DNA from: Acidimicrobiia bacterium | GTDB taxonomy: Bacteria > Actinomycetota > Acidimicrobiia > Spongiisociales > Spongiisociaceae | Direction of reading: 5' to 3' | Assembly: GCA_009838635.1 (NCBI GenBank) | Contig: VXRE01000161.1 | Span: 2,485 to 66,484 of the forward strand | Length of the DNA: 64,000 nucleotides | Part shown: one piece after another, positions 1 to 64,000 of the stretch | How the letters are laid out: each line of letters opens with the position of its first letter | How positions within the stretch are numbered: position 1 is the first letter of the stretch | Notes under the pieces: model-generated | Told to the model about the DNA's origin: nothing | What the model saw: the letters and a program-made list of their open reading frames with translations, nothing else | The model's database searches: none | Program-made: the position numbers and the translations under genes

Positions 1-137
1 TGCTGCGCAAGCCCGAGGGGCTCCTGCCCAGCGTCCGGCGATCCCGGGAACTCCGCGGCGAGGAACTGTCCCAGGACGCCTGGCTTGACCGCCCGAGCGG
101 GGACGTTGAGGTCGATGCCCGGCCGGCGGGGGGCTGA
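1..137 (+). CDS. Branched-chain amino acid ABC transporter permease, C-terminal fragment (LivM-like), runs off the window start
   Basis: Open frame from nt 3 to TGA at 135-137 (..LLRKPEGLLPSVRR..). It lies 4 nt upstream of the LivG-type ATPase start. The RxPEGLL ending is typical of LivM-type permeases. Confidence 0.45.
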   Translation, partial: LRKPEGLLPSVRRSRELRGEELSQDAWLDRPSGDVEVDARPAGG

Positions 138-141
138 GGCC

Positions 142-918
142 ATGCTGGAGATCGGGGGCTTGCACAAGTCGTTCGGCGGGGTGCACGCCCTGGCGGGCGT
201 TGATCTGCGGGTTGATGAGGGGGAGATCGTGTCGGTGATCGGGCCGAACGGTGCGGGCAAGACCTCGTTCTTCAACGTCGTGACCGGTCTCTACCCCCCC
301 GACGGAGGAGACATCATGTTCGAGGGGCGGAGCATCGTCGGCCTCGAGTCGAGCGAGATCACCGAGGCAGGGATCGCCCGGACCTTCCAGAACGTCCGGC
401 TATTCCTCAACATGACGGTGCTGGAGAACGTCATGGTGGCCCAGCATTGCCGGACCCGGGCGGGCGCCTTCCGCGCCGTGTTGCGCACCCCGTTCCTGCG
501 GAGGGAGGAGGCGGAGATCGAGACCCGCGCCAAGGAGATCCTCGCGTTCTTCGGGACCAGGCTGGTGGGGTACCGGTTCGACCAGCCCGCCCTGTCGCTG
601 TCCTACGCCAACCGGAGGCGTCTGGAGATAGCGCGCGCGATGGCGACCCGACCCAAGCTCCTGCTGCTCGACGAGCCGGTGGCGGGGATGAACCCGCGCG
701 AGACCGCCGAGCTGACAGGGTTGATCCGCAAGCTCCGTGACGAGAGGGGCCTCACCGTGGTCGTGATCGAGCATGACATGCGGGTGGTGCGGGACGTGAG
801 CGACCGGGTGATCGTGCTCGACCACGGCACCAAGATCGCCGAGGGTTCCTATGACGAGGTGTCCTCCAACGAGGCGGTCATCGAGGCGTATCTCGGGCGC
901 CCGGCAGAGGTTGGCTGA
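142..918 (+). CDS. livG: Branched-chain amino acid ABC transporter ATP-binding protein (LivG type)
   Basis: MLEIGGLHKSFGGVHALAGVDL.., Walker A GPNGAGKTS, signature LSYANRRRLEIARA, Walker B LLLLDEP. ATG at 142 is preferred over the track start at 85 because it follows the upstream permease stop. Confidence 0.85.
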   Translation: MLEIGGLHKSFGGVHALAGVDLRVDEGEIVSVIGPNGAGKTSFFNVVTGLYPPDGGDIMFEGRSIVGLESSEITEAGIARTFQNVRLFLNMTVLENVMVAQHCRTRAGAFRAVLRTPFLRREEAEIETRAKEILAFFGTRLVGYRFDQPALSLSYANRRRLEIARAMATRPKLLLLDEPVAGMNPRETAELTGLIRKLRDERGLTVVVIEHDMRVVRDVSDRVIVLDHGTKIAEGSYDEVSSNEAVIEAYLGRPAEVG

Positions 919-1640
919 TGGCGCCCCGCCGGCCTGTGCTCGAGTTTCGCAACGTCCACACCCACTACGGGCCGGTCCACATCCTGAAGGGCGTCAGCCT
1001 GTCGATCTACGAGGGACAGATCGTCTGCCTGCTGGGCGGCAACGCTTCCGGCAAGACGACAACCCTCAAGACCGTCCTCGGCTTGGTCGCGCCGACGGCG
1101 GGAGAGGTGCTGGTCGAAGGGGAGGTGGTCAACGGATGGCCCACCGCCCGGATCGTGGCGCGGGGGGTGTCGATGGTCCCCGAGAACCGCCGGCTCTTCA
1201 AACGCATGACGGTCAGGGAGAACCTGGAGATCGGCGCCTACCTCCGCACGGACGACACTTCGGCCGACTACGAGCGGATACTCGACATGTTCCCGAGGCT
1301 CAAGGAGCGGCTGGGTCAGAGAGCCGGCACTCTTTCAGGCGGTGAGCAGCAGATGGTGGCCGTGGGCCGGGCGCTGATGGCCCGCCCCAGGGTCCTGCTG
1401 ATGGACGAGCCGTCGATGGGTCTGGCCCCGGTGCTCGTGGCCCAGAACTTCGACATCATCCGCCAGATAAACGAGGCAGGTACCACGGTGTTCGTGGTGG
1501 AGCAGAACGCCAACATGGCGCTGTCGATCGCCGACTACGGCTACGTGCTCCAGACGGGAAAGATCGTCCTGGCCGACACCGCTCGCAACCTGCTGGCCAA
1601 CCCTGAGATGCGACAGGCCTACCTAGGTGAAGTCGGGTAG
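918..1640 (+). CDS. livF: Branched-chain amino acid ABC transporter ATP-binding protein (LivF type)
   Basis: Walker A GGNASGKTT, LSGGEQQMVAVGRAL, Walker B VLLMDEPS. ATGA overlap with the livG stop (916-918). Confidence 0.85.
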   Translation: MAPRRPVLEFRNVHTHYGPVHILKGVSLSIYEGQIVCLLGGNASGKTTTLKTVLGLVAPTAGEVLVEGEVVNGWPTARIVARGVSMVPENRRLFKRMTVRENLEIGAYLRTDDTSADYERILDMFPRLKERLGQRAGTLSGGEQQMVAVGRALMARPRVLLMDEPSMGLAPVLVAQNFDIIRQINEAGTTVFVVEQNANMALSIADYGYVLQTGKIVLADTARNLLANPEMRQAYLGEVG

Positions 1641-1658
1641 CATTCCAGGTGTATCTCG

Positions 1659-1731
1659 GCCGGGTTAGCTCAGTCGGTAGAGCACTTCTCTTGTAAAGAA
1701 GATGTCACCGGTTCGATTCCGGTACCCGGCT
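1659..1731 (+). tRNA. tRNA-Thr (anticodon UGU)
   Basis: Hand-folded cloverleaf: acceptor GCCGGGT/ACCCGGC, D stem GCTC/GAGC, anticodon stem CTTCT/AGAAG with loop CTTGTAA, T stem ACCGG/CCGGT with TTCGATT loop. No encoded CCA. Confidence 0.9.
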
Positions 1732-1799
1732 CCGCTCCTCGGCGGTGGCTGCATCAAATCCACCGTTATGTACCGCTTGGTCGATACGCTGGGCGCGAA

Positions 1800-2042
1800 A
1801 TGCTCACGTCCCTCGAGAGGAACATCCTCGACTTCGAGCGTTGCTGGTGGCAACTGCCCGGTCCCAAGGACCGCGACATTCGGGTCGCCTTCGGGTTCGG
1901 TCCGGCCCGTTACTACCGACTGCTGAAGGCTCTGATGGACGATCCGGCTGCGCTGGCGTACGACCCGCTGACGGTGCACCGGCTCCGCCGCATCCGGGCC
2001 CGCGCCATGGACGCGACCGGATACCGGGTGGGTACGGTGTGA
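1800..2042 (+). CDS. DUF3263 domain-containing protein
   Basis: LERNILDFERCWWQLPGPKDRDIRVAFGFGPARYYRLLKALMDDPAALAYDPLTVHRLRRIR matches the conserved actinobacterial DUF3263 pattern as I recall it. Confidence 0.75.
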   Translation: MLTSLERNILDFERCWWQLPGPKDRDIRVAFGFGPARYYRLLKALMDDPAALAYDPLTVHRLRRIRARAMDATGYRVGTV

Positions 2043-2105
2043 CCGGTCGTAGAGCCCCCCGGATGTACTCCCGCGTCCCCGGGCAGGGACCGGCTGGAGG
2101 GATCG

Positions 2106-2684
2106 ATGCCAGGCCGCCACGCTTCCGACGATAGGCGCCGCCTCCAGCGCGATCTGCGCCGCTTCGGCCTGCTCGCCCTAGGCGTTCTGGTGGTCCTGAT
2201 CGGCGCCGGCTTCGCGGCTCGGACGCTGATCGGAGGCTCCACGGATGGCGATCCTGCGGAGGACGGTACCGCCGCGGCGGCCCAGACCGTGGCTACGACC
2301 GGCGCCCCTCCCGCCACCGACGCTCCGACCACGACCGCGCCGACGACCACGACGACAGCCGTTCCGACCACCACGACCACCGAGGCTCCTCGCCCGCCCG
2401 TCCGGCCACCCTCGCAAGTGGGAGTGCTCGTTCTCAACGCCACCTCGGTAGCCGGATTGGCCGGCCGCTTCACCGATGAACTGGCCGGCTTGGGCTACCG
2501 GACCGTTCCTCCGGACAACCATCCTGAGAATCTCGACTCCTCCGTGATCTGGTACGTGGAGGGATACGACCGGGAGGCTGCCGTCCTGTCCGAGCAGGCA
2601 CCGGATGCCGAGCTGGTGCTGTTCCCGGGCGACGCCCCGCGGGCGCCGATCACCGTAGTGCTGGGCGCGAGCTACCGAGAGTGA
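2106..2684 (+). CDS. LytR C-terminal (LytR_C) domain protein with N-terminal TM anchor and Thr/Pro-rich linker
   Basis: TM segment LLALGVLVVLIGAGF, TTAPTTTTTAVPTTTTTEAP linker, then VGVLVLNATSVAGLAGRFTDELAGLGYRTV...VIWY, typical of LytR_C. Confidence 0.7.
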   Translation: MPGRHASDDRRRLQRDLRRFGLLALGVLVVLIGAGFAARTLIGGSTDGDPAEDGTAAAAQTVATTGAPPATDAPTTTAPTTTTTAVPTTTTTEAPRPPVRPPSQVGVLVLNATSVAGLAGRFTDELAGLGYRTVPPDNHPENLDSSVIWYVEGYDREAAVLSEQAPDAELVLFPGDAPRAPITVVLGASYRE

Positions 2685-3607
2685 GCGCCGGCGGGGGGGC
2701 GCCGGGCTTCCACCCGTCGATGCGGGGTCCTCACGCTCGAGCCCGGCGGCGGCGGGCTCGGGTCGCATGGCTCGTCCTGGCAGCCGCAATCGTGCTTCTC
2801 GGGGCGGTGGTTGCGGCCGGGGGACTGCTGAGGCGCTCGGTGGTCCTGGACCTGGTCTCGTTCTGGCCGGGCTGGATCGTCACTGCTGCCGTGTTCCTTG
2901 TCCATCAGAGGGTGTCGGGAGTCGGCCAGCGTCTGCCCGGTTACGGCCCCGGCCCGGTCTTGCCGTACTCGTTGACGGGATGGCTCGTTGTCGTGCTGGT
3001 CCTTCATGTGGCCGGTTGGGAGATGCTGCCGTCGTCGGCCGACCGGCTGGAGGGTCCGGCCGTCACCGATCGGATCGCCACGGTCTCCATGGATGTCCGG
3101 CTTGGAGGCGCGGTGATGGTTGAGGCGGGTGCTGATCTCCTCTACGAGGTGTCCAGCCTGGCATCCGCAGGCGCGGTGGCGCCTCCCCGGGGCGAGGAGC
3201 TGCTGACGGGGGACGACCTGGAGGTACGGCTCCGGGAGGGAACCGAGGCAGGATGGTTCGGATCCTCCGGCTGGAAGCTGGCGCTCAACCCGGGCCGCGA
3301 CTGGGCTGTGGCGGTCTCGGCCGCGGAGGTCCAGGCGGATTTCAGGGGCCTGTCGCTCAGGTCGCTTCGAGTGGAGGCGGACGGTGCGATCCGGCTCGGC
3401 CCGGCCCGGGGCGACGTACCGGCGTTGCTGGCCGGCGCCCTGGTCGTCGAAGTCCCTGCAGGGGTGTCCGTGGAAGTCTCCGGACCGGTCACGGTCGGGT
3501 CGGGCTGGGACGCAACCGGCGAGGGAGCGAGTTACCGAGGTGACGGCACGGGGCGTTACCTGATCGAGGTCGACCCGGATTCGGATGTGGTGGTGAACCA
3601 GGCATGA
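2681..3607 (+). CDS. Hypothetical membrane protein with beta-strand-rich C-terminal domain (possibly DUF4097/LiaG-like)
   Basis: GTGA overlap with the upstream gene. N-terminal TM helices, then C-terminal alternating V/E/G strands (VVEVPAGVSVEVSGPVTVGSG). The overlapping 359-aa antisense ORF is Arg/Pro-rich junk. Confidence 0.5.
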   Translation: MSAGGGAPGFHPSMRGPHARARRRRARVAWLVLAAAIVLLGAVVAAGGLLRRSVVLDLVSFWPGWIVTAAVFLVHQRVSGVGQRLPGYGPGPVLPYSLTGWLVVVLVLHVAGWEMLPSSADRLEGPAVTDRIATVSMDVRLGGAVMVEAGADLLYEVSSLASAGAVAPPRGEELLTGDDLEVRLREGTEAGWFGSSGWKLALNPGRDWAVAVSAAEVQADFRGLSLRSLRVEADGAIRLGPARGDVPALLAGALVVEVPAGVSVEVSGPVTVGSGWDATGEGASYRGDGTGRYLIEVDPDSDVVVNQA

Positions 3608-3668
3608 GGAACCCCGGGCACCGGCCGCGGGCCGGTAACCTGACCGGCGGAGAAGGGTCAGGCGAGAA

Positions 3669-4958
3669 GTGAACCAGCAGGATCGCGAAAGGCTTACCAG
3701 GCACGACTGGCTACGGGGCGTAGGCGTGGCGGCCTGGAGCATCGTGGGCATTTTCGTGGTGATCGCCGTTGTGGCGTGGGCCGTCTACCAGGTGCGGATC
3801 ATCTGGGCGCCGCTGATATTCGCGGTACTCCTCGTCTACCTGGTCAAACCGTTGATCGACTTCCTCGAGCGCTTCAGACTCCCGAGGGTTGCGGGGGGGT
3901 TTCTCGTCTACCTGGTGCTCGGTGGCGTACTGGTGCTGATAGGCGTGCTGATCGTTCCGATCATCAGCCGCCAGACGGTCGAGCTGGTGGACCAGGTCCC
4001 CGAGGTGATCGACAGCACCTTCAACCTGGTGGCGGACGTGGCAGCGTCTCTCAACCTGCCGATCGAGTTAGCGGGCGTCGACTCGATATCCGACGAGTTG
4101 GTGGGCTGGTTCTCGGATCCTTCCAACCGCGAGGTGATCCTGGAAGGACTTTCCCGGGCGGGAGAGCTCGCCAGAGGGCTGCTGGAGGGGGTGGTGGTCG
4201 TCCTGCTCGCCCCCGTGCTGGCCTTCTACATCGTCGTGGACGCCCACAATCTCCGGAGAGCGGCTGAGCGGCTGATTCCGGCGGCCGATCGTGCCGAGGT
4301 GGTCCATCTGGCCCGCCAGGTGGGCAAGGCCTTGGGCGGCTTCGTCCGGGGCCAGCTGGTGGTGGCGGCCATCGTCGGAGTCCTGTCCAGCACGGTGCTG
4401 TGGATACTCGACCTGCCGTTCTGGTTGATAGTCGGCCTGCTGGCCGGGTTGCTCAACGTCGTCCCCTTCATCGGTCCGTGGGTGGGAGGTGCGCTCGGGG
4501 TGGCGACCGCGCTGATCGTGGGAGATCCGATCCGGGCGGTCTGGGTCGTCATCGCCTTTCTCATCATCCAGCAGTTCGACAACCACTTCGTGAGCCCGAT
4601 GGTGCTGCGCGTGGCCGTCCATCTGAGCCCGGTCACCATCATCCTGGCGTTGCTGGCCGGCGGGTCCATCGGGGGCCTGCTGGGCGTGCTCATCGCCGTA
4701 CCGACCACCGCGGTCTTCAAGATCATCATCGGCCATCTCTGGCGCACCCGGGTGCTCGGAGAGTCCTGGGAGCAGGCCGCCTCGGCCGTGGTGGTGGAGT
4801 ACGAGGTGGAGCCCTTAAGGGAGCGTTTCCGTCGTGGTGGGGCGGAGGCGAGCAGGGCTGACGAAGAGGATGGGGGAGGACCGGCCGCCGCTGATGGTGA
4901 CATCGCCGACCCGGATCGGACAGGATCCGGCGATAACGATTCCTTGACGGATAGCTGA
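3669..4958 (+). CDS. AI-2E family transporter (PerM/UPF0118)
   Basis: Multi-TM protein with ..LLNVVPFIGPWVGGALGV.. and ..FDNHFVSPMVL.. motifs typical of the AI-2E family. Acidic C-terminal tail. Confidence 0.8.
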   Translation: MNQQDRERLTRHDWLRGVGVAAWSIVGIFVVIAVVAWAVYQVRIIWAPLIFAVLLVYLVKPLIDFLERFRLPRVAGGFLVYLVLGGVLVLIGVLIVPIISRQTVELVDQVPEVIDSTFNLVADVAASLNLPIELAGVDSISDELVGWFSDPSNREVILEGLSRAGELARGLLEGVVVVLLAPVLAFYIVVDAHNLRRAAERLIPAADRAEVVHLARQVGKALGGFVRGQLVVAAIVGVLSSTVLWILDLPFWLIVGLLAGLLNVVPFIGPWVGGALGVATALIVGDPIRAVWVVIAFLIIQQFDNHFVSPMVLRVAVHLSPVTIILALLAGGSIGGLLGVLIAVPTTAVFKIIIGHLWRTRVLGESWEQAASAVVVEYEVEPLRERFRRGGAEASRADEEDGGGPAAADGDIADPDRTGSGDNDSLTDS

Positions 4959-4962
4959 CCCC

Positions 4963-6027
4963 ATGCTGGACATCCTCGTGCTGTCCGGCCTGGGATTGGC
5001 TCTCGTTCTCGGGTACCGGCGGGGGTTGCTGAGCGCGGCCGCCGGACTGGTGTTTCTGGCGGTCGGGATCGTGGTGGGATACCGCGTCGGACCCGTCGGG
5101 CAAGGCGTGGTCGAGTCGTGGACCGGCGCCAGCCCCCTGACGTCGCGGTTCATCGCGTCAGCAGTGGTGTTCCTGGTCGTCTTCCTGGTAGGCCGCGTTC
5201 TGATCCGACGGATTCTGGTCCTGTCCGGACCGGTGCGGTTGGTGGATCAGGTCGGTGGAGCGCTCGTTGCGGCGGCGGCGTTCGTGGTGGTGGCCGGTCT
5301 TCTGATCCTGGTTATCGCGAGCGCGCCCTACCTCCCGTCGGCGGTGGTGCAGGCGCTCGATCAGTCGAGGGCTGTCGCGCTGGTCACATCCGAGGGACCG
5401 CGCTTCACCCCGGGCATCAGCCGGCTTCTGGGCGACCGGGTTCTCGAGTCCTACCTGAACCTCAGGAGGTTGTCGGAGGAGAGTCCGGTACTGCTTGATG
5501 GCGTTGGTGACGGCGGTGCGGATGTCTCCGCGGTTGGAGATGCGGTGGAGGACCTCGCCGTCCCGGTGATCCAGCTGCTGGACAGGTTGGTGGTAATCGA
5601 GGGCGATGAGCGGGTGGAGATCACGCCGGCTGTGGGACCGGTGCAGGCTCGCCCCGATCTGGCCACCGAGTTGCTGGACCGGCTGAACCTGTTCCGGGTC
5701 GAAGCCGGCGAAGAACCGCTGGCATGGTCGGCGGCGCTGGCGGAGATCGCCGCCGGGCACGGAGTCGAGATGTACGAGGAAGGCTACTTCTCCCACGTCT
5801 CGCCGGGCACCGGGTCGGTGGCGGATCGTCTAGCCGCGCAAGGGATACCGTTCCGGATCGCCGGGGAGAACCTGGCCCTGAACCCGACCGTGGACGGTGT
5901 CCACGGCGGCCTGGCCGCATCGCCCAGTCATCGCGCCACCATGCTGGAGACACGCTTCACCCGCGTGGGGATCTCGGTGCATGACGGTCCGCTCGGGCTG
6001 ATGGTGGTGCAGGTGTTCACAGGGTGA
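4963..6027 (+). CDS. CvpA-family membrane domain fused to a C-terminal CAP/SCP (YkwD-like) domain
   Basis: N-terminal 4-TM CvpA-like region. C-terminus LNLFRVEAGEEPLAWSAALAEIAAGHGVEMYEEGYFSHVSP...GENLA...HRATMLETRFTRVGISV is CAP-domain-like. Confidence 0.65.
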   Translation: MLDILVLSGLGLALVLGYRRGLLSAAAGLVFLAVGIVVGYRVGPVGQGVVESWTGASPLTSRFIASAVVFLVVFLVGRVLIRRILVLSGPVRLVDQVGGALVAAAAFVVVAGLLILVIASAPYLPSAVVQALDQSRAVALVTSEGPRFTPGISRLLGDRVLESYLNLRRLSEESPVLLDGVGDGGADVSAVGDAVEDLAVPVIQLLDRLVVIEGDERVEITPAVGPVQARPDLATELLDRLNLFRVEAGEEPLAWSAALAEIAAGHGVEMYEEGYFSHVSPGTGSVADRLAAQGIPFRIAGENLALNPTVDGVHGGLAASPSHRATMLETRFTRVGISVHDGPLGLMVVQVFTG

Positions 6028-6446
6028 CCAGCGGGCTGACCCCCATCGCCGCCGAACTGGCCTCTGCTCTGGTGACCGCCTACGCGCCGTACGTCCGCGG
6101 CAGGGTCGCCTGCCTAGGCCTGGAGGTTCCGCCGGGTCTGGACGATGCCATCCAAGAAGGCCGCCTGTGGCTGGAGACGGCCCTCCGGGACCTGCTCGGA
6201 CGACCCTTCGCGAGCCAGGATCGAGGACCCCTCGAGCTGTTCCAGGAGGCCCTCAGGTTCCCGACCGCGGCTCTGGAGCAGGCCGGGCACCAGCCCGTGC
6301 CCAGAGACGAACTGGTGACCAACGCCTTGCCCGGAGACCTGTTCGACCTGGCGCCCGCATCATCGAACGACCTGGGCGAAGCCGCCTGGACAGCCCACCT
6401 GACATGGGGAGCCTCCAAGGCGGCCGCGATGACCAAGCCGGTGTAA
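6024..6446 (+). CDS. Hypothetical protein
   Basis: GTGA overlap with the upstream gene and plausible composition. No family recognised. Confidence 0.5.
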   Translation: MTSGLTPIAAELASALVTAYAPYVRGRVACLGLEVPPGLDDAIQEGRLWLETALRDLLGRPFASQDRGPLELFQEALRFPTAALEQAGHQPVPRDELVTNALPGDLFDLAPASSNDLGEAAWTAHLTWGASKAAAMTKPV

Positions 6447-6494
6447 TAGCCGAATCGCGGTCCTCTCACGCGAAGTCCGATGGCTGTAGGCCGT

Positions 6495-6543
6495 TTCTGC
6501 ACATTTATGCTTGAGGGATTGAGCAATTCTGCACATGTATGCT
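6495..6543 (+). promoter_or_regulatory. Two copies of a 17-bp direct repeat TTCTGCACAT(T/G)TATGCT upstream of the giant gene (candidate operator/promoter elements)
   Basis: Copies at 6495-6511 and 6527-6543, 16/17 identical, 32 bp start to start. Each ends in a -10-like TATGCT and contains GCA-N6-TGC dyad symmetry. They lie 36-84 nt upstream of the GTG at 6579. Confidence 0.4.
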
Positions 6544-6578
6544 GCGGCGCTCGTTGATCGAAAGAGTGAGCCATTGAT

Positions 6579-9500
6579 GTGATCGAGAGCAGAGAGGAAC
6601 AGCCACCTGACATTGCCGGAATCGTCCGCGATCCACGCGACGAAATCGAAGCGATCCAGTCTCTCTTGGCTGATGTCTACAGGGATGCTGGTGATGGACG
6701 CACACTTTTCCGCGAGCTTGTTCAGAACGCGGACGATGCCGAGGCGCGCCGGCTCACGCTCGTAGTGCTGGAGGATGGCTGGCGCGATGCGCAAAACAGT
6801 CTGCTCCGTGGCCCCGCACTACTGGTTGCTAATGACGGGCCGTTTCCAACGAAGGATCGCGAGGCGCTGCACAAGGCCATCGGTGGGTCGAAGAAGGCTG
6901 ATGTCGACAAGATCGGAACGTTCGGGATTGGGCTGAAGAGCGTCTTCCACATCTGTGAGGCGTTCCTCTACATTGGCGCCGCCCAATCCGAGTGGTGGCC
7001 GGGGGTACTCAACCCATGGTACGGCACGGGCGAGGACGGACGAGGAGATCCCCTTTTCCCCGATTGGGACGTAGTAGGCGAAGAAGATCGACAGAGGCTT
7101 CGGGTCGCTGCAAGGCACCTGCTCGGAGAGACAGACGGCGGCCTACTGCTGTGGATTCCGCTGCGGCGCAACGAGCATGATCGGGGAACCGGTGGTCGAT
7201 TCTGGTTGGCGAGTCATTGTCCAGTGCCTCAAGAGATTTGTTCCTGGTTCGGCTCGTCAACGCCTGCTGCTTTGCTGCTGGCACAGTGCGGGCATCTCCA
7301 GAGCATCGATACGCGGCGTGCCACGAACCCCGAGACGCTGAGCGACAGCGTGACGCTGATGAGCGTCTCTCGACCACCGAGCCGGTGGCTAGGGCGCTAC
7401 CAAGAGGAAAGCACTTGGTTTCTCGAGCGACGTTTCGGCGGCGAGATTGCTGCCACGAAGTCGATGTGGTCCGTGGTCGGAGTCGAATCGCTTGACGGCA
7501 CAAGTCTGGTCAGCCTTCGCGACCACACCGATTGGCCACGGATCACTGTGAATCGGAACGGTCGTCATGAGTGGGCTCCGAGGAAGGCGCTCGCTCACGC
7601 CGCAGTAACGGTCCTTCGGCCCGTCGAGACTGATGCCTACCAATTGGGGACGCGGCTGCGTTGGGCCGTGTTCCTTCCGCTTGATGACCATCCCGAGCCG
7701 GGTTCCAGTGCGATCGTCAAGAGCAACGGGCCGTCGCCCGCCTGGGACATCATCCTGCATGGCTACTTCTGGCCCTCGCAGGATCGCCGGTCCGTTCCTG
7801 GAGTCACCGACCAAGAGGGTGATCCCTCGAGCGGCAACGACATGCGTGTTCGTTGGAATCGCAGACTATGCGAAGAACTGTTGCTTCCCCTGCTGCCACG
7901 CGCACTCGCGGCGGCGGTTGACGGAGTGGAAGAAGAAGCAGCCTTATCGCTGCTACAGCGGGTAGAGGCCTCAGGCATGCTCGAGAACCGCATGCCGTTC
8001 GTCACGCGGCGCCATTGGCTACTGCCGGTCCTTGCGTACAACCGCGCGCATTGGAAAGTAATTGCTGCCGACGCGAGCCTGGTCTTGTCCATCCCGAATT
8101 GGGGCAGGGCGCCCGAGGACGTTCGCGAGCGCTTCTTGGCCTCTTGTAGGGCCGCCGCGGGCGATACGGTGTTCATTGAGGAAACCGCGCCTCGGCTCTC
8201 GGGCGAGCTTGGCGACTGGACCGTAGGTCATCTGGAACTTCTTCTCGGCAGCATTCCCGTAGGCGCATTCGCATCTGTCGAATCGCTGAGGTGGATGGCT
8301 GGAGTCGCAAGTCACATCCTCGGCATGGATGAAAGGCCCCAGGACGCTCGAATGGGGGTCTTCATCCGATGGCTTGTGCAACGGATAGGCGAAGGCGCTC
8401 TTACTCCCACTACCAGACAGTCCTTCACGAGCGAAACTCGTGAGGAGTTGCGGGCTGAATGGCGCAACCTGTGTAGGAACATCCCGGACGGATGGCTTGT
8501 CGAAACGGCGGTGGACTCGCGCCAAGCCGTACAGGAGCTGGCCAACTGTGATGGGATCCTTGGGAAGGGCCTGTTCCTGCTACCGGTCGGACGCCGGTCA
8601 GGAGATCCGGAGCATCCTCTAGACCTTGACAGCGACCAACTGGACCGCGCGCTCACAGCCTTGGGGAACCTATTGCAGGCGGGCGGAGAATCCGAGGGAT
8701 TGCGGCGCTCCAGGCTGCTCCTAAACGAGACACTTCTCTCCGCACGGCTCGAGCGTCACATGGACGCCGGTCTTTGTGGGCTACCGATTCTCCGAGTGAC
8801 CAGGTTGCCGGACGAGATCGAGGAAGCTTGGTCCGTTGCCGATCTTCGTCGCCAGATCGAGAACCGCCGGGTCTTCGACAGGGGAGACAAGGCTGCCACA
8901 AAGGACCTCTCAACGGCGCTCGACGCGCCTGTCTGGTTGGTGAGCGGTGAAGCTTTGGCATCCATAGGCGCCGATGTGCCGACTCCGGAGCCCGAGGCTC
9001 TCGCCGATGCAGTGCTTCAGGCCAGAGAGTTCGCTGAGTCCGGCTCTCGAAGGCCCTTGATCCATCGTCTCGTGTCGAACATTTCAGGCAGCAATACCAA
9101 AGTTCACCTGGCTGCGCGTGCGCTCCTTGCGGGGCATACTGCCGACGTAGTCGGACTTGACACAGAACTGTTCCAGGCTCGCGGCGAGCACCGGAGCGCG
9201 CTGCTCATCTTGCTGCGCTTACTCGACCAGTCGTGGCGGGCCGTTGACCGGCGGGTGGCGGGCTCGCTTTCGCACAACACCCTCGAGGCTTTCTCTGTGA
9301 GTCAGGCCGATCTTGAAGCGCTGCATCGCCTCCTCGATGAATGCCTGGTCAGCCAGGTGGATTGGACGACGCTACGGAACGAGGAGGCACTGCTCCTACT
9401 CAAGCACTCATACAGCACAGACCCGGCATTACGACACCGCTGGCGCGATATGCCCCTGCACCGGGACATCGACGGAATGCGTGGAGCGTTCGACGACAGT

Positions 9501-12500
9501 GCGAAGCGTTCGGGAAGAACAAGTGAAACTGTCTTGCCCTCGGAACTTCGCGCGGATGTGTGCATACTGGACCCGGAGCCCGGAGTAGCCAACCTCTACG
9601 AGTTCATACCTGCGTTGAGTCGTGATCATGTCCTTCGGTTGATGTTGGAGGCCTCACGTCCGTGGTGTTTCGCCGAACGGATCGTGCAACACCTGCGTTC
9701 CGACGATGGTCAGATCAGCCCGCCGCGTGACCTCGACCTGCGTCAACTGTTGAGGACTAGCTCTTGGTTGCCGGATCGCGATGGCGAGGGTCTTTCCCCG
9801 GATGCTGTGCTCATCGCTCCAGAGGAACTGCTCGATGCCGCTGCAGATCTGGCCGAGTCGGGCGCTTTCGGTGCGAAGAAGCTTCCCGATTCAGTCGATC
9901 CGCAGTTCTGGCAGATGGCGGAGCCGGTGGTTCGAGAGATTCTCGGCCGTAGGAGCCACGCGCGCCAGGTAGAACGGCTAGCCGACGCCATGGATCCCGA
10001 TCGCGTAGCGCGGGTAGATGGCGGTGCTTGGCTTGTTATGTCGGAGCCGGAGCGGGTAGACGGTATGTTGATCGACCGCGCTCTGGAAACGACACTTTCC
10101 GGTAGCCATCGCGGTTGGAAGTTCTTGCATACTGTCAACAAGATACTGCGGCGCGGGGCTACTAGCGCATCTAGGGATGATCGGAACGCGCTATTGAAGG
10201 TGGCGAGGTCACTCTGCGCGCCTGTTCCCTGGGTACGCCAGATCGAAGTGCTGACCTTGCTTGCCGACAGCAGACCTGCCAAGGACTCTGCGGGCGGACG
10301 CACGTTCAGGTGGCTTCTGGGCTGTTTCGCAGCACTCAACGGCTTCTTCGAGCAAGTCCTGCCGGAGCTCGACCTGCCCACCCGGGACGGCAACTGGCAT
10401 GTGAGCCGTGATGTCGCGAGGACCGAAACCGGGGTTGCCCGTCAGCACCTTCTGGTCTCTGAACTCCGTCCGACGCTGGGTTTGGACGGCGGCGACCGGC
10501 CCTCGAGTCCGGTGGGTGCGGGAGTGAGAGTGCACGAATCGGCAGTAGACGCGTTGAGGGACTACTTCGAGGCTTGGCGTGGCCAACTCCCGCCCGCCGC
10601 CGTGGGCGCGTTCCTCAGTTTGCTAGGGGGCGGCTCGCGAGGAGAAATCACGAAACTCGCCACGGAGTGGCTTGGGGACGAGATCAGCCCTGAGGCATTG
10701 CGCACAGACAGCACGTTGATTGGAGCGAACGGAAAGGATCCTTGTGCTGGTGTAGTTGTCTGGGTCTCCCCACGTGCCGCGCGCGGGGATCGTGTTTTGG
10801 CGGCCAACGTAATCGGCGAGTGGGTGGAGATGAAGGCCGAGCCTGACAGAAGCACCCTGTTCGCGATTGATCCGGAGGATCATCCCGGCTCGAACTGGGG
10901 GATTGCGCCTGATCGACCCTTCTGGGAGCTTCATCTGCGCGACATCAACCCGCGGGACACCAACAGCTCCGAACTCATACAGCTTCTGGGTGGAACGGTA
11001 GAGAGATGGGCGACCGAATACCTCAAGCTGGACCGAGACCACGTTAGGAAGTGGTGGTCTCGTTGGGCGGGTGGCTCCAAGGTGGACCTTGACCCCGTGC
11101 TCGCCTCAATCTTGGCGCATATGCCGCTCACACTCCGATTACTCAATGTTGGAGGTAGCGCACCGCTCCGGGAAGCTCTCAGGGCCGCCGAGCGCGCACA
11201 AAGGAAGCGAGAGCAGGCGCCCTCGGACGAAACCATCAGCATGGAGAGGGTTTCCCTGCAACGCCTGGCGTACCTCATCGGGATGAGAGAGCACCAGGAT
11301 TATCTTTGGAGGCGCGTCAACGAACTGATGGGCCGCTACGGCTACCGAGCCGACAGCGTGTTGCTTGAACTCGCGCAAAACGCCGACGACGCCCTCGCGC
11401 AGACCGCCGAGATCGAAGGGAGGCCTCTGCCACCCAACAGCCGACGCTTCGTAGTGAAGGTCCAGGAGATCGATGGATCGCCCACCGTTGATGTGATGCA
11501 TTGGGGGCGCCCGATCAACGACACCGGTAGGGCAACCTTTCCGGCTGGTCGAGATCGTCAGTGGGACCAGGATCTTTACTTCATGATGCTCATGAATCTG
11601 AGCAGCAAACCCGGCGAATCGCCGAGAGAAGGTTCTTTGTCCTCGACCACCGGTCGCTTCGGCCTCGGCTTCAAGTCCGTCCACCTCGTTTCGTCGTCCC
11701 CGTCCGTGTTCAGCGGGTTCATCGCATTCTCCATCGTGGGAGGCTTACTTCCGGTGGAGCGAGCAATCCCTGAGGATGCGGACTCATGGATGACCGACGG
11801 TCGCAGAGCAACCCTGGTCCGGATGCCCCTACGAACCGACAGGGACGCAGACAAGCTGATCGGCTCGCTATTTGATCGCTTTTCGTACGCTCGAGTCCTG
11901 TTGCCTGTATTCGCTCGGCAGATTCGGGAAGTCGTTGTTGAATGTGGCCCACATGCCGACCGCCACGCATTCGATGGCCAACCCATAAGAGCCGCATCTG
12001 GGTGGTCAATCGGGACGGAAACCGAGTTGCCCGACGATCGGGGACGCTGGCGGATCCTTCGTTTCCGACCCTCGGACTCGGGGCGAGGGGACATGGGCAC
12101 CGCAGCATTGGCCGTCGGACTACGGGATGACGTTCCGACCGCATTCACCCCGAAGGTACCGTTCCTGTGGAACGTCACGCCGACGAGCGAGGAGTGGGCC
12201 TGCGGTTACGTCGTCAACGGACCGTTCAAGCTTGATCCTGGCCGAACCCATGTGTCTCTTGATGACGAGACGACCCTTGAAACTCTCGATGGCTTGGGCC
12301 GCGAACTTGGAAGAGGCCTGATCGAGTTGCACAAAGGGTTGAGCGGTGTGACAGAGGCACGTGCCCTGCTCAACCAGTCTGGGGGTGACGTTCAGGGTTT
12401 CTTGTCATCTCTTTGGGAGCTTCTCGCCTCCGGTGTGGATAGTCTCGATCCGCTGCGCAAGAAGTTTGTTCTCCGTTTGCACGGGAGTGGTAGCGGCATA

Positions 12501-14039
12501 TCTGCTTGGATGGCCGATTGTTCGGTCGTGCCTACCAATCTACCGGCGCCGTTTCCGAAGTTGCTACCTCCGCTGAGTTCAGGAACGTCGTGGGAAGTCG
12601 CGGCGGATGGCCTGGACGATCCCGATCTTTGCATGAGCCTGGCCGAAGTCGACGATAAGGACTTCCACTCTCTCATCAGCACCCGACACATCGTGTCCGC
12701 CAAGACCAACCGGCTCCTCGCTCCGTTGCTCGCGCCATCCGGGGGACGTGACGATCCGGCCCGGGTAGGTCTGGGTGACTTCCTGGCGGAATTGGCTGAG
12801 AAGTGGGAGTACCGCTTGACGCCAGCACGCCTTCACGCGCTGCGCCCGCTAACCAGTGCTGCAGCTTGGGAGTCAGTTTTCCGCGATCCGCTTGTTGTCA
12901 ACTGGCGCCACAAGATTCGGGCACGAGCAGTTGACGGAAGTTATCAGCCCGTGCATCGGTTGCTGATTGGTAAGTCTCCCCACTTCTCGGGCGGATCTGG
13001 CGGAGGCCTCAAGGATGAACTGCTGCTCTCGGGCTTCGCTCCCGGAAACCAGGTTCTGGATCCTCGGTACATCGCATGCCCGCGGGATTGGAGACTTCTC
13101 CGATGGCTTCGACCGCAAACGGTCCGGGTAGCTGACAGGGAGATCGCGATCTGGTATCGGGACACCGACGAGGACCTTCGCCCGGCCGCGCTTCGCTACC
13201 TGCTTCTAGGAGGACAGCGCGATTCGGTTCTTCAGAAGCTGATCCCACACGGATCCCGTCCCCGGTGGCTTAGCGACCTAGATGGCGTCCGCCACATGCT
13301 CGAGGACATCTGCGACGAGCCGTGGCGTAGGCGGGTACTCCTGGTGACACTCTTTCCCGAAAGGTTCGCGGCGCCGGAGTCCGTGTCATCGCCAGGTTCC
13401 GCCAGCGACTCAGTCGACAGCGGCACATTCTTCAAACGCCTATCGGAATGGTGGAACGAAGCCGAGGTTCGCAGCAACGTGATCGCCGGGTACGAAGAGC
13501 AGGCCTGGCCAAGCTGGCTACGGAGAGGGGCCGACATTTCAGAACGACTCCGAACTCGATCAGAGGACCACTGGCTTGCGCTGCTGATTCTGGGCGCGTG
13601 CCGAGGGCTTGGCCGCAAGGAATCTCAACACCGGGGCTTCCTGGACATGGTTCGCGAGCGCGGATGGTGGGACATATTCAAGAACCCGGATGATCCTGAA
13701 GCCTGGATGCGTATGCTACGGGAGTGGCAGGACGACTCGACGAGGAAGCTGGCCTACGCGCGGTGGATGTCACTGTTCCCGGCGATCTATCAGCTCAGCC
13801 GATACCGGGAGAAGTATGTTCGGGTACTCAGGTCGGCTCGACAATACGAGACGACAGCGTACGGCATAGCTCTCGTGTTTGCGCCGAGGGCGAATCCAGC
13901 CTTCGGGGAAGCTGGCGCACAATTCGACGCACCGCCGGCTCCTCTCGATATGGGTCGCCATTGGGTGCTACGGGAGTTGGTGCGCCTCGGAGTCGTTGAG
14001 GGTGAGCACCTGTACCCGGATTGTTGGGTGCCATCCTAG
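6579..14039 (+). CDS. Giant (2486 aa) protein with two sacsin/Hsp90-type GHKL ATPase modules
   Basis: Module 1: N-box ELVQNADDA (6714-6740), GTFGIGLKSVFH (6915-6950), ILHGYFWPSQDRR (7752-7790). Module 2: ELAQNADDA (11367-11393), GRFGLGFKSVH (11652-11684), YVVNGPFKLDPGR (about 12207-12245). More than 1000 aa of Leu/Arg-rich sequence lies between them. Uninterrupted 7.4-kb ORF. Confidence 0.8.
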   Translation: MIESREEQPPDIAGIVRDPRDEIEAIQSLLADVYRDAGDGRTLFRELVQNADDAEARRLTLVVLEDGWRDAQNSLLRGPALLVANDGPFPTKDREALHKAIGGSKKADVDKIGTFGIGLKSVFHICEAFLYIGAAQSEWWPGVLNPWYGTGEDGRGDPLFPDWDVVGEEDRQRLRVAARHLLGETDGGLLLWIPLRRNEHDRGTGGRFWLASHCPVPQEICSWFGSSTPAALLLAQCGHLQSIDTRRATNPETLSDSVTLMSVSRPPSRWLGRYQEESTWFLERRFGGEIAATKSMWSVVGVESLDGTSLVSLRDHTDWPRITVNRNGRHEWAPRKALAHAAVTVLRPVETDAYQLGTRLRWAVFLPLDDHPEPGSSAIVKSNGPSPAWDIILHGYFWPSQDRRSVPGVTDQEGDPSSGNDMRVRWNRRLCEELLLPLLPRALAAAVDGVEEEAALSLLQRVEASGMLENRMPFVTRRHWLLPVLAYNRAHWKVIAADASLVLSIPNWGRAPEDVRERFLASCRAAAGDTVFIEETAPRLSGELGDWTVGHLELLLGSIPVGAFASVESLRWMAGVASHILGMDERPQDARMGVFIRWLVQRIGEGALTPTTRQSFTSETREELRAEWRNLCRNIPDGWLVETAVDSRQAVQELANCDGILGKGLFLLPVGRRSGDPEHPLDLDSDQLDRALTALGNLLQAGGESEGLRRSRLLLNETLLSARLERHMDAGLCGLPILRVTRLPDEIEEAWSVADLRRQIENRRVFDRGDKAATKDLSTALDAPVWLVSGEALASIGADVPTPEPEALADAVLQAREFAESGSRRPLIHRLVSNISGSNTKVHLAARALLAGHTADVVGLDTELFQARGEHRSALLILLRLLDQSWRAVDRRVAGSLSHNTLEAFSVSQADLEALHRLLDECLVSQVDWTTLRNEEALLLLKHSYSTDPALRHRWRDMPLHRDIDGMRGAFDDSAKRSGRTSETVLPSELRADVCILDPEPGVANLYEFIPALSRDHVLRLMLEASRPWCFAERIVQHLRSDDGQISPPRDLDLRQLLRTSSWLPDRDGEGLSPDAVLIAPEELLDAAADLAESGAFGAKKLPDSVDPQFWQMAEPVVREILGRRSHARQVERLADAMDPDRVARVDGGAWLVMSEPERVDGMLIDRALETTLSGSHRGWKFLHTVNKILRRGATSASRDDRNALLKVARSLCAPVPWVRQIEVLTLLADSRPAKDSAGGRTFRWLLGCFAALNGFFEQVLPELDLPTRDGNWHVSRDVARTETGVARQHLLVSELRPTLGLDGGDRPSSPVGAGVRVHESAVDALRDYFEAWRGQLPPAAVGAFLSLLGGGSRGEITKLATEWLGDEISPEALRTDSTLIGANGKDPCAGVVVWVSPRAARGDRVLAANVIGEWVEMKAEPDRSTLFAIDPEDHPGSNWGIAPDRPFWELHLRDINPRDTNSSELIQLLGGTVERWATEYLKLDRDHVRKWWSRWAGGSKVDLDPVLASILAHMPLTLRLLNVGGSAPLREALRAAERAQRKREQAPSDETISMERVSLQRLAYLIGMREHQDYLWRRVNELMGRYGYRADSVLLELAQNADDALAQTAEIEGRPLPPNSRRFVVKVQEIDGSPTVDVMHWGRPINDTGRATFPAGRDRQWDQDLYFMMLMNLSSKPGESPREGSLSSTTGRFGLGFKSVHLVSSSPSVFSGFIAFSIVGGLLPVERAIPEDADSWMTDGRRATLVRMPLRTDRDADKLIGSLFDRFSYARVLLPVFARQIREVVVECGPHADRHAFDGQPIRAASGWSIGTETELPDDRGRWRILRFRPSDSGRGDMGTAALAVGLRDDVPTAFTPKVPFLWNVTPTSEEWACGYVVNGPFKLDPGRTHVSLDDETTLETLDGLGRELGRGLIELHKGLSGVTEARALLNQSGGDVQGFLSSLWELLASGVDSLDPLRKKFVLRLHGSGSGISAWMADCSVVPTNLPAPFPKLLPPLSSGTSWEVAADGLDDPDLCMSLAEVDDKDFHSLISTRHIVSAKTNRLLAPLLAPSGGRDDPARVGLGDFLAELAEKWEYRLTPARLHALRPLTSAAAWESVFRDPLVVNWRHKIRARAVDGSYQPVHRLLIGKSPHFSGGSGGGLKDELLLSGFAPGNQVLDPRYIACPRDWRLLRWLRPQTVRVADREIAIWYRDTDEDLRPAALRYLLLGGQRDSVLQKLIPHGSRPRWLSDLDGVRHMLEDICDEPWRRRVLLVTLFPERFAAPESVSSPGSASDSVDSGTFFKRLSEWWNEAEVRSNVIAGYEEQAWPSWLRRGADISERLRTRSEDHWLALLILGACRGLGRKESQHRGFLDMVRERGWWDIFKNPDDPEAWMRMLREWQDDSTRKLAYARWMSLFPAIYQLSRYREKYVRVLRSARQYETTAYGIALVFAPRANPAFGEAGAQFDAPPAPLDMGRHWVLRELVRLGVVEGEHLYPDCWVPS

Positions 14040-14042
14040 CAA

Positions 14043-14243
14043 GTGCTTGCCCTTCTGGAGCGTGTCGGCTTCGTCCGCCCGGATGACGCTTTGTCCAACC
14101 CGGAGAAAGCACGCGCCATATTCAACTTCATGATATCCGGGTTAGGCACGGCATCGCCGAATCTCCATCGTGCCTTCGACATACCGGTACGCCGTGTGGC
14201 TTCGGATCCGGATCTGCGCCGTCGGTTCGGCTTGGAGCACTGA
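14043..14243 (+). CDS. 66-aa ORF in the same frame as the giant gene (possible separate micro-protein or severed C-terminus)
   Basis: GTG at 14043 is in frame with 6579 (both divisible by 3), separated only by TAG (14037-14039) plus CAA. Its TGA (14241-14243) overlaps the SNF2 ATG (14243). Confidence 0.4.
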   Translation: MLALLERVGFVRPDDALSNPEKARAIFNFMISGLGTASPNLHRAFDIPVRRVASDPDLRRRFGLEH

Positions 14244-16939
14244 TGGCTCCCCTCGATCCGAACGCGGCGGTCAGGCATCCGCGCTTTGGTAATGGTCATG
14301 TCCTGCTGGATCAGGGCGAGAGCGTCGTTGTCCGCTTCGAGCACGGGATCGAGGAGTGTCTGGCGGCCGACCTCGAACTTGTCGACGGTCTGGCGGAGCG
14401 TATGGCTGCCGGACGGCTCGATTCGGCATTGCCTGTTGTCACGCGAATCCTCGGTGAGTGCATTCGATCAGTTAATGACGCTTGGGGCGTCTTTTCCCGA
14501 TCACGCATCGATTTGCTGCCGCACCAGCTCTGGGTCTGCAAACGCGTCCTCGAATCGTGGCCCACGCGATGGCTGGTTGCTGACGATGTCGGGCTTGGCA
14601 AGACCATCGAGGCGGGTCTCATCCTCACGCCGCTGCTCTCATCGGGGCGGGTGCGTCGGCTGCTGATTCTGGCGCCTGCCAGCCTGGTCGGACAGTGGCA
14701 GGTGCGAATGCGCGAGATGTTCGAAATTCGCATCGCGACCTACGCCGCCGCCGCAGACACACCAAGCTCCGACTTCTGGAACACCCAAGACAAGGTGATC
14801 GCCTCAGCGCATACGTTACGGCTCGATACGGCAGGTCGTTGGGAGCGCATGTTGGACGCCCAACCATGGGATCTCGTTCTTATCGACGAGGCCCATCACA
14901 TGAACGTCGATGAGCAGGGCCGCCGCACGTTGTCGTATCAGCTCTTGGACCGCCTGCAAGAACGGGGCAAGGTCCAGTCGATGGTGCTGTTCACCGGTAC
15001 CCCCCATCGTGGCAAGGACAAGGGATTCCTCTCCCTGCTGAGATTGTTAAGACCCGCCGACTTCGATCCCGACCAGCCTCTCGAAGACCAGATCGGGAAA
15101 CTCCGTTCGGTGATGATTCGCAATAACAAGCACTCCGTCACAGACATGTCCGGCTCGCCGCTGTTCACGCCGGTGCGATCAACTCGGGAGACCTACACCT
15201 ACTCGCCGCAGGAGGCGCGCTTTTATGAGCAGCTCACCCAGTTCATCCTGACAGGCAAGGCCTACGCCGCAGGTCTTCGCTTCAAGGATCAACGTGTGGT
15301 GACCTTGGCCCTCATCACGATGCAGAAGCTCGCCTCGAGTTCTGTGGCGGCAGTAAGACGGGCTCTCACTCGGCGGCTCGCTGGCCTCCGCGACGCGGAG
15401 GCCAGGTTGGAGAAATCGCGCCAGGGTCTGGAGCGCTTGATGGAGCTCCGGGTTCAGGACGACCCGGCGAATCTGGACGAGATCAGTCGGCTGGAGGAGC
15501 AGGTAGTAGAGACCCTCATGGGAGTCAGGCTCAACCCCGACGAGATTCCGGCGCTTGAGGAACTGCTCGCAGCGGCCAGCCAGGTCACCAGCGAGACGAA
15601 AATCGCCCGCATCATCACGGTGATCGACGATTGTTTCGCCGATCGATCCGTGCTGTTCTTCACCGAATACAAGGCAACCCAGGCCTTGCTCATGAGCGCG
15701 CTAAACAAGCGCTACGGTGACGGGTGTGTGACGTTCATTAACGGCGATGGGTATGTGGAGGGTGTACAGGATGCGTCAGGCAACGTCTGCCGCCTGACGG
15801 AAGATCGGCGCCAGGCGGCGGCACGCTTCAACCGGGGAGATGTTCGCTTTCTCGTATCTACGGAGGCCGCCGGCGAGGGCATCGACCTGCAGGAAAGTTG
15901 CAGCGCCTTGGTCCATACCGATCTGCCGTGGAATCCGATGCGCCTGCACCAGCGTGTTGGGCGTTTGAGCCGCTACGGCCAAACAAAGCGCGTTGATGTG
16001 GTCACGGTGAGGAATCCGCACACCGTGGAGAGTCACATCTGGGATCTACTGGACGAGAAGCTGGCACGAATTGACCTGGCACTTAGGGGCGCGATGGACG
16101 ATCCCGAGGACATTCGCCAACTCGTAATCGGGATGGCGTCTCCAGGTATGTTCACCAAGGTGTTCTCCGAAGCCGATTCCGCCAGTGGCAGGGGACAAAC
16201 CCTTGACGATTGGTTCGATGCCGAAACGGCGACATTCGGCAGCGCGGAAGCGGTGGACACCGTGCGCGATCTGGTTGGTAATGTCGCTCGCTTCGACTTC
16301 GGAACCGTGGCGGGCCAGATCCCACGCGTAGATCTGCCGGATCTCGTTCCGTTCGTCAAAGCGATCCTCACCGTCCGAGGCCGGCGGCCCGACCAGGCAG
16401 ACGATCTCCGCCTGTCCTTCCGTCCACCGGAAGAGTGGAAGGACGACTTCTTGATCTCCACGGTCGACCGCTATGAGCTTCTGTTCGCCCGGGAGCCGCA
16501 ACCCAAAGAGGGAGAGGATGTCGCAGGGGTCGGGCTGCGAGTTGTCGACCGAGCGCTCCAGGATGCTGGGGAACTGGCCAGTGCCTATGCCGCGGTCCGT
16601 GGCTTGGACGCTCCCCTTTTCGTATTCAGTGTGCGCGATCGGATCACCGGCTCCGACGGCCCCATCCGCGCTGTGGTCGTGGCTGCCCAAAGGGGCGCAG
16701 ACGGCGACTGGAACCTGATTCGCGATTGGGAACTGGTACATCGCCTCAATCCGCTCGCTGACAAGCCCCGCAGCATTGTGTTCAGCGATGCCGAACCGGC
16801 GCTCGATGCCTCGGATCTGATGCTGAGCGCACACGAGTATGTGGTTTCGATAACCGATGTGCTTGATCTCCCGTTCACCTTGCCGACCGTCGAGAGCCTC
16901 GCTTGCCTCGTACCGGCCTCACACGGTGGTACTCGCTAG
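14243..16939 (+). CDS. SNF2-family ATPase, RapA/HepA-like, with N-terminal Tudor/SH3-like motif and uncharacterised C-terminal region
   Basis: LLPHQL (14513-14530), ADDVGLGKT (14579-14605), DEAHH (14885-14899), QRVGRLSRYGQ (15950-15982). The local pattern LLPHQLWVCKRV..W..LVADDVGLGKTIEAGLIL...RRLLILAPASLVGQWQVRM parallels E. coli RapA as I recall it. Confidence 0.85.
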   Translation: MAPLDPNAAVRHPRFGNGHVLLDQGESVVVRFEHGIEECLAADLELVDGLAERMAAGRLDSALPVVTRILGECIRSVNDAWGVFSRSRIDLLPHQLWVCKRVLESWPTRWLVADDVGLGKTIEAGLILTPLLSSGRVRRLLILAPASLVGQWQVRMREMFEIRIATYAAAADTPSSDFWNTQDKVIASAHTLRLDTAGRWERMLDAQPWDLVLIDEAHHMNVDEQGRRTLSYQLLDRLQERGKVQSMVLFTGTPHRGKDKGFLSLLRLLRPADFDPDQPLEDQIGKLRSVMIRNNKHSVTDMSGSPLFTPVRSTRETYTYSPQEARFYEQLTQFILTGKAYAAGLRFKDQRVVTLALITMQKLASSSVAAVRRALTRRLAGLRDAEARLEKSRQGLERLMELRVQDDPANLDEISRLEEQVVETLMGVRLNPDEIPALEELLAAASQVTSETKIARIITVIDDCFADRSVLFFTEYKATQALLMSALNKRYGDGCVTFINGDGYVEGVQDASGNVCRLTEDRRQAAARFNRGDVRFLVSTEAAGEGIDLQESCSALVHTDLPWNPMRLHQRVGRLSRYGQTKRVDVVTVRNPHTVESHIWDLLDEKLARIDLALRGAMDDPEDIRQLVIGMASPGMFTKVFSEADSASGRGQTLDDWFDAETATFGSAEAVDTVRDLVGNVARFDFGTVAGQIPRVDLPDLVPFVKAILTVRGRRPDQADDLRLSFRPPEEWKDDFLISTVDRYELLFAREPQPKEGEDVAGVGLRVVDRALQDAGELASAYAAVRGLDAPLFVFSVRDRITGSDGPIRAVVVAAQRGADGDWNLIRDWELVHRLNPLADKPRSIVFSDAEPALDASDLMLSAHEYVVSITDVLDLPFTLPTVESLACLVPASHGGTR

Positions 16940-17067
16940 TCCCTCAGGGTCATCGCTGGACTCCATCCAACCTGGACAGGGATTCAACGGTCGTATTCCG
17001 GGGTTCGTTCGATCAACAGGATGCACTTGCCATATTTTTCTTGTTATATACGTGAATCAGCAGTGTT

Positions 17068-18327
17068 TTGTCACAGGGCCACGTTATGTTGGTTGATATG
17101 TACGAAGCACCGACATTCCATGACGCGGACTCGATTCTGGTCGCTGAGAACAACCTCAAAGACGCCCAGCGGGAGATCGACTGCCTCCGGGGCCGCCAAC
17201 TCTCCTGGCTCAAGATGGTGATCCGGCACCGGGGGATCGTCCGGGACGGATACCGCTCCCTCATCGACTGGACAGCATCCCGCCTCGACATACCCCACAC
17301 GGTCGCCCGCGACCTCGCCTACCTGGCCCGCCGCCTGGACGATGACACCATCGATCTCATAGGACGAGGCCACCTCCCGTTCGACCGCACCGTCTCCCAG
17401 CAACGGCTCCTCCAAGCCGGAGCAAGCCCATCCGATGTGGCAGTGTCAGAGGACCTGGACCTGGCAGGGATCACCAAGCTGGCCACCAGGTTCCGCAAAC
17501 TCAGCCGGAGTGACGAACGCAGCGCCTTCGAACGCCAGTTCGTCAACCTGCGCGTGTCCGAAGACGGCACCGTATGGCACCTCTCAGGCAGGCTCACCGC
17601 CACCGATGGACAACTCGTCCGCAAAGCCCTAGACCGCCGCGCCGACCACATACCACCCATCACATCTCAACCGGATACTGAGCTGACGCCCGCTCAGAAG
17701 CAGGCCATCGGCCTCACCACCATGGCCCAAGACGACCTGGACCAATACCTCCAACCAGGAGACCCCGCCGGACGGGAACCCGTCATCATGTTGGTCAAGG
17801 ACCAGACAATGGCTGAAGAATCCGCTGACACGAGAGGCGTCGAAGTGTTCAACGGGCCTCGCGTCGGACCACAGACCGTTGAGACAGTCGAATGCGAGGG
17901 ACGCACCGAAGAAGTCACCATCCAAGATGGCCAAGTCGTCGAGATCGGAGCGGTACGACGCCAGGTCCCCAAACGGCTCCGCCGGGCCGTGCTCGCAAGG
18001 GACCGCAAATGCGTGATCGACTCATGCCAGAGCAGCTACCGGATGCAAACCCACCACGTCATCCCCCGAAGCGACGGCGGAACCAACACGGCCCACAACC
18101 TGGCCACCCTCTGCTGGTACCACCACCACATCGCCATCCACCGGCGCGGACACCAGATCGACCCGCACACGCCACCGCACCGGCGCCGGCTCCTGCCACC
18201 CCGAACCTGGCCCTACTACCGGCACCCCTCCAACGTCGAGTACCTCAGCCCCCACGAGCAGCAACAGCGTGCCTACCAGGCCTTCCTCGACAAGTACCAC
18301 CCCGACCGACCCCACCCGGGCGGATAG
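17068..18327 (+). CDS. DUF222 / HNH endonuclease (REP13E12-type)
   Basis: C-terminal HNH signature CVIDSCQSSYRMQTHHVIPRSDGGTNTAHNLATLCWYHHHIAIHRRG. N-terminal region resembles actinobacterial DUF222 proteins. Start uncertain (TTG 17068, ATG 17086 or 17098). Confidence 0.8.
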   Translation: MSQGHVMLVDMYEAPTFHDADSILVAENNLKDAQREIDCLRGRQLSWLKMVIRHRGIVRDGYRSLIDWTASRLDIPHTVARDLAYLARRLDDDTIDLIGRGHLPFDRTVSQQRLLQAGASPSDVAVSEDLDLAGITKLATRFRKLSRSDERSAFERQFVNLRVSEDGTVWHLSGRLTATDGQLVRKALDRRADHIPPITSQPDTELTPAQKQAIGLTTMAQDDLDQYLQPGDPAGREPVIMLVKDQTMAEESADTRGVEVFNGPRVGPQTVETVECEGRTEEVTIQDGQVVEIGAVRRQVPKRLRRAVLARDRKCVIDSCQSSYRMQTHHVIPRSDGGTNTAHNLATLCWYHHHIAIHRRGHQIDPHTPPHRRRLLPPRTWPYYRHPSNVEYLSPHEQQQRAYQAFLDKYHPDRPHPGG

Positions 18328-18518
18328 CCGCAGGGCCAGACACCAGCAAAGGGCGGTTTGAACCGATACGGGACGCCGCTGGGTCCTCGCGACCGCTCTT
18401 TACCAGGCATGCCATTAGATGTTCTGGAACCGCGTCACCTCTTACACCTGGACTACGTCACCTCATCGGGCGCTGGAGTGGATCAGTTCGGGTAGACGTC
18501 GTGGAGGGATGGCCCGAC

Positions 18519-18935
18519 CTACCCTTGCCTGTCTGCCGGGCGAGCCCGAATCGTGGCGATATCAATTTCCGTCAATACAGCGGTTTCTACTTGTCCCAGT
18601 TTCGCCCACCTTCTTATATCTCGGAACAGCACAGTTTGCTCCGCATGCACTTGAAACTTGTAATACGGTTCTCGCCGCAGTTTGCCGTATCCAGCGTTCA
18701 CCAGGCGCTCTGCCGGATGCAATCCTTTGATAAGTCCTACCACCACAGAGTTTCGGTAAACCGTGACAACCGTACACGGAGGAAGAACAGTCCCGTCCGA
18801 CAGTGTGAACTGCCACCGGCTGTCCGGGTGCTTCCGCAGATCGCGGCGGAGTGCCCGGCGTGCTTGGCGGTCCCGCTTTCCAGCCGCAAGAACAGCAACA
18901 AGCCTCTCAATGGCGGTTACCACACTCATGCTCAT
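18519..18935 (-). CDS. Hypothetical protein (138 aa) in the AT-richer island remnant
   Basis: Balanced amino-acid composition in an otherwise ORF-poor region of roughly 50% GC. No family recognised. Confidence 0.4.
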   Translation of the reverse strand: MSMSVVTAIERLVAVLAAGKRDRQARRALRRDLRKHPDSRWQFTLSDGTVLPPCTVVTVYRNSVVVGLIKGLHPAERLVNAGYGKLRREPYYKFQVHAEQTVLFRDIRRWAKLGQVETAVLTEIDIATIRARPADRQG

Positions 18936-19243
18936 CCCTGTCTCGTTTCAGTCCAGCGATCAACACGCAATCCCGGGCCTGGGACCGTGATGCCATCGCT
19001 CTGCGCCAGAGTACCACGAACGTATGTTCATGTCCGAGGTCCTGGATGCCTTTGATCCGAAGGGTGCTTCCGTCGGAGGGGGATGGGTAAGGGTTGGGCA
19101 CCTGACCCACATCACCCACCAAGTTGACGCCCGCAGCGCCGAGTACACCGCATCAGTTCGCCAGGAACCCTCACATCAGCCACAAACCCGACCACGCCCC
19201 TACCCGCGAACTCAACGCCCCGCAACCAGCGAAGACCTCGCCG

Positions 19244-19316
19244 CGCCCGCGGCAGGATTCGAACCTGCGACCTACCGCTTAGGAGGCGGTTGCTCTATCC
19301 CCTGAGCTACGCGGGC
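19244..19316 (-). tRNA. tRNA-Arg (anticodon CCU)
   Basis: Reverse complement folds as GCCCGCG TA GCTC AGGGGATA GAGC A ACCGC CTCCTAA GCGGT AGGTC GCAGG TTCGAAT CCTGC CGCGGGC G. No encoded CCA. Confidence 0.9.
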
Positions 19317-19431
19317 TGGATAGGTTACGGGCCGGATGAGGGCAACCGATGGTAGCGGCGCCCGTGGCCAGGCCGGCAGAGGTCCCGTTACGCCAGCCCT
19401 CGTTTATATGATTCGGTAGTACCGCTAGCGG

Positions 19432-20025
19432 ATGGAAGCAGCCATGCACCGCCACGCATCCGGGGTCGGGACCGGACTCGATCAGGCCGATGTCGCCGAC
19501 CTGCTCACGCTGGCGCGCCTGCTGAGCGCTCCGATCATGCTCTGGCTGGTGTCGAATCGCAGCCTGGACGCCGCCGTTCTGGTGGTCGTTGTCGCCTGGT
19601 GGACGGACTTCCTGGACGGCCGCCTGGCCCGCAGAGCCCATCGTGAGACCCGCTTGAAGGACTGGGACCTGCGCGCTGATGCCTGGTTGGCCAGCGCGGC
19701 GGGTCTGGGTATGGGATTGGCGGGCTATTTCTCGTGGTGGGTGGCCGTGCCCCTCGCTGCAGTGGTTCTGGTCATGTCGGTCCTGGTGTCCAATCCCGCC
19801 GCGGTCATGGTGGGCGTCGCCGCGCAGTACGGGATGTTCATCATGGCGTTGTACCTCTGGGCCGACCTTTGGTGGTTGGTCGTCCTGCATGTGATCGTCT
19901 TCCTGTTGGCGGGCTGGAGGAGGTTCTGGGATGTGGTGTGGCGGGCTTTCTGGGCGGGCCTCGCCGGCTTGCTGACGGGGCGCCGCCGGCATCGACGCTT
20001 GGTCCTTGACGACTGGGCGGAGTGA
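19432..20025 (+). CDS. CDP-alcohol phosphatidyltransferase family protein (divergent)
   Basis: DFLDGRLAR followed by DLRAD (partial D-x2-DG-x2-AR...D-x3-D motif; the canonical G is not matched). Multi-TM. Confidence 0.55.
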   Translation: MEAAMHRHASGVGTGLDQADVADLLTLARLLSAPIMLWLVSNRSLDAAVLVVVVAWWTDFLDGRLARRAHRETRLKDWDLRADAWLASAAGLGMGLAGYFSWWVAVPLAAVVLVMSVLVSNPAAVMVGVAAQYGMFIMALYLWADLWWLVVLHVIVFLLAGWRRFWDVVWRAFWAGLAGLLTGRRRHRRLVLDDWAE

Positions 20026-20100
20026 GGATCCCCGGCGAGCGGAGGGAAGGCCCGGAATCGTGATAGTCTCGAATCCGCTCCCCCCAGGAGCTCCCGCTCC

Positions 20101-20613
20101 GTGCCATTTACCGACCGATATGGAGGAGACCCCATGACCGACGACCGCACGGAAACCGACGCTCCGGCATCGGCCGGCGGCCTCATGGTGGTGGAGACCT
20201 CCACCGAAGATGAAGACACTCCGGACCGGATCGAGGAGCCCGCCAAGCTACTCCGGATCGCGTCCATGACCCGCTCCATGCTGGAGGAGGTCAGGACCGC
20301 CACGCTCGATGAAGAAGGGCGAGCGCGGTTGAAGGCGGTCTTCGACGCCACTCTGGAGCAGCTCCACACGGTGCTGACCGATGATCTACGGGAGGAATTG
20401 TCCGAGGTGTTCGTCCCTCTGGACGAAGGAGTTCCGACCCAGGCGGAGATCCGGGTGGCCCAGGCCCAGCTGATCGGCTGGTTGGAGGGCCTGTTCAACG
20501 GTATCCAGGCGGCCATCATGACCCAGCAGATGGCCGCTCGCGCCCAACTGAAGCAGATCAGGGGCGGCCCCCCACCCGACGAGGACCACGGCGGAGGCGG
20601 CCTCTATCTGTAG
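20101..20613 (+). CDS. bpa: Bacterial proteasome activator (Bpa/PafE family)
   Basis: EEPAKLLRIASMTRSMLEEVR, EIRVAQAQLIGWLEGLFNGIQAAIMTQQ, Gly-rich tail ending GGGLYL (canonical family ending is GQYL). Start could also be ATG at 20134. Confidence 0.8.
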   Translation: MPFTDRYGGDPMTDDRTETDAPASAGGLMVVETSTEDEDTPDRIEEPAKLLRIASMTRSMLEEVRTATLDEEGRARLKAVFDATLEQLHTVLTDDLREELSEVFVPLDEGVPTQAEIRVAQAQLIGWLEGLFNGIQAAIMTQQMAARAQLKQIRGGPPPDEDHGGGGLYL

Positions 20614-20619
20614 CCGTAC

Positions 20620-21354
20620 GTGACCCTGGAGCTGGTCCTACTCCTGGTGGCAGGGTTCGCCACCGGCTTCATCAACGCGGTGGCCGGTGGGGGATCGGCC
20701 CTGACCATCCCTCTGCTCACGCTCATGTCCGACGCCAACATCGCCAACGGCACCAACCGGGTGCCCGTCCTGTTCGCCAACCTGGCCGGCATCGCCGCGT
20801 ACCAGCGGGGCGACTCGGTCCCCTGGAGCCGGATATCGGTGCTGATACCGCCGGTGCTGGCCGGCGCCGGCCTGGGAGCCTGGATCGCCACTCTGATCCC
20901 GCCGGACGGGATGCAGCGGGTCTTCGCGGTGGTGTTGCTGCTGGTGGCCGTCTCGGCGGTGGTCAACACCAAGCAGTGGCTGGAGGAGGCGCCGTCCCGG
21001 CTGGGCCCCGTCGGCCGGACCGTGGCCTTCTTCTTCATCGGCTTCTACGGCGGGTTCGTCCAGATCGGGGTGGGGATACTCCTGCTGACGGCCCTGGTGC
21101 TCGGCTCCGGGTTCAGCATGCTCAGGGGCAACGGCGCCAAGGTCGTCATAATCGCCGCCTACTCGCTGATCACCTTGCCGTTCTACTTCTGGGCCGGACA
21201 CGTGAACCTGTGGCTAGGGGTGATCCTGGCCTTCGGCTTCTCGTCGGGCGCCTACCTGGCGGCGAGGCTGGCGGTGCACAAGGGGTCGGCCTGGGCACGG
21301 TGGGTGCTGGTGGTCGCGGCGGTGGGGGCGGCTATCAGGATGATGTTCTGGTGA
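20620..21354 (+). CDS. Sulfite exporter TauE/SafE family protein
   Basis: Hydrophobic protein of about 8 TM with the duplicated GGGS..TIPLL-type pattern of TauE/SafE. Confidence 0.75.
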   Translation: MTLELVLLLVAGFATGFINAVAGGGSALTIPLLTLMSDANIANGTNRVPVLFANLAGIAAYQRGDSVPWSRISVLIPPVLAGAGLGAWIATLIPPDGMQRVFAVVLLLVAVSAVVNTKQWLEEAPSRLGPVGRTVAFFFIGFYGGFVQIGVGILLLTALVLGSGFSMLRGNGAKVVIIAAYSLITLPFYFWAGHVNLWLGVILAFGFSSGAYLAARLAVHKGSAWARWVLVVAAVGAAIRMMFW

Positions 21355-21387
21355 CCGGAACTTCCGGGCCACCACAAAGACCGGTTA

Positions 21388-21609
21388 TTACTTGTATCGC
21401 CAGACGATACGTCCGCGGCTGGGGTCGTAGGCGGATAGCTCGACGTCGACTCGGTCGCCCGGGAGGATACGGATGAACCGCCCCCGTCTCATCTTGCCGG
21501 AGGCTCGGGCAAGCACCTCGAGGCCACCGTCGATCTTCACGTTGAACATGGCGTTGGGCAGGGTCTCGACAACGCTGCCCTGAACCCGCAGCACGTCATC
21601 CTTGGGCAA
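21388..21609 (-). CDS. infA: Translation initiation factor IF-1
   Basis: ..[69 protein letters not shown] start at 21609 with GAGAGGA upstream gives the canonical 73 aa. The track's 95-aa version is an over-extension. Confidence 0.85.
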
Positions 21610-21726
21610 GAAGGGTCCTCTCTGTAGCGGAAATGTGGCCGGGCTCCGGGCGGTGCTGAGGCCCTGACCGGCCAAGGCTAATGCATGGCGGGCGCTGCCG
21701 GAGGGCCTGGTTAGCCGGATGTTTCA

Positions 21727-23157
21727 TCATCCGGGTCCGGAATCCGGCCGAGCCCGGCGGCCCCGCTCGGCCAGCACGGCCCGGGCGCGGGCGATGTCGC
21801 CCGGACAAGTTCGGGACGCCATCCAGTAGCACAGGCCCGTCGGTATGAAGAAGACCTGGAATAGGGCCAGGCCGATGGCGTAGTTCAATGGCGCCGCGAA
21901 GCTGGCGGCGAGCGCCGTGGCCACCGGAACCGTGAGTCCGTTCCCGGCTGCCCGCGACACCCCGTTGGACAGGTTGGCGATCCCGAACATGGTCCCCCGA
22001 TGCTCGGGCAGGTTCACGTCGGAGATCAGGGCGAACCAGTTGGGGGAGTCGGCCGAGCTGAGGACGACCGCCACCAGGATCAGCAGGAAGGCGCTCGCCG
22101 CGTACGGGTTGGTGACAACGCTGCGGAGAGTGGCCAGGACGATTGCCATACTTCCCTGGTCCGTGGGGATTTCGAGGCCGCGCAACGGGATGAAGAAGAA
22201 CGCCACGAAGAAGGGGATGGCGCCCAGGATGCCGGCTGCTGAGATGGCGGCTCGGGCCCGGGCGGTCCTGCGCTGGAGGCGGTCGCCCAGATGCCCCGCC
22301 AGGATGGAGGCAATCCCACCCAGCTGGAATATGGCGCCGAAGACAGCTCCTACCGCCGTAGCGGTGGCAAGGTCGTACCCGTCAGCCTCGACCTTGCCCT
22401 GGTACAGGAGGGGCACCCAGACCAACGATCCGTACGCCAATTGGGCGGTCAGGCCCTGGAGAACCAGCCACGGGTTGGTGCGGATCTTCCAGAGCTTCCT
22501 CATGTCGGATCGCTCGATGCGGTAGTCGTAGGTTCCTCCGGCGGCCAGCGCCTCGGCCAGCTCCGGCTCCGCCCGGCCCCGGTGTGCTTCGGCCGTGGTC
22601 AGGTACAAGAGGGCTACCGCGGCGCCGACCAGTGCCAAGCCGATGAACGGGCGTCTCCAATCGGACGCGCCCAGGACGCCGCCCACCAGGATGCCCAGGA
22701 AGCCGCCCGCACCCTGGGAGAGCCCCCAGAAGCTCATCGCCAGACCTCGACGCCGTGGGGGGATGAAGTCGGAGATCACCGAGAACCCCACGGAGGCTAT
22801 GGCGCCCAGGCCGGCACCGACCAGGACCGACCACAGCGCCAGCTCGGCGAGGGATCCCGATCTCGCCGCCAGCAGCAAGCCACCGCTCCATGCCAGCGTG
22901 GCCCAGAAGAGTAGGGGCTTGCGTCGTGACCGATCGCCTATGTATCCCCAGCCCACCGCGGTCAGAGCGGTTACGAGGATGATCAGGGCGGTGACCGCCG
23001 CCACGCCGGCCTGGCTCTCTCCGAGGTCGGCGGCTATTACGTTCGTGAGTACCGGATAGAGCGCGATTGCAGCGTTGTCCAGTGACGCCAGGACCACGAA
23101 GATCGTTATCGTGTAGACGACACGAGCCTTGTCGTGAGCCTTAAAGAGCCTGGTCAT
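21727..23157 (-). CDS. MFS transporter
   Basis: 12-14 TM pattern with typical MFS loops (GDRSRRKPLL, PPRRRGLAMSFWG). ATG at 23157 (MTRLFKAHDK..) is preferred over 23217. Confidence 0.8.
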   Translation of the reverse strand: MTRLFKAHDKARVVYTITIFVVLASLDNAAIALYPVLTNVIAADLGESQAGVAAVTALIILVTALTAVGWGYIGDRSRRKPLLFWATLAWSGGLLLAARSGSLAELALWSVLVGAGLGAIASVGFSVISDFIPPRRRGLAMSFWGLSQGAGGFLGILVGGVLGASDWRRPFIGLALVGAAVALLYLTTAEAHRGRAEPELAEALAAGGTYDYRIERSDMRKLWKIRTNPWLVLQGLTAQLAYGSLVWVPLLYQGKVEADGYDLATATAVGAVFGAIFQLGGIASILAGHLGDRLQRRTARARAAISAAGILGAIPFFVAFFFIPLRGLEIPTDQGSMAIVLATLRSVVTNPYAASAFLLILVAVVLSSADSPNWFALISDVNLPEHRGTMFGIANLSNGVSRAAGNGLTVPVATALAASFAAPLNYAIGLALFQVFFIPTGLCYWMASRTCPGDIARARAVLAERGRRARPDSGPG

Positions 23158-23314
23158 TCGTACATTTCCGGTATGGTCGCGCTCCTTGGCGTGCCTCTTC
23201 GAGCCTATTGTTGGCAATAGTCATAGAATTACGCTAAACTATCCTAGTTACCCACGAGAGGCGGGCTTTGGCCGAGGGGTCAGAGGCTTCTCCGGGTAGC
23301 CACAGGTAACCGTC

Positions 23315-23539
23315 ATGGTATCCGACCAAGGAAGCGGGCTGATGCAAAGCGAAGACAAGATTCTCGGCGCCAATGAGGTGGCCGACCTTCTGGGCATGGA
23401 CGTCCAGATGATCCGGAAGTACGCGAGGGAAGGCCGCCTTCCCGCGTATCGTCTTCCGGGAGGTAGAACCTTCAAGTTCTTCCGTAGCGAGGTGCTGGAC
23501 TTCGTCCGGGCTCATCCGGCGAGCACCGAAGGCAGCTGA
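23315..23539 (+). CDS. Helix-turn-helix DNA-binding protein, excisionase/MerR-like (HTH_17)
   Basis: ILGANEVADLLGMDVQMIRKYAREGRLPAYRLPGGRTFKFFRSEVLDFV is the classic excisionase-family HTH pattern. True start may be the internal ATG at 23342. Confidence 0.7.
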   Translation: MVSDQGSGLMQSEDKILGANEVADLLGMDVQMIRKYAREGRLPAYRLPGGRTFKFFRSEVLDFVRAHPASTEGS

Positions 23540-23583
23540 TAACGCTCGTTAGTGGATAGGCCAGGCAGTGATCGTGTCCTGGC

Positions 23584-24219
23584 CTATCGACCATCCTGGC
23601 AAGCGGAGTCCGGGTCCTCCACGCTGCGGTCCGTCCGGATCAGGCGCCGGTACTCGTGCTCGAGGAGGCCCCAGACCGAGTGGTCCATCCAGCGACCGCC
23701 CACTTGGATCTCCTCTCGCAGCACCCCTTCGCGCACGAACCCGAGTTTCGTAGCAACCCTCTCGCTCGCCTTGTTGGCCACCGCTACGCGGAGCACCATA
23801 CGGTGCATGGACAGTTCTTCGAACCCGATCCGGAGGGCCGCGCGGGTGGCCTCGGTGGCGATGCCCCGTCCCGTGTCCTCCGTTCTGATCCAGTAACCGA
23901 TCTCGCCGGATCGCGAGCTGCGGGAGACATGCCAGATGCTGATGTTGCCTACGTGGCGATCGGGCCTGTCGCGGAGCCGGATCGAGAAGTCGTAGGCCTT
24001 ACCCTCGCGCCATGAGCGCATGCTCTCCCGGACGAAGCCGGCCGCTCCAGCCCTCGTAAATGTCTTGGTGGCCCAGGGTAGGAATTCGGCCAACTCCGTC
24101 TGGGAGTCGCGTACCGCGGCGTACAGGGCTTCGATGTCACGCCGCCTGAATGGCCGGAGCATCAAACGCTGCGTGTAGTGCTCGAGCGGGGGTAACACGT
24201 CTCGGGAAGGGATTCGCAT
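23584..24219 (-). CDS. GNAT family N-acetyltransferase (RimJ/RimL-like)
   Basis: LMLRPFRRRDIEALY..., GEIGYWIRTEDTGRGIATEATRAAL..., HRMVLRVAVANKASERVATKLGFVREGVLRE. The N-terminal 179 aa of the track ORF is antisense to the Nudix gene and was rejected. Confidence 0.8.
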   Translation of the reverse strand: MRIPSRDVLPPLEHYTQRLMLRPFRRRDIEALYAAVRDSQTELAEFLPWATKTFTRAGAAGFVRESMRSWREGKAYDFSIRLRDRPDRHVGNISIWHVSRSSRSGEIGYWIRTEDTGRGIATEATRAALRIGFEELSMHRMVLRVAVANKASERVATKLGFVREGVLREEIQVGGRWMDHSVWGLLEHEYRRLIRTDRSVEDPDSACQDGR

Positions 24220-24309
24220 GGCAATCGCGAGCCTATCCGGTATAGGGGGCCCAGGCCACCACTCCAATCCCTTTGCCCGGGCTCCTGGTCGCCCTTCTAG
24301 CATCTCCTG

Positions 24310-24849
24310 ATGGACCATCCCTGGAATCCCGCCCGCCTGCTGCCCGAGCCGCCGACCGGTAACGGAGCCCAGCAGGCGGCGGTGCTGGCCCCTCTGTACG
24401 AGGACGGCGACGATCTCAGACTGGTCCTGATACGTCGTCCACTCCACATGCCCACGCACGGCGGTGACATCGCCTTCCCGGGCGGCAAGCCGCAACCGGG
24501 GGAGAGGCCGCTCGACACCGCCCTTCGCGAAGCCCGCGAGGAGGTCGGTATCGAGCCCGCCACGGTGGAGGTGCTCGGCTACCTGCCTGCCATCCACACC
24601 GTGAGCTACCCGCTCCTGGTCGTGCCCGTGGTTGGATGGCTTTCCGGAGTCCCCAGGCTGTGTGCCGACGCGAACGAGGTGGATCGGATACACACTCCGA
24701 CCGTGGACTCCCTTCTCGACGAGACCCGCTGGCGCAGCAAGTCCTGGAAGGGCCACCAGGTGTTCGTGTTCGACCTGGATGGCGACACCCTATGGGGTGC
24801 GACCGCTCGGATGGTGCGGCGGCTGATCGGCCTGGAGCCGTACTGGTAG
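24310..24849 (+). CDS. NUDIX hydrolase (CoA pyrophosphatase-like)
   Basis: Nudix box GGKPQPGERPLDTALREAREEVGI. Confidence 0.8.
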   Translation: MDHPWNPARLLPEPPTGNGAQQAAVLAPLYEDGDDLRLVLIRRPLHMPTHGGDIAFPGGKPQPGERPLDTALREAREEVGIEPATVEVLGYLPAIHTVSYPLLVVPVVGWLSGVPRLCADANEVDRIHTPTVDSLLDETRWRSKSWKGHQVFVFDLDGDTLWGATARMVRRLIGLEPYW

Positions 24850-24862
24850 GGGAGCTGCTCGG

Positions 24863-25657
24863 TTAGGCGCGACCGGCGGCCGGCCGGCCGGTAACTAGTT
24901 CGAGGACGGCATCGTGGAGATCGCCGTTGGTCGCCAGGCCGGTTCCGGATCGGAACGATGGATGTCCGGACAGGTCTGTGAACCTGCCACCGGCCTCCGG
25001 GAGGATCACCGCCATCGGCGCCACGTCCCACGGACTCACGATCGGGTCGAGCATGGCGTCCACCCGGCCCGAAGCCACCAGGCTGTAACCGTAGGCGTCG
25101 CCCCATCCCCGCAGGATCATCGGCCCGGCGTGGAGGCGTTCGGCCATGTCCTGGGGAAGGAGGTCGAAGCCGCTGGTGCACATCACGGCGCCATCCAGAT
25201 CGGATCGGCGGCGCACCGATACGGCGCGTTCGTTCAGGTAACAGCCCCGGCCCCGGCCGGCCGCGACGGTCTCGCCGAGCGCGGGGAGGTCTATGACGCC
25301 CACCGCCGCGCCGTGCTCGTCCTCGAGTGCGAGCAGCGTCGCGAAGAGCGGCACGCGCCGGATGAAGGACTGGGTGCCGTCGATGGGGTCGATGAACCAG
25401 GTGCGTCCGGATGACCCGGCGGTGTCGTCGAACTCTTCCCCCACGATGCCGTCTTCGGGGAAGCGCTGGGAGAGTTCGGTGCGGAGGAACTGCTCCGCCG
25501 CCCGGTCCGCCTCCGTGACGGGGCTCCCATCCCCCTTCACCATCACCTCCGTGGATCCGTCATACCAGCGCAGGGTGAGCTGTCCCGCCTGGCGGGCCAG
25601 GTGGACGGCCTGGCTGAGCAGCGACTCCTCGACCTGAGGTCCGCCGGGGCGGCTCAT
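24863..25657 (-). CDS. Inositol monophosphatase family protein (possibly histidinol-phosphatase HisN-like)
   Basis: SPVTEADRAAE, WFIDPIDGTQSF, WDVAPMAVILPEAGG motifs. ATG at 25657 overlaps the cimA stop (ATGA). Confidence 0.8.
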   Translation of the reverse strand: MSRPGGPQVEESLLSQAVHLARQAGQLTLRWYDGSTEVMVKGDGSPVTEADRAAEQFLRTELSQRFPEDGIVGEEFDDTAGSSGRTWFIDPIDGTQSFIRRVPLFATLLALEDEHGAAVGVIDLPALGETVAAGRGRGCYLNERAVSVRRRSDLDGAVMCTSGFDLLPQDMAERLHAGPMILRGWGDAYGYSLVASGRVDAMLDPIVSPWDVAPMAVILPEAGGRFTDLSGHPSFRSGTGLATNGDLHDAVLELVTGRPAAGRA

Positions 25658-27255
25658 GATGGGCTGCCGGCCGCTCCGGCCGGGTGCGCTCCGGCGCGGA
25701 GCAAGCCGATGACGATCCCGTCGGCCATCGCCTCCCAGGTGGCTTCTATGACGTTCTCGTGCACCCCGATGGACCCCCAGGTCGAGGGGCCGTCGCTCAT
25801 CTCGATGAAGACCCTCACCACCGCGGCCGTCGAAGCGGTGGCGTCCAGGACTCGTACGTTGTAGTTGGTGAGGCGCAGGGTGTCGAGTTGGGGATAGTGG
25901 TGCTTGAGCGCTTCCCGGAGGGCATGGTCGAGGGCGTTGACCGGCCCGTTGCCCTCGCCGGTTCTTATCACCCGCTCGCCCCGGATCACGATCTTGACCG
26001 TGGCCTCCGCCATGACCAGCGCGTCGGAGCGGTGCTCGGTCGAGACCCGGAACGACTCCAGCTCGAAGAAGTCGTGCGACCATCCGCCGGCCTGCCGCAG
26101 CATCAGCTCGAACGAGCCGTCAGCGGCCTCGAAGTGGTAACCCCGGTTCTCCATCTGCTTGATCTCGTCCAGCACCTCGGTGGCCTGTGCTCCGGTTAAC
26201 GCGATGCCCAGGTCCCGGGCCTTGGCGAGTATGGTCGAGCGGCCCGACAGCTCCGAGACCACGGTACGGGTCCGGTTGCCGACGTGAGCCGGGTTCTGGT
26301 GCTCGTAGGCGTCGGGGCGCCGGGCCAGCGCCGAGGTGTGCAGGCCGGCCTTGTGGGTGAAGGCCGACGCGCCCACGAACGGACTGTGAGGGTCGAGGCT
26401 GACGTTCACGATCTCTGCGATGTGGTGGGCGATGGGCGACAGGATCTCGAGCCGGACCGGATCGAGTACGGGGACTCCCATCTTCAGCACCAGGTCAGGC
26501 AGGATGGTGGAGAGGTCGGCGTTGCCGGTTCTCTCTCCGTAGCCGTTGATGCACCCCTGAACCTGCCGGATCCCCATCTCGACAGCGGTCAGCGACGAAG
26601 CCACCGCACAACCGGCGTCGTTGTGGAAGTGCACGCCCAGTTCTGCGTCAGGAAGAGCCTCCTGGACCCGGTCGATGGCGCCTGCGATGTCCGGCAGCAG
26701 GCGTCCTCCGTTGGTATCGCACAGGACCAGGCGTTCGGCGCCCTCCTCGAATGCGGCACGGAGCACTCTGATGGAAAAGCCGGGGTTCGACAGGTAGCCG
26801 TCGAAGAAGTGCTCCGCATCGAAGAAGACCCGTCGGTCGTGGCGCCTCAGGTAGGCCACCGACTCGGCCACCATGGCGACGCCGTCGTCCAGGTCCGTCA
26901 GGAGCGCCTCGCGCACGTGGTAGTCCCACGCCTTCCCGACGATGCAGACCACGTCTGTCTCTGCCTCGAGCAGGTTGAGCATCTGTGGATCGCCCTCGAC
27001 AGACCGGCGGGGCCGGCGCGTGGCGCCGAAAGCGGTCAGCGACGCGGTACGGAGGCTGAGCTCGGAACGAGCCCGCTTGAAGAACTCGCTGTCCTTCGGG
27101 TTGGCCCCGGGCCATCCGCCCTCGATGTAGCCGACCCCGAGGTCGTCCAGCAGAGCGGCTATCCGCAGCTTGTCGGAGACGGTCAGCGAGATGCCTTCCT
27201 GCTGGGCCCCGTCGCGCAGGGTGGTGTCGTAGATCTCGAGTAGGGGATGTGCCAT
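25654..27255 (-). CDS. cimA: Citramalate synthase (LeuA-related, CimA type)
   Basis: MAHPLLEIYDTTLRDGAQQEGISLTVSDKLRIAALLDDLGVGYIEGGWPGANPKDSEFF, about 533 aa with a LeuA-dimer-like C-terminus. AAGGGAGGGG RBS upstream of the ATG at 27255. Confidence 0.8.
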   Translation of the reverse strand: MAHPLLEIYDTTLRDGAQQEGISLTVSDKLRIAALLDDLGVGYIEGGWPGANPKDSEFFKRARSELSLRTASLTAFGATRRPRRSVEGDPQMLNLLEAETDVVCIVGKAWDYHVREALLTDLDDGVAMVAESVAYLRRHDRRVFFDAEHFFDGYLSNPGFSIRVLRAAFEEGAERLVLCDTNGGRLLPDIAGAIDRVQEALPDAELGVHFHNDAGCAVASSLTAVEMGIRQVQGCINGYGERTGNADLSTILPDLVLKMGVPVLDPVRLEILSPIAHHIAEIVNVSLDPHSPFVGASAFTHKAGLHTSALARRPDAYEHQNPAHVGNRTRTVVSELSGRSTILAKARDLGIALTGAQATEVLDEIKQMENRGYHFEAADGSFELMLRQAGGWSHDFFELESFRVSTEHRSDALVMAEATVKIVIRGERVIRTGEGNGPVNALDHALREALKHHYPQLDTLRLTNYNVRVLDATASTAAVVRVFIEMSDGPSTWGSIGVHENVIEATWEAMADGIVIGLLRAGAHPAGAAGSPS

Positions 27256-27294
27256 GCGAGCCCCCCTCCCTTTGTGAGGCCGGCGGACGTTGGG

Positions 27295-27330
27295 TGCCAA
27301 ATAAAGAACCCTGCGCCGGGGCGCAGGGTT
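27295..27330 (-). terminator. Intrinsic terminator-like hairpin in the cimA 5' leader (candidate attenuator)
   Basis: Minus strand reads AACCCUGCGCC-CC-GGCGCAGGGUU followed by CUUUAUUUGG, about 40 nt upstream of the cimA ATG. No upstream minus-strand gene ends here; trpS diverges. Confidence 0.6.
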
Positions 27331-27357
27331 GCGGACACAGGGTCGGTTCCCTATGCC

Positions 27358-27390
27358 CTATTCGATAATGATCCCGGTGTGGTTGCTCAT
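27358..27390 (-). promoter_or_regulatory. Candidate leader peptide MSNHTGIIIE* (three consecutive Ile codons)
   Basis: Minus strand ATG AGC AAC CAC ACC GGG ATC ATT ATC GAA TAG, ending 27 nt before the terminator hairpin. GGAG lies directly adjacent to the ATG, which is suboptimal spacing. Confidence 0.45.
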
Positions 27391-27517
27391 CTCCGGACGG
27401 AGTGTCGCTGATCCGGTCCGGTATGTCAACATCCATTTCAGGACGGGCCGGTGGACCGGTGCTGCGCGGACGCACCGTTTAGCGGTCATCGGGCGGTCCG
27501 CGTAACCTCTGGATGAC

Positions 27518-28516
27518 TTGAGCGGAGGTGATGAGGTGACCACCAAAAGGGTCTTTTCGGGGATCCAGCCCAGCGGTGATATCCACATCGGCAATTACAT
27601 GGGGGCGCTCCGCAACTGGGTGGCCATGCAGGACGAGTACGCCACGGTCTACTGCGTGGTCGATCTCCATGCTCTCACCCTCCCTCAGGATCCCGCCGAA
27701 TTGGCGCGGGCCCGGGTACGGACCGCCAAGATCCTGCTGGCGGCGGGGATCGACCCGCGCCGCTCCATGGTGTACTACCAGAGCCAGGTGCCGCAGCACG
27801 CCGAGCTGTCCTGGATCATGGGAACCTTCGCCTCGATGGGCCAGTTGGGCCGGATGACCCAGTACAAGGAGAAGGAGGACAAGGGCGGGCAGAACCTGGG
27901 TCTGTTCTCCTATCCGGTGCTGATGGCGGCCGACATCCTGGTCCACCGCGTGCATGCCGTGCCGGTCGGTAACGACCAGACCCAGCATCTCGAGTTCACC
28001 CGTGATCTCGTTGACCGGTTCAACTCACGCTACGGGGACTTCTTCCCGGTGCCCGAGCAGATAACCCCGCCGGTGGGAGCACGGGTGATGTCCCTGAAGG
28101 ATCCCACCTCCAAGATGTCCAAGTCCGACCCGGATCCGGGCTCGCGGATAATCGTGACCGACGGCGCCGACACCATCGTGACCAAGGTTCGGCGGGCGGT
28201 TACGGACTCGGGCAACCTGATCGCCTACGACGTGGAGCGCAAGCCCGGGATCAGCAACCTACTTGACATCCTGTCCGCGTTCACGGGCCGTGACGTCCAC
28301 CAACTGGCGGAGGAGTACCGTTCCGTCGGCTACGGACGGTTCAAGCAAACCGTTGCCGAGGCGGTGATCTCTGGCCTGGCGCCGGTGCGCCGAGCCTATC
28401 TCGACCTGGACGACGCCGACGTGGAACGGATCATGTCAGAGGGCGCCGAAGCGGCCCGCACCAGGGCCGAGGAGACCATGACCGGCGTGCGCCACCTCAT
28501 CGGGATCAGTCGTTAG
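27518..28516 (+). CDS. trpS: Tryptophan--tRNA ligase
   Basis: FSGIQPSGDIHIGNYMGA (HIGH-type motif), KMSKSDP (KMSKS), about 330 aa. Confidence 0.9.
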   Translation: MSGGDEVTTKRVFSGIQPSGDIHIGNYMGALRNWVAMQDEYATVYCVVDLHALTLPQDPAELARARVRTAKILLAAGIDPRRSMVYYQSQVPQHAELSWIMGTFASMGQLGRMTQYKEKEDKGGQNLGLFSYPVLMAADILVHRVHAVPVGNDQTQHLEFTRDLVDRFNSRYGDFFPVPEQITPPVGARVMSLKDPTSKMSKSDPDPGSRIIVTDGADTIVTKVRRAVTDSGNLIAYDVERKPGISNLLDILSAFTGRDVHQLAEEYRSVGYGRFKQTVAEAVISGLAPVRRAYLDLDDADVERIMSEGAEAARTRAEETMTGVRHLIGISR

Positions 28517-28535
28517 TTCCTGGCTGACACCACAA

Positions 28536-29264
28536 CTACAAACCGGTTGGAGGGGTCGGGAAGAAGAACAGCACCACCAGCGTTGTCAGGTTGAAGCCGC
28601 TGTGGGCGAAGATCGTGGGACCGAGGGTGCCGGTCCGAGCCCTCAGCGTTCCCAGGAACAACCCGAACGCGAAGAGGACCAGGAGGGTTACAGCGCCGGC
28701 GGCGCTGTACAGCGACGGATCCACCAGGTGGATGGCGCTGAACAGGACAGAGCTGACGATCACGGCCGTGATCGGCTTGCGGTTGTTTCCCAGGAGCATC
28801 CGGAAGACCAGCCCGCGGTGGATCATCTCCTCCACGACCGGGCCCAGCACCGCCACGCCCACCACTACGGCCGCCATCGTGCTCGTTCCACGAGTCTCGG
28901 CAACCGCTTCCACGATCGCCTGGGGGATCGCATCCTCTACGCCCAGCAGGAAGCGGAGTCCGGCCGCGAGCCAGGCGAGCACTATCGACATGGCCGCACC
29001 CGCCAGTACCCAGCGGGCGTGGCGCGGCTCGACCTCGAACGAGAGGGCCTCGGCCAGGTTGGGGAACCCGCGAACCCTGCCTAGCAGGGCGAGCGCGCCG
29101 ATGTGGCCGAGGTTCTGGAGGGGAATCAGGACCCAGAAGTAGAAGTTGGGGTCGGCGGTGTCCGCGCCGAGTGCTCCGGCGATCAGTCCTGCGACCACCG
29201 CCCCAAGGACTCCTGCTCCGAGGACCGTAAGGGCGTCGTACCAACGCCAGCGAGCTTCCAGCAC
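28536..29264 (-). CDS. CPBP family intramembrane glutamic endopeptidase (CAAX protease/Abi)
   Basis: EEMIHRG, FSAIH and FAHSGFN motifs in a multi-TM protein. Confidence 0.8.
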   Translation of the reverse strand: MLEARWRWYDALTVLGAGVLGAVVAGLIAGALGADTADPNFYFWVLIPLQNLGHIGALALLGRVRGFPNLAEALSFEVEPRHARWVLAGAAMSIVLAWLAAGLRFLLGVEDAIPQAIVEAVAETRGTSTMAAVVVGVAVLGPVVEEMIHRGLVFRMLLGNNRKPITAVIVSSVLFSAIHLVDPSLYSAAGAVTLLVLFAFGLFLGTLRARTGTLGPTIFAHSGFNLTTLVVLFFFPTPPTGL

Positions 29265-29321
29265 TGACCCGCCAGGCTAGCGGTCTGGTATTTTCTTGGA
29301 GCGCACTGGGAGGTTAGCTAG

Positions 29322-30482
29322 GTGGACATTTCGATCGGCATCGGTAAGTCGGGCCGGCGCGGTTTCGGCTTCGACGACATATCAGTCGTCCCCAGCCGCC
29401 GCACCCGCGATCCTGACGACGTCAACCTCTCCTGGGAGTTGGACGGCTACAGGTTCGAGCTACCGATGCTCGGGTCGGCGATGGACTCGGCTGTGTCCCC
29501 TGCTACCGCGGTCGCCATCGGCCGGCTGGGAGGCCTCGGCGTGCTCAACCTGGAGGGTTTGTGGGCGCGTTACCAGGATCCCGAACCGGTGTTCGAGGAG
29601 GTGGCGACGCTGCCGGCCGACCGCGCCACCGCCCGCCTCCAGGAGTTGTACCGGGCGCCCATCGACCCGGATCTCATGCGACAGCGGATCTCCGACATCA
29701 AGTCGGCGGGGGTGGTCGCCGCGGCGTCTCTCACCCCGCAGAGCGTGGAGCGTTACATCGACGGGGTGGTGGAGGCCGGGCTCGACGTCCTGGTGATCCA
29801 GGGCACGGTGGTGTCGGCCGAGCACGTCTCCAGCCGCGACGATCCTCTCGATCTGTCGTCCTTCATCGCCGGCCTGGACCTTCCCGTGATCGTGGGCGGC
29901 TGCGCGTCCTACGCCGGGGCGATCCACCTGATGCGCACCGGCGCCGCCGGCATCCTGGTCGGGGTCGGTCCCGGCGCGGCCTGTACCACCCGCCGAGTGC
30001 TGGGGATGGGGGTGCCGCAGGCCACGGCCATCGCCGACGCGGCCGGTGCCCGGATCCGGTACCTGGCCGAGGCAGGACGGTACGTCCACGTCATAGCGGA
30101 CGGCGGCATGAGCACCGGCGGTGACATAGCAAAGGCGATCGCCTGCGGGGCGGACGCGGTGATGATCGGCTCGCCGCTGGCCTCGGCGGTCGAGGCGCCG
30201 GGGCAGGGCGCCCACTGGGGAATGGCTACCTACCACCCGTCGGTGCCCCGGGGCACGAGGGTGATGACCGGACAACTGGGCACCCTCGAGCAGATCCTGG
30301 TGGGCCCGGCCCGGGAGAACGACGGCCGCCAGAACCTGTTCGGCGCGCTGAGGCTAGCCATGGCGAGCACGGGGTACGCCGACCTCAAGGAGTTCCACAA
30401 GGCGGAGTTGGTGGTGGCGCCGTCGGTCCGGACCGAGGGAAAGGCCCTCCAGCGGAGCCAGCGAGTCGGGATGGGTTCTTGA
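29322..30482 (+). CDS. guaB3: GuaB3 family IMP dehydrogenase-related protein
   Basis: N-terminus ..[30 protein letters not shown].. and TIM-barrel motifs. Immediately upstream of guaA. Confidence 0.8.
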
Positions 30483-32041
30483 ATCCTGTTCCGCCTACCG
30501 GCGGGGAGGCCCGCCATCGCCCGGTGCTCGTGGTCGATCTGGGCGCCCAGTACGCCCAACTGATCGCCCGCCGGATCCGCCAGGCCGGCGTCTTCTCCCT
30601 GATCGTCTCGCGCGACATCGGCGTGGAGGAGGCCCGGCGCCACCAGCCGCTCGGTCTCGTGCTGTCCGGCGGCCCGCTGTCCGTCTACGCCGACGACGCC
30701 TACCTGATCGACCCCGGCCTCCTGGAGATCGGCGTCCCAGTGCTCGGCATCTGCTACGGCCACCAGCTCCTGGCCCACCTGCTGGGGGGCACCGTGGAGC
30801 GCACCGGCGAGGCCGAGTACGGACGTACCTCCCTCGACGTGACCGGCGATTCCCTGCTGCTGGCCGGAACTCCGGCCCGCCAGGATGTCTGGATGAGCCA
30901 TATGGATGCCGTCACGCGGCCGCCGCAAGGGTTTGCCGGGGTGGCTACAACGCAGGGCTCGCCGGTGGCGACCATGGAGGACCAGGAGCGCCTTTTCTAC
31001 GGCGTCCAGTTCCACCCCGAGGTCATCCACACAGACCACGGGTTCGAAGTCATGGAGCGGTTCGTGAGGGACGCGTGCGGAGCCGCGCAAGACTGGACCG
31101 GCGGGTCGATCATCACCGAGCAGGTCAGCGCCATCCGGACCAGGGTGGGAGATGCCCGGGTTGTCTGCGGCCTGTCCGGCGGCGTCGACTCGGCGGTGGC
31201 CGCCGCCCTGGTCCATCGGGCGGTCGGGAACCGCCTCACCTGCGTGTTCGTGGATCACGGGCTGCTGCGAGCCGGGGAGGCGGAGCAGGTCGACGAGACG
31301 TTCCGCCGGAACTTCGAGATCGACCTGATACGGGTCGATGCCGCCGATCGGTTCCTGGATGCGCTGGCAGGAGTGACCGATCCCGAGCGGAAGCGCCGCA
31401 TCATCGGTGAGCTCTTCATCCGCACCTTCGAGGAGGCCACGGCCGGCATTCCCGACGCCCGGTTCCTGGTCCAGGGCACGCTGTACCCGGATGTCATCGA
31501 GTCCGGCGGCGCCTCTGCCGCCACGATCAAGACCCACCACAACGTGGGCGGGCTACCCGACAACCTGGGTTTCGAGCTCATCGAGCCGCTTCGCGACCTG
31601 TTCAAGGACGAGGTCAGAGCGGTGGGGGAGGAGTTGGGACTTCCCGAGGAGATCGTCTGGCGCCAGCCCTTCCCCGGCCCCGGCCTGGCGGTGCGCGTGA
31701 TCGGAGATGTCACCCGGGAGCGGCTGGAACTCCTCCGGGCCGCCGACGCCATCGTTACCGCGGAGATCCGCGAGGCCGGGCTGTACCGGGAGATATGGCA
31801 GTCGTTCGCGGTGCTTCCGGACGTGAGGACGGTAGGTGTACAGGGCGATGGACGGACGTACGCCCACGCTCTGGTGGTGCGAGCGGTCACATCGGAGGAC
31901 GCCATGACGGCGGACTTCGCCCGGATCCCCTATCCGGTCCTCGAGCGGATCTCCCGCCGGGTGATGAACGAGGTTCCCGGAATCAACCGGGTGGCCTACG
32001 ACATCTCCTCCAAGCCACCCGCCACCATCGAGTGGGAGTAG
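30479..32041 (+). CDS. guaA: GMP synthase (glutamine-hydrolysing)
   Basis: GATase [11 protein letters not shown]-PPase SGGVDSAV, C-terminal ..[13 protein letters not shown]. Confidence 0.9.
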
Positions 32042-32126
32042 CCGCCTACGGTGGTAGCCGTCGCCATGGTGACCCGACGGGGGTTGCTGCAGTTGGGTCG
32101 TGGCCGCCGCGTTCGGCTGTTACAGG

Positions 32127-32411
32127 CTAAGAGACGAAGGCCGGTGGCCTGGTGAACGGATAGGGCCTCGGAGGGTCTTGCGCCCATAGCGAGTCGAGAA
32201 TCCGGGCGTCGCCATCAGGCAGTTCATAGGAAGCGCGGATGACCTTGAGCGGCCAGGCACGCGCCGGTCTGAGCACTTCGATCCCGACCACTTCACCGGA
32301 TTCGTCCAGGTCGACCATTGTCCCCTCGTCGAACTGCCGCGTCCGAGCCACTGGCGAATCAGTGATCTCTATGTAGAGAGCGTCAGCGTCATAGTCGTAG
32401 GAGAAGATCAT
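32127..32411 (-). CDS. DUF2283 domain-containing protein
   Basis: MIFSYDYDADALYIEITDSPVARTRQFDEGTMVDLDESGEVVGIEVL fits the DUF2283 pattern. Confidence 0.7.
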   Translation of the reverse strand: MIFSYDYDADALYIEITDSPVARTRQFDEGTMVDLDESGEVVGIEVLRPARAWPLKVIRASYELPDGDARILDSLWAQDPPRPYPFTRPPAFVS

Positions 32412-32498
32412 CTGCTGAAACCTCCGTGCTCATCGGGCCACGCGGCTGTGATCACATGGTATCGGTTCTCAACGCTTGCGCATACCTGGAGGAAGTCC

Positions 32499-33701
32499 TC
32501 ATTGCGGGTTGCGGCGGTTGGTCCAGTGGCGCTTGCGGAGGTGGCGGATGACGTTTGCCGGGGTGTCGCGCCAGCACTGGAGGGGGTCCCATCCGTCGTG
32601 GGCCAGGCACATGTTGCACGACACGCACTCGACCCCGCCGGTACGCCCGGCCTCGAGCTTCCGCACCAGGTCGGGCTCGCGGATGAACGGGCGGGCCATG
32701 GCCACGAAGTCCGCGTCGCCGGAGGCCAGGACGTCGGTCATGGTGCCGGTGGTTCGCACGCCTCCCACCAGGATCGTAGGTACGCCTGCGGCCCGGCGGA
32801 CGTCCCGGGCGAAGGGTCGGTAATAGGCCTCAGGGCCCTCGGGGTTCCAGCATCGCTGCGCCAGCAACTGCCTCCAGGCCTGGCGACGGCCGACCGCCAC
32901 GTACGGGCGGATGTTCTCGGCGTAGCTGCGCATCACGCCGAAAGTGGTCTCGAATCCGTCGATGCCCCGCTCCGCCAGCAACCTGGCCCGCTGCAGTGAC
33001 TCCTCGCGCAGCAGGCCGCCCGGAACCGAATCCTCCACGCTGAGCCGGGCCGTCACCGGGAACCCGGTTCCGACGGCCGCGCGCACGGCCTCGTAGACCT
33101 CCACGAGGAACCGACCGCGGCGCTCGGCGTCACCACCCCAGCCATCCTCCCTGGTGTTGGCATGGGGCGAGCAGAACTCCGAGATCAGGTAGCCGTTGCC
33201 GCCGTGAATGTGGACACCGTCGAAACCCGCCTCTCGGGCTCGCCCGGCCGCGTCACCGAACGCCCGGACCAGAGCCTCGATCCCGGCCTCGGACAGCTCC
33301 TCCGGCTGGTGGGCGTACATGGCGTTCGGCACCGGCGAGGGAGCCACAGGGGTGATGGACGACATCATCGTCTGGCTTCCGCAATGGCCGAGTTGGGCGA
33401 ATATGGTCCCGCCGGCCTCGTGAACGGCGCGGGTGGCTCGCCGGAGGTACGGGATCACACCATCGCGGTGTATCCCGGTCTGGTGACGGCTGGCCTGGCC
33501 GCGCGGATCGACGTACATGTGGCCGGTGAGGATGAGGCCCGCGCCTCCGGCGGCCAGGCGACGGTACAGGTCCACGTACGAGTCCAGGACCTCTCCACCG
33601 GGCGCGGCCATGGTCTCGGACGTGGCGGCGCGCACGATCCGGTTGGCGATGGTGACCGTCCCGATCCGCCCCGGCCGGAGGTAGAGAGGCAGGTTGCTCA
33701 T
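32499..33701 (-). CDS. NADH:flavin oxidoreductase (Old Yellow Enzyme family)
   Basis: IANRIVRAATSE, GAGLILTGHMYV, FDGVHIHGGNGYLISEF, ILVGGVRT. ATG at 33701 (MSNLPLYL..) is preferred. Confidence 0.8.
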   Translation of the reverse strand: MSNLPLYLRPGRIGTVTIANRIVRAATSETMAAPGGEVLDSYVDLYRRLAAGGAGLILTGHMYVDPRGQASRHQTGIHRDGVIPYLRRATRAVHEAGGTIFAQLGHCGSQTMMSSITPVAPSPVPNAMYAHQPEELSEAGIEALVRAFGDAAGRAREAGFDGVHIHGGNGYLISEFCSPHANTREDGWGGDAERRGRFLVEVYEAVRAAVGTGFPVTARLSVEDSVPGGLLREESLQRARLLAERGIDGFETTFGVMRSYAENIRPYVAVGRRQAWRQLLAQRCWNPEGPEAYYRPFARDVRRAAGVPTILVGGVRTTGTMTDVLASGDADFVAMARPFIREPDLVRKLEAGRTGGVECVSCNMCLAHDGWDPLQCWRDTPANVIRHLRKRHWTNRRNPQ

Positions 33702-33803
33702 CGCGATCTCCTGACGCGGTCGGCGGGGTCGGGTGCGCCATTCTGGCACGCGCCGCGAGGGGGGTGCATCCACCATGTCATCTAATTACAACGCTGTGAT
33801 TAC

Positions 33804-36053
33804 GTGACATGGGGTCCGGTTAACATGACCGGGATGGTCCAGTTGATCGAAACCGACACTGCTCCGAACGACCCATCAGACTCTCCGCTGTTCGCCGATC
33901 TCAACCCGACCCAGCGGGAGGCGGTGGCCGCCACCGAGGGTCCTGTGCTGGTGGTGGCCGGTGCCGGCTCGGGCAAGACCAGGGTGCTCACCTACCGGGT
34001 CGCCCACCTGATACGCGACCTCGGGGTGGCGCCGTGGGAGGTCCTGGCCATCACCTTCACCAACAAGGCGGCCGGCGAGATGAAGGAGCGGGTTAGGAGT
34101 CTGGTGGGTCCGAGGGCCAAGGGGATGTGGATTTCCACCTTCCACTCCGCGTGCGTGAGGATCCTCCGTAGGGAAGCGCCCCGGCTGGGTTACTCGTCAC
34201 GGTTCACGATCTACGACGCCCAGGACTCGCTCCGGGCCATCACCCGTGTGATCCGGGATCTGCGCCTGGACCCGAAGAACTTCCAGCCCCGGGCGATGCG
34301 TGCCAAGATCTCCAACGCCAAGAACGAGCTGGTGGACTACGAGAGCTTTTCCGAGCAGGGCGGGAACTTCCGTCACGAGATCGAGGCCGACATCTACCGG
34401 CTCTACCAGGAGCAGCTGTTGAAGAACTCGGCTATGGACTTCGACGATCTCCTCATGGTGGCCACGGAGGTGCTCGACGCCTTCCCCGACGTGCTCGAGT
34501 ACTACCGCGAGCGGTTCCGGTACCTGCATGTCGACGAGTTCCAGGACACCAACCGCGCCCAGTACGTGCTGGTCCGCCAGCTGGCCGGGGAGAGAGCCAA
34601 TGTCTGCGCGGTCGGCGACTCCGATCAGTCGATCTACGCGTTCCGCGGGGCCGATATCCGCAACATCCTCAATTTCGAGCGGGACTATCCCCAGGCTCGG
34701 GTGGTGGTGCTCGACCAGAACTATCGCTCCACGCAGACCATCCTGGAGGCCGCCAACGCGGTGATCTCCCACAACGGTCGCCGCCAGCCCAAGCGGCTGT
34801 GGAGCGACCTCGGCCAGGGTGCTCCCATCTCGCTCTACACCGCAGAGGACGAGGCCGATGAGGGTGGGTTCGTGGCCGAGGAGATCCGCAAGTTGTCGAG
34901 AGAGGGCTTCGACCTGTCGCGGATGGCGGTGTTCTACCGGGTCAACGCCCAGAGCCGGGCCGTGGAGGAGAGCTTTGCCCGCTTCGGTGTGTCCTACCGC
35001 GTGATCGGCACGGTTCGGTTCTACGAGCGGCGCGAGATCAAGGATGTGCTGGCCTATCTGCGGGTGCTGGTCAACCCGGCCGACGAAGTCTCGGTGCGCC
35101 GGATCATCAACCTGCCCCGGCGGGGCATCGGCGATGTGACGATCGGCTGGCTGGCCCGGTTCGCCGAGGCGGAGGAGACCACCTTCTTCGAGGCGGCCCG
35201 GCGTCACGCTGAGAACGACTCGCTGGCGAAGCGGGCCCACGGCGCCATCGACTCCTTTCTCGCCGACATGGAGAAGGTCGCCGGCCATGCCGCGTCCGGT
35301 CCGGCGGCAGCCGTCAGGGCGGCGCTGGAGGAGGTGGGCTACCTCGAGGCGGTCGAGGCTGAGGGCACCGTCGAGGCTCAGGGGAGGGCCGAGAACCTGC
35401 GCGAGCTCCTCTCCGGCGCGGAGGAGTTCGAACTGGCCGCCCTGCCGGATGGGGGGGAAGAACCGGACGGGATGCGCCTGGTGGAGCAGTTCCTGGAGTC
35501 GGTCAGCCTGGTGAGCGACACCGACGAGTTGGATGACAAGGGCGGCGCGGTGACCCTCATGACCCTGCACAACGCCAAGGGCCTCGAGTTCCCGGTGGTG
35601 TTCATCGTGGGCATGGAGGACGGGATCTTCCCCTACGCCCGGGCCCTTACCGACCACGACGAGCTCGAGGAGGAGCGCCGGCTCTGCTACGTGGGTCTCA
35701 CCCGGGCCCAGGAGCGCCTCTACCTATCAGCCTCCCGGTCCCGCCTGCTGTACGGGATGTCCACCTACAACCCGCCCTCCCGGTTCCTGCGAGAGATACC
35801 GGCCGGCCTGGTCAACAAGCTGGGCAGGCGCCTGAGGGACCACCGCCGGGAGTCGCTCGGCGGGCGCCGCCGGGCGCGGCTCGGTACCGAACTGGCAGTG
35901 GACGATCGGGTGCGGCATGACGTCTGGGGGATCGGCCGGGTGGTCAGCGTGGAGGGCACCGGCGGCGGCGCCCAGGTCGAGGTGGACTTCCCGGCCGAGG
36001 GCACCAAGCGGCTCCTCGTTCACTGGGCCCCGATGGAGAAGATCCAGGCGTAG
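33804..36053 (+). CDS. pcrA: ATP-dependent DNA helicase PcrA/UvrD
   Basis: LNPTQREAVAATEGPVLVVAGAGSGKT, DEFQDTN, VTLMTLHNAKGLEF, C-terminal Tudor-like VRHDVWGIGRVVSVEG. Confidence 0.9.
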   Translation: MTWGPVNMTGMVQLIETDTAPNDPSDSPLFADLNPTQREAVAATEGPVLVVAGAGSGKTRVLTYRVAHLIRDLGVAPWEVLAITFTNKAAGEMKERVRSLVGPRAKGMWISTFHSACVRILRREAPRLGYSSRFTIYDAQDSLRAITRVIRDLRLDPKNFQPRAMRAKISNAKNELVDYESFSEQGGNFRHEIEADIYRLYQEQLLKNSAMDFDDLLMVATEVLDAFPDVLEYYRERFRYLHVDEFQDTNRAQYVLVRQLAGERANVCAVGDSDQSIYAFRGADIRNILNFERDYPQARVVVLDQNYRSTQTILEAANAVISHNGRRQPKRLWSDLGQGAPISLYTAEDEADEGGFVAEEIRKLSREGFDLSRMAVFYRVNAQSRAVEESFARFGVSYRVIGTVRFYERREIKDVLAYLRVLVNPADEVSVRRIINLPRRGIGDVTIGWLARFAEAEETTFFEAARRHAENDSLAKRAHGAIDSFLADMEKVAGHAASGPAAAVRAALEEVGYLEAVEAEGTVEAQGRAENLRELLSGAEEFELAALPDGGEEPDGMRLVEQFLESVSLVSDTDELDDKGGAVTLMTLHNAKGLEFPVVFIVGMEDGIFPYARALTDHDELEEERRLCYVGLTRAQERLYLSASRSRLLYGMSTYNPPSRFLREIPAGLVNKLGRRLRDHRRESLGGRRRARLGTELAVDDRVRHDVWGIGRVVSVEGTGGGAQVEVDFPAEGTKRLLVHWAPMEKIQA

Positions 36054-36160
36054 TGGCCGGTGCCAGTGGCCGGTAGCCAGTTCGCGACCTAGAGGCAATC
36101 AAGTTCCTCGTGCCCAAAAACTTGTCGGGTTGTCCGTTCCTCCCGAGTTACAACATTCTC

Positions 36161-36200
36161 TGACCACTGACCACTGACCACTGACCACTGACCACTGACC
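36161..36200 (+). repeat. Heptamer tandem array (TGACCAC)x5.7, equivalent to (CACTGAC)n
   Basis: Perfect period-7 repeat read directly from the sequence, in the pcrA-tal intergenic region. Confidence 0.95.
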
Positions 36201-36250
36201 GCGGCGATCGTATTACCGTTGGGCGGGCATGGTGAGGGAGTCACCTGCGG

Positions 36251-37411
36251 GTGACCCACACGAGATCGGGGAGGCAGGACGTGTTCGGCGGGAATGACTC
36301 GAGGCTGGCAGCTCTCGGGGTGCTGGGGCAGTCGGTATGGCTCGACTCCATCTCCAGGGAGATGCTGCGGTCCGGCGAGTTGGAGCGGTACGTAGAAGCC
36401 GGGATCAGCGGGGTCACCTCCAACCCCACGATCTTTGCCAAGGCGATCCTGTCCGGCGACTCCTACGACGCCCAGATCGACGAGTTGGTTGCCCGCGACG
36501 CCGATGTCGACGAGATCTATACGGCGGTCGTCACCCGCGACATCCGCCGGGCCTGCGACGTGATGGCGCCCACTCATCGCCGGTCCGGTGGTCTGGACGG
36601 GTTCGTGTCGGTCGAGGTGTCACCTGAGTTGGCTCACGAGGCGGAGGCCACGGTCGCGGAGGCTCGCGACTGGGTCAAGAGGGTCGACCGGCCCAACCTG
36701 CTCATCAAGATACCGGCGACCCGGGCAGGCCTTTCGGCCATCGAGGCGGCCATCGCGGAAGGCATATCGGTGAACGTCACCCTGATCTTCTCGCTGGAGC
36801 GTTACCTGGCCGTGATCGACGCCTACATGAGCGGCCTGGAGCGGTTCCGGGAGGCGGGAGGAAACCCGGCAGCCGTCAACTCGGTGGCCTCGTTCTTCGT
36901 CTCCCGCTTCGACACCGAGGTGGACAAGCGCCTCGGTGCTATCGGCACACCGCGGGCGGGCGCGCTGGCCGGCCGGACCGCGGTTGCCAACGCCCGTGTC
37001 GCCTACCTGGAGTTCCTGCGGGCATTCTCGTCCGACCGGTGGTTGCGGCTCCGCCGGCACGGGGCCAACGTGCAGAAGCCGCTCTGGGCGTCCACCTCCA
37101 CCAAGAACCCGGCCTACTCCGACACCCTGTACATCGACACCCTGGTGGCGCCCGAGACGGTCAACACCCTGCCGGAATCGGCTATCGCCGCCTACCAGGA
37201 CCATGGTCCGGACAGCCCGGAAGTGCTCGGCATCAACCAGATGGCGGACGGTGTGATGGTGCTGGAGGACCTCGAGACGGTGGGGGTCGATTACCACGAC
37301 GTGGCGGCCAAGCTGGAGCGGGACGGCGTGAGCAGTTTCGCGGCTTCCTTCCGTGAGATGGTCGACGACATCGAGCGGAAACGAGCCCTGTCCGCCGCCT
37401 CCGGTAAGTGA
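36251..37411 (+). CDS. tal: Transaldolase (actinobacterial long form)
   Basis: [13 protein letters not shown]..., [21 protein letters not shown]. Start may instead be GTG at 36281, which has a better-spaced GGGGAGG RBS. Confidence 0.85.
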
Positions 37412-37821
37412 CGGGCGCCGAGCATCGCATGCCCCGACGCATCCTGGTTGCCAAGCCCGGCCTCGACGGCCATGACCGGGGCGCCAAGGTGGTGGCCAGG
37501 GCGCTTAGGGACGCGGGGAACGAGGTCATCTACTCGGGACTCCACCAGACCCCGGCCCAGATCGTGGAGGCCGCCATCCAGGAGGATGTGAACGCAATCG
37601 GCCTTTCCGCCCTCTCCGGCGCCCACATGACCCTCTTCCCGGCGGTCGTGGAGTTGCTCCGGGAGCGGGATGCGGGCGACATCGTGGTCTTCGGCGGTGG
37701 AATAGTTCCCGAACGCGATGCCGAACTGCTCAAGGAACAGGGGATCGCGGCGATCTTCACCCCCGGAACCCCCCTGGCCGAGGTGACCGGATGGGTGGAG
37801 TCCAACGTCCGTTCCCGCTGA
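37408..37821 (+). CDS. Cobalamin (B12)-binding domain protein (methylmalonyl-CoA mutase C-terminal-domain type)
   Basis: [23 protein letters not shown] (DxHxxG), [13 protein letters not shown] overlap with the tal stop. Confidence 0.8.
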
Positions 37822-37845
37822 GCGGCAGGGATAGAATCACGGCCC

Positions 37846-38991
37846 GTGGATCTTCTCGAGTACCAGGGAAAAGAATTCTTCGGTCGGTACGGGCTTCCGG
37901 TGTCGCCCGGTTTCGTAGTTCGAGGAGTGCCCGAGGCGCGTGAGATAGCGGACCGGCTCGGTTATCCGGTGGTGGTGAAGGCCCAGGTCCACATCGGAGG
38001 CCGCGGTAAGGCCGGCGGCATCAGGTTGGCCAGGGACGCGGAAGAGGTCGCGGCGGCGGCCGAGGCCATCCTCGGCATGGACATCGGGGGCCATACGGTG
38101 GGCTGCGTGCTCGTGGAGGAAGCCGCCCGGATCGCCGCCGAGTACTACGCCAGCTTCACCCTGGACCGTTCAGCCCGCAGCTATCTGGGCATGCTGTCAT
38201 CGCGGGGCGGGGTGGACATCGAGGCAGTGGCCGAGTCGGATCCAGGCAGCATCGCCCGGATATGGGTGGATCCTCTCGATGGTCTCGGGGAAGCAGCCGC
38301 CCGGACATGGGTCCGAGACGCCCGGCTTGACGAGACCGCCGCCGACGAGCTGGTGGAGGTGCTGCTCAAGCTCTACGAGGCCTTCGTGGAGGGAGACGCC
38401 GACCTGGTCGAGATCAATCCCCTGATCCTGACGCCGGAGGGACAAGTAAGGGTCCTTGATGCGAAGGTGACCCTGGACGACAACTCGGTGTTCCGTCATC
38501 CCGAGTACCGCGCTTACGACGCCACCCAACCCAGGGATGAGCGCGAGGCGGCTGCCCATGTCCAGGGTCTCCAATACGTGGGGCTCGACGGAACGGTGGG
38601 CGTGATCGCCAACGGCGCCGGGCTGGCGATGAGCACGGTCGACGTGGTGGCCCAGGCCGGCGGCGCGGCCGCCAACTTCCTCGACATAGGCGGCGGCGCT
38701 GACGTAGAGACGATGGCCGCCGCGCTCCGGGTCATCAACAACGACCCGGCGGTCAAGGCGATATTCATCAACATCTTCGGCGGGATCGTGCAGGGAGAGG
38801 TGGTGGCCCAGGGCATCCTCGACGCGCTGGATCGGGTCGAGCTGCGAGCGCCCATAGTTCTGCGGCTGGACGGCACCAACGCCGACCAGGGCCGGGCGAT
38901 GGTGGCGCCGAGGCTCTCGGAGATGCTGATGATGGCCGATTCGATGTCCGGCGGCGCCGCCCGGGCAGTGGCGATAGCGGGGAGCAGATGA
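37846..38991 (+). CDS. sucC: Succinate--CoA ligase subunit beta
   Basis: MDLLEYQGKEFF..., ATP-grasp N-terminus, ..INIFGGIV... Confidence 0.9.
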   Translation: MDLLEYQGKEFFGRYGLPVSPGFVVRGVPEAREIADRLGYPVVVKAQVHIGGRGKAGGIRLARDAEEVAAAAEAILGMDIGGHTVGCVLVEEAARIAAEYYASFTLDRSARSYLGMLSSRGGVDIEAVAESDPGSIARIWVDPLDGLGEAAARTWVRDARLDETAADELVEVLLKLYEAFVEGDADLVEINPLILTPEGQVRVLDAKVTLDDNSVFRHPEYRAYDATQPRDEREAAAHVQGLQYVGLDGTVGVIANGAGLAMSTVDVVAQAGGAAANFLDIGGGADVETMAAALRVINNDPAVKAIFINIFGGIVQGEVVAQGILDALDRVELRAPIVLRLDGTNADQGRAMVAPRLSEMLMMADSMSGGAARAVAIAGSR

Positions 38992-39872
38992 GTATCTGGC
39001 TGGGCGAGCGCAGCCGGGTGGTCTACCAGGGGCTGACCGGCCGCGCCGGCCGCTTCCATGCCCTCCGGAACCGCGCCTACGGCACCCGGGTGGTGGCCGG
39101 CACGAACCCGTCCAAGGCCGGGGCATCGGTGGAGGGCATCCCGGTGTTCGCCACGGTCGGCGCCGCCGTCGAGGCCACGGGCGCCGACGTCTCCTGCGTG
39201 TTCGTTCCCGCCCCGTATGTAAGGGGCGCCGTGGTGGAGGCCGCCGAGGGAGGGGTGACCCTCGTGGTGGTGATAACCGAGGGTGTGCCCGCCAAGGACG
39301 AGGCCTGGCTCTACGGCAAGCTCCGACGCGACCACCCCGAGGTCCGGATGATCGGTCCCAACTGCCCCGGCCTGATCAGCCCCGGCAAGGCCAACGTCGG
39401 AATCACCGCCGGCGACATCGCCCTGCCCGGCGGCCCGGTGGGGCTGGTCAGCCGCTCCGGCACCCTGACCTACCAGGCCCTCTACGAACTGAAACAGGCC
39501 GGGATCGGGGTTACCACCTGCGTGGGGATCGGCGGTGATCCGGTACCCGGAACCTCCTTCACCGACTGCCTGGCCGCGTTCGAGGACGATCCCGAGACCG
39601 GGGCGGTGATGATGATCGGGGAGATCGGCGGCTCGGCGGAGGAGGAGGCGGCCGCCTTCATCGCCGAGCACATGGCCAAGCCGGTGGTTGCCTACATTGC
39701 CGGGATCACTGCTCCTCCCGGCAAGAAGATGGGCCATGCCGGCGCCATCGTCTCGGGCGGGAAGGGGACCGCCGCCGCCAAGATCGAGACCCTGAGCGGA
39801 GCCGGTGTGCGGGTGGGGGAGAGCCCTTCGGAGGCCGGTCGCCTCATGGTGGAAGTGGTCGCCGGTCTCTAG
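38988..39872 (+). CDS. sucD: Succinate--CoA ligase subunit alpha
   Basis: [41 protein letters not shown] overlap with sucC. Confidence 0.9.
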
Positions 39873-40137
39873 CCCTGATTATTCATGTCCCCAGCACACC
39901 GACCCGGATCAGCCCACTTCAACCACACCTTTTCTACAGAGGCTACATTTCACCTGCTAGGTGATACCACATCCGGCCGGACGATCGGGCTTCCAGGATG
40001 GCTATAAACCCAGGTCAGAAGACACGGAACTCCCATTCCCGTGCCCGTACAGACCCCCATCCATGAATGATTGGGGCTAATGGTCCGGACGACGGCTTGC
40101 TGAGGCCCATCCCGCAATCACCCTTCCGACCCTGCGG

Positions 40138-41676
40138 GTGGCGAGCTTGAACCGCCGCGCGCTCCTGTCGGTGTTCGACAAGTCCGGCCTGGTCGAATTC
40201 GCTACCGGCCTGGTCGATGCGGGATGGGAGTTGCTGGCGAGCGGCGGCACCGCTGCGGTCCTGGCCGGGGAGGGTCTCGATGTCATCGACCTGGCCGACC
40301 ACACCGGCTCGCCGGTCATGCTGGGCCACCGGGTGGTCACGCTCCACCCGAAGGTCCACGGAGGCATCCTGGCCGACCGATCGCACCCGGACCACAGGGC
40401 CGATATGGAACGGTACGGGATCGAGCCGATCGACCTGGTGGTGGTCAACCTCTACCCGTTCGAGGCCGAGCCCGGCGTGGAGAACATCGACATCGGCGGT
40501 CCGGCCCTGATCCGGGCGGCGGCCAAGAACCATCGCCATGTCGGGGTGGTGTGCGATCCGTCGGACTACCCGGCCGTTCTCGACGAGATCCGCTCCGGGG
40601 AGTGGCTGTCTGGACCGACGCGCGAGACGCTTGCCAGGAAGGCCTTCGCCCGCACCGCCGCCTATGACGGAACGATCGTGAGTTGGCTCGACGAACTCGA
40701 CGACGAAGCTCTCCTACCGCCGACGCTTCACCTGTCGTTGGAGCGGGCCGGGGTGCTCCGCTACGGGGAGAACCCCGATCAACCGGCCGCGAGCTACCGG
40801 CGCATCGGAAGACACGCCTCACCGGATGATGCCGAGGATTGGTGGAACGCCGTGGTCCAGCACAGCGGTGTGGCGCTGAGCTACCTCAACCTGCTGGATG
40901 CCGGAGCGGCCTGGGGCCTGGTCCACGACCTCGGCGATCGGCCGGCGGCCGCGGTCATCAAGCACGCCGGGCCGTGCGGCGCCGCCGTCGGGGAGGATCC
41001 GGCCGCCGCTTACGAGAGGGCGCTGGCCTGTGATGAGAGGGCTGCTTTCGGCGGGGTGGTGGCTCTGAACCGGCCGGTGGATCTCGATACGGCGGCGCTG
41101 ATGGACGGGGCGCCGCAAGCGGATGTCATCATCGCCCCCGCTTACGCCGAGGGGGTGGTCGAGCGCATCCGGGCCCGGCGAGCGGGCACGCGGGTCCTCG
41201 AAGCTCCGACTCCGCGGCGTTCCGGCCGGACGCTGCGGCAGATCGAAGGGGGCTGGCTGGTGCAGGCTGCATCGCCCGATTCATCGGACAGGTCGGCGTG
41301 GCGGGTGGTGAGCCGGCGCGATCCGGGCCATCTGGTGGAGGATGCCGCGTTCGCGTGGCGGGTGGCCGCGCACGTCGCCTCCAACGCCGCCGTCCTGGCA
41401 AGGAACGGCACCGCCTGGGGAATCGGTGGCGGGCAACAGGACCGGGTGGGAGCGGTAGAGATGGCGGTGGGCAAGGCGGGCGGGCGCGCCGCCGGCGGCG
41501 TATGCGCCTCGGACGGGTTCTTCCCGTTCCCGGACGGGATCGAGGCGGCCGCTACCGGAGGCGTAGAGTTGATCATCCAGCCCGGCGGCTCGGTGAACGA
41601 CCGGGCGGTCGTGGAGGCGGCCGACCGCCTCGGGTTGTCGATGATCTTCACCGGCACGCGACGATTCCGGCACTGA
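40138..41676 (+). CDS. purH: Bifunctional AICAR transformylase / IMP cyclohydrolase
   Basis: RRALLSVFDKSGLVEFA..LLASGGTA, ..VVVNLYPF.., C-terminal ..MIFTGTRRFRH. Confidence 0.9.
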   Translation: MASLNRRALLSVFDKSGLVEFATGLVDAGWELLASGGTAAVLAGEGLDVIDLADHTGSPVMLGHRVVTLHPKVHGGILADRSHPDHRADMERYGIEPIDLVVVNLYPFEAEPGVENIDIGGPALIRAAAKNHRHVGVVCDPSDYPAVLDEIRSGEWLSGPTRETLARKAFARTAAYDGTIVSWLDELDDEALLPPTLHLSLERAGVLRYGENPDQPAASYRRIGRHASPDDAEDWWNAVVQHSGVALSYLNLLDAGAAWGLVHDLGDRPAAAVIKHAGPCGAAVGEDPAAAYERALACDERAAFGGVVALNRPVDLDTAALMDGAPQADVIIAPAYAEGVVERIRARRAGTRVLEAPTPRRSGRTLRQIEGGWLVQAASPDSSDRSAWRVVSRRDPGHLVEDAAFAWRVAAHVASNAAVLARNGTAWGIGGGQQDRVGAVEMAVGKAGGRAAGGVCASDGFFPFPDGIEAAATGGVELIIQPGGSVNDRAVVEAADRLGLSMIFTGTRRFRH

Positions 41677-41689
41677 TGAGGGGAACGAG

Positions 41690-42547
41690 ATGAGCGCACA
41701 GGTCCTCGATGGCAAAGCAGTGGCGCGAGCGGTGCTGGACGAGACCGCCGAACGGGTAGCCGCCCTCAAAGACCGCGGGAAGGCGACCACGCTGGCGACC
41801 GTGCTGGTGGGGGAGGACCCCGCCTCCGCCGCCTACGTCCGTTCCAAGCGCAGGCGGGCGGCGGAAGTGGGCATCCGCTCCGTCCACCATGAACTCGGCA
41901 GTGACGTTTCCCAGGACCGGGTGGTGGGCCTGATCCGGCGCCTGAACGAGGATCCTTCCGTCGACGGGATCCTGCTCCAGCTCCCGCTCCCGGCGGGGTT
42001 GGACGACCAGAGCGCCACGATCGAGATCGATCCGGCCAAGGATGTGGACGGCCTCCATCCCACCAACCTGGGGATGATCGTTCTGGATCGTCCCGTGTTC
42101 GCCCCCTGCACGCCGAGCGGATGCCTTCGCATCCTCGAGCATTACGGCATTCCACTCCGGGGAGCGAACGTGGTGGTGGTGGGACGGTCCTTCCTGGTGG
42201 GCCGGCCCCTGGCGTTACTCATGGCGGCGCGCGGCGCCGACGCCACGGTGACGATTGCCCACTCCCGCACGAAGGACCTGGCCGGTGTTACCCGTTGGGC
42301 CGACATCCTGGTGGTGGCGGTGGGCAGGCCGGAGATGGTTACCGGCCGCTACGTCCGCGACGGAGCCGTGGTGATCGACGTCGGCATCAACCGGACCGAG
42401 TCGGGCTCGCTGGTGGGCGACGTCAAATACGACGAGGTGGCGGAGGTGGCGGCTGCCATCACGCCGGTACCGGGCGGGGTCGGTCCCATGACCGTGGCCA
42501 TGCTGATGCACAACACCGCCGTTGCTTCGGGGCTGAGGGCGGGTTAG
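41690..42547 (+). CDS. folD: Bifunctional methylenetetrahydrofolate dehydrogenase/cyclohydrolase
   Basis: LATVLVGEDPASAAYVRSK, ILLQLPLP, VVVVGRSFLVGRPLA, PVPGGVGPMTVAMLM. Confidence 0.9.
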   Translation: MSAQVLDGKAVARAVLDETAERVAALKDRGKATTLATVLVGEDPASAAYVRSKRRRAAEVGIRSVHHELGSDVSQDRVVGLIRRLNEDPSVDGILLQLPLPAGLDDQSATIEIDPAKDVDGLHPTNLGMIVLDRPVFAPCTPSGCLRILEHYGIPLRGANVVVVGRSFLVGRPLALLMAARGADATVTIAHSRTKDLAGVTRWADILVVAVGRPEMVTGRYVRDGAVVIDVGINRTESGSLVGDVKYDEVAEVAAAITPVPGGVGPMTVAMLMHNTAVASGLRAG

Positions 42548-42654
42548 CCACCGGAGAAGCATCCGGCCCCGAGCACGCCTACGGGGGGCTGCCGGTGGGA
42601 TCAGGACGGTGACGGCGTCCAGAGCCGGCTGATGGGGACAGCTCGCAGACCGCC

Positions 42655-42693
42655 CCGGCTGATTGTAAGTAAATGCTCCGGCTGATTGTAAGT
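42655..42693 (+). repeat. 16-bp perfect direct repeat CCGGCTGATTGTAAGT x2 (plus a partial third copy CCGGCTGAT at 42625-42633)
   Basis: Copies at 42655-42670 and 42678-42693. Stop-rich, low-GC sequence in the convergent folD/OSBS-like intergenic region. Confidence 0.9.
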
Positions 42694-42762
42694 TTCTCCA
42701 TTCGCTGATCGTCGACATAGTCCCCGAGCTAGGGAGGACCCACGGGCGGTCGGTGTTGCCCG

Positions 42763-43812
42763 CTAGACGGCAATACGAGCCGAGCGCTTGACGTAATCCG
42801 ATACAGGTGGGTCGCCGGTCGTGACTTCCAGGCCGTGTTCGTCGAGCGGGAACAGGCGCCCGTCCACGACCTCCCATGCTTGCGGGGACGGGTCGGCGGC
42901 GAGGAGCCATGTCGGGGGGACGAGGTCGGTATAGGAGACCGAGGGCCGGGCGGCCAGGGCCAGGGCGTGGGCCCGTCCCACCGAGGTCTCCACCAGGCCA
43001 CCGATCTTGACGTCCACACCGGCCGAGGAGAGCATGTCGATGGCCCTCAGCGTGGGTACCGGGCCCAGGATGCCCGGCTTGAGGCTCACGAGGTCGGCCG
43101 CGTCCTGCTCGATGATCCGCTCCACGGCCTCCGCGGTCGTGGCCGGCTCGTCCAGGCAGATCGGCGTCGCCATGCGCCGGCGCAACCCGGCATGGCCGTC
43201 CAGGTCGCACGCCGGCAGCGGTTGCTCCAGGTAGGCCAGTCCCAGATCGTCGAGCGCCGCCAGCGCCGGGTCGTCCGGCCGGTAACTGCCGTTGGCGTCC
43301 GCGGCGACCGTCAAGCCGGGGAACCGCTCGCGTACCGCCCGCAGGTGAACTACATCCCTCCCGGGCTCGATCTTGATCTTCACCTGCCTCGCGCCTGCTT
43401 CGATCATCCGCTCGACCCCGACGACCAACCGGTCGGGTGACTCCTGGAGGCCGATGGCCGCGCAGGCCGTCGACGGCTGACCGGACCCGTTCAGGTAGGA
43501 CCACAGCGGGATGCCATCCCGCCGGGCGGCCAGGTCTGTCCGAGCCTGCCCGAGAGCGGCGGAGGCCGTGGCAGGAATCCCGGAGCGGTCACCGTCGAAC
43601 ACGCCTCCGCCCGTCGCGGCCAGGGCTTCCCAGACATCCCCTACGGTCTCGGGCGTGTAGCCGGGATAGGGCGCCGCCTCCCCCCAGCCGGAGATCCCGT
43701 CCTCGGTGAAGCACACCAGGACGACCCGGCGTTCCGAGATGGCCGCCCGGGAGTTGGAGAAGCGGTGGTGGAGGGGGATGCCCAACTCGACCAGATGCAG
43801 TAGGCGGGACAT
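42763..43812 (-). CDS. Enolase-superfamily enzyme (o-succinylbenzoate synthase / N-acylamino-acid racemase-like)
   Basis: ..GWGEAAPYPGY.., KxK motif QVKIKIEPG, AADANGSY, LAYLEQPLP, ICLDE. Confidence 0.7.
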   Translation of the reverse strand: MSRLLHLVELGIPLHHRFSNSRAAISERRVVLVCFTEDGISGWGEAAPYPGYTPETVGDVWEALAATGGGVFDGDRSGIPATASAALGQARTDLAARRDGIPLWSYLNGSGQPSTACAAIGLQESPDRLVVGVERMIEAGARQVKIKIEPGRDVVHLRAVRERFPGLTVAADANGSYRPDDPALAALDDLGLAYLEQPLPACDLDGHAGLRRRMATPICLDEPATTAEAVERIIEQDAADLVSLKPGILGPVPTLRAIDMLSSAGVDVKIGGLVETSVGRAHALALAARPSVSYTDLVPPTWLLAADPSPQAWEVVDGRLFPLDEHGLEVTTGDPPVSDYVKRSARIAV

Positions 43813-44002
43813 GCGGGCAGGATACCGGCGACCTTCCCTCCCGAGTCACCAGACCAGTGGCCTGTCTGTGGAATGGCGGTGTGGTATGGCGTCGGCAGCG
43901 AGGGGCGCCGATGGCCGCCAGAGCACATCGGGTTGTTTCGCAGACAGACCACTAGGCTCGCGGCGGTTGGGAATAGGGGACTGAGCACAGACAGGAGTTG
44001 CC

Positions 44003-45274
44003 ATGCCGGGCCGCATCACTATGGGAGAAGCGGGGCTGGAGGTGCCCGACGAGCCGATCGTTCCCTTCATCGAGGGCGATGGGATCGGACCGGACATCTG
44101 GCGGGCCGCCAGGAAGGTGTTCGATGCCGCGGTCGAGCACGTCTACGGGGGAGGTCGCCGGATAGCCTGGCACGAGGTCTACGCCGGAGAGACATCTTTC
44201 AAGAGGAACGGCGAGTGGCTCCCGGAGGAGACGATCGAGACCTTCCAGGAATACCTCGTGGGTATCAAGGGGCCGCTCACCACCCCGGTCGGGGGCGGGA
44301 TCCGGTCCTTGAACGTCACGATCCGCCAGACCCTCGACCTGTACGCCTGCCTGCGGCCGGTTCGCTGGTACCGGGGCATTCCCTCGCCGATCCGTACCCC
44401 GCACCTCGTGGACATGGTCATCTTCCGCGAGAACACCGAGGATGTGTACGCCGGTATGGAGGTGGAGGAGGCCAGCGACGAGGCCGGCAGGCTGATCGGG
44501 TTCCTGGACGATGAGTTCGGCTGGAAGATAAAGCCCGATTCCGGCGTTGGCATCAAGCCCATATCGGACGGTGGCTCCAAACGCCTGGTGCGCGCCGCGA
44601 TCCAGTACGCCGTGATGTTCGGGCGGCGATCCGTCACCCTCGTCCACAAGGGCAACATCATGAAGTTCACCGAGGGCGCCTTCCGTAACTGGGGATACGA
44701 GGTGGCCAGGGAGGAGTTCCCCGCGGAGACCATCACCTGGGACGAGTGCGGGGGAGAGCCGGGTGACAAGATCCTGATCCAGGACGTGATCGCCGACGCC
44801 ATGCTGCAGCAGGTGCTGACCCGTCCCGCCAACTACGACGTCATCGCCACCACCAACCTGAACGGCGACTACCTGTCGGACGCGCTGGCCGCCCAGGTGG
44901 GGGGCATCGGCCTGGCGCCGGGCGGGAACATCAACTACGCCACCGGCCATGCCGTGTTCGAGGCCACCCACGGCACCGCCCCCAAGTACGCCGGTCTGGA
45001 CAAGGTCAATCCGGGCTCGGTGATCCTGTCAGGCGCCAACATGCTCCGCTACATGGGGTGGAGGGGGGCCGCCGATCTGATCGAGGCCAGCTTGGAGGCG
45101 GTGATAGGGGATCGGGTCGTCACCTACGACCTGGCCCGGCTGATGAAGTACTCCACCGAGGTGCGGACTTCCGAGTTCGCTGCCGCCCTGGTGGAGCGGA
45201 TGCCGATCATCGAACGCTACGCCGCCATGAGCGGGACCCGCCGGGCGCCGAGCCACATCCGCGCCTACATGTAG
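44003..45274 (+). CDS. icd: NADP-dependent isocitrate dehydrogenase
   Basis: [57 protein letters not shown]. Confidence 0.9.
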
Positions 45275-45296
45275 ATCCGACCAGGGAGAACCGGAC

Positions 45297-46244
45297 GTGA
45301 GCCGATCGAAGAAGATCACAGTCGTAGGCGCTGGGAAGTACGGCTCCACCACTGCGCAACGGCTGGCGGCCATGGACATCGCCCACGAGGTGGTGATGAC
45401 CGACATCGTGGAGGGGCTGCCCCAGGGTCTGGCGCTGGACATGAACCAGTCGCGTCCGGTCGAGGGGTACCGCACCCGGGTGATCGGCTCCAACGGCTAC
45501 GAAGAGACGGCGGGGAGCGATGTCGGAATCATCACCGCCGGGCTGGCTCGCAAGCCGGGAATGTCCCGCATGGACCTGCTGGCGGTCAACGCCAGGATCG
45601 TCCGGCAGGTCACCAGGGAGCTGGTCGATCGGTCCCCGGATGTGACCATCATCGTGGTGACCAACCCGCTGGATCAGATGACCGTCCTGGCCGCCGACGT
45701 GAGCGGCCTCCCTCGCCACCGGGTGATGGGACAGGCCGGCGTGCTGGACTCGTCCCGCTTCGCCCATTTCATCGCCGAGCGCCTCGAGGTGGACATCCTC
45801 TCGGTCGAGGCCCTGACCCTCGGTAGCCACGGCGCGACCATGGTCCCCGTGCCGTCCCAGTGCTTCGTGGACGGGCAGCCCCTCCCGGAGATACTTGCCC
45901 AGGAGGAGATCGATGCACTGGTGGAGCGAACCCGGGGCGGCGGCGCGGAGATCGTCGGCTACCTGAAGACCGGGAGCGCGTTCTATGCCCCTTCGTCCGC
46001 GGCCGCGCTCATGGCGCGGGCGATCCTCAACGACGAGGGCAGGGTGGCGCCGGTGTGCGCCTGGCTCACCGGGGAATACGGGCTGTCGGACATCTACCTG
46101 GGTGTACCGGCCCGTCTGGGCGCCGCCGGTGTGGAGGAAGTGGTCGAACACAACCTGACCGCTACCGAACGAGCCGGTCTCCACGCCGCAGCTGAGGCGG
46201 TGCGCGACAAGATCGAGGAGATGGAAGCGATCCTGGGCGCCTGA
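45297..46244 (+). CDS. mdh: Malate dehydrogenase (LDH-like type)
   Basis: KKITVVGAGKYGSTTA, ITAGLARKPGMSRMDLL, VVTNPLD, TLGSHG. Confidence 0.9.
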   Translation: MSRSKKITVVGAGKYGSTTAQRLAAMDIAHEVVMTDIVEGLPQGLALDMNQSRPVEGYRTRVIGSNGYEETAGSDVGIITAGLARKPGMSRMDLLAVNARIVRQVTRELVDRSPDVTIIVVTNPLDQMTVLAADVSGLPRHRVMGQAGVLDSSRFAHFIAERLEVDILSVEALTLGSHGATMVPVPSQCFVDGQPLPEILAQEEIDALVERTRGGGAEIVGYLKTGSAFYAPSSAAALMARAILNDEGRVAPVCAWLTGEYGLSDIYLGVPARLGAAGVEEVVEHNLTATERAGLHAAAEAVRDKIEEMEAILGA

Positions 46245-46367
46245 GGGTCCGACGGAACTCCCGGATCGAGCCGTGGCTGCCCATGCCGACCCCGTCCTCA
46301 GCATCCTCCTATAGTCACGGTCGGCCTTGATGTCCGACCTGTACTTTCCGGCGATGAGGGAAGCAAG

Positions 46368-46643
46368 ATGAACAAACGCGATCTGGCAGATGTGGTTGCC
46401 TACGAGACCGGAACGTCCCGGAGCCGGGCTATGGCGAGCGTCAACGTGGTGTTCGAGACGATCGCCGGGGCGCTCCGGGAGGGAGCGGACGTCCGGATCA
46501 CGGGGTTCGGCACCTTCGCGGTGCGACAGCGCAAGGCTCGGACCGGTCGCAATCCTCGGACGGGTGAGGCAGTCGAGATCCCGGCCACCAGATCCCCCGC
46601 CTTCAAGCCTTCGAAAGCCCTCAAGGACCGAGTAAATAGCTAG
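46368..46643 (+). CDS. hup: HU family DNA-binding protein
   Basis: MNKRDLADVVA..., GFGTFAVRQRKARTGRNPRTGEAVEIPATRSPAFKPSKALKD. Confidence 0.9.
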   Translation: MNKRDLADVVAYETGTSRSRAMASVNVVFETIAGALREGADVRITGFGTFAVRQRKARTGRNPRTGEAVEIPATRSPAFKPSKALKDRVNS

Positions 46644-46713
46644 TGGTCAGTTGTCAGTGTAATCCAACATAAACTAGCAACTAGCAACTAGCAACTAGCA
46701 ACTAGCAACTAGT
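46641..46713 (-). repeat. Dispersed intergenic element, copy B: (TAGTTGC)x5 plus one degenerate unit, TGTTGGATTACACTGAC, (NNCTGAC)
   Basis: Read on the minus strand. It fills the whole hup/SCP2 convergent spacer. The first TAG is the SCP2 gene stop codon (46709-46711). Near-identical to copy C. Confidence 0.95.
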
Positions 46714-47098
46714 ACTCCACTTCGAGTCCGGAGACGGCATCCGCGAGGTGATCCAGCGCTCGCTGGTTCAGTAGCAGCTTGGCCACGTTGCCCGAGATGG
46801 CCAGCTTCCCGCCGAAGAAGGCGCTCTGGATCTTCAACGTCCCTTGGGATATGGCCGCCGCCGTGGCGTAGTCAGTCCTCACGGTGAGATCCGCCTGCCC
46901 CAGGGTTCCGATCGCCAGGGAGGCGTCATCGTCGGCCACGTCAAGGTAGTAACGGCCGGCAGCCCCATCGGGGACCTGGTCGATCTCGAACTGGACCGAG
47001 AACTCGATGTCCTCCACGGCGGCACCGAAGCCGGGATGGCCGCGCACGGCCTCCGTCACCCGCTCGGCCCACTCGGCGCTCAGGAACCTAGCCGCCAC
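46709..47098 (-). CDS. SCP2 sterol-binding domain-containing protein
   Basis: FLSAEWAERV..., ..TDYATAAAISQGTLKIQSAFFGGKLAISGNVAKLL.. is typical SCP2. Confidence 0.75.
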   Translation of the reverse strand: MAARFLSAEWAERVTEAVRGHPGFGAAVEDIEFSVQFEIDQVPDGAAGRYYLDVADDDASLAIGTLGQADLTVRTDYATAAAISQGTLKIQSAFFGGKLAISGNVAKLLLNQRALDHLADAVSGLEVEY

Positions 47099-47122
47099 GC
47101 CGGCTACCTCCGGGATTCGCCA

Positions 47123-47884
47123 TCACCGCTGCCCTCCCAGCTTTCGGTTGCGTATCTTGGACAGCAGGTAGTCACGGTTCATCAGGGCGATGTTATCCAG
47201 CGAGATCCCCTTGGGACAGGCAGGCTCGCATTCGCCGTGGTTGGAACAGGATCCGAAGTACTCCTCCATGGTCTCCACCATACGCTCGACTCGCATCCAG
47301 CGCTCCGGTTGGCCCTGCGGCAGCAGGTTGAGGTGGGCGACCTTGGCGGCGGTGAAGAGTTGGCCCGCGCCGTTGGGACAAGCGGCCACGCAGGCCCCGC
47401 ATCCGATACATGCCGCCGCGTCCATGGCGGCGTCGGATGTCTCCTTCGGCACCGGCGTCAGGTTGGCCTCAGGCGCAGATCCGGTCGGGGCGCCGATATA
47501 GCCGCCGGCCTCGATGATCCGGTCGAACGCCCCCCGGTCCACCACCAGGTCGCGGACGATCGGGAAGGAGGTAGCCCGCCAGGGCTCGATGACGATGGTG
47601 TCACCATCCGAGAACTCCCGCATGTGGAGCTGGCAGGTGGCGGTGCTCCCCTGGGGTCCGTGCGCCCGGCCGTCGATCATCAGACCGCACGATCCGCAGA
47701 TGCCCTCCCGGCAGTCGTGGTCGAAGGCGATCGGTTCATGACCGGCGGTTACCAGCCGCTCGTTGACAAGGTCGAGCATCTCCAGGAACGACATGTCCTG
47801 GTGGATGCCGGCGGCCTCGTACGTCTCGAACCGGCCCTCCACTCCGGGACCGTCCTGCCGCCATACCCGCAACGTCAGATGCAT
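47123..47884 (-). CDS. sdhB: Succinate dehydrogenase/fumarate reductase iron-sulfur subunit
   Basis: [22 protein letters not shown] and [12 protein letters not shown] cysteine clusters. Confidence 0.9.
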
Positions 47885-47894
47885 CCGGTCCCTC

Positions 47895-49805
<1,911 letters not shown>

Positions 49806-49826
49806 GCGGTAGGTCTCTCCCGCTTC

Positions 49827-50570
49827 CTACGAAACGATGTCCAGGGCGACGCCGACCGGTACGGCCAGGAAGCCGGCCACCACCACCGTGGCGAAGGCGT
49901 GGGCGAATGTCCGGCGGAAACGGTTGAATCGGGGATTGCTGATGCCCAGGCTCTGGAACAGGCTCCACGCCCCGTGCCAGATGTGGAAGGCCAGAGCCAC
50001 CTGAGCCGCCACGTACAGGATCCACACCGGCCAGCGGCTCAGGCTCGCGACCAGGTTGTGGTAGACGGACCCGCGGACGAAATCCGGGTTGACAGCCTCC
50101 ACGCCGATGGTCAGGTCCGCCAGATGCCACGCCAGGAAGAGGAGCACGATTACTCCACTCCAGCGCATCGTCCGGCTGGCGTAACGGGCGGCCAGGTAGT
50201 CCCGCGGTGACTGGTACTTGGTCTCCCTGGCGTCCCGGTTGCTACGGGTCAGCGCCAAGGCGGCGTGGATGTGGATCAGGAAGGCGGCTGCCAGGGGGAT
50301 CCGCAGGAACGCCCACAGCACCATGGTGCGGGGGAAGAGGGGTTCGCCCAGATCGCGCAGGCCCTCGCCGTACTCATCGATGCGGAAGGTGCCTCCATGA
50401 GCGCCCTCGAAGACGTGGAGGTTGCCGATCATGTGGCCCAGCACGAACAACAGGAGGACCACGCCGCTGATCGCCATGGCGTACTTCTTGCCGGTGTCGG
50501 TGCGGTAGATGGACACGATCCAGGGTGCCCGCCGGACCCGCTCGCGTCCGGCTCGCCTCAGGTTGAGCAT
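49827..50570 (-). CDS. sdhC: Succinate dehydrogenase cytochrome b subunit (b558 family)
   Basis: 5-TM protein with conserved His residues, immediately upstream of sdhA in the same operon. Confidence 0.8.
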   Translation of the reverse strand: MLNLRRAGRERVRRAPWIVSIYRTDTGKKYAMAISGVVLLLFVLGHMIGNLHVFEGAHGGTFRIDEYGEGLRDLGEPLFPRTMVLWAFLRIPLAAAFLIHIHAALALTRSNRDARETKYQSPRDYLAARYASRTMRWSGVIVLLFLAWHLADLTIGVEAVNPDFVRGSVYHNLVASLSRWPVWILYVAAQVALAFHIWHGAWSLFQSLGISNPRFNRFRRTFAHAFATVVVAGFLAVPVGVALDIVS

Positions 50571-50691
50571 GTCGCTACCTTACCGGCTCCCCGCCTCCTC
50601 CAATGTGCGCTCGGCGTGCCGTCGCGAGCCTCGTGAGCCGCGGCCGGGCTTGACGTCCGCCGCGGGCACCGGTTATATTACAATGTCGTAA

Positions 50692-51000
50692 TTGCGCGTG
50701 TGTAAGTCGAGGTGGAGGTTGCGACGCGAACTCATTGACGCTCTTGCCGTCGAGCAGGTGGGATGGAAGGAATACGCCAACTGTCTCGGGGCTCATCACG
50801 ACCTCTTCTTCCCGGACCGCGGTGCGTCCACTCGGGCGGCCAAGCAGATCTGTGCCGAATGCCAGGTTCGGGTCGACTGCCTCGAGTATGCCGTGACCAG
50901 GGGGGAGAAGTTCGGCATCTGGGGTGGTCTGTCAGAGCGGGAGCGGAGGAAGATCCGCAAGCAGCGGGCTGCGGAGGCTCTGCAGCGCGCCGTGAGCTGA
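50692..51000 (+). CDS. WhiB family transcriptional regulator
   Basis: C-x(n)-C-x2-C-x5-C (CLGA...CAECQVRVDCLEYA) followed by GIWGG. True start is probably internal to the track ORF. Confidence 0.85.
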   Translation: MRVCKSRWRLRRELIDALAVEQVGWKEYANCLGAHHDLFFPDRGASTRAAKQICAECQVRVDCLEYAVTRGEKFGIWGGLSERERRKIRKQRAAEALQRAVS

Positions 51001-51034
51001 ATATTTCCCAATTCCTCGGGCTCGCAGTTACAGT

Positions 51035-52342
51035 ATGAGGATGACACCTTCCCCTATTGCCTCCCTTGCCCGCAACCGCGCGCTCTGGCTCCTGTGTGCC
51101 TTCGTGCTCGCCCTGGTCGCCTGTTCCGACGATCCCGAGGAAGTCCCGCCCGAGACCACGGCGCCGGATACGACGACGGCGGTAATCCTGGACACGACCA
51201 CGACCGCCGCGGCGCCACAGGTGGATACCACGGCGCCGACCACGACCACCACGGTCCCCGACGAGGAGTTTCCGGGGCCGACCGTTCTTGCCTATCTCGA
51301 GGAGATCCGGAACATCGCGGTAGCCACCGGCCAGGTGGCGCTCGACATGCGAGCGGCCAACAACGACTGGGACAATCGATCGGTGACGGGCGTCAGGTAT
51401 CCCGATACGGAGGCGGCCCTCGTGGCCGTCAGGGACCGGACCCGCCAGCTGCGGGACGCTATCGGGTTGGTGGAGCCACCCAACGAGTTCGGCCTTCCCG
51501 TGGAGCATCAGACGGCTTGGGAGGCCTTGGGCGAGATGGCGGATGCCGCGGTGGAGGCGCTGGCCGGGCTGAGGTCGCCCGATACCGGGGAGCGGCGCCG
51601 GGCCGCGCTCTCCGACTTCATAGTCGCATTCGAGCGCTTCAACGGTGCAGTGAGCCGCATTGTCGACATCATCGACGTGGGCGGAGCCATCGACCTTCCG
51701 ACCATCACGGTGGCGACCACGGTGGCTACCACCACGACCACGACCGCCGCGACGACTGCCACGACTTCCGCAGCTCCCACCACCACGGGCGCCACGACGA
51801 CCACCGTCGCGGCCACCACCACGACCACCTTGTCGGCGGTTGTCGAGCACAGCATCGTGGACAGCGGCGGAGATTCCTCAGACCCGGTCCAGCTCTGGAT
51901 GACCGTCTCCGTCGAGGTCGGCACGACCAAGAAACAGCTGGCGGAGCTGGGAGCCCGGCTGGCTACGGAGTACAGGCTTTCGCGCGATTACCAAGCCCTG
52001 ATTATCCACTTCGTTCGCTTCCCCGAGGGCATTGCGACGCTCGGGAGATGGACCGACGCACCCCACGGCGACTGGGAAAGGGCCGGCGAGGCGACCAAGG
52101 GCGACTACTCCACCCACCAGATCGTCGACGAGACCATCGAGAAGGACTGGTCGCTGCTCCCGACGGACGAGCAGATGGACGTATTCCGCAAGTACAACGA
52201 CTACCGGACGGCGTACCAGATCGAGAGCGGCGTGTCTCCGCCCGACTCGGAGCTGATCCCGCTGGCCGCCGTTGCGCTCGGTCTCGAAGAGGCCGCCATC
52301 GAGGAGGCCATCGACGCGTGGAGCGCGTGGGTGGGCTACTAG
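51035..52342 (+). CDS. Putative lipoprotein with Thr-rich low-complexity linkers
   Basis: Signal peptide with lipobox LALVAC, two poly-Thr/Ala tracts, structured C-terminal domain. No family recognised. Confidence 0.65.
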   Translation: MRMTPSPIASLARNRALWLLCAFVLALVACSDDPEEVPPETTAPDTTTAVILDTTTTAAAPQVDTTAPTTTTTVPDEEFPGPTVLAYLEEIRNIAVATGQVALDMRAANNDWDNRSVTGVRYPDTEAALVAVRDRTRQLRDAIGLVEPPNEFGLPVEHQTAWEALGEMADAAVEALAGLRSPDTGERRRAALSDFIVAFERFNGAVSRIVDIIDVGGAIDLPTITVATTVATTTTTTAATTATTSAAPTTTGATTTTVAATTTTTLSAVVEHSIVDSGGDSSDPVQLWMTVSVEVGTTKKQLAELGARLATEYRLSRDYQALIIHFVRFPEGIATLGRWTDAPHGDWERAGEATKGDYSTHQIVDETIEKDWSLLPTDEQMDVFRKYNDYRTAYQIESGVSPPDSELIPLAAVALGLEEAAIEEAIDAWSAWVGY

Positions 52343-52435
52343 CCACGACGGCGGTGTGCTCGCTACGTCCGGGGCGCTAAGGGTGTTGGCCGGGCTTCGC
52401 TGTTATCATCGGGTCCAAGGGAAGGGAGACTACGG

Positions 52436-52657
52436 ATGATTCCCAAGATCCAAGGTGGCGAGATCATCGTTATTCTCGTGGTAATCCTGCTCCTGTTCGG
52501 CGCCAGGAAGCTTCCGGAACTGGCGCGTTCGCTCGGCAGCTCGGCTCGCGAGTTCCGTAAGGGAATCGAAGAGGGCCGCACCGAGGAGCAGGACGAGGCA
52601 GCACCCACCACGACGATCTCCGACTCCAGCACCACCACTTCCGGCACCGAGACTTAG
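52436..52657 (+). CDS. tatA: Twin-arginine translocase TatA/TatE family subunit
   Basis: GGEIIVILVVILLLFGARKLPELARSLGSSAREFRKG. Confidence 0.9.
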   Translation: MIPKIQGGEIIVILVVILLLFGARKLPELARSLGSSAREFRKGIEEGRTEEQDEAAPTTTISDSSTTTSGTET

Positions 52658-52720
52658 TTGCTAGTTGCTAGTTGCTAGTTGCTAGTTGCTGTTGGATTCC
52701 ACTGACTAGCAGTCGCTGAC
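52655..52720 (+). repeat. Dispersed intergenic element, copy C: (TAGTTGC)x5, TGTTGGATTCCACTGAC, TAGCAGT, CGCTGAC
   Basis: The first TAG (52655-52657) is the tatA stop codon. About 60 nt are nearly identical to the reverse complement of copy B. Confidence 0.95.
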
Positions 52721-52803
52721 GCCCCCAGAGGGCCGTTGGCCGCTTTCCGGTGGCCAGACCGTCAGCGGGGCCAAGCAGGTTTACCGCAGCCCGTTGAGCC
52801 TGA

Positions 52804-53259
52804 TCAGTTCGAAAGGGCGGTCAGGTAGTCCTCGAACTGGCGGGCGACCAGGATCTCCTCCGATCGGATCACGTCGGTCACCCTCCCGTGAGCGTTCAGC
52901 ACGAAGGTGGAGCGCATGGCAGCGCCCAAGGAGTCGTTGAAGACACCGTAGGCCTTGGAAGTCTCCCCGTGTGGCCAGTAGTCGCTCAGCACCGGGTACT
53001 CGATCCCTTCCTGCTTGGCCCACGCGTCGTTGGCGAACCGGGTGTCGCAGGTGATGGCGACCACATTGGATCCGAGTTCTTCCAGCTGTCCGAGGCTCTC
53101 CTGCAGCTCGCAGAGCTCACCCGTGCACACCGAGGTGAACGGGAACGGGATGAATACCAGCAGCGTCTTGTTGCCGCGCAGGGACTCCAGGGTGACCTGC
53201 TCGTTGTTGGTGTCCGGCAGGGAGAACGCCGGTGCGGGCTGTCCTATCTCGATGGTCAT
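52804..53259 (-). CDS. Peroxiredoxin (AhpE/Bcp-like, thioredoxin fold)
   Basis: IGQPAPAFSLPD..., FIPFPFTSVCTGELC. ATG at 53259 with a GAGGAG RBS; the track's longer N-terminus was rejected. Confidence 0.85.
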   Translation of the reverse strand: MTIEIGQPAPAFSLPDTNNEQVTLESLRGNKTLLVFIPFPFTSVCTGELCELQESLGQLEELGSNVVAITCDTRFANDAWAKQEGIEYPVLSDYWPHGETSKAYGVFNDSLGAAMRSTFVLNAHGRVTDVIRSEEILVARQFEDYLTALSN

Positions 53260-53312
53260 GTCACTCCTCGTCGGGTTGAATCCGGGCAATACTATCGGCG
53301 GCTCACGAGCCC

Positions 53313-54407
53313 TCAGCCGGTGAAGGGGTCGTCCAGCAGGACCCTCGCCGCCCATCCGGTCACGTCGTCGAGTTCCCCTGGAGAGGGCAGGTTGTCACCG
53401 CCTTGCCAGATCCTCCGCACCGCTGCCGGGCCCCAGCGCGAACCCACCTCGGCACAGAACTCGGTGCCCCTGCCGTGGACCCCTGCTGACGAGGAGGTCG
53501 GGAGGGTTCCGGCGAACTCGGATCGATCTCCCCGGGTCGCCAGATGTTCGGCCATGGCGGATCGGATGTTCGTGAGGTCCGGGAGCAACCCGGCCGAGGC
53601 TTGTTCGACCAGGTAGGCGCCGTACCCCTCCACCATCGTCATGGCGGTATGAGCTTCCTCCAGCAGCTTCTCGTTCATCCCCCCTCCGAACAGGGCGCTC
53701 ATCCCGCCCGGTTGGCCGAAGGCCTCCTCCAGACGGGCCGGGTCGGTGAGCGCCTCCTGCCAGATACCGAGCGCGCCGGCGTCGAGCTCCATCGAGCTCA
53801 CCACCGATCCGAACAGATCGATCAGGTGGGGCCGCACCCACGGTTGGCCGAGTAGGGCCTCGTGGACCGACTCGTGGAATGCCACCCACAACCTGACCTG
53901 GCGCGGATCGAGTGCGTATTCCGAGGCGAAGCCTTCGATGTTCGGGATATGGAAAGTGAAACCGACCGGCTCGGCTGCCGGCAGCCCGGTGTCGAACGAG
54001 CCGAGCGCCTGCGTGCTGAGCATTCCTGCCAAGGCACCCGCGTTCATACCCAGCAGCGCCGGGCCGAGGGGCTTCATCAGCCCGCCGAGCGGGCCGGATC
54101 CCATCCCGTCCAGGCGGTCCGCCATGGGATCGACCAGGTAGCGGAAGGAGCGGAGGTGAAGCCGGGCCCACTCCTTCCGACCGACCAGGACGGGCTCGAG
54201 GGTCGGATCGGTGGCCAGGCCGGTGGATGCGGGCACCTTCAACTGGACCAAGCGGGCCAGCTCCAGGTATTCGTCTGCGATCCAGGGATCGATGGGCTCG
54301 GGGTCGCCCGAGACATGGCCGGCGAGTTGCTCTGCCAGCGCCCAGTTGACGGGGCCCGGCCGGCTGAGCAGCTTCATGAGCTCGTCGAGGAGGTTGCGAT
54401 CCGTCAT
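53313..54407 (-). CDS. Zinc-dependent metalloprotease (DUF2342 family)
   Basis: HExxH as VAFHESVHEAL. N-terminal NWALAEQLA.. is typical of actinobacterial DUF2342. ATG at 54407. Confidence 0.7.
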   Translation of the reverse strand: MTDRNLLDELMKLLSRPGPVNWALAEQLAGHVSGDPEPIDPWIADEYLELARLVQLKVPASTGLATDPTLEPVLVGRKEWARLHLRSFRYLVDPMADRLDGMGSGPLGGLMKPLGPALLGMNAGALAGMLSTQALGSFDTGLPAAEPVGFTFHIPNIEGFASEYALDPRQVRLWVAFHESVHEALLGQPWVRPHLIDLFGSVVSSMELDAGALGIWQEALTDPARLEEAFGQPGGMSALFGGGMNEKLLEEAHTAMTMVEGYGAYLVEQASAGLLPDLTNIRSAMAEHLATRGDRSEFAGTLPTSSSAGVHGRGTEFCAEVGSRWGPAAVRRIWQGGDNLPSPGELDDVTGWAARVLLDDPFTG

Positions 54408-54523
54408 TGCCGCCCTCCCATACGATGGCTTCGCCGCCATCTCCGAGGCTAGCCGTGTCCCTGCGCAATGGCCTGCCTGCTATCGCAGCACGGTCGTCCG
54501 CTGTTCCCATAGAATCCACTTCC

Positions 54524-54970
54524 ATGGAATCTCCGCATCCGCGGGAGCGGGTTCGACGTCGCGTGAGGGTCTCCGCCCGACCCATCGATCCGCGTGCCCT
54601 GGTCGGCGAGGTGAGCGGCCCGCAGAGCGGGGCCATCGCTCTCTTCCTGGGCACCGTGCGGGATCATTCCCCCGGCAGGCAGGGGATCACCCACCTGGAA
54701 TACGAGGCCTACGAGGCACATGTCGTCGGCCGGATCGAGGAGATCGTGGAAGAGGCCACGGCTCGCTGGCCCATCAACGCGGTGGTGGTCGAGCACCGGG
54801 TCGGTCGAGTTGAGTTGGCCGAGGCATCGGTGGCGGTCGCCGTAGCCTGTGCGCACCGCGCCGAGGCGTTCGAAGCCGCCCGCTACCTGATCGACGAGCT
54901 CAAGTCCCGCGCCCCCATCTGGAAGAAGGAGGTCTGGCCAGGGGGAGAGGCCTGGTCGGCCGGGTCATAG
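54524..54970 (+). CDS. moaE: Molybdopterin synthase catalytic subunit
   Basis: GAIALFLGTVRDHS.., LEYEAYEAH.., AFEAARYLIDELKSRAPIWKKE. ATG at 54524 is preferred. Confidence 0.85.
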   Translation: MESPHPRERVRRRVRVSARPIDPRALVGEVSGPQSGAIALFLGTVRDHSPGRQGITHLEYEAYEAHVVGRIEEIVEEATARWPINAVVVEHRVGRVELAEASVAVAVACAHRAEAFEAARYLIDELKSRAPIWKKEVWPGGEAWSAGS

Positions 54971-54979
54971 CGCATGTTA

Positions 54980-55039
54980 TAGTTGTTAAGTTCTAGTTAC
55001 TATTAACTAGCAACCAGAAACTAGCGACTAGAAACTAAT
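54980..55039 (-). repeat. Degenerate heptamer array (TAGTTNC-like, about 8 units) overlapping the bioY 3' end
   Basis: Minus strand: TAGTTTC TAGTCGC TAGTTTC TGGTTGC TAGTTAA TAGTAAC TAGAACT TAACAAC. The bioY stop is the TAG of unit 3 (55021-55023). Confidence 0.85.
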
Positions 55040-55608
55040 CTCCAGGCGATGGGCGTGGCGCCGGCGGCCAGCAGGATCTTGATGGTGTCGCCGATGAGGA
55101 ACGGGGCCATCCCCTTCTCGACTCCCTCCGCGAGGCCCCACGAGAACGTGTACATGAGCCAGGCTATGCCCAGGGCGTAGATGATGAGGTTGCCGGTCAG
55201 GAAGGTGCCGACCGAGGTGGCCAGGCGGCGATCGTGGCGTTGTTCGGCGAGGTAACCCGTCACGTAGGCCGCCAGAATGAACCCCACCAGGTACCCGCCG
55301 GTAGCTCCGGTGGCCACTTCCCAGCCGCCTGCCCCGCCGGCGTAGAAGGGAAGCCCGATCGCCCCGAGCGCCACGTACAGCAACTGGCTGGCGGCCCCCT
55401 CGCGAGCTCCGAGAACCGCACCGGTCAGGAGCACCGCGAATGTCTGTCCCGTGATCGGAACGGGTGTGAAGCCCAGCTGGATCCGGATCTGGGCACAGGC
55501 CGCGGTCAGCAGGGCGAAGGCCACGACCCGGACGGCGGTGGCGACGCGTGCGTCCATTTTCCCGAGCGGGATGATCCGGGCGGAAAGCACCTCGGGCTGG
55601 TAGCTCAT
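55021..55608 (-). CDS. bioY: Biotin transporter BioY
   Basis: ..LGFTPVPITGQTFAVLLTGAVLG.. and the overall 6-TM pattern. Confidence 0.85.
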   Translation of the reverse strand: MSYQPEVLSARIIPLGKMDARVATAVRVVAFALLTAACAQIRIQLGFTPVPITGQTFAVLLTGAVLGAREGAASQLLYVALGAIGLPFYAGGAGGWEVATGATGGYLVGFILAAYVTGYLAEQRHDRRLATSVGTFLTGNLIIYALGIAWLMYTFSWGLAEGVEKGMAPFLIGDTIKILLAAGATPIAWRLVSSR

Positions 55609-55779
55609 TGATGGGCTCCTTGGTGTTGACTGGGCTTTGGACTCGGTCGGGCCGGGCCGGGTTTCATGACCATCGGAACACGACGGTTGGGTAACCCCTG
55701 TGGACCGGGGCGCGGTGACAGGCTACCGGGTGTGGATGATCCGGTATGCAAGGCCGGTGGGTAATCTCGATCAGGTCCT

Positions 55780-56862
55780 ATGCAAGACCCTCCCGAGACT
55801 TCCCCGAGTCGTGTGGCTCCTGCCGGCCGCGAGGACTCGCCGCAGCCCCGGGACCGCTTCTGGCCGTTGGCCGCGGCGGTCGGGCTGGTCTGTTCGGCCG
55901 TGGCAGCGGGACTCCTGTGGTTCGTCACGGTGCCCTACTACGCGATGTGGCCCGGGCCGATCGGAGAGGTCGTCGACTACGTGACCGTCGAGGACGGTCC
56001 CGCCGTCCATCCGTTGAACGGGGATCTCTATCTGTTGACGGTGAGCCTCCAGGAGGTGAACGCGTATGCCCTGGTGGAGGGCTGGCTAGATCCCGGTGTC
56101 GACGTGGTACCGCGAGCTCTGATCCGCCCGGAGGGTGTCACGCCCGAGGAGCATCGGGAGCGGAACCTTCAGATGATGGACGACTCCGTCGACAGCGCCA
56201 TCCTGGCCGCGCTCGACTACCTGGGGGTCCCGGTGGAGCGCGCCGAGGACGGGGTCCTGGTCGTCTCGGTGCTGGAGAGCGGGCCGGCGGTCGGGATCCT
56301 CGAGGCCGGTGATGTGGTCGTGGGGGTGGAACACGCGCCGGTGGGCACCATCCAGGAGGCCACGGACGCCATCGGCTCCCTGAAGATCGGCGATGCCGTG
56401 GTGCTGAGCATCCTGAGGCAGGATGAGCGTTACGACCTCGAGGTCACCCTGGCCGAACATCCGGATGAGTCCGGTCGGCCGATGGTGGGGATCGGACTGG
56501 GCGACTACACACCTCGCGCGGAGTTGCCCTTCGAGATCGACATCGACCGGGCTACCTCCGGGGGTGGTCCGTCGGCGGGCATGATGTATGCCCTGGGCCT
56601 GATCGACCTGCTCACGGAAGAGGATCTGGTCCGGGGGAACATCATCGCCGGTACCGGCACCATCTCGTCCGACGGGCATGTGGGGCCGGTAGGAGGGGTC
56701 CGCCAGAAGGTCATCGCCGCCCAGAACGCCGGGGCCCGTTACATCCTGGTGCCGCAGCAGAACTACCCGGATGCGGTGGCGGCCGGGTGGGATGGCGTCG
56801 AGATTCTGGCTGTCTCCTCGATCGAGGAGGCGGTGGAGGCGGTAAGGGCGCTGCCGGTCTGA
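55780..56862 (+). CDS. PDZ domain protein with Lon-like (S16) C-terminal protease domain (YlbL-like)
   Basis: TM anchor, PDZ-like GDVVVGVEHAPV, then GPSAGMMYALGLIDLL...GTGTISSDGHVGPVGGVRQKVIAA. Confidence 0.8.
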   Translation: MQDPPETSPSRVAPAGREDSPQPRDRFWPLAAAVGLVCSAVAAGLLWFVTVPYYAMWPGPIGEVVDYVTVEDGPAVHPLNGDLYLLTVSLQEVNAYALVEGWLDPGVDVVPRALIRPEGVTPEEHRERNLQMMDDSVDSAILAALDYLGVPVERAEDGVLVVSVLESGPAVGILEAGDVVVGVEHAPVGTIQEATDAIGSLKIGDAVVLSILRQDERYDLEVTLAEHPDESGRPMVGIGLGDYTPRAELPFEIDIDRATSGGGPSAGMMYALGLIDLLTEEDLVRGNIIAGTGTISSDGHVGPVGGVRQKVIAAQNAGARYILVPQQNYPDAVAAGWDGVEILAVSSIEEAVEAVRALPV

Positions 56863-56925
56863 TTTCACCCCCGCCACGCGGAACTTATCCCCAAGATGCG
56901 GATCGCGGGGTAGAGTTATCCACAT

Positions 56926-58134
56926 ATGAACAGAGAGTTGACAGGCGCGGACACCGAGCAGCTGACCTTCAGCCGTACGTTCCTCGGCTATGACCCACTC
57001 GAGGTGCGGGCATTCGTCCGGGAGGCGAACCAGCGTATTGCCCGGCTCTCCTCCCCTGGTTCTCGGAGCCCGGACGAGAGTGGGGCCGGGTCCGAGCCGG
57101 AGTTGGGTGGCGCCATCGCCTCGGCAGTGCGGGAGATAGACGAGGTACTGGAATCGGCCCGTTTGGCAGCCGAGCGCATCCGTAGCTCGGCCGAGGTCGA
57201 TGTCTCGGACAGCGTGGAGTCGGCTCAGGAGCAGGCCCGGCAGATCGTGGCCGAGGCGGAGGACGAAGCCTTCACCCTGCGCCAGGTTGCGTGGGAGGCG
57301 GCCACGGAGATGCTGGAGACAGCTAGTTCGGAGGTGGCCGAACTGCGGGCCGATGCTGAGTGTGATGCCCTCCGCATCATCCATGACGCGGAGCGCCGGG
57401 CGATACGGAATCTGGCCGCGGCCCGCCGGGACTCCGAGAACGTCCTGCAGACGGCGAGAGTCGAGTACGACCGGCTGGTCGAGTTGGCAAGCGCGGCGAG
57501 CCCGGAGGCAGGCGCCGATGGGAGAGTGGACGGGCAGGTGCCGGATGGCGAGGACTCCGAGCCGGCTGCCTCGCCGACCAAGCGGCTCGTGGTCGAGATC
57601 CCGGCGGAGGACGAACCAGTCGAGGAGTCGGAACCGCCGGCTCCATCCGAGGTCTATGGCACCATCCGGGTGATCCCGGCCACCTCCACTCCGGCCGAGG
57701 CGCCGACGAGGGGTAAGCCGGCGAAGACCCCCGGCAGCGACGATGACGAGGGAGCGGAGCTCAGCGAGTCCGCCATCCGCCTCGGCTGGGCCGACGGGAC
57801 GCGGAGCGTCCGGTTGGTCGGCACCCCCGCGACGCGAGCCCGGGTCGAGGTGGATGCCGTTGAGGTGGCCCGAGAGGTGGCTCGTCTCCGCGCGGGGCCG
57901 GATACCGGTATCGAGGCGGAGAACGGACAACCCGCGGCCGGGGAACTACCCGACCGCCCTGCTGGGCCTTCGGTCCCGGCCGGGGCCGGATCCCGCCCGG
58001 GTCGTGGCAGCGCGCCCGTCACCGCCCGTGGCAACGGAGCCGATCCTGGCGTCACGGCGCCGTCCGATGACGAACTGGCGGTGCTCTTCTCTCGCCTGCG
58101 GAACCGGGTTGGCCGCTCCAACGCCCCTGCGTGA
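56926..58134 (+). CDS. DivIVA domain-containing protein
   Basis: N-terminal FSRTFLGYDPLEVRAFV motif, coiled-coil-like Ala/Glu/Arg-rich middle, disordered tail. Confidence 0.7.
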   Translation: MNRELTGADTEQLTFSRTFLGYDPLEVRAFVREANQRIARLSSPGSRSPDESGAGSEPELGGAIASAVREIDEVLESARLAAERIRSSAEVDVSDSVESAQEQARQIVAEAEDEAFTLRQVAWEAATEMLETASSEVAELRADAECDALRIIHDAERRAIRNLAAARRDSENVLQTARVEYDRLVELASAASPEAGADGRVDGQVPDGEDSEPAASPTKRLVVEIPAEDEPVEESEPPAPSEVYGTIRVIPATSTPAEAPTRGKPAKTPGSDDDEGAELSESAIRLGWADGTRSVRLVGTPATRARVEVDAVEVAREVARLRAGPDTGIEAENGQPAAGELPDRPAGPSVPAGAGSRPGRGSAPVTARGNGADPGVTAPSDDELAVLFSRLRNRVGRSNAPA

Positions 58135-58176
58135 GGTCGTCCGCTACCCTGATATAGCCCGCTACCCTCCTGGATC

Positions 58177-61059
58177 ATGATCAGAATGGAGCCGGGTTCT
58201 TTCCGGCGGCCTCGCCGCCGTCCCAGTCGCTGGGTGATCCTCGTGGCGGTGGCGGCCTTCCTGCTGCTGATGGCGCTGAGCGGGCTGGCCACCGCATGGA
58301 CCGACTATCTCTGGTTCAGTTCGGTCGGTGCCACGTCGGTCTGGGTCACCACCCTGGTGTCGCGGATCCTGCTGGCGCTGATCGGTTTCGCGGTTGCCGC
58401 CCTCGTCGTCTGGATCAACCTGGAGGTGGTCTCCCGCTGCAAAGTCGACCCGCTGGTGGGCGGAGGCCCGGATGACGAGGTGATCCGCCGCTTCCGGCAG
58501 TGGATAGGCGCGCGCCGGATCCGCGCCCACCTGGCCGGGGCGACGCTTCTCGGACTCCTGCTCGGCGTGGCCATAGCTTCCTGGTGGCGGGACGTGCTGG
58601 TCTGGCTCAACGAAGTCCCGTTCGGGAAGGCCGACCCGATCTTCGGGGTCGACGTGTCCTTCTACGTGTTCCACCTACCCGTCTACCGGAACATCGTCGG
58701 GTGGGCGATCCAGTTAGTGGTCGCATCCGCGCTGGTCTCGCTGGCATACCACTACTTGAGCGGCGGCATCCAGCGGCTGCCGAACCGGTTCCCGCTCGTC
58801 TCGAGAGGGGTCAAGTCTCACCTATCGGTCCTGCTGGCGGCTTTGGCGCTACTCAAGGCGGTCGCCTACCGGCTCGACGCCTACGAACTCCTGTACTCCA
58901 CCCGGGGCGCGATCTTCGGCGCTTCCTACACAGACGTGACCGCTCATCGCCCGGCCCTCACCTTGCTGATGGCCATCTCGATACTGGGCGCGGGCTTGCT
59001 CCTGTGGAATATGCGCCAGGCAGGCTGGTTACTGCCGGCGGTTGCGGGCGGGCTGTGGCTCATCGTCTCGGTGGTTGTGGGCGGCGTCATCCCGGCGGCC
59101 ATCGAGCGGTTCCGTGTCCAGCCCAACCAGTTCAACCTCGAGCGCCCCTACATCGAGCATCACATCGAGTACACCCTGGATGCCTACGGCCTGGGGGAGG
59201 GGCAGGTGGAGACTCGCGACTTCGCGGCCTCGCCGGACCTGACCAGCGAGGACATCGCCGGTAACCAGGCGACCATCAGCAACGTGAAGCTCTGGGACCC
59301 CGGCGTGCTGGTGCCGGCCTACTCCCAGCTGCAGGCGATCCGCCCCTACTACCAGATATCCAATGTCGACACCGACCGCTACGTGATCGACGGGGAGCTC
59401 ACCCAGGTGATGATCGCCGCCAGGGAGCTGGACTCGGAGGATCTACCGGCGGAAGGATGGGTCAACGAGAAGCTGGTGTACACGCACGGGTTCGGGGAGG
59501 TGATCTCCCGGGCCAACGATGTCAACCCGACCACGGGCGAGCCCGACTTCCTGGTGCGGGACGTTCCACCCGAGTCGATCGTGGCCGAGCTGCAGACCCT
59601 CCAGCCCCGCATCTACTTCGGCGAGGCGGCCGAGTCGGGTAGTTACGTGATCGCACGCACCAACCAGCCGGAGGTCGACTTCCCCTCCGGCGAGGACGAC
59701 ACGGTGGTTCGCAACACGTATGAGGGGGAGGGCGGTGTGCAGCTGTCCAACTTCGCGGTCCGGTTTGCGATGGCGCTTCGGTTCGGTGACCTCAACACCC
59801 TCATCTCGCCGGAGCTCACCCCGGAATCCCGGGTGTTGATGGTGCGCAACGTGGTCGATCGGCTTGCCCGCGTGGCGCCCTTCATGCAAGCCGACAACGA
59901 TCCGTACCTGGCACTCATCGACGGGCGCCTGGTGTGGATCGTCGACCTCTACGCCACCACCGACCGCTACCCGTACTCGGCGCCGGTCATCGACGAGCGC
60001 CTCGGGATCACCTCGGATCTGTCCCGCGATTTCAACTACATCCGGAACTCGGTCAAGGCGGTGGTCGACGCCGAGGACGGCACCATGACGCTCTACGTCC
60101 TCGAACCCACCGATCCGCTCACTCAGGCCTACCGAGACGTGTTCCCCGACGTTTTCACGGATGCATCCGAGATGAGCGAGGAGCTACGGGGACACCTGCG
60201 CTATCCGGAGGACATGTTCCGGGTCCAGTCCGAGATGTACGCCACGTATCACCAGCGGGACCCGCAGGACTTCTTCCAGGATGAGGACAAGTGGGATATC
60301 CCGGGCGATCCGGCCTCATCCGACCGGGAACTGCTTCGTGGCGACGCCTTCGATCAAACCGGCCGGGTCAGAAAGGACCTCCGCCAGAGCCTGCCCTACT
60401 ACATGCTGATGAGGTTGCCGGACGAGGAGGAGCTCTCCTACCTGATCTTCCAGAGCTTCAACCCGGCCAGCCGGAACAACATGACCGCCTTCCTGGTGGC
60501 CAAGAGCGGTCCCGCCGATTACGGAGAGATCATCGACTACCGCCTGCCCAGGGGAGTGCTCACCAACGGGCTCGAGCAGGTGAGCGCGCGGATCGACCAG
60601 GATCCCGTCATCTCCCAGCAGTTCACCCTGCTGGGCCAGCAGGGATCCGAGATCATCCGGGGCAACATGCTGGTGGTGCCGGTCGAGGAGTCACTCCTGT
60701 TCATCCAGCCCATCTACCTCAGGGCGGAAGGCGTCCTGCTGCCGGAGTTCAAGCGGGTGGTGGTGGTGTTCGGTGACCAGACCACGCCGATCATGAGCGA
60801 GTCGCTGGATGCTGCCCTGGCGGAGATCTTCGGATCGGCGCGGGCCGTCGTCGACCCCGACGAAGACACCGTCTCCGAGGACGCCGTTACCGCTCCGAGT
60901 GACGGGAGCGACGAGGTTCAAGCCACGGTCCTGCGGATCGACCGTCTACTGACCGAGGCCGATGCGGCGCTTCGCTCGGGCGACCTGGGCGAGTACCAGG
61001 CGAAGGTCGACGAAGCCGCCCGCCTTACCGACCGCCTGGTCGGCTTGCTGGAAGGCTAG
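58177..61059 (+). CDS. UPF0182 family membrane protein
   Basis: About 960 aa. N-terminal 7-TM region with WTDYLWFSSVG and a large C-terminal soluble domain, as in actinobacterial UPF0182. Confidence 0.8.
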   Translation: MIRMEPGSFRRPRRRPSRWVILVAVAAFLLLMALSGLATAWTDYLWFSSVGATSVWVTTLVSRILLALIGFAVAALVVWINLEVVSRCKVDPLVGGGPDDEVIRRFRQWIGARRIRAHLAGATLLGLLLGVAIASWWRDVLVWLNEVPFGKADPIFGVDVSFYVFHLPVYRNIVGWAIQLVVASALVSLAYHYLSGGIQRLPNRFPLVSRGVKSHLSVLLAALALLKAVAYRLDAYELLYSTRGAIFGASYTDVTAHRPALTLLMAISILGAGLLLWNMRQAGWLLPAVAGGLWLIVSVVVGGVIPAAIERFRVQPNQFNLERPYIEHHIEYTLDAYGLGEGQVETRDFAASPDLTSEDIAGNQATISNVKLWDPGVLVPAYSQLQAIRPYYQISNVDTDRYVIDGELTQVMIAARELDSEDLPAEGWVNEKLVYTHGFGEVISRANDVNPTTGEPDFLVRDVPPESIVAELQTLQPRIYFGEAAESGSYVIARTNQPEVDFPSGEDDTVVRNTYEGEGGVQLSNFAVRFAMALRFGDLNTLISPELTPESRVLMVRNVVDRLARVAPFMQADNDPYLALIDGRLVWIVDLYATTDRYPYSAPVIDERLGITSDLSRDFNYIRNSVKAVVDAEDGTMTLYVLEPTDPLTQAYRDVFPDVFTDASEMSEELRGHLRYPEDMFRVQSEMYATYHQRDPQDFFQDEDKWDIPGDPASSDRELLRGDAFDQTGRVRKDLRQSLPYYMLMRLPDEEELSYLIFQSFNPASRNNMTAFLVAKSGPADYGEIIDYRLPRGVLTNGLEQVSARIDQDPVISQQFTLLGQQGSEIIRGNMLVVPVEESLLFIQPIYLRAEGVLLPEFKRVVVVFGDQTTPIMSESLDAALAEIFGSARAVVDPDEDTVSEDAVTAPSDGSDEVQATVLRIDRLLTEADAALRSGDLGEYQAKVDEAARLTDRLVGLLEG

Positions 61060-61125
61060 GCACCTGACCGGACGGCAAGGTGGCCGATCCTATGATGGAA
61101 GGCCTGCGATCATGGGAGGCGGTGG

Positions 61126-63483
61126 ATGCCGGGGCTGATCAGATGGTTCAGGGACGTCTCCCTCAGCGACATTCCGCTGGTGGGCGGTAAGAACGCCTCG
61201 CTCGGAGAGATGTACTCCAACCTCGGATCGCTGGGCGTGATCGTGCCCAACGGCTTCGCCACCACCGTGGACGCGTTCCGGCTGTTCATGAACGAGTCGG
61301 GACTGCAGGACCGCGTCGAGCGGCGCCTGCTCGATGCCGGCACGGATGATCCGGCCGCGCTGCGCGACGCCGGAGAGGACATCCGGCGCTGGGTGGCCGG
61401 GGCGCCGGTTCCCGAGCGCCTGATAGACGAGATCGGCGCCGCCTACGAGAGCCTGGGCGCCGAGCCGGGCGGGTCCGTGGTGGCGGTACGGTCGTCGGCC
61501 ACTGCCGAGGACCTGCCGGATGCCTCCTTCGCCGGCCTGCAGGACACCTACCTCGGCGTACAGGGCGCCGACCGGGTGGTCCGGGCGGTTCGGGATGTCT
61601 TCGCCTCCCTCTTCAGCCACCGGGCGCTCAGCTACCGGATCCGGGGCGGATACGACGAGGGCGGGGTCGCCATCTCCGCGGGCGTGCAGAGGATGGTGCG
61701 CAGCGCCGCGTCCGGGGTCGTGTTCACCATCGACACGGAGAGCGGGTTCGGAGGGGTGGTGTTCATCACCGGCGCCTACGGGCTGGGCGAGCTCCTGGTC
61801 CAGGGAGGCATCAACCCCGACGAGTTCTACGTGGCCAAGCGGAACCTGGCCGCCGGGCGACCGGCCGTGATCTCCCGGACGCTCGGGACCAAGACGCAGC
61901 AGATGGTGTTCGGCGAGTTGCGGGGATCCGAGGTCGAGGTGGAGGACGTGCCGCTCGTCGACCAGCGGCGGTTCTGCCTCAGCGATCCGGAGATCGAGGA
62001 ACTGGCCCGCCAGGCGGTGGCCATCGAGGACTACTACGGACGCCCGATGGACGTCGAATGGGCGAAGGACACCGGCGACGGCCGCCTCTACATCGTTCAG
62101 GCGCGTCCTGAAACAGTGCGGAGCAGAGAGAGCCAGGCGATCCTCACCCGGTTCCGGCTGGAGGGGAGCGGCGCCGTCCTGGTGACGGGCCGCAGCGTGG
62201 GCCAGCGGATCGGGACCGGCTCGGTGCGGGTCGTCCACTCTCCCCGGGACATGAACCGGGTCGAGGAGGGTGATGTCCTGGTCGCCGACATGACGGATCC
62301 GGACTGGGAGCCGGTGATGCAGCGGGCCGCGGCCATCGTCACCAACCGTGGCGGCCGCACCTGCCACGCCGCCATAATCGCCCGGGAGTTGGGAGTTCCG
62401 GCCGTGGTGGGGTCGGGGAACGCCACCAGGCGGCTGAAGGATGGCGCCGAGGTCACCGTCTCGTGCGCGCAGGGTGAGATCGGGAGGGTCTACGAAGGAG
62501 CCGTACCGTTCCGTACCGAGGTGGTCCAACTGGATCGCATGCCGGAACCGCCCACCAAGGTGATGATGAACGTGGGAAATCCCTCCCGCGCCTTCGGGTT
62601 CAGCCGGATTCCCAACCACGGTGTGGGGCTGGCCAGGATGGAGTTCATCATCAACAACGCCATCGGAGTCCATCCGAAGGCCTTGCTCGACTACCCGGAC
62701 GTCCCCGCTGATGTGAGGGAGGGCATCGAGGAGCGCATCGCCGGATACGAGGATCCCCGGTCGTTCTTCATCACCAAGCTGGTGGAGGGGATCGCGACGC
62801 TGGCGCTCGGCTTCCATCCCAAGCCGGTGATCGTGCGCCTGTCCGACTTCAAATCGAACGAGTACGCCCATCTGCTGGGCGGGAGCCGTTACGAGCCCAC
62901 CGAGGAGAACCCGATGCTCGGATTCCGGGGAGCTTCGCGCTACCGGTCTTCGGAGTTCGCCGATGTGTTCGCGCTCGAGTGCGAGGCGCTCCGGAGGGCC
63001 CGGAACGAGTTGGGTCTCGACAACATCGAGGTCATGGTTCCATTCGTCCGGACCGTGGAGGAGGCTTCCAGCGTGGTGGAGGTGCTGGCTCGTAACGGCC
63101 TGCGTCGCGGGCAGGACGGGCTACGGATCATCATGATGTGCGAGATACCGTCCAACGCCCTGCTCGCCTCCGAGTTCCTGGAGTTCTTCGACGGATTCTC
63201 GATCGGATCGAACGATCTGGCACAGCTCTCCCTGGCCTTGGATCGCGACTCCGCCCTGGTGGCCGGCCTCTTCGACGAGCGCAACCCGGCGGTCAAGGAG
63301 CTGATCCGGTTGGCCGTCGAGGCGTGCCGCGACGCCGGCAAGTACATCGGGATCTGCGGCCAGGGGCCTTCCGACTATCCGGACTTCGCGGCCTGGCTGG
63401 TGGAGGTCGGGCTCGAGAGCGTCTCATTGAATCCTGACACGGTGGTCGAGACCTGGATGTACCTGTCCGGCCAGGAGGCATGA
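61126..63483 (+). CDS. ppsA: Phosphoenolpyruvate synthase
   Basis: [72 protein letters not shown]. Confidence 0.9.
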
Positions 63484-63562
63484 CGTCGTGCCCGGCATGT
63501 CTGATGCCGCCGTGATCATCGGGCGGCCGGGGGCGCATGCCCGGTCCGGTTCCTGACCTTTC

Positions 63563-64000
63563 ATGCCCGTAGTCTTCGCCCTGCTGGCGGCGGCGTGCTT
63601 CTCAGCCCTCGCCATCACGGTCACCAGGGGCTTCCGTACCAACAGCTTGATGACCGGCCTGATGGTGTCGCTGCCGGTCGGTGCCGTCGTCACCGGCGCC
63701 TTCACCCTGGCCGACCCCCCGACCGGCCTGACGCTCCGGGCGATCCTGTTCTTCGTGGCGGGCGGGATCGTGGGAGAGGGGGTGGGCCGGACGGCCTTCA
63801 TCTTCGCGGTCAGGCTGATCGGGCCTTCCACCGCCACGCCCCTCCAGACCGCCACCTACCCGGTGCTGGCCCTGGTGGGCGGGTGGATCCTGCTGGCCGA
63901 GCCGGTGACTGTATGGCGCGTCGCCGGAGCGGTGGCTATCGCGGCAGGAATCACGGTGCTGGTGAGGGGACAGCCTGCCTCCGGTGGGGCCGGTGGCCTC
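63563..64000 (+). CDS. EamA/DMT family transporter, N-terminal part (runs off the window end)
   Basis: Open frame from ATG 63563 to the window end. Hydrophobic, ..PLQTATYPVLALVGGWILLAEPVT.. is EamA-like. Confidence 0.55.
   Translation, partial: MPVVFALLAAACFSALAITVTRGFRTNSLMTGLMVSLPVGAVVTGAFTLADPPTGLTLRAILFFVAGGIVGEGVGRTAFIFAVRLIGPSTATPLQTATYPVLALVGGWILLAEPVTVWRVAGAVAIAAGITVLVRGQPASGGAGGL

Follow-up and report, generated by a model that had tools for sequence, protein, structure and literature searches.

The question raised by this locus is whether a gene for a giant protein with two sacsin-like ATPase heads and the SNF2 ATPase gene directly downstream of it form a conflict system of their own. 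A first-pass annotation, made from the sequence alone, had proposed a defence module here and had read the locus as an operon of three open reading frames (ORFs), with a micro-ORF between the two large genes. Our analysis of the window, that is, the whole stretch of 64,000 nucleotides from an Acidimicrobiia bacterium, indicates that the cassette is real and that it is an apparently undescribed pair of a GHKL ATPase and an SNF2 ATPase, within the theme of MORC/paraMORC-helicase operons. A function in defence is inferred from the genomic context.

A two-gene locus with a severed tail

ORF calling recovered the reading frames at positions 6579–14039, 14043–14243 and 14243–16939, all on the plus strand and with an ATGA overlap between the last two, and every motif that had been quoted from the two large proteins was found in its place. 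The first frame, with a GTG start, encodes the sacsin-like double-GHKL ATPase of 2486 aa, and the last encodes the RapA-like SNF2 ATPase of 898 aa, the start of which shares the ATGA with the upstream stop. The surroundings were also as described, with a lower-GC block (0.60–0.63 across 6–19 kb versus about 0.66–0.71 in the flanks) and an adjoining tRNA, identified by ARAGORN and Rfam as tRNA-Arg(CCT) on the minus strand (19243–19316), which forms the downstream edge of a variable site. Housekeeping genes flank the cassette in the window. The HNH gene said to follow the operon is indeed present (17068–18327, plus strand; Pfam HNH and DUF222), but it was found in only four Acidimicrobiia loci (the window, L001, L004 and L005) and lies outside the conserved cassette.

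What did not stand was the three-ORF operon. The micro-ORF (66 aa, GTG start) is in the frame of the giant gene, is separated from it by just TAG-CAA, and in all homologues runs on from the giant without a break; it was hence rejected as a third gene and is described here as the severed tail. Full-length homologues read through the stop site with the pattern "...DCW[VM]PSEQVL...RRRFGLEQ", and most of them have Glu or Lys where the window has the derived nonsense codon TAG (14037–14039, plus strand). Since all 26 readable homologous loci are free of a stop at this site, the locus consists of two genes, the first of which is prematurely stopped 67 codons ahead of its normal end, leaving 2486 aa of an intact giant of ~2553 aa. 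An assembly error was ruled out by the presence of the same TAG in an independent contig (L086, GCA_009843115.1), which is 99.93% identical (10 mismatches in 14,975 bp). The SNF2 gene of the window also ends in TAG; because TAG is therefore a normal stop here, the TAG in the giant gene is a real stop codon.

The premature stop cuts off 66 conserved residues, including D2534 and P2536. The giant gene has no additional stops or frameshifts in 7.4 kb. The frame of the tail ORF is intact as well, with a GTG start 3 nt past the stop, and the ATGA still couples it to the SNF2 gene. Elsewhere, the giant is split or degraded in about 7 of 54 complete loci, and conserved splits occur in Nostocales (828 + 1853 aa in Trichormus, 823 + 1785 aa in Dolichospermum). 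The giant of the window may be functionally compromised, or its two pieces may still act together as a split protein.

Two GHKL heads, a long arm and a RapA-like motor

The presence of two Bergerat-fold modules of the sacsin/Hsp90 flavour was borne out by matches of the giant protein above threshold to Pfam SACS (PF25794; 95.8 bits, cut-off 32.8) and to NCBIfam NF047352 (104.3 bits in two stretches, cut-off 50). The nearest solved structure is SRR1 of human sacsin (5V44, E 6e-9), and hhalign aligned the two modules to each other as true paralogues (probability 98.3%, E 1.6e-14, 176 columns). Module 1 (6651–7898, plus strand as are all features of the two genes; aa about 25–440) carries the N-box ELVQNADDA at 6714–6740, the lid GTFGIGLKSVFH at 6915–6950 and, at 7752–7790, the segment ILHGYFWPSQDRR with the conserved R403. 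The corresponding elements of module 2 (11304–12563; aa about 1576–1995) are ELAQNADDA at 11367–11393, GRFGLGFKSVH at 11652–11684 and YVVNGPFKLDPGR at 12207–12245, the last with the conserved R1889. Residues E46, N50, D52, D53, G113, G116, G118 and R403 of module 1 are each kept in 23 or all 24 of the sequences compared, which come from both clades, and module 2 likewise has residues kept at this level, R1889 among them. The catalytic residues are retained in both heads and in the SNF2 motor, again in both clades; judged by these residues, both heads are predicted to be catalytically intact. In all, 353 giant homologues were collected, the full-length ones measuring 2535–2600 aa.

As had been observed, more than 1000 aa of Leu/Arg-rich sequence lies between the modules. 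This linker (7899–11258; aa about 441–1560), which is also rich in Ala, contains 13.8% Leu and 10.3% Arg. Every position shared by at least 23 of 24 sequences is structural (P, L, F, W and one R), and polar residues are otherwise not conserved; the linker presumably serves as a scaffold or sensor arm. A Pfam search of the linker returned nothing but a sub-threshold PDDEXK_1 match (E 0.12), and a PD-(D/E)xK nuclease was dismissed as noise, given that the stretch has no conserved acidic or Lys residues. Further SIRPT-like repeats (sr3 or srX) were rejected too, as hhalign comparison of the linker halves with the C-terminal region was negative.

The C-terminal region (12546–14036; aa 1990–2486) is all-alpha and Trp-rich in the AF2 model, which is of moderate confidence (mean pLDDT 68.7). 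It matches 619 clusters at 50% identity, and in every full-length match listed it forms the C-terminus of a protein of ~2,300–2,800 aa. A hidden nuclease or sensor fold had been envisaged in aa 2000–2486; the model gave no Foldseek match below E 0.8 in PDB or BFVD, and a profile search of the region against PDB gave none either. The most conserved polar motif is RELVR (13971–13985), with E2466 conserved in 100% and R2465 and R2469 in 98% of 58 diverse representatives; E2147 is conserved in 95% and D2534 in 93%. A HEPN domain like that at the C-terminus of human sacsin was considered on account of an R-x4-H motif (RKESQH, 13614–13631) that seemed invariant in 24 sequences. Its R2346 and H2351 are kept in merely 80–95% of the 58 representatives, the model has no structural match, and profile searches of PDB and Pfam were negative; HEPN was hence set aside as a weak lead only. 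In agreement with the first-pass annotation, which had recognized no nuclease or methyltransferase motif in either large protein, searches with Pfam, NCBIfam and PADLOC, and Foldseek for the C-terminal model, found no nuclease or methylase in the cassette.

The SNF2 protein contains the Pfam domains SNF2-rel_dom and Helicase_C and the motifs GLGKT (14591–14605), DEAHH (14885–14899) and, as motif VI, QRVGRLSRYGQ (15950–15982). Its N-terminus forms a small beta-barrel (14267–14362), four-stranded in the AF2 model with strands within aa 9–40, which we take to resemble the N-terminal domain of RapA, and a C-terminal alpha/beta domain follows the motor (16310–16927). A Tudor domain of the PcrA/UvrD type at the N-terminus was rejected on a negative Pfam search. 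The best sequence matches in PDB are to RapA (4e-32), and a Foldseek search with the model (pLDDT 83.9, pTM 0.77) also placed RapA first (E 1.9e-28 to 1.3e-27, 1011–1112 columns), followed by other remodellers at about 1e-17. TM-scores against RapA are just 0.38–0.47, probably owing to a different domain orientation. The earlier likening of the partner to RapA/HepA is thus supported by sequence and predicted fold alike. Identity of the SNF2 protein between phyla is 65–96%, unusually high for a defence gene.

PADLOC returned a sole strong match at the locus, that of the SNF2 protein to the DrmD model PDLC02634 (933 bits, E 2.8e-281; residues 8–893 on model positions 9–897 of 900). Because the fit runs end to end, it suggests that PDLC02634 represents the present SNF2 family itself, and the match alone is no proof of DISARM membership. 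The NCBIfam cut-offs were not reached for DrmD (NF038317, 267 bits against 610; NF038318, 152 against 950), for RapA (NF003426, 171 against 576) or for DpdE, and the match to the HmaA HMM (218 bits) is confined to the motor core. No named system or curated NCBIfam equivalog matches. The first-pass annotation had recognized no named defence system either; its statement that the locus is not DISARM holds by gene content, with the caveat of the end-to-end PDLC02634 match.

Pairing, spread and history of the site

A total of 350 related loci were found in 185,579 species genomes, and the best 80 of these were examined. They span more than 12 phyla with a sporadic distribution. In all of the 80 with upstream DNA, the giant gene lies directly upstream of the SNF2 gene on the same strand, which answers the earlier question of whether homologues of the two large genes co-occur: among these loci they form an obligate pair. 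The pairing holds in both clades, over giant identities from 76% down to about 24%. The giant stop and the SNF2 start overlap or abut, and the SNF2 gene is, from this arrangement, predicted to be translationally coupled to the giant gene. No third conserved gene was seen, any other gene being present in at most four of the best 80 loci. A literature search found no paper describing the cassette of giant and SNF2 protein.

A location in variable defence islands had been envisaged, and this was borne out in part: the pair often sits beside defence or mobile genes, but many of its neighbours are ordinary transport or metabolic genes. Five megaplasmids carry it. On Sphingomonas pC33, two IS3 copies bracket the pair together with an upstream AAA ATPase and a RecD-like helicase. 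On plasmid C of Trichormus variabilis it adjoins DrmA, DrmB and DrmC (drmA, a DUF1998 gene and drmC, ~5 kb away), as well as methyltransferases; these DISARM genes are on the opposite strand and make up a complete set of their own. Other defence neighbours include BrxL and PglZ (beside some clade-A loci), NucC, PDC-S01, PDC-M19A, PDC-M27C, PDC-S68, DpdJ, HmaA, RmrA, CapP, NACHT/AAA_16 proteins, and type IIG RM/DrmMI-like and SspC/BrxC-like proteins. In three loci (L054, L055 and L059) the pair is followed by a DrmMI-like type IIG methyltransferase and an SspC/BrxC-like ATPase; L083 has just the two small genes of this block. No phage record carrying the pair was found.

In the Acidimicrobiia the locus is syntenic among relatives, with flanking proteins 81–94% identical, and for this reason the cassette is not a recent insertion in this lineage. 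The giant diverges faster (65–76%) than these flanking genes. A comparison of the window with the syntenic locus L001 showed a DNA identity of 88–100% (mostly 97–100%) over 6401–9200, 64–76% over 9201–13600 and 86–97% thereafter; by this profile, an internal segment of 4.4 kb (9200–13600, plus strand; aa about 875–2340) has been exchanged for a divergent allele, with L001 as the reference. In a more distant relative (L098), the same upstream genes and tRNA-Arg(CCT) enclose one unrelated gene and no cassette. When metagenome contigs were searched with the CvpA/CAP protein encoded upstream, one close relative was recovered, which also bears the cassette, along with distant relatives such as L098; no clean empty site was among them. 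Neither an integrase nor att repeats were found around the low-GC block.

Relation to known systems and competing explanations

Operons combining a GHKL ATPase with an SNF2 helicase are an established theme resembling restriction-modification (RM) systems (PMC2292703). Like the MORC/paraMORC-helicase operons (Iyer, Abhiman and Aravind, 2008; PMC2292703), the present pair has a GHKL ATPase with intact ATP-binding motifs beside an SNF2-family helicase and is sporadic, laterally mobile and inserted among mobile or defence genes. It differs in that its heads are, by their sequence, of the sacsin/Hsp90 type with a conserved Arg downstream (R403, R1889), that two heads share one chain of ~2,550 residues, and that the operon has no conserved nuclease or methylase. 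With sacsin (SACS; SRR/SIRPT repeats; 5V44; PMC3629688) the giant has in common the N-terminal ATP-binding signature, a likeness seen over about the first 100 residues of each head, as well as several modules per chain separated by long regions without database match, and an Arg downstream of each head (at least 23 of 24 sequences) comparable to the sacsin sr2 arginine. Sacsin has three modules and the giant two; the giant also lacks a UBL domain, a DnaJ domain and any detectable HEPN domain (Pfam, Foldseek), and its gene has an obligate SNF2 partner.

Among named defence systems, Tiamat (TmtA; PADLOC, DefenseFinder) shares the N-terminal sacsin-type head, both giant heads being matched at ~80 bits, but the match covers about 90 N-terminal positions out of the 1,300–1,650 in the TmtA models. 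TmtA is a single gene for ~1,300–1,650 aa, whereas the giant is twice as long, is double-headed and always comes with the SNF2 partner. The SNF2 core is closest to E. coli RapA/HepA in sequence and fold, and relatives of RapA associated with defence include DrmD (DISARM class 1), ArmA (ARMADA II), BrxHI/BrxHII, HmaA and DpdE. In contrast to these, the partner here is a sacsin-like giant and not DrmA/DrmB/DrmC/DrmM or ArmB/ArmC/ArmD. No DrmA, DrmB, DrmC or DrmM was detected within the 20 kb scanned of the window, and neither DrmA/DrmB/DrmC nor a methylase occurs in more than four of the best 80 loci. Hma (HmaA, HmaB, HmaC) differs in that the likeness stops at the motor core and the locus has no methylase.

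We consider the chances even that the locus is a self-contained, horizontally mobile two-gene conflict cassette, directed against phages or plasmids. Speaking for this are the obligate pairing and coupling, the patchy spread across phyla, the megaplasmids and IS elements, the defence neighbours, the intact catalytic residues, the allelic replacement, the variable tRNA site seen in L098 and the known theme; speaking against it are the lack of an effector fold, the many ordinary neighbours, the syntenic, housekeeping-flanked position in this lineage, the conservation of the SNF2 protein, the lack of phage-borne copies and the premature stop in the window. The heads of Hsp90, MutL and MORC close in trans on ATP binding. 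In the giant protein, ATP binding would bring the two heads together in cis, and the long arm would thereby become a clamp, gated by ATP, that closes round DNA or a nucleoprotein complex. The SNF2 protein, as a dsDNA translocase, would dock on the C-terminal tail of the giant and drive DNA scanning or loading, or strip polymerases off the target, while the fast-evolving, recombining core (aa about 875–2340) would set specificity. Restriction could be exerted by the C-terminal domain as an unrecognized nuclease, or by nuclease-free compaction or road-blocking. The cis dimerization of the heads and the docking of the SNF2 protein are offered purely as conjecture.

Three other readings need to be weighed against a conflict cassette. 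It is fairly unlikely, in our estimation, that the window holds a decaying relic, with the giant inactivated by the nonsense mutation and the locus turning into a pseudogene, regardless of what the family does in other genomes. The loss of 66 conserved residues at a site where none of 26 homologues has a stop, the sharing of the TAG by two nearly identical assemblies, and the split or degraded giants of other loci fit such decay; set against it are the otherwise uninterrupted frame, the tail ORF with its GTG and its coupling to the SNF2 gene, and the Nostocales splits, which show that the giant tolerates being in pieces. A role in quality control of transcription or nucleoprotein complexes rather than in immunity, as an accessory stress-tolerance module, is one that we regard as unlikely. 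The RapA-like motor would then work on stalled or post-termination RNA polymerase, and the sacsin/Hsp90-type heads, in the manner of a chaperone or disaggregase, would remodel the trapped complex. No other characterized relative comes nearly as close as RapA, by sequence and over the whole length of the fold, and the N-terminal barrel presumably resembles that of RapA; the strong conservation of the SNF2 protein, the housekeeping flanks and a cassette in which no nuclease or methylase was found are in keeping with such a role, as is the description of sacsin, with which the heads are shared, as a chaperone (PMC3710099).

A quality-control role of this kind is harder to reconcile with merely 350 relatives, patchy across phyla and in varying neighbourhoods, with IS elements and defence genes beside the pair and its occurrence on plasmids, with the swapping of giant alleles by recombination, which is typical of conflict genes, and with a score far short of the RapA equivalog cut-off. 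Last, the pair could be a non-autonomous module of DrmD plus partner that serves a DISARM-, Hma- or BREX-like RM system, with methylase and nuclease encoded elsewhere. The full-length PDLC02634 match points in this direction, as do the DISARM genes and methyltransferases on the Trichormus plasmid, the methyltransferase and ATPase that follow the pair in three loci, and BrxL or PglZ beside some clade-A loci. Yet no methylase, DrmA, DrmB or DrmC gene is present in more than four of the best 80 loci, none of these genes lies within the 20 kb scanned of the window, the DrmD equivalogs score far below their cut-offs, and the Trichormus DISARM genes form a separate, complete set on the other strand; we judge this reading very unlikely.

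Returning to the conflict cassette, a wider proposal, which we put forward tentatively and consider somewhat doubtful, is that of a "prokaryotic sacsin": the double-headed clamp and the RapA-like motor would together provide autonomous immunity, through a new C-terminal nuclease fold or through nuclease-free silencing, and the family would also be the bacterial source of eukaryotic sacsin, much as RM-linked GHKL ATPases gave rise to MORCs. Should the pair prove to be an immune system, the defence repertoire would gain a large unannotated family, which counts over 500 clusters at 50% identity, occurs in many phyla and includes culturable hosts, and an architecture without characterized precedent, in which two GHKL heads per chain are combined with a RapA-like translocase and no recognizable nuclease. 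The "DrmD" model of PADLOC would in that case label a different system, and the cassette would offer a genetically tractable bacterial model for the sacsin ATPase module of the human ataxia protein.

Organization of the locus and its in-frame TAG codon

The first-pass annotation had described three packed ORFs, and the ORF list agrees with it on their coordinates: the giant gene, encoding a sacsin-like double-GHKL ATPase (6579–14039, +; 2486 aa), a micro-ORF (14043–14243, +; 66 aa) and the gene of a RapA-like SNF2 ATPase (14243–16939, +; 898 aa). All of the motifs that it quoted were found at the positions it gave. Its third operon gene was not borne out, and the micro-ORF was rejected as a separate gene: it lies in frame with the giant ORF, directly after a TAG-CAA, and full-length giant homologues, which measure 2535–2600 aa and are all continuous across this position, read through it as "...DCW[VM]PSEQVL...RRRFGLEQ". 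The locus is therefore composed of two genes, the tail stop overlapping the SNF2 start (ATGA), and the giant of this lineage has a derived nonsense mutation at 14037–14039 that cuts off a conserved 66-residue tail. A stop at this position is absent from all 26 homologous loci that could be read. Since the same TAG was present in L086 (GCA_009843115.1), an independently assembled MAG contig with 99.93% identity over 14,975 bp, the codon is real; the SNF2 gene, too, uses TAG as its ordinary stop.

A split or degraded giant was observed in about seven of 54 complete loci, including those of Trichormus plasmid C (828+1853 aa), Dolichospermum (823+1785 aa) and Sphingomonas pC33 (1607+799 aa). The split is common to the Nostocales loci L084 (Trichormus variabilis ATCC 29413 plasmid C, 5907–16676) and L067, at ~825 + 1,800–1,850 aa, which suggests a natural two-subunit form. 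That the window copy is decaying in this genome is a rather unlikely reading, separate from the question of function.

As the annotation had noted, the operon lies in a lower-GC block (0.60–0.63 across 6–19 kb vs. ~0.66–0.71 in the flanks), with an HNH/DUF222 gene downstream (17068–18327) and a tRNA-Arg(CCT) beside the block (19243–19316, −). The genes 5′ of the giant are ordinary: two ABC ATPases, a tRNA-Thr, a LytR_C protein, an AI-2E transporter, a CvpA/CAP protein and a small ORF. The HNH/DUF222 protein is 81–87% conserved across related Acidimicrobiia loci and weakly matches the HNH region of the NCBIfam IscB model (34 bits; cut-off 175). The ~900 bp between the HNH gene and the tRNA (18328–19242) gave no domain match and no alignment to relatives, and in the Acidimicrobiia genome L005 only ~50 bp separate the HNH gene end from the tRNA. 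An overlapping 387-aa ORF (17892–19055), for which no family match was obtained, is probably spurious.

The giant protein and its RapA-like partner

The sacsin N-terminal ATP-binding domain is the sole curated match of the giant (Pfam SACS, 95.8 bits; NCBIfam NF047352, 104 bits over two stretches), and human sacsin SRR1 (5V44, E 6e-9) is its only solved relative. The two heads are paralogous (hhalign probability 98.3%), and hhalign found no further internal repeats. In an alignment of 24 sequences from both clades of the family, each head retained the general-base Glu and Mg-binding Asn (E46/N50, E1597/N1601), its Gly-rich lid and, downstream, an Arg (R403, R1889) that parallels the sr2 arginine of sacsin (PMC3629688). 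The same alignment revealed no conserved polar residues in the 1,100-residue linker (aa ~441–1560). With the complete motor of the SNF2 protein, three ATPase sites have their catalytic residues intact.

The C-terminal region (from aa ~1990; ~560 residues, Trp-rich), in which a hidden nuclease or sensor fold was to be sought, yielded an all-helical AF2 model (mean pLDDT 68.7), but no match by Foldseek against PDB and BFVD (best E ~0.8) or by profile searches against PDB and Pfam. Exhaustive phmmer recovered the region in 619 clusters (50% identity). Among the listed matches, all those of full length carry it at the C-terminus of a ~2,300–2,800-aa protein, and the shorter ones look like fragments. 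Among 58 diverse representatives, R2465, E2466 and R2469 were the most conserved polar residues (98–100%), with E2147 and D2534 also among the best; a HEPN-like R-x4-H motif reached only 80–95%.

The motor is RapA-like, as first proposed: RapA is the best PDB sequence match (4e-32) and the top Foldseek hit (E ~1e-28 over 1011–1112 columns; other remodellers ~1e-17). In the AF2 model (pLDDT 83.9, pTM 0.77), the N-terminus forms a small beta-barrel and the C-terminus an alpha/beta domain that is predicted with confidence.

Distribution, neighbours and allele exchange

A scan for SNF2 relatives, with one genome for each of 185,579 species, reported 350 stretches, the best 80 of which were analysed. 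These best 80 of 350 loci fell in Acidimicrobiia, Gemmatimonadota, Chloroflexota, Alpha-, Gamma- and Deltaproteobacteria, Planctomycetota, Verrucomicrobiota, Cyanobacteria, Nitrospira, Poribacteria, Spirochaetia, Latescibacterota, Bacillota and others; no phage record carried the SNF2 protein. Wherever upstream DNA was available in the 80 loci, tblastn placed a giant homologue immediately 5′ of SNF2 in the same orientation; the two large genes do co-occur outside this genome. When 830 ORFs from these loci were clustered all against all, only giant and SNF2 proved conserved, every other cluster occurring in at most four loci. The two-gene cassette is obligate and translationally coupled. Three homologues looked up singly each belonged to such a pair, with unrelated surroundings in every case. 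The only interrupted pair seen, in a Thermoguttaceae locus (L048), has a 435-aa gene (8633–9940) between giant and SNF2.

Two clades were recognized, with identities of 62–96% (SNF2) and 42–76% (giant) in clade A, and ~50% and ~24–30% in clade B, whose giants are yet full length. The cross-phylum SNF2 identity of 75–84% in clade A fits recent exchange inside one habitat. Many close clade A homologues (L008, L009, L010, L013, L042, L058 and others) belong to MAGs with names (Poribacteria, Ca. Palauibacter, IRC, APA and COS bins) suggestive of sponge-associated communities.

The variable defence-island setting held in part: defence and mobile genes adjoin the pair at some loci, but many neighbours within 5 kb are ordinary, and the defence genes are to be read as single occurrences. 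They include BrxL (twice), PglZ, NucC, PDC-S01, PDC-M19A, PDC-M27C, PDC-S68, type IIG RM/DrmMI-like, SspC/BrxC-like, HmaA, DpdJ, RmrA, CapP and PbeA, accompanied by transposases (DDE, Mu) and phage-type integrases. One individually looked-up pair adjoins NACHT/AAA_16 ATPases and another a PLD-like protein with BrnA. Full-length pairs reside on five megaplasmids. In Sphingomonas pC33, two IS3 copies enclose a segment made up of the pair and, upstream of it, genes for an AAA ATPase and a RecD-like helicase; on Deinococcus plasmids it adjoins IS4, RHS or CHAT-TPR genes. The distribution is sporadic across phyla, with mobile and defence neighbours.

Downstream of SNF2 in one sub-lineage, ~280-aa and 153-aa genes occur in L054, L055, L059 and/or L083, and a ~1,313-aa type IIG/DrmMI-like methyltransferase with a ~1,365-aa SspC/BrxC-like ATPase in the first three only; this conserved block may be an extended, methylase-containing variant. 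L054 and L055 are 27,797-bp contigs of identical range, match positions and scores that look like one contig; since the deposits name different MAG taxa, Desulfopila sp. for one and Cytophagaceae for the other, one of the two has probably been misbinned.

The cassette occupies the same site in the Acidimicrobiia genomes L001 and L005 and on contigs L004 and L089. Relative to these, the flanking proteins are 81–94% identical, SNF2 84–94% and the giant only 65–76%. DNA identity to L001 is 88–100% (mostly 97–100%) over 6401–9200, above the flanks, then 64–76% over 9201–13600 (aa ~875–2340) and 86–97% thereafter. In this mosaic, an internal 4.4-kb block has been swapped for a divergent allele; the giant has been diversified by recombination. 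The breakpoints against L001 are sharp, and the 5′ part of the giant is closer to L001 than are the flanking housekeeping genes. The tRNA-adjacent site is variable, with cargo differing among lineages, because the more distant relative L098 has the CvpA/CAP gene and small ORF, then one unrelated gene and tRNA-Arg(CCT), with no cassette (L098 2964–4470). That gene encodes a 470-aa acyltransferase-like protein, presumably akin to WS/DGAT. No att repeats or integrase were detected around the block in the window.

Relation to known systems and possible function

GHKL ATPases with SNF2 helicases in RM-like operons have been described for MORC and paraMORC proteins (PMC2292703). The present pair departs from these: its heads are of another type, a single giant chain contains two of them, and it has neither nuclease nor methylase. 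Judged by their defining features, it is not DISARM, Tiamat, Hma or ARMADA. PADLOC matched the SNF2 protein end to end with its "DrmD" model (PDLC02634, 933 bits), and its TmtA (Tiamat) models matched only ~90 N-terminal positions of the giant. A complete drmA, DUF1998 and drmC set lies ~5 kb from the pair, on the other strand, in Trichormus variabilis plasmid C and may be the source of the "DrmD" label. The SNF2 protein reached no NCBIfam equivalog cut-off among DrmD (267 vs. 610 bits), DrmD_b (152 vs. 950), DpdE (177 vs. 500) and RapA (171 vs. 576), and with only two genes conserved the initial judgement that this is not DISARM was upheld. RefSeq labels the giant "hypothetical protein", and a full-text literature search of incomplete coverage turned up no account in which SNF2 is the partner of a sacsin-like protein in bacteria.

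We infer a conflict or defence role, and put the chance that the pair is an autonomous system of this kind at about even. A RapA-like motor might also serve an RNA-polymerase or nucleoprotein quality-control machine, a reading that we consider unlikely. We give very little credence to a role in which the pair would assist DISARM-, Hma- or BREX-like systems as an accessory. In an autonomous defence system, ATP would gate closure of the two giant heads in cis, the SNF2 motor would dock on the giant's tail and specificity would be seated in the variable core; the effector might be the C-terminal domain, or silencing might proceed nuclease-free instead.

The cassette is real, widespread and apparently unnamed. 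The nonsense mutation in the window copy tempers its appeal, and its effector is a candidate only; it merits attention because of its unusual architecture, its link to sacsin and its culturable hosts. Judged from sequence, it would represent a new form of the GHKL-helicase conflict theme, with that function as a candidate.

Follow-up and report, generated by a model that had tools for sequence, protein, structure and literature searches.

How does a gene in a high-GC bacterial genome come to end in five perfect tandem copies of a heptamer that carries a stop codon? The question is raised by the 3' end of tatA in a 64,000-nt stretch of Acidimicrobiia DNA (the whole stretch analyzed, referred to here as the window), which has 66% G+C and encodes a WhiB protein, and whose nearest sequences come from sponge metagenomes. 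A sequence-only reading of this locus had taken the block for a member of a dispersed element family and offered three roles for it: a translational insulator, a protein-binding array, or a small non-autonomous mobile element. Our analysis points to a plainer explanation. The block is probably a heptanucleotide array of the long SSR/STRR kind, a slippage-driven intergenic filler that is tolerated against stop codons, a reading to which we assign a probability of about 0.68. No other class of long simple repeat is as common in bacteria as the heptanucleotide repeats, whose origin and function are unexplained more than 30 years after the description of STRRs. The tatA locus is a clean case in a new lineage, with spacer alleles (present, shorter, absent, replaced, and flipped) that can be compared between natural strains.

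The heptamer block at the tatA stop codon

The array and the sequence that follows it are exactly as the sequence-only reading gave them: five units without mismatch at 52655-52689 and, across 52655-52720, the layout TAGTTGC x5, T, GTTGGATTCCACTGAC, TAGCAGT, CGCTGAC (Table 1). The first TAG is indeed the tatA stop, as had been claimed, since the ORF that ends there matches Pfam TatA_B_E (E = 2e-18), and an identical 73-aa tatA product is annotated in public assemblies. Translation of the array meets a stop in all three frames of both strands, in agreement with the proposed six-frame TAG. The variable part of the spacer between tatA and the convergent ahpC gene extends over 52659-52803 and is bounded by the ahpC stop codon.

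Tandem Repeats Finder gives array A a score of 73, within the range of 73 to 82 for the arrays of the window. The window's longest runs of period-7 identity extend over 34 and 29 bases, compared to a maximum of 14 bases in 100 first-order Markov simulations, so that an origin of the array by chance is excluded, as the earlier reading had surmised. Its statement that CTAG is avoided is also borne out: the tetranucleotide occurs 53 times in the window, versus 88 expected from trinucleotides and 202 expected from base composition, and about 15 of the 53 occurrences lie inside heptamer arrays. TAG terminates 22 of the 45 ORF calls in the window, and stops supplied by arrays may explain this unusually high use of TAG in the genome.

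Table 1. Arrays, linkers, and adjoining genes, with positions in the 64,000-nt window.
Feature	Position	Strand	Remark
Second module, 34-nt head plus (CTGACCA)x6	36124-36200	+	Between pcrA/uvrD-like and transaldolase genes
HU gene	46368-46643	+	TAG stop, then directly TGGTCAG TTGTCAG
HU TAG stop plus partner array on the G/U-rich strand	46641-46657	+	
Linker copy GTTGGATTACACTGAC	46653-46668	-	From exact-match and inverted-repeat searches
Array B, (TAGTTGC)x5.9, which is (AACTAGC)x5.9 on the + strand	46672-46712	-	SCP2-domain gene ends at its first TAG, 46709-46711
SCP2-domain gene	46709-47098	-	Stop supplied by array B
tatA, 73 aa	52436-52657	+	Stop 52655-52657 coincides with the array's first TAG
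Array A, (TAGTTGC)x5 plus T	52655-52690	+	G/U-rich strand is the tatA sense strand
Linker, 16 nt, GTTGGATTCCACTGAC	52691-52706	+	Common to the second copy; in the 52-nt inverted repeat I1
CTGAC-type heptamers CACTGAC TAGCAGT CGCTGAC	52700-52720	+	Remnant of partner array (CTGACCA)n
Predicted branched stem-loop, closed by CGCTGACG...CGTCAGCG	52714-52767	+	Non-repeat part of the spacer; without U-tract
AhpC/TSA peroxiredoxin gene (ahpC)	52804-53355	-	Convergent with tatA; stop is TCA on the + strand, 52804-52806
Two decayed facing arrays	54971-55040	.	Between moaE (stop 54968-54970, +) and bioY (55021-55608, -)

Related modules in the window and the strand they present

Several copies of the array occur in the window, array A among them, and sponge metagenomes contain dozens. 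The window has 4 arrays per 64 kb, with 5 to 6 perfect units at three sites, and all of them lie between ORFs and adjoin stop codons. The top inverted repeat of the entire window pairs 46653-46704 with 52655-52706 (52 nt, 94% identity). The inverted copy, consisting of an array and the 16-mer GTTGGATTMCACTGAC, spans 46653-46712 and begins at the TAG stop of a gene; exact matches of this linker are found at only 2 places in the window. Together with the HU-side partner array, the module fills the full 65-nt gap between the two TAG stops of the SCP2-domain and HU genes, and array B is unchanged in the ENGE20-1 and Logan assemblies. Between moaE and bioY, a decayed array at the bioY end (55005-55040) faces an oppositely oriented decayed array after the moaE stop, and bioY runs through two array units before it ends at the third TAG. 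The second module carries its (CTGACCA)x6 at 36158-36200, with the C/A-rich, unstructured strand in mRNA sense.

The 16-nt linker and the 34-nt head are common to unrelated loci, and other copies have a full (CTGACCA)n or (TGGTCAG)n array after the same linker (L050; loose ends of metagenome contigs). The array belongs to a small modular family, in which a short linker joins a G/T-rich heptamer array to a C/A-rich one, and which populates the gene-end spacers of a sponge-associated high-GC actinobacterium. The suggestion of a dispersed family is thereby upheld by the 52-nt inverted repeat, by the linker found twice, and by the metagenomic depth described below.

Which strand do the adjoining genes read? 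About 12 of 14 array-adjoining gene ends in the lineage read the G/U-rich strand: UAGUUGC follows tatA, SCP2, bioY, moaE, and genes in L049, L050, and L093; UGGUCAG follows HU and, in relatives, ahpC; and G-rich units follow the pcrA-like gene. The two strands differ in their predicted folding. (UAGUUGC)5 is predicted to form a hairpin via G.U pairs at -12.0 kcal/mol, versus -4.7 kcal/mol for its complement, (GCAACUA)5, and (UGGUCAG)5 is predicted to fold at -8.4 kcal/mol (z = -3.9), versus 0 kcal/mol for (CUGACCA)5, which is predicted to be unstructured. The folding models thus have the G/U-rich strand folding on itself via G.U pairs and its complement not doing so. For the facing arrays of the relative L002, a single stop-to-stop hairpin is predicted on each strand, at -32 kcal/mol (z = -2.1) and at -38 kcal/mol (z = -3.1). 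In the tatA spacer, the predicted stem-loop downstream of the array appears in both the minimum-energy and the centroid folds of the + strand RNA, and the fold of the whole spacer lies marginally beyond that of shuffled sequences (z = -2.0).

A consensus terminator scan found no canonical terminator at any array: the predicted hairpins have no U-tracts, and the combination of stem-loop and U-tract that marks intrinsic (Rho-independent) terminators was not seen at the arrays. Actinobacterial terminators often lack U-tracts, so that these stem-loops may still have such a function. In an Rfam 15 search over the window, nothing but two tRNAs attained the gathering score, and the arrays have no match. 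If the arrays have a physiological effect, its main component would be a length-variable 3' stem-loop that protects the mRNA 3' end or aids termination, with the multi-frame stops serving as an incidental fail-safe.

A more ambitious view of the same pieces is a modular two-faced 3'-end cassette that spreads among the spacers of sponge symbionts, which would amount to an undescribed kind of mobile terminator or insulator built on SSRs. Each of two convergent genes would then receive a stop codon and a slippage-tunable self-folding hairpin, with the opposite strand unstructured. We consider this decidedly unlikely.

Spacer alleles in relatives and metagenomes

Array copy number, presence, and orientation differ between strains that are about 92 to 95% identical. 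At least four alleles of the tatA-ahpC spacer exist: 5 units, 3 units plus a 53-nt module, an absent spacer, and 181 unrelated bases. L001 and L002 (both NCBI assemblies) and L003 (an ENA assembly of the same contig as L001) read TAGTTGT TAGTTGC TAGTTGC at tatA, 3 units versus the 5 of the window. The same three entries have the additional 53-nt module, absent from the window, beside the ahpC stop; it consists of a 34-nt-type head and CTGACC units and is the same head-plus-array module as the one after the pcrA/uvrD-like gene. In a relative with about 92% identity, one contig has 52658 joined to 52804 (TAGT|TCA), which leaves a single base between the genes, while an RNA-library contig of another relative has 181 unrelated bases between these two positions, starting with GGCCTAACCCCTGACCCTGACC. 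TAG(T) at the tatA stop is retained in every allele. In GCA_028821235.1 and GCA_028821265.1, the TatA protein is identical and the neighborhood is about 87 to 98% identical.

Other spacers show the same kind of turnover. In one relative, the SCP2-HU spacer holds a shorter array that is flipped into HU sense. The moaE-bioY spacer of L002 has two facing arrays of about 5 units, with bioY ending at the first TAG, and that of L001 has a remnant only; the last residues of BioY differ with the three states of this spacer. Arrays of this family thus rewrite protein C termini as well as supply stop codons. At all compared spacers, the array changes are confined between both flanking stop codons. Heptamer-free spacers are also replaced wholesale between these strains, indicating that intergenic turnover is general in the lineage and that the arrays are one component of it; contig mapping on a 20-kb stretch was noisy, with conserved genes recruiting contigs of unrelated organisms, and the clean spacer replacements readable there are few.

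In four runs of sponge metagenomes, the depth of array bins exceeded that of the single-copy flanks by a factor of about 100 to 600, and dozens of contigs there carry the array with differing flanking sequences. The CTGACCA array shows a deep-bin pattern like that of the TAGTTGC arrays. Genomes that bear the labels Candidatus Spongiisocius variivorans, Candidatus Spongiisociaceae, and Acidimicrobiia (L049, L093, and L050) contain TAGTTGC arrays as well. RNA libraries include both the tatA region and a 37-mer of pure array sequence, as assembled unstranded contigs from relatives about 95% identical. A metagenome-wide scan with the 16-mer linker returned 120 stretches, nearly all of them chance matches in unrelated coding DNA to a pattern too short for this purpose; only L158/L191 and L199 among them appear related.

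Could the arrays be artefacts of assembly, vector sequence, or chimeras? Short-read contigs do break often in arrays (L004, L124), and the sequence-only reading had named this outcome as one that would overturn it. However, NCBI, ENA, and Logan assemblies, made independently, and independent runs all place the same array at the same gene end, the array is shorter (36 to 41 nt) than a read, and long-read genomes assembled into megabase contigs (L093, L027) contain related arrays too. An artefact has practically no probability and is refuted by the independent assemblies. The relatives with 3 units, no array, another spacer, or a flipped array instead indicate that the arrays are real and hypervariable, and the comparison of copy number between strains that had been called for thus yields 3 versus 5 units as well as absent, flipped, and decayed states.

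The same alleles bear on the proposed small non-autonomous mobile element, which would consist of array, linker, and partner array, would settle at TAG stops or in convergent gaps, and would be mobilized in trans. It would account for the linker and head at unrelated loci, for presence/absence breakpoints that fall directly after TAGT and directly before the stop of the other gene, for the clean addition of 53 nt in L001-L003, for dozens of copies per metagenome, and for the TAG(T) kept in all tatA alleles; the share of TAG among the stops of the window (22/45) and the first-TAG excess reported below agree with it as well. However, terminal inverted repeats were not seen, as neither module end (TAGTTGC... 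or ...CTGAC) is an inverted copy of the other, and the empty-site joint shows neither a target-site duplication nor microhomology (0 shared letters). No transposase was seen in the 64-kb window, and the ends are not fixed, with array length, tail, and orientation all varying. TAGTTGC arrays of other phyla stand in unrelated flanks, and the sharing of the linker is equally explicable by gene conversion between arrays. Overall, such an element appears unlikely.

Under the preferred reading, a long SSR/STRR array driven by slippage, arrays would lengthen and shorten by slipped-strand mispairing, and recombination between arrays would copy and homogenize them among loci, carrying the linker along. 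Slippage alone leaves the shared linker and head unexplained, so that some copying mechanism is needed. An array may adjoin or replace a stop codon since its unit supplies TAG in every frame. As the protein is not extended, the overlap with the stop is better seen as a tolerated by-product than as a targeted design.

Heptamer arrays in other phyla and among described repeats

A scan with TAGTTGCTAGTTGCTAGTT, limited to one genome per species, found at least 118 stretches with at least 128 arrays in more than 10 phyla. The matches listed come from Bacteroidota, Planctomycetota, Acidobacteriota, Cyanobacteria, Firmicutes, Chloroflexota, Actinomycetota, Gamma-, Alpha-, and Betaproteobacteria, candidate phyla, and one archaeal genome, and all 128 arrays among them lie outside ORFs, with gene calls across phyla made by ORF heuristics. 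Their flanks are unrelated, which indicates that the linker is specific to the lineage of the window. Among the matches listed, 100 arrays were classifiable by spacer type: 43 stand in co-directional spacers whose mRNA would read GCAACUA, 24 in co-directional spacers whose mRNA would read UAGUUGC, 24 in convergent spacers, and 9 in divergent spacers.

The position of these arrays relative to genes differs from that in the window. Among the matches listed, a TAGTTGC array just 5' of a start is commoner than one at a stop. Where a start codon lies no more than 30 nt from an array, the C/A-rich sense is favored over the G/U-rich one (46 versus 20; p = 0.002), and the strand bias at stops is weaker (33 versus 21), both counted among the matches listed. 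This strand preference suggests that the constraint is one of RNA structure, with the self-folding G/U-rich sense after stops and the unstructured C/A-rich sense before starts. No association with start codons was seen for arrays A-C of the window. We also considered that the left (TAG) end of an array is always the one nearer to a gene; a paired test of left and right gaps at perfect-array boundaries was not significant (47 versus 41, among the matches listed), and the idea was rejected. ORFs that end in an array, among the matches listed, use its first, second, or third TAG in 10, 4, and 1 cases (p = 0.009 versus equal use). This first-TAG excess and the 22 TAG stops among 45 may reflect a more specific tie between the arrays and TAG stops.

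These counts also bear on the idea of a translational insulator, selected to catch read-through or frameshifted ribosomes in a GC-rich genome with rare off-frame stops. The six-frame TAG suits such a role, as do the stops that the first TAG supplies to tatA, SCP2, bioY of L002, and a gene of L049, the termination of bioY in the window by the third TAG, and the 10:4:1 distribution among the matches listed. Yet (UGGUCAG)n follows the HU and ahpC stops without any stop codon in gene sense, the array is missing at the same gene ends in close relatives, many of the heptamers that co-occur with it have stops on one strand or on none, and the arrays of other phyla stand more often just 5' of starts than at stops. 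A single extra in-frame stop would suffice, moreover, leaving 5 to 6 units and a period of 7 unexplained. We therefore do not favor the insulator, which was the first role suggested for the block, and regard it as very unlikely.

Perfect arrays in the listed stretches number 192 for period 7, compared to 17 for period 4, 7 for period 6, and 3 for period 8, and a control set of 713 kb holds just 2 perfect period-7 arrays. Many co-occurring units in the listed stretches are one-letter variants of TAGTTGC. In a viral collection, TAGTTGC gave 12 matches, and two permutations of the same letters gave 3 and 19. Permuted heptamers are about equally common, indicating that the TAGTTGC unit itself is not special, and its candidacy as a universally special unit was rejected.

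Repeats of this build have been reported before, although the sequence-only reading knew of no described element with such a structure: intergenic tandem heptamers include STRRs, long SSRs, TAACTGA, GGGAATC, and GGGGAYT (PMC4679880, PMC4692102). As cited in PMC4679880, Mrazek et al. (2007) found heptanucleotides to be the most abundant class of long SSRs in prokaryotes and proposed polymerase slippage; as cited in PMC4692102, the STRRs of 1990 comprised three heptamers in Calothrix. To the extent conveyed by these two citing papers, the window arrays resemble both in being heptanucleotide, non-coding, and of several unit types per genome. They have at least 3 head-to-tail 7-nt units beyond chance, they are non-coding and near ORF boundaries, they are many with period 7 dominant, they are polymorphic among relatives, and they follow the strand rule of PMC4692102.

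A close likeness is to the GGGAATC repeats of Xanthomonas and the GGGGAYT repeats of Nostoc (Rehm et al. 2015, PMC4692102). These are intergenic, 0 to 50 bp from an ORF end, on the coding strand 3' of ORFs (including overlaps with stop codons) and on the non-coding strand 5' of them; they form inverted pairs, their length differs between close relatives, and no link to IS elements was found (PMC4692102). The arrays studied here agree in being tandem, 7-nt, and intergenic, in strand rule, stop overlap, and inverted pairs, in the variability of length and sequence among relatives, and in their scarcity in divergent spacers. Unlike GGGAATC/GGGGAYT, TAGTTGC does not form G4 structures, contains the avoided CTAG, has a stop in six frames, is coupled to another heptamer array by way of a conserved linker, and has a sponge-symbiont actinobacterium as its host. 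The TAACTGA direct repeats known from marine Beggiatoaceae, from Cyanobacteria, and from Bacteroidetes (MacGregor 2015, PMC4679880) stand mostly just 5' of starts, and their RNA is predicted to be unstructured. Shared with them are a stop-containing heptamer with an AACT core (TAACTGA versus AACTAGC, on the C/A-rich strand), 2 to 6 or more copies, an intergenic position, a scattered phylogeny, and a predicted lack of structure in the mRNA-sense RNA; the TAGTTGC arrays of other phyla, too, often stand a few nucleotides 5' of starts in C/A-rich sense. Unlike TAACTGA, the window arrays are at 3' ends, begin at stops, and present the self-folding G/U-rich sense. A full-text literature search found no relevant paper on tandem TAGTTGC and none for Acidimicrobiia or sponge symbionts.

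As dispersed short repeats at gene 3' ends and next to stops, the arrays also recall another group. The REP/BIME elements of enterobacteria are short dispersed 3'-end repeats, often between convergent genes and near stops, whose stem-loops stabilize upstream mRNA and can affect termination and translation. REPs, which RAYT transposases mobilize, are imperfect palindromes with a conserved head and a length of about 35 nt. The unit of the window differs in being a 7-nt direct repeat and not a palindrome, and neither a palindromic REP-type unit nor a RAYT was seen in the window.

The remaining proposal, an array bound by protein, would require either a ring-shaped or multimeric RNA-binding protein that reads one UAG per 7 nt or a nucleoid or regulatory protein on DNA. 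HutP reads UAG-N4-UAG, and the 7-nt spacing of UAG in the array fits its sites. The regular spacing of a conserved triplet and the orientation rule relative to genes are compatible with binding, and Nostoc and Beggiatoaceae heptamers have attracted similar speculation, with weak reporter data for an effect on expression from Nostoc repeats near starts (bioRxiv 10.1101/2022.06.06.494920). Against it stand the lack of a candidate protein, the free drift of copy number and unit sequence between strains, the co-occurrence of many different heptamers in the same genomes, the permuted heptamers that are as common (12 versus 3 and 19 in the viral collection), and the site itself, which is a 3' spacer and not a regulatory leader. 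We judge binding to be highly improbable.

For users of sponge-symbiont genomes, the consequences are practical and modest: the arrays break short-read assemblies, whose contigs often end inside them (L004 and L124 are examples), and mislead the annotation of gene ends.

Modules and repeats at gene ends

The module of a 34-nt head and (CTGACCA)x6 recurs in the related genomes L001 to L003 (two NCBI relatives and an ENA assembly with the same contig as L001), in which the stop codon of ahpC, the peroxiredoxin gene convergent to tatA, is adjoined by an extra 53-nt insertion consisting of the same head-plus-array module, ~80% identical. In sponge metagenomes, the depth of the (CTGACCA)x6 array is ~60 to 100 times that of its flanks.

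The 13/14-nt tandem repeat of the pcrA/uvrD-like gene, whose first unit begins at the TAG stop, is a further case of a repeat starting at such a codon. Two convergent ORFs, both ending in TAG, are separated by the 25-nt spacer TAGTTCCTGGCTGACACCACAACTA; it begins with TAGTT and finishes with AACTA, the inverted copy of that pentamer, and CTGAC also lies inside, so this spacer may be a minimal module remnant. According to heuristic ORF calls, TAG accounts for 22 of the 45 stop codons in the window, TGA for 21 and TAA for 2, an unusually high TAG share for a 66% G+C actinobacterium, and T directly follows 7 of the 22 TAG stops.

Features of the window
Feature	Window position	Details
tRNA gene	1659-1731	Rfam
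tRNA gene	19244-19316	Rfam
Spacer between convergent ORFs	28514-28538	25 nt
Spacer between convergent genes	32044-32498	455 nt
DUF2283 ORF	32127-32411 (-)	Pfam E = 2e-16
Tandem repeat, pcrA/uvrD-like gene	36051-36085	13/14 nt; TGGCCGGTGCCAG TGGCCGGTAGCCAG
Head (34 nt) + (CTGACCA)x6	36124-36200
Spacer after TAG stop	39871-40079	209 nt
435-aa ORF	51035-52342	just upstream of tatA
Tandem repeats in 435-aa ORF	51706-51829	12 to 24 nt

Spacer turnover and other window features

The 455-nt spacer, which contains the small DUF2283 ORF, has a counterpart of only 19 to 29 bases in related strains, and the 209-nt spacer is replaced there by one single base. Wholesale spacer turnover between ~92 to 95% identical strains also occurs without heptamer arrays. 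The 435-aa ORF has long low-complexity Thr/Ala/Pro-rich runs besides its tandem repeats and no Pfam match; across the window, Rfam gave no match beyond the two tRNA genes.

An archaeal array

In a Thermoplasmata archaeon genome (stretches L102 and L100), a TAGTTGC array is followed by ...GATCATTACACTGA...AACTGACCACTGG, which resemble the actinobacterial linker and partner units; this may reflect contamination, transfer or coincidence.
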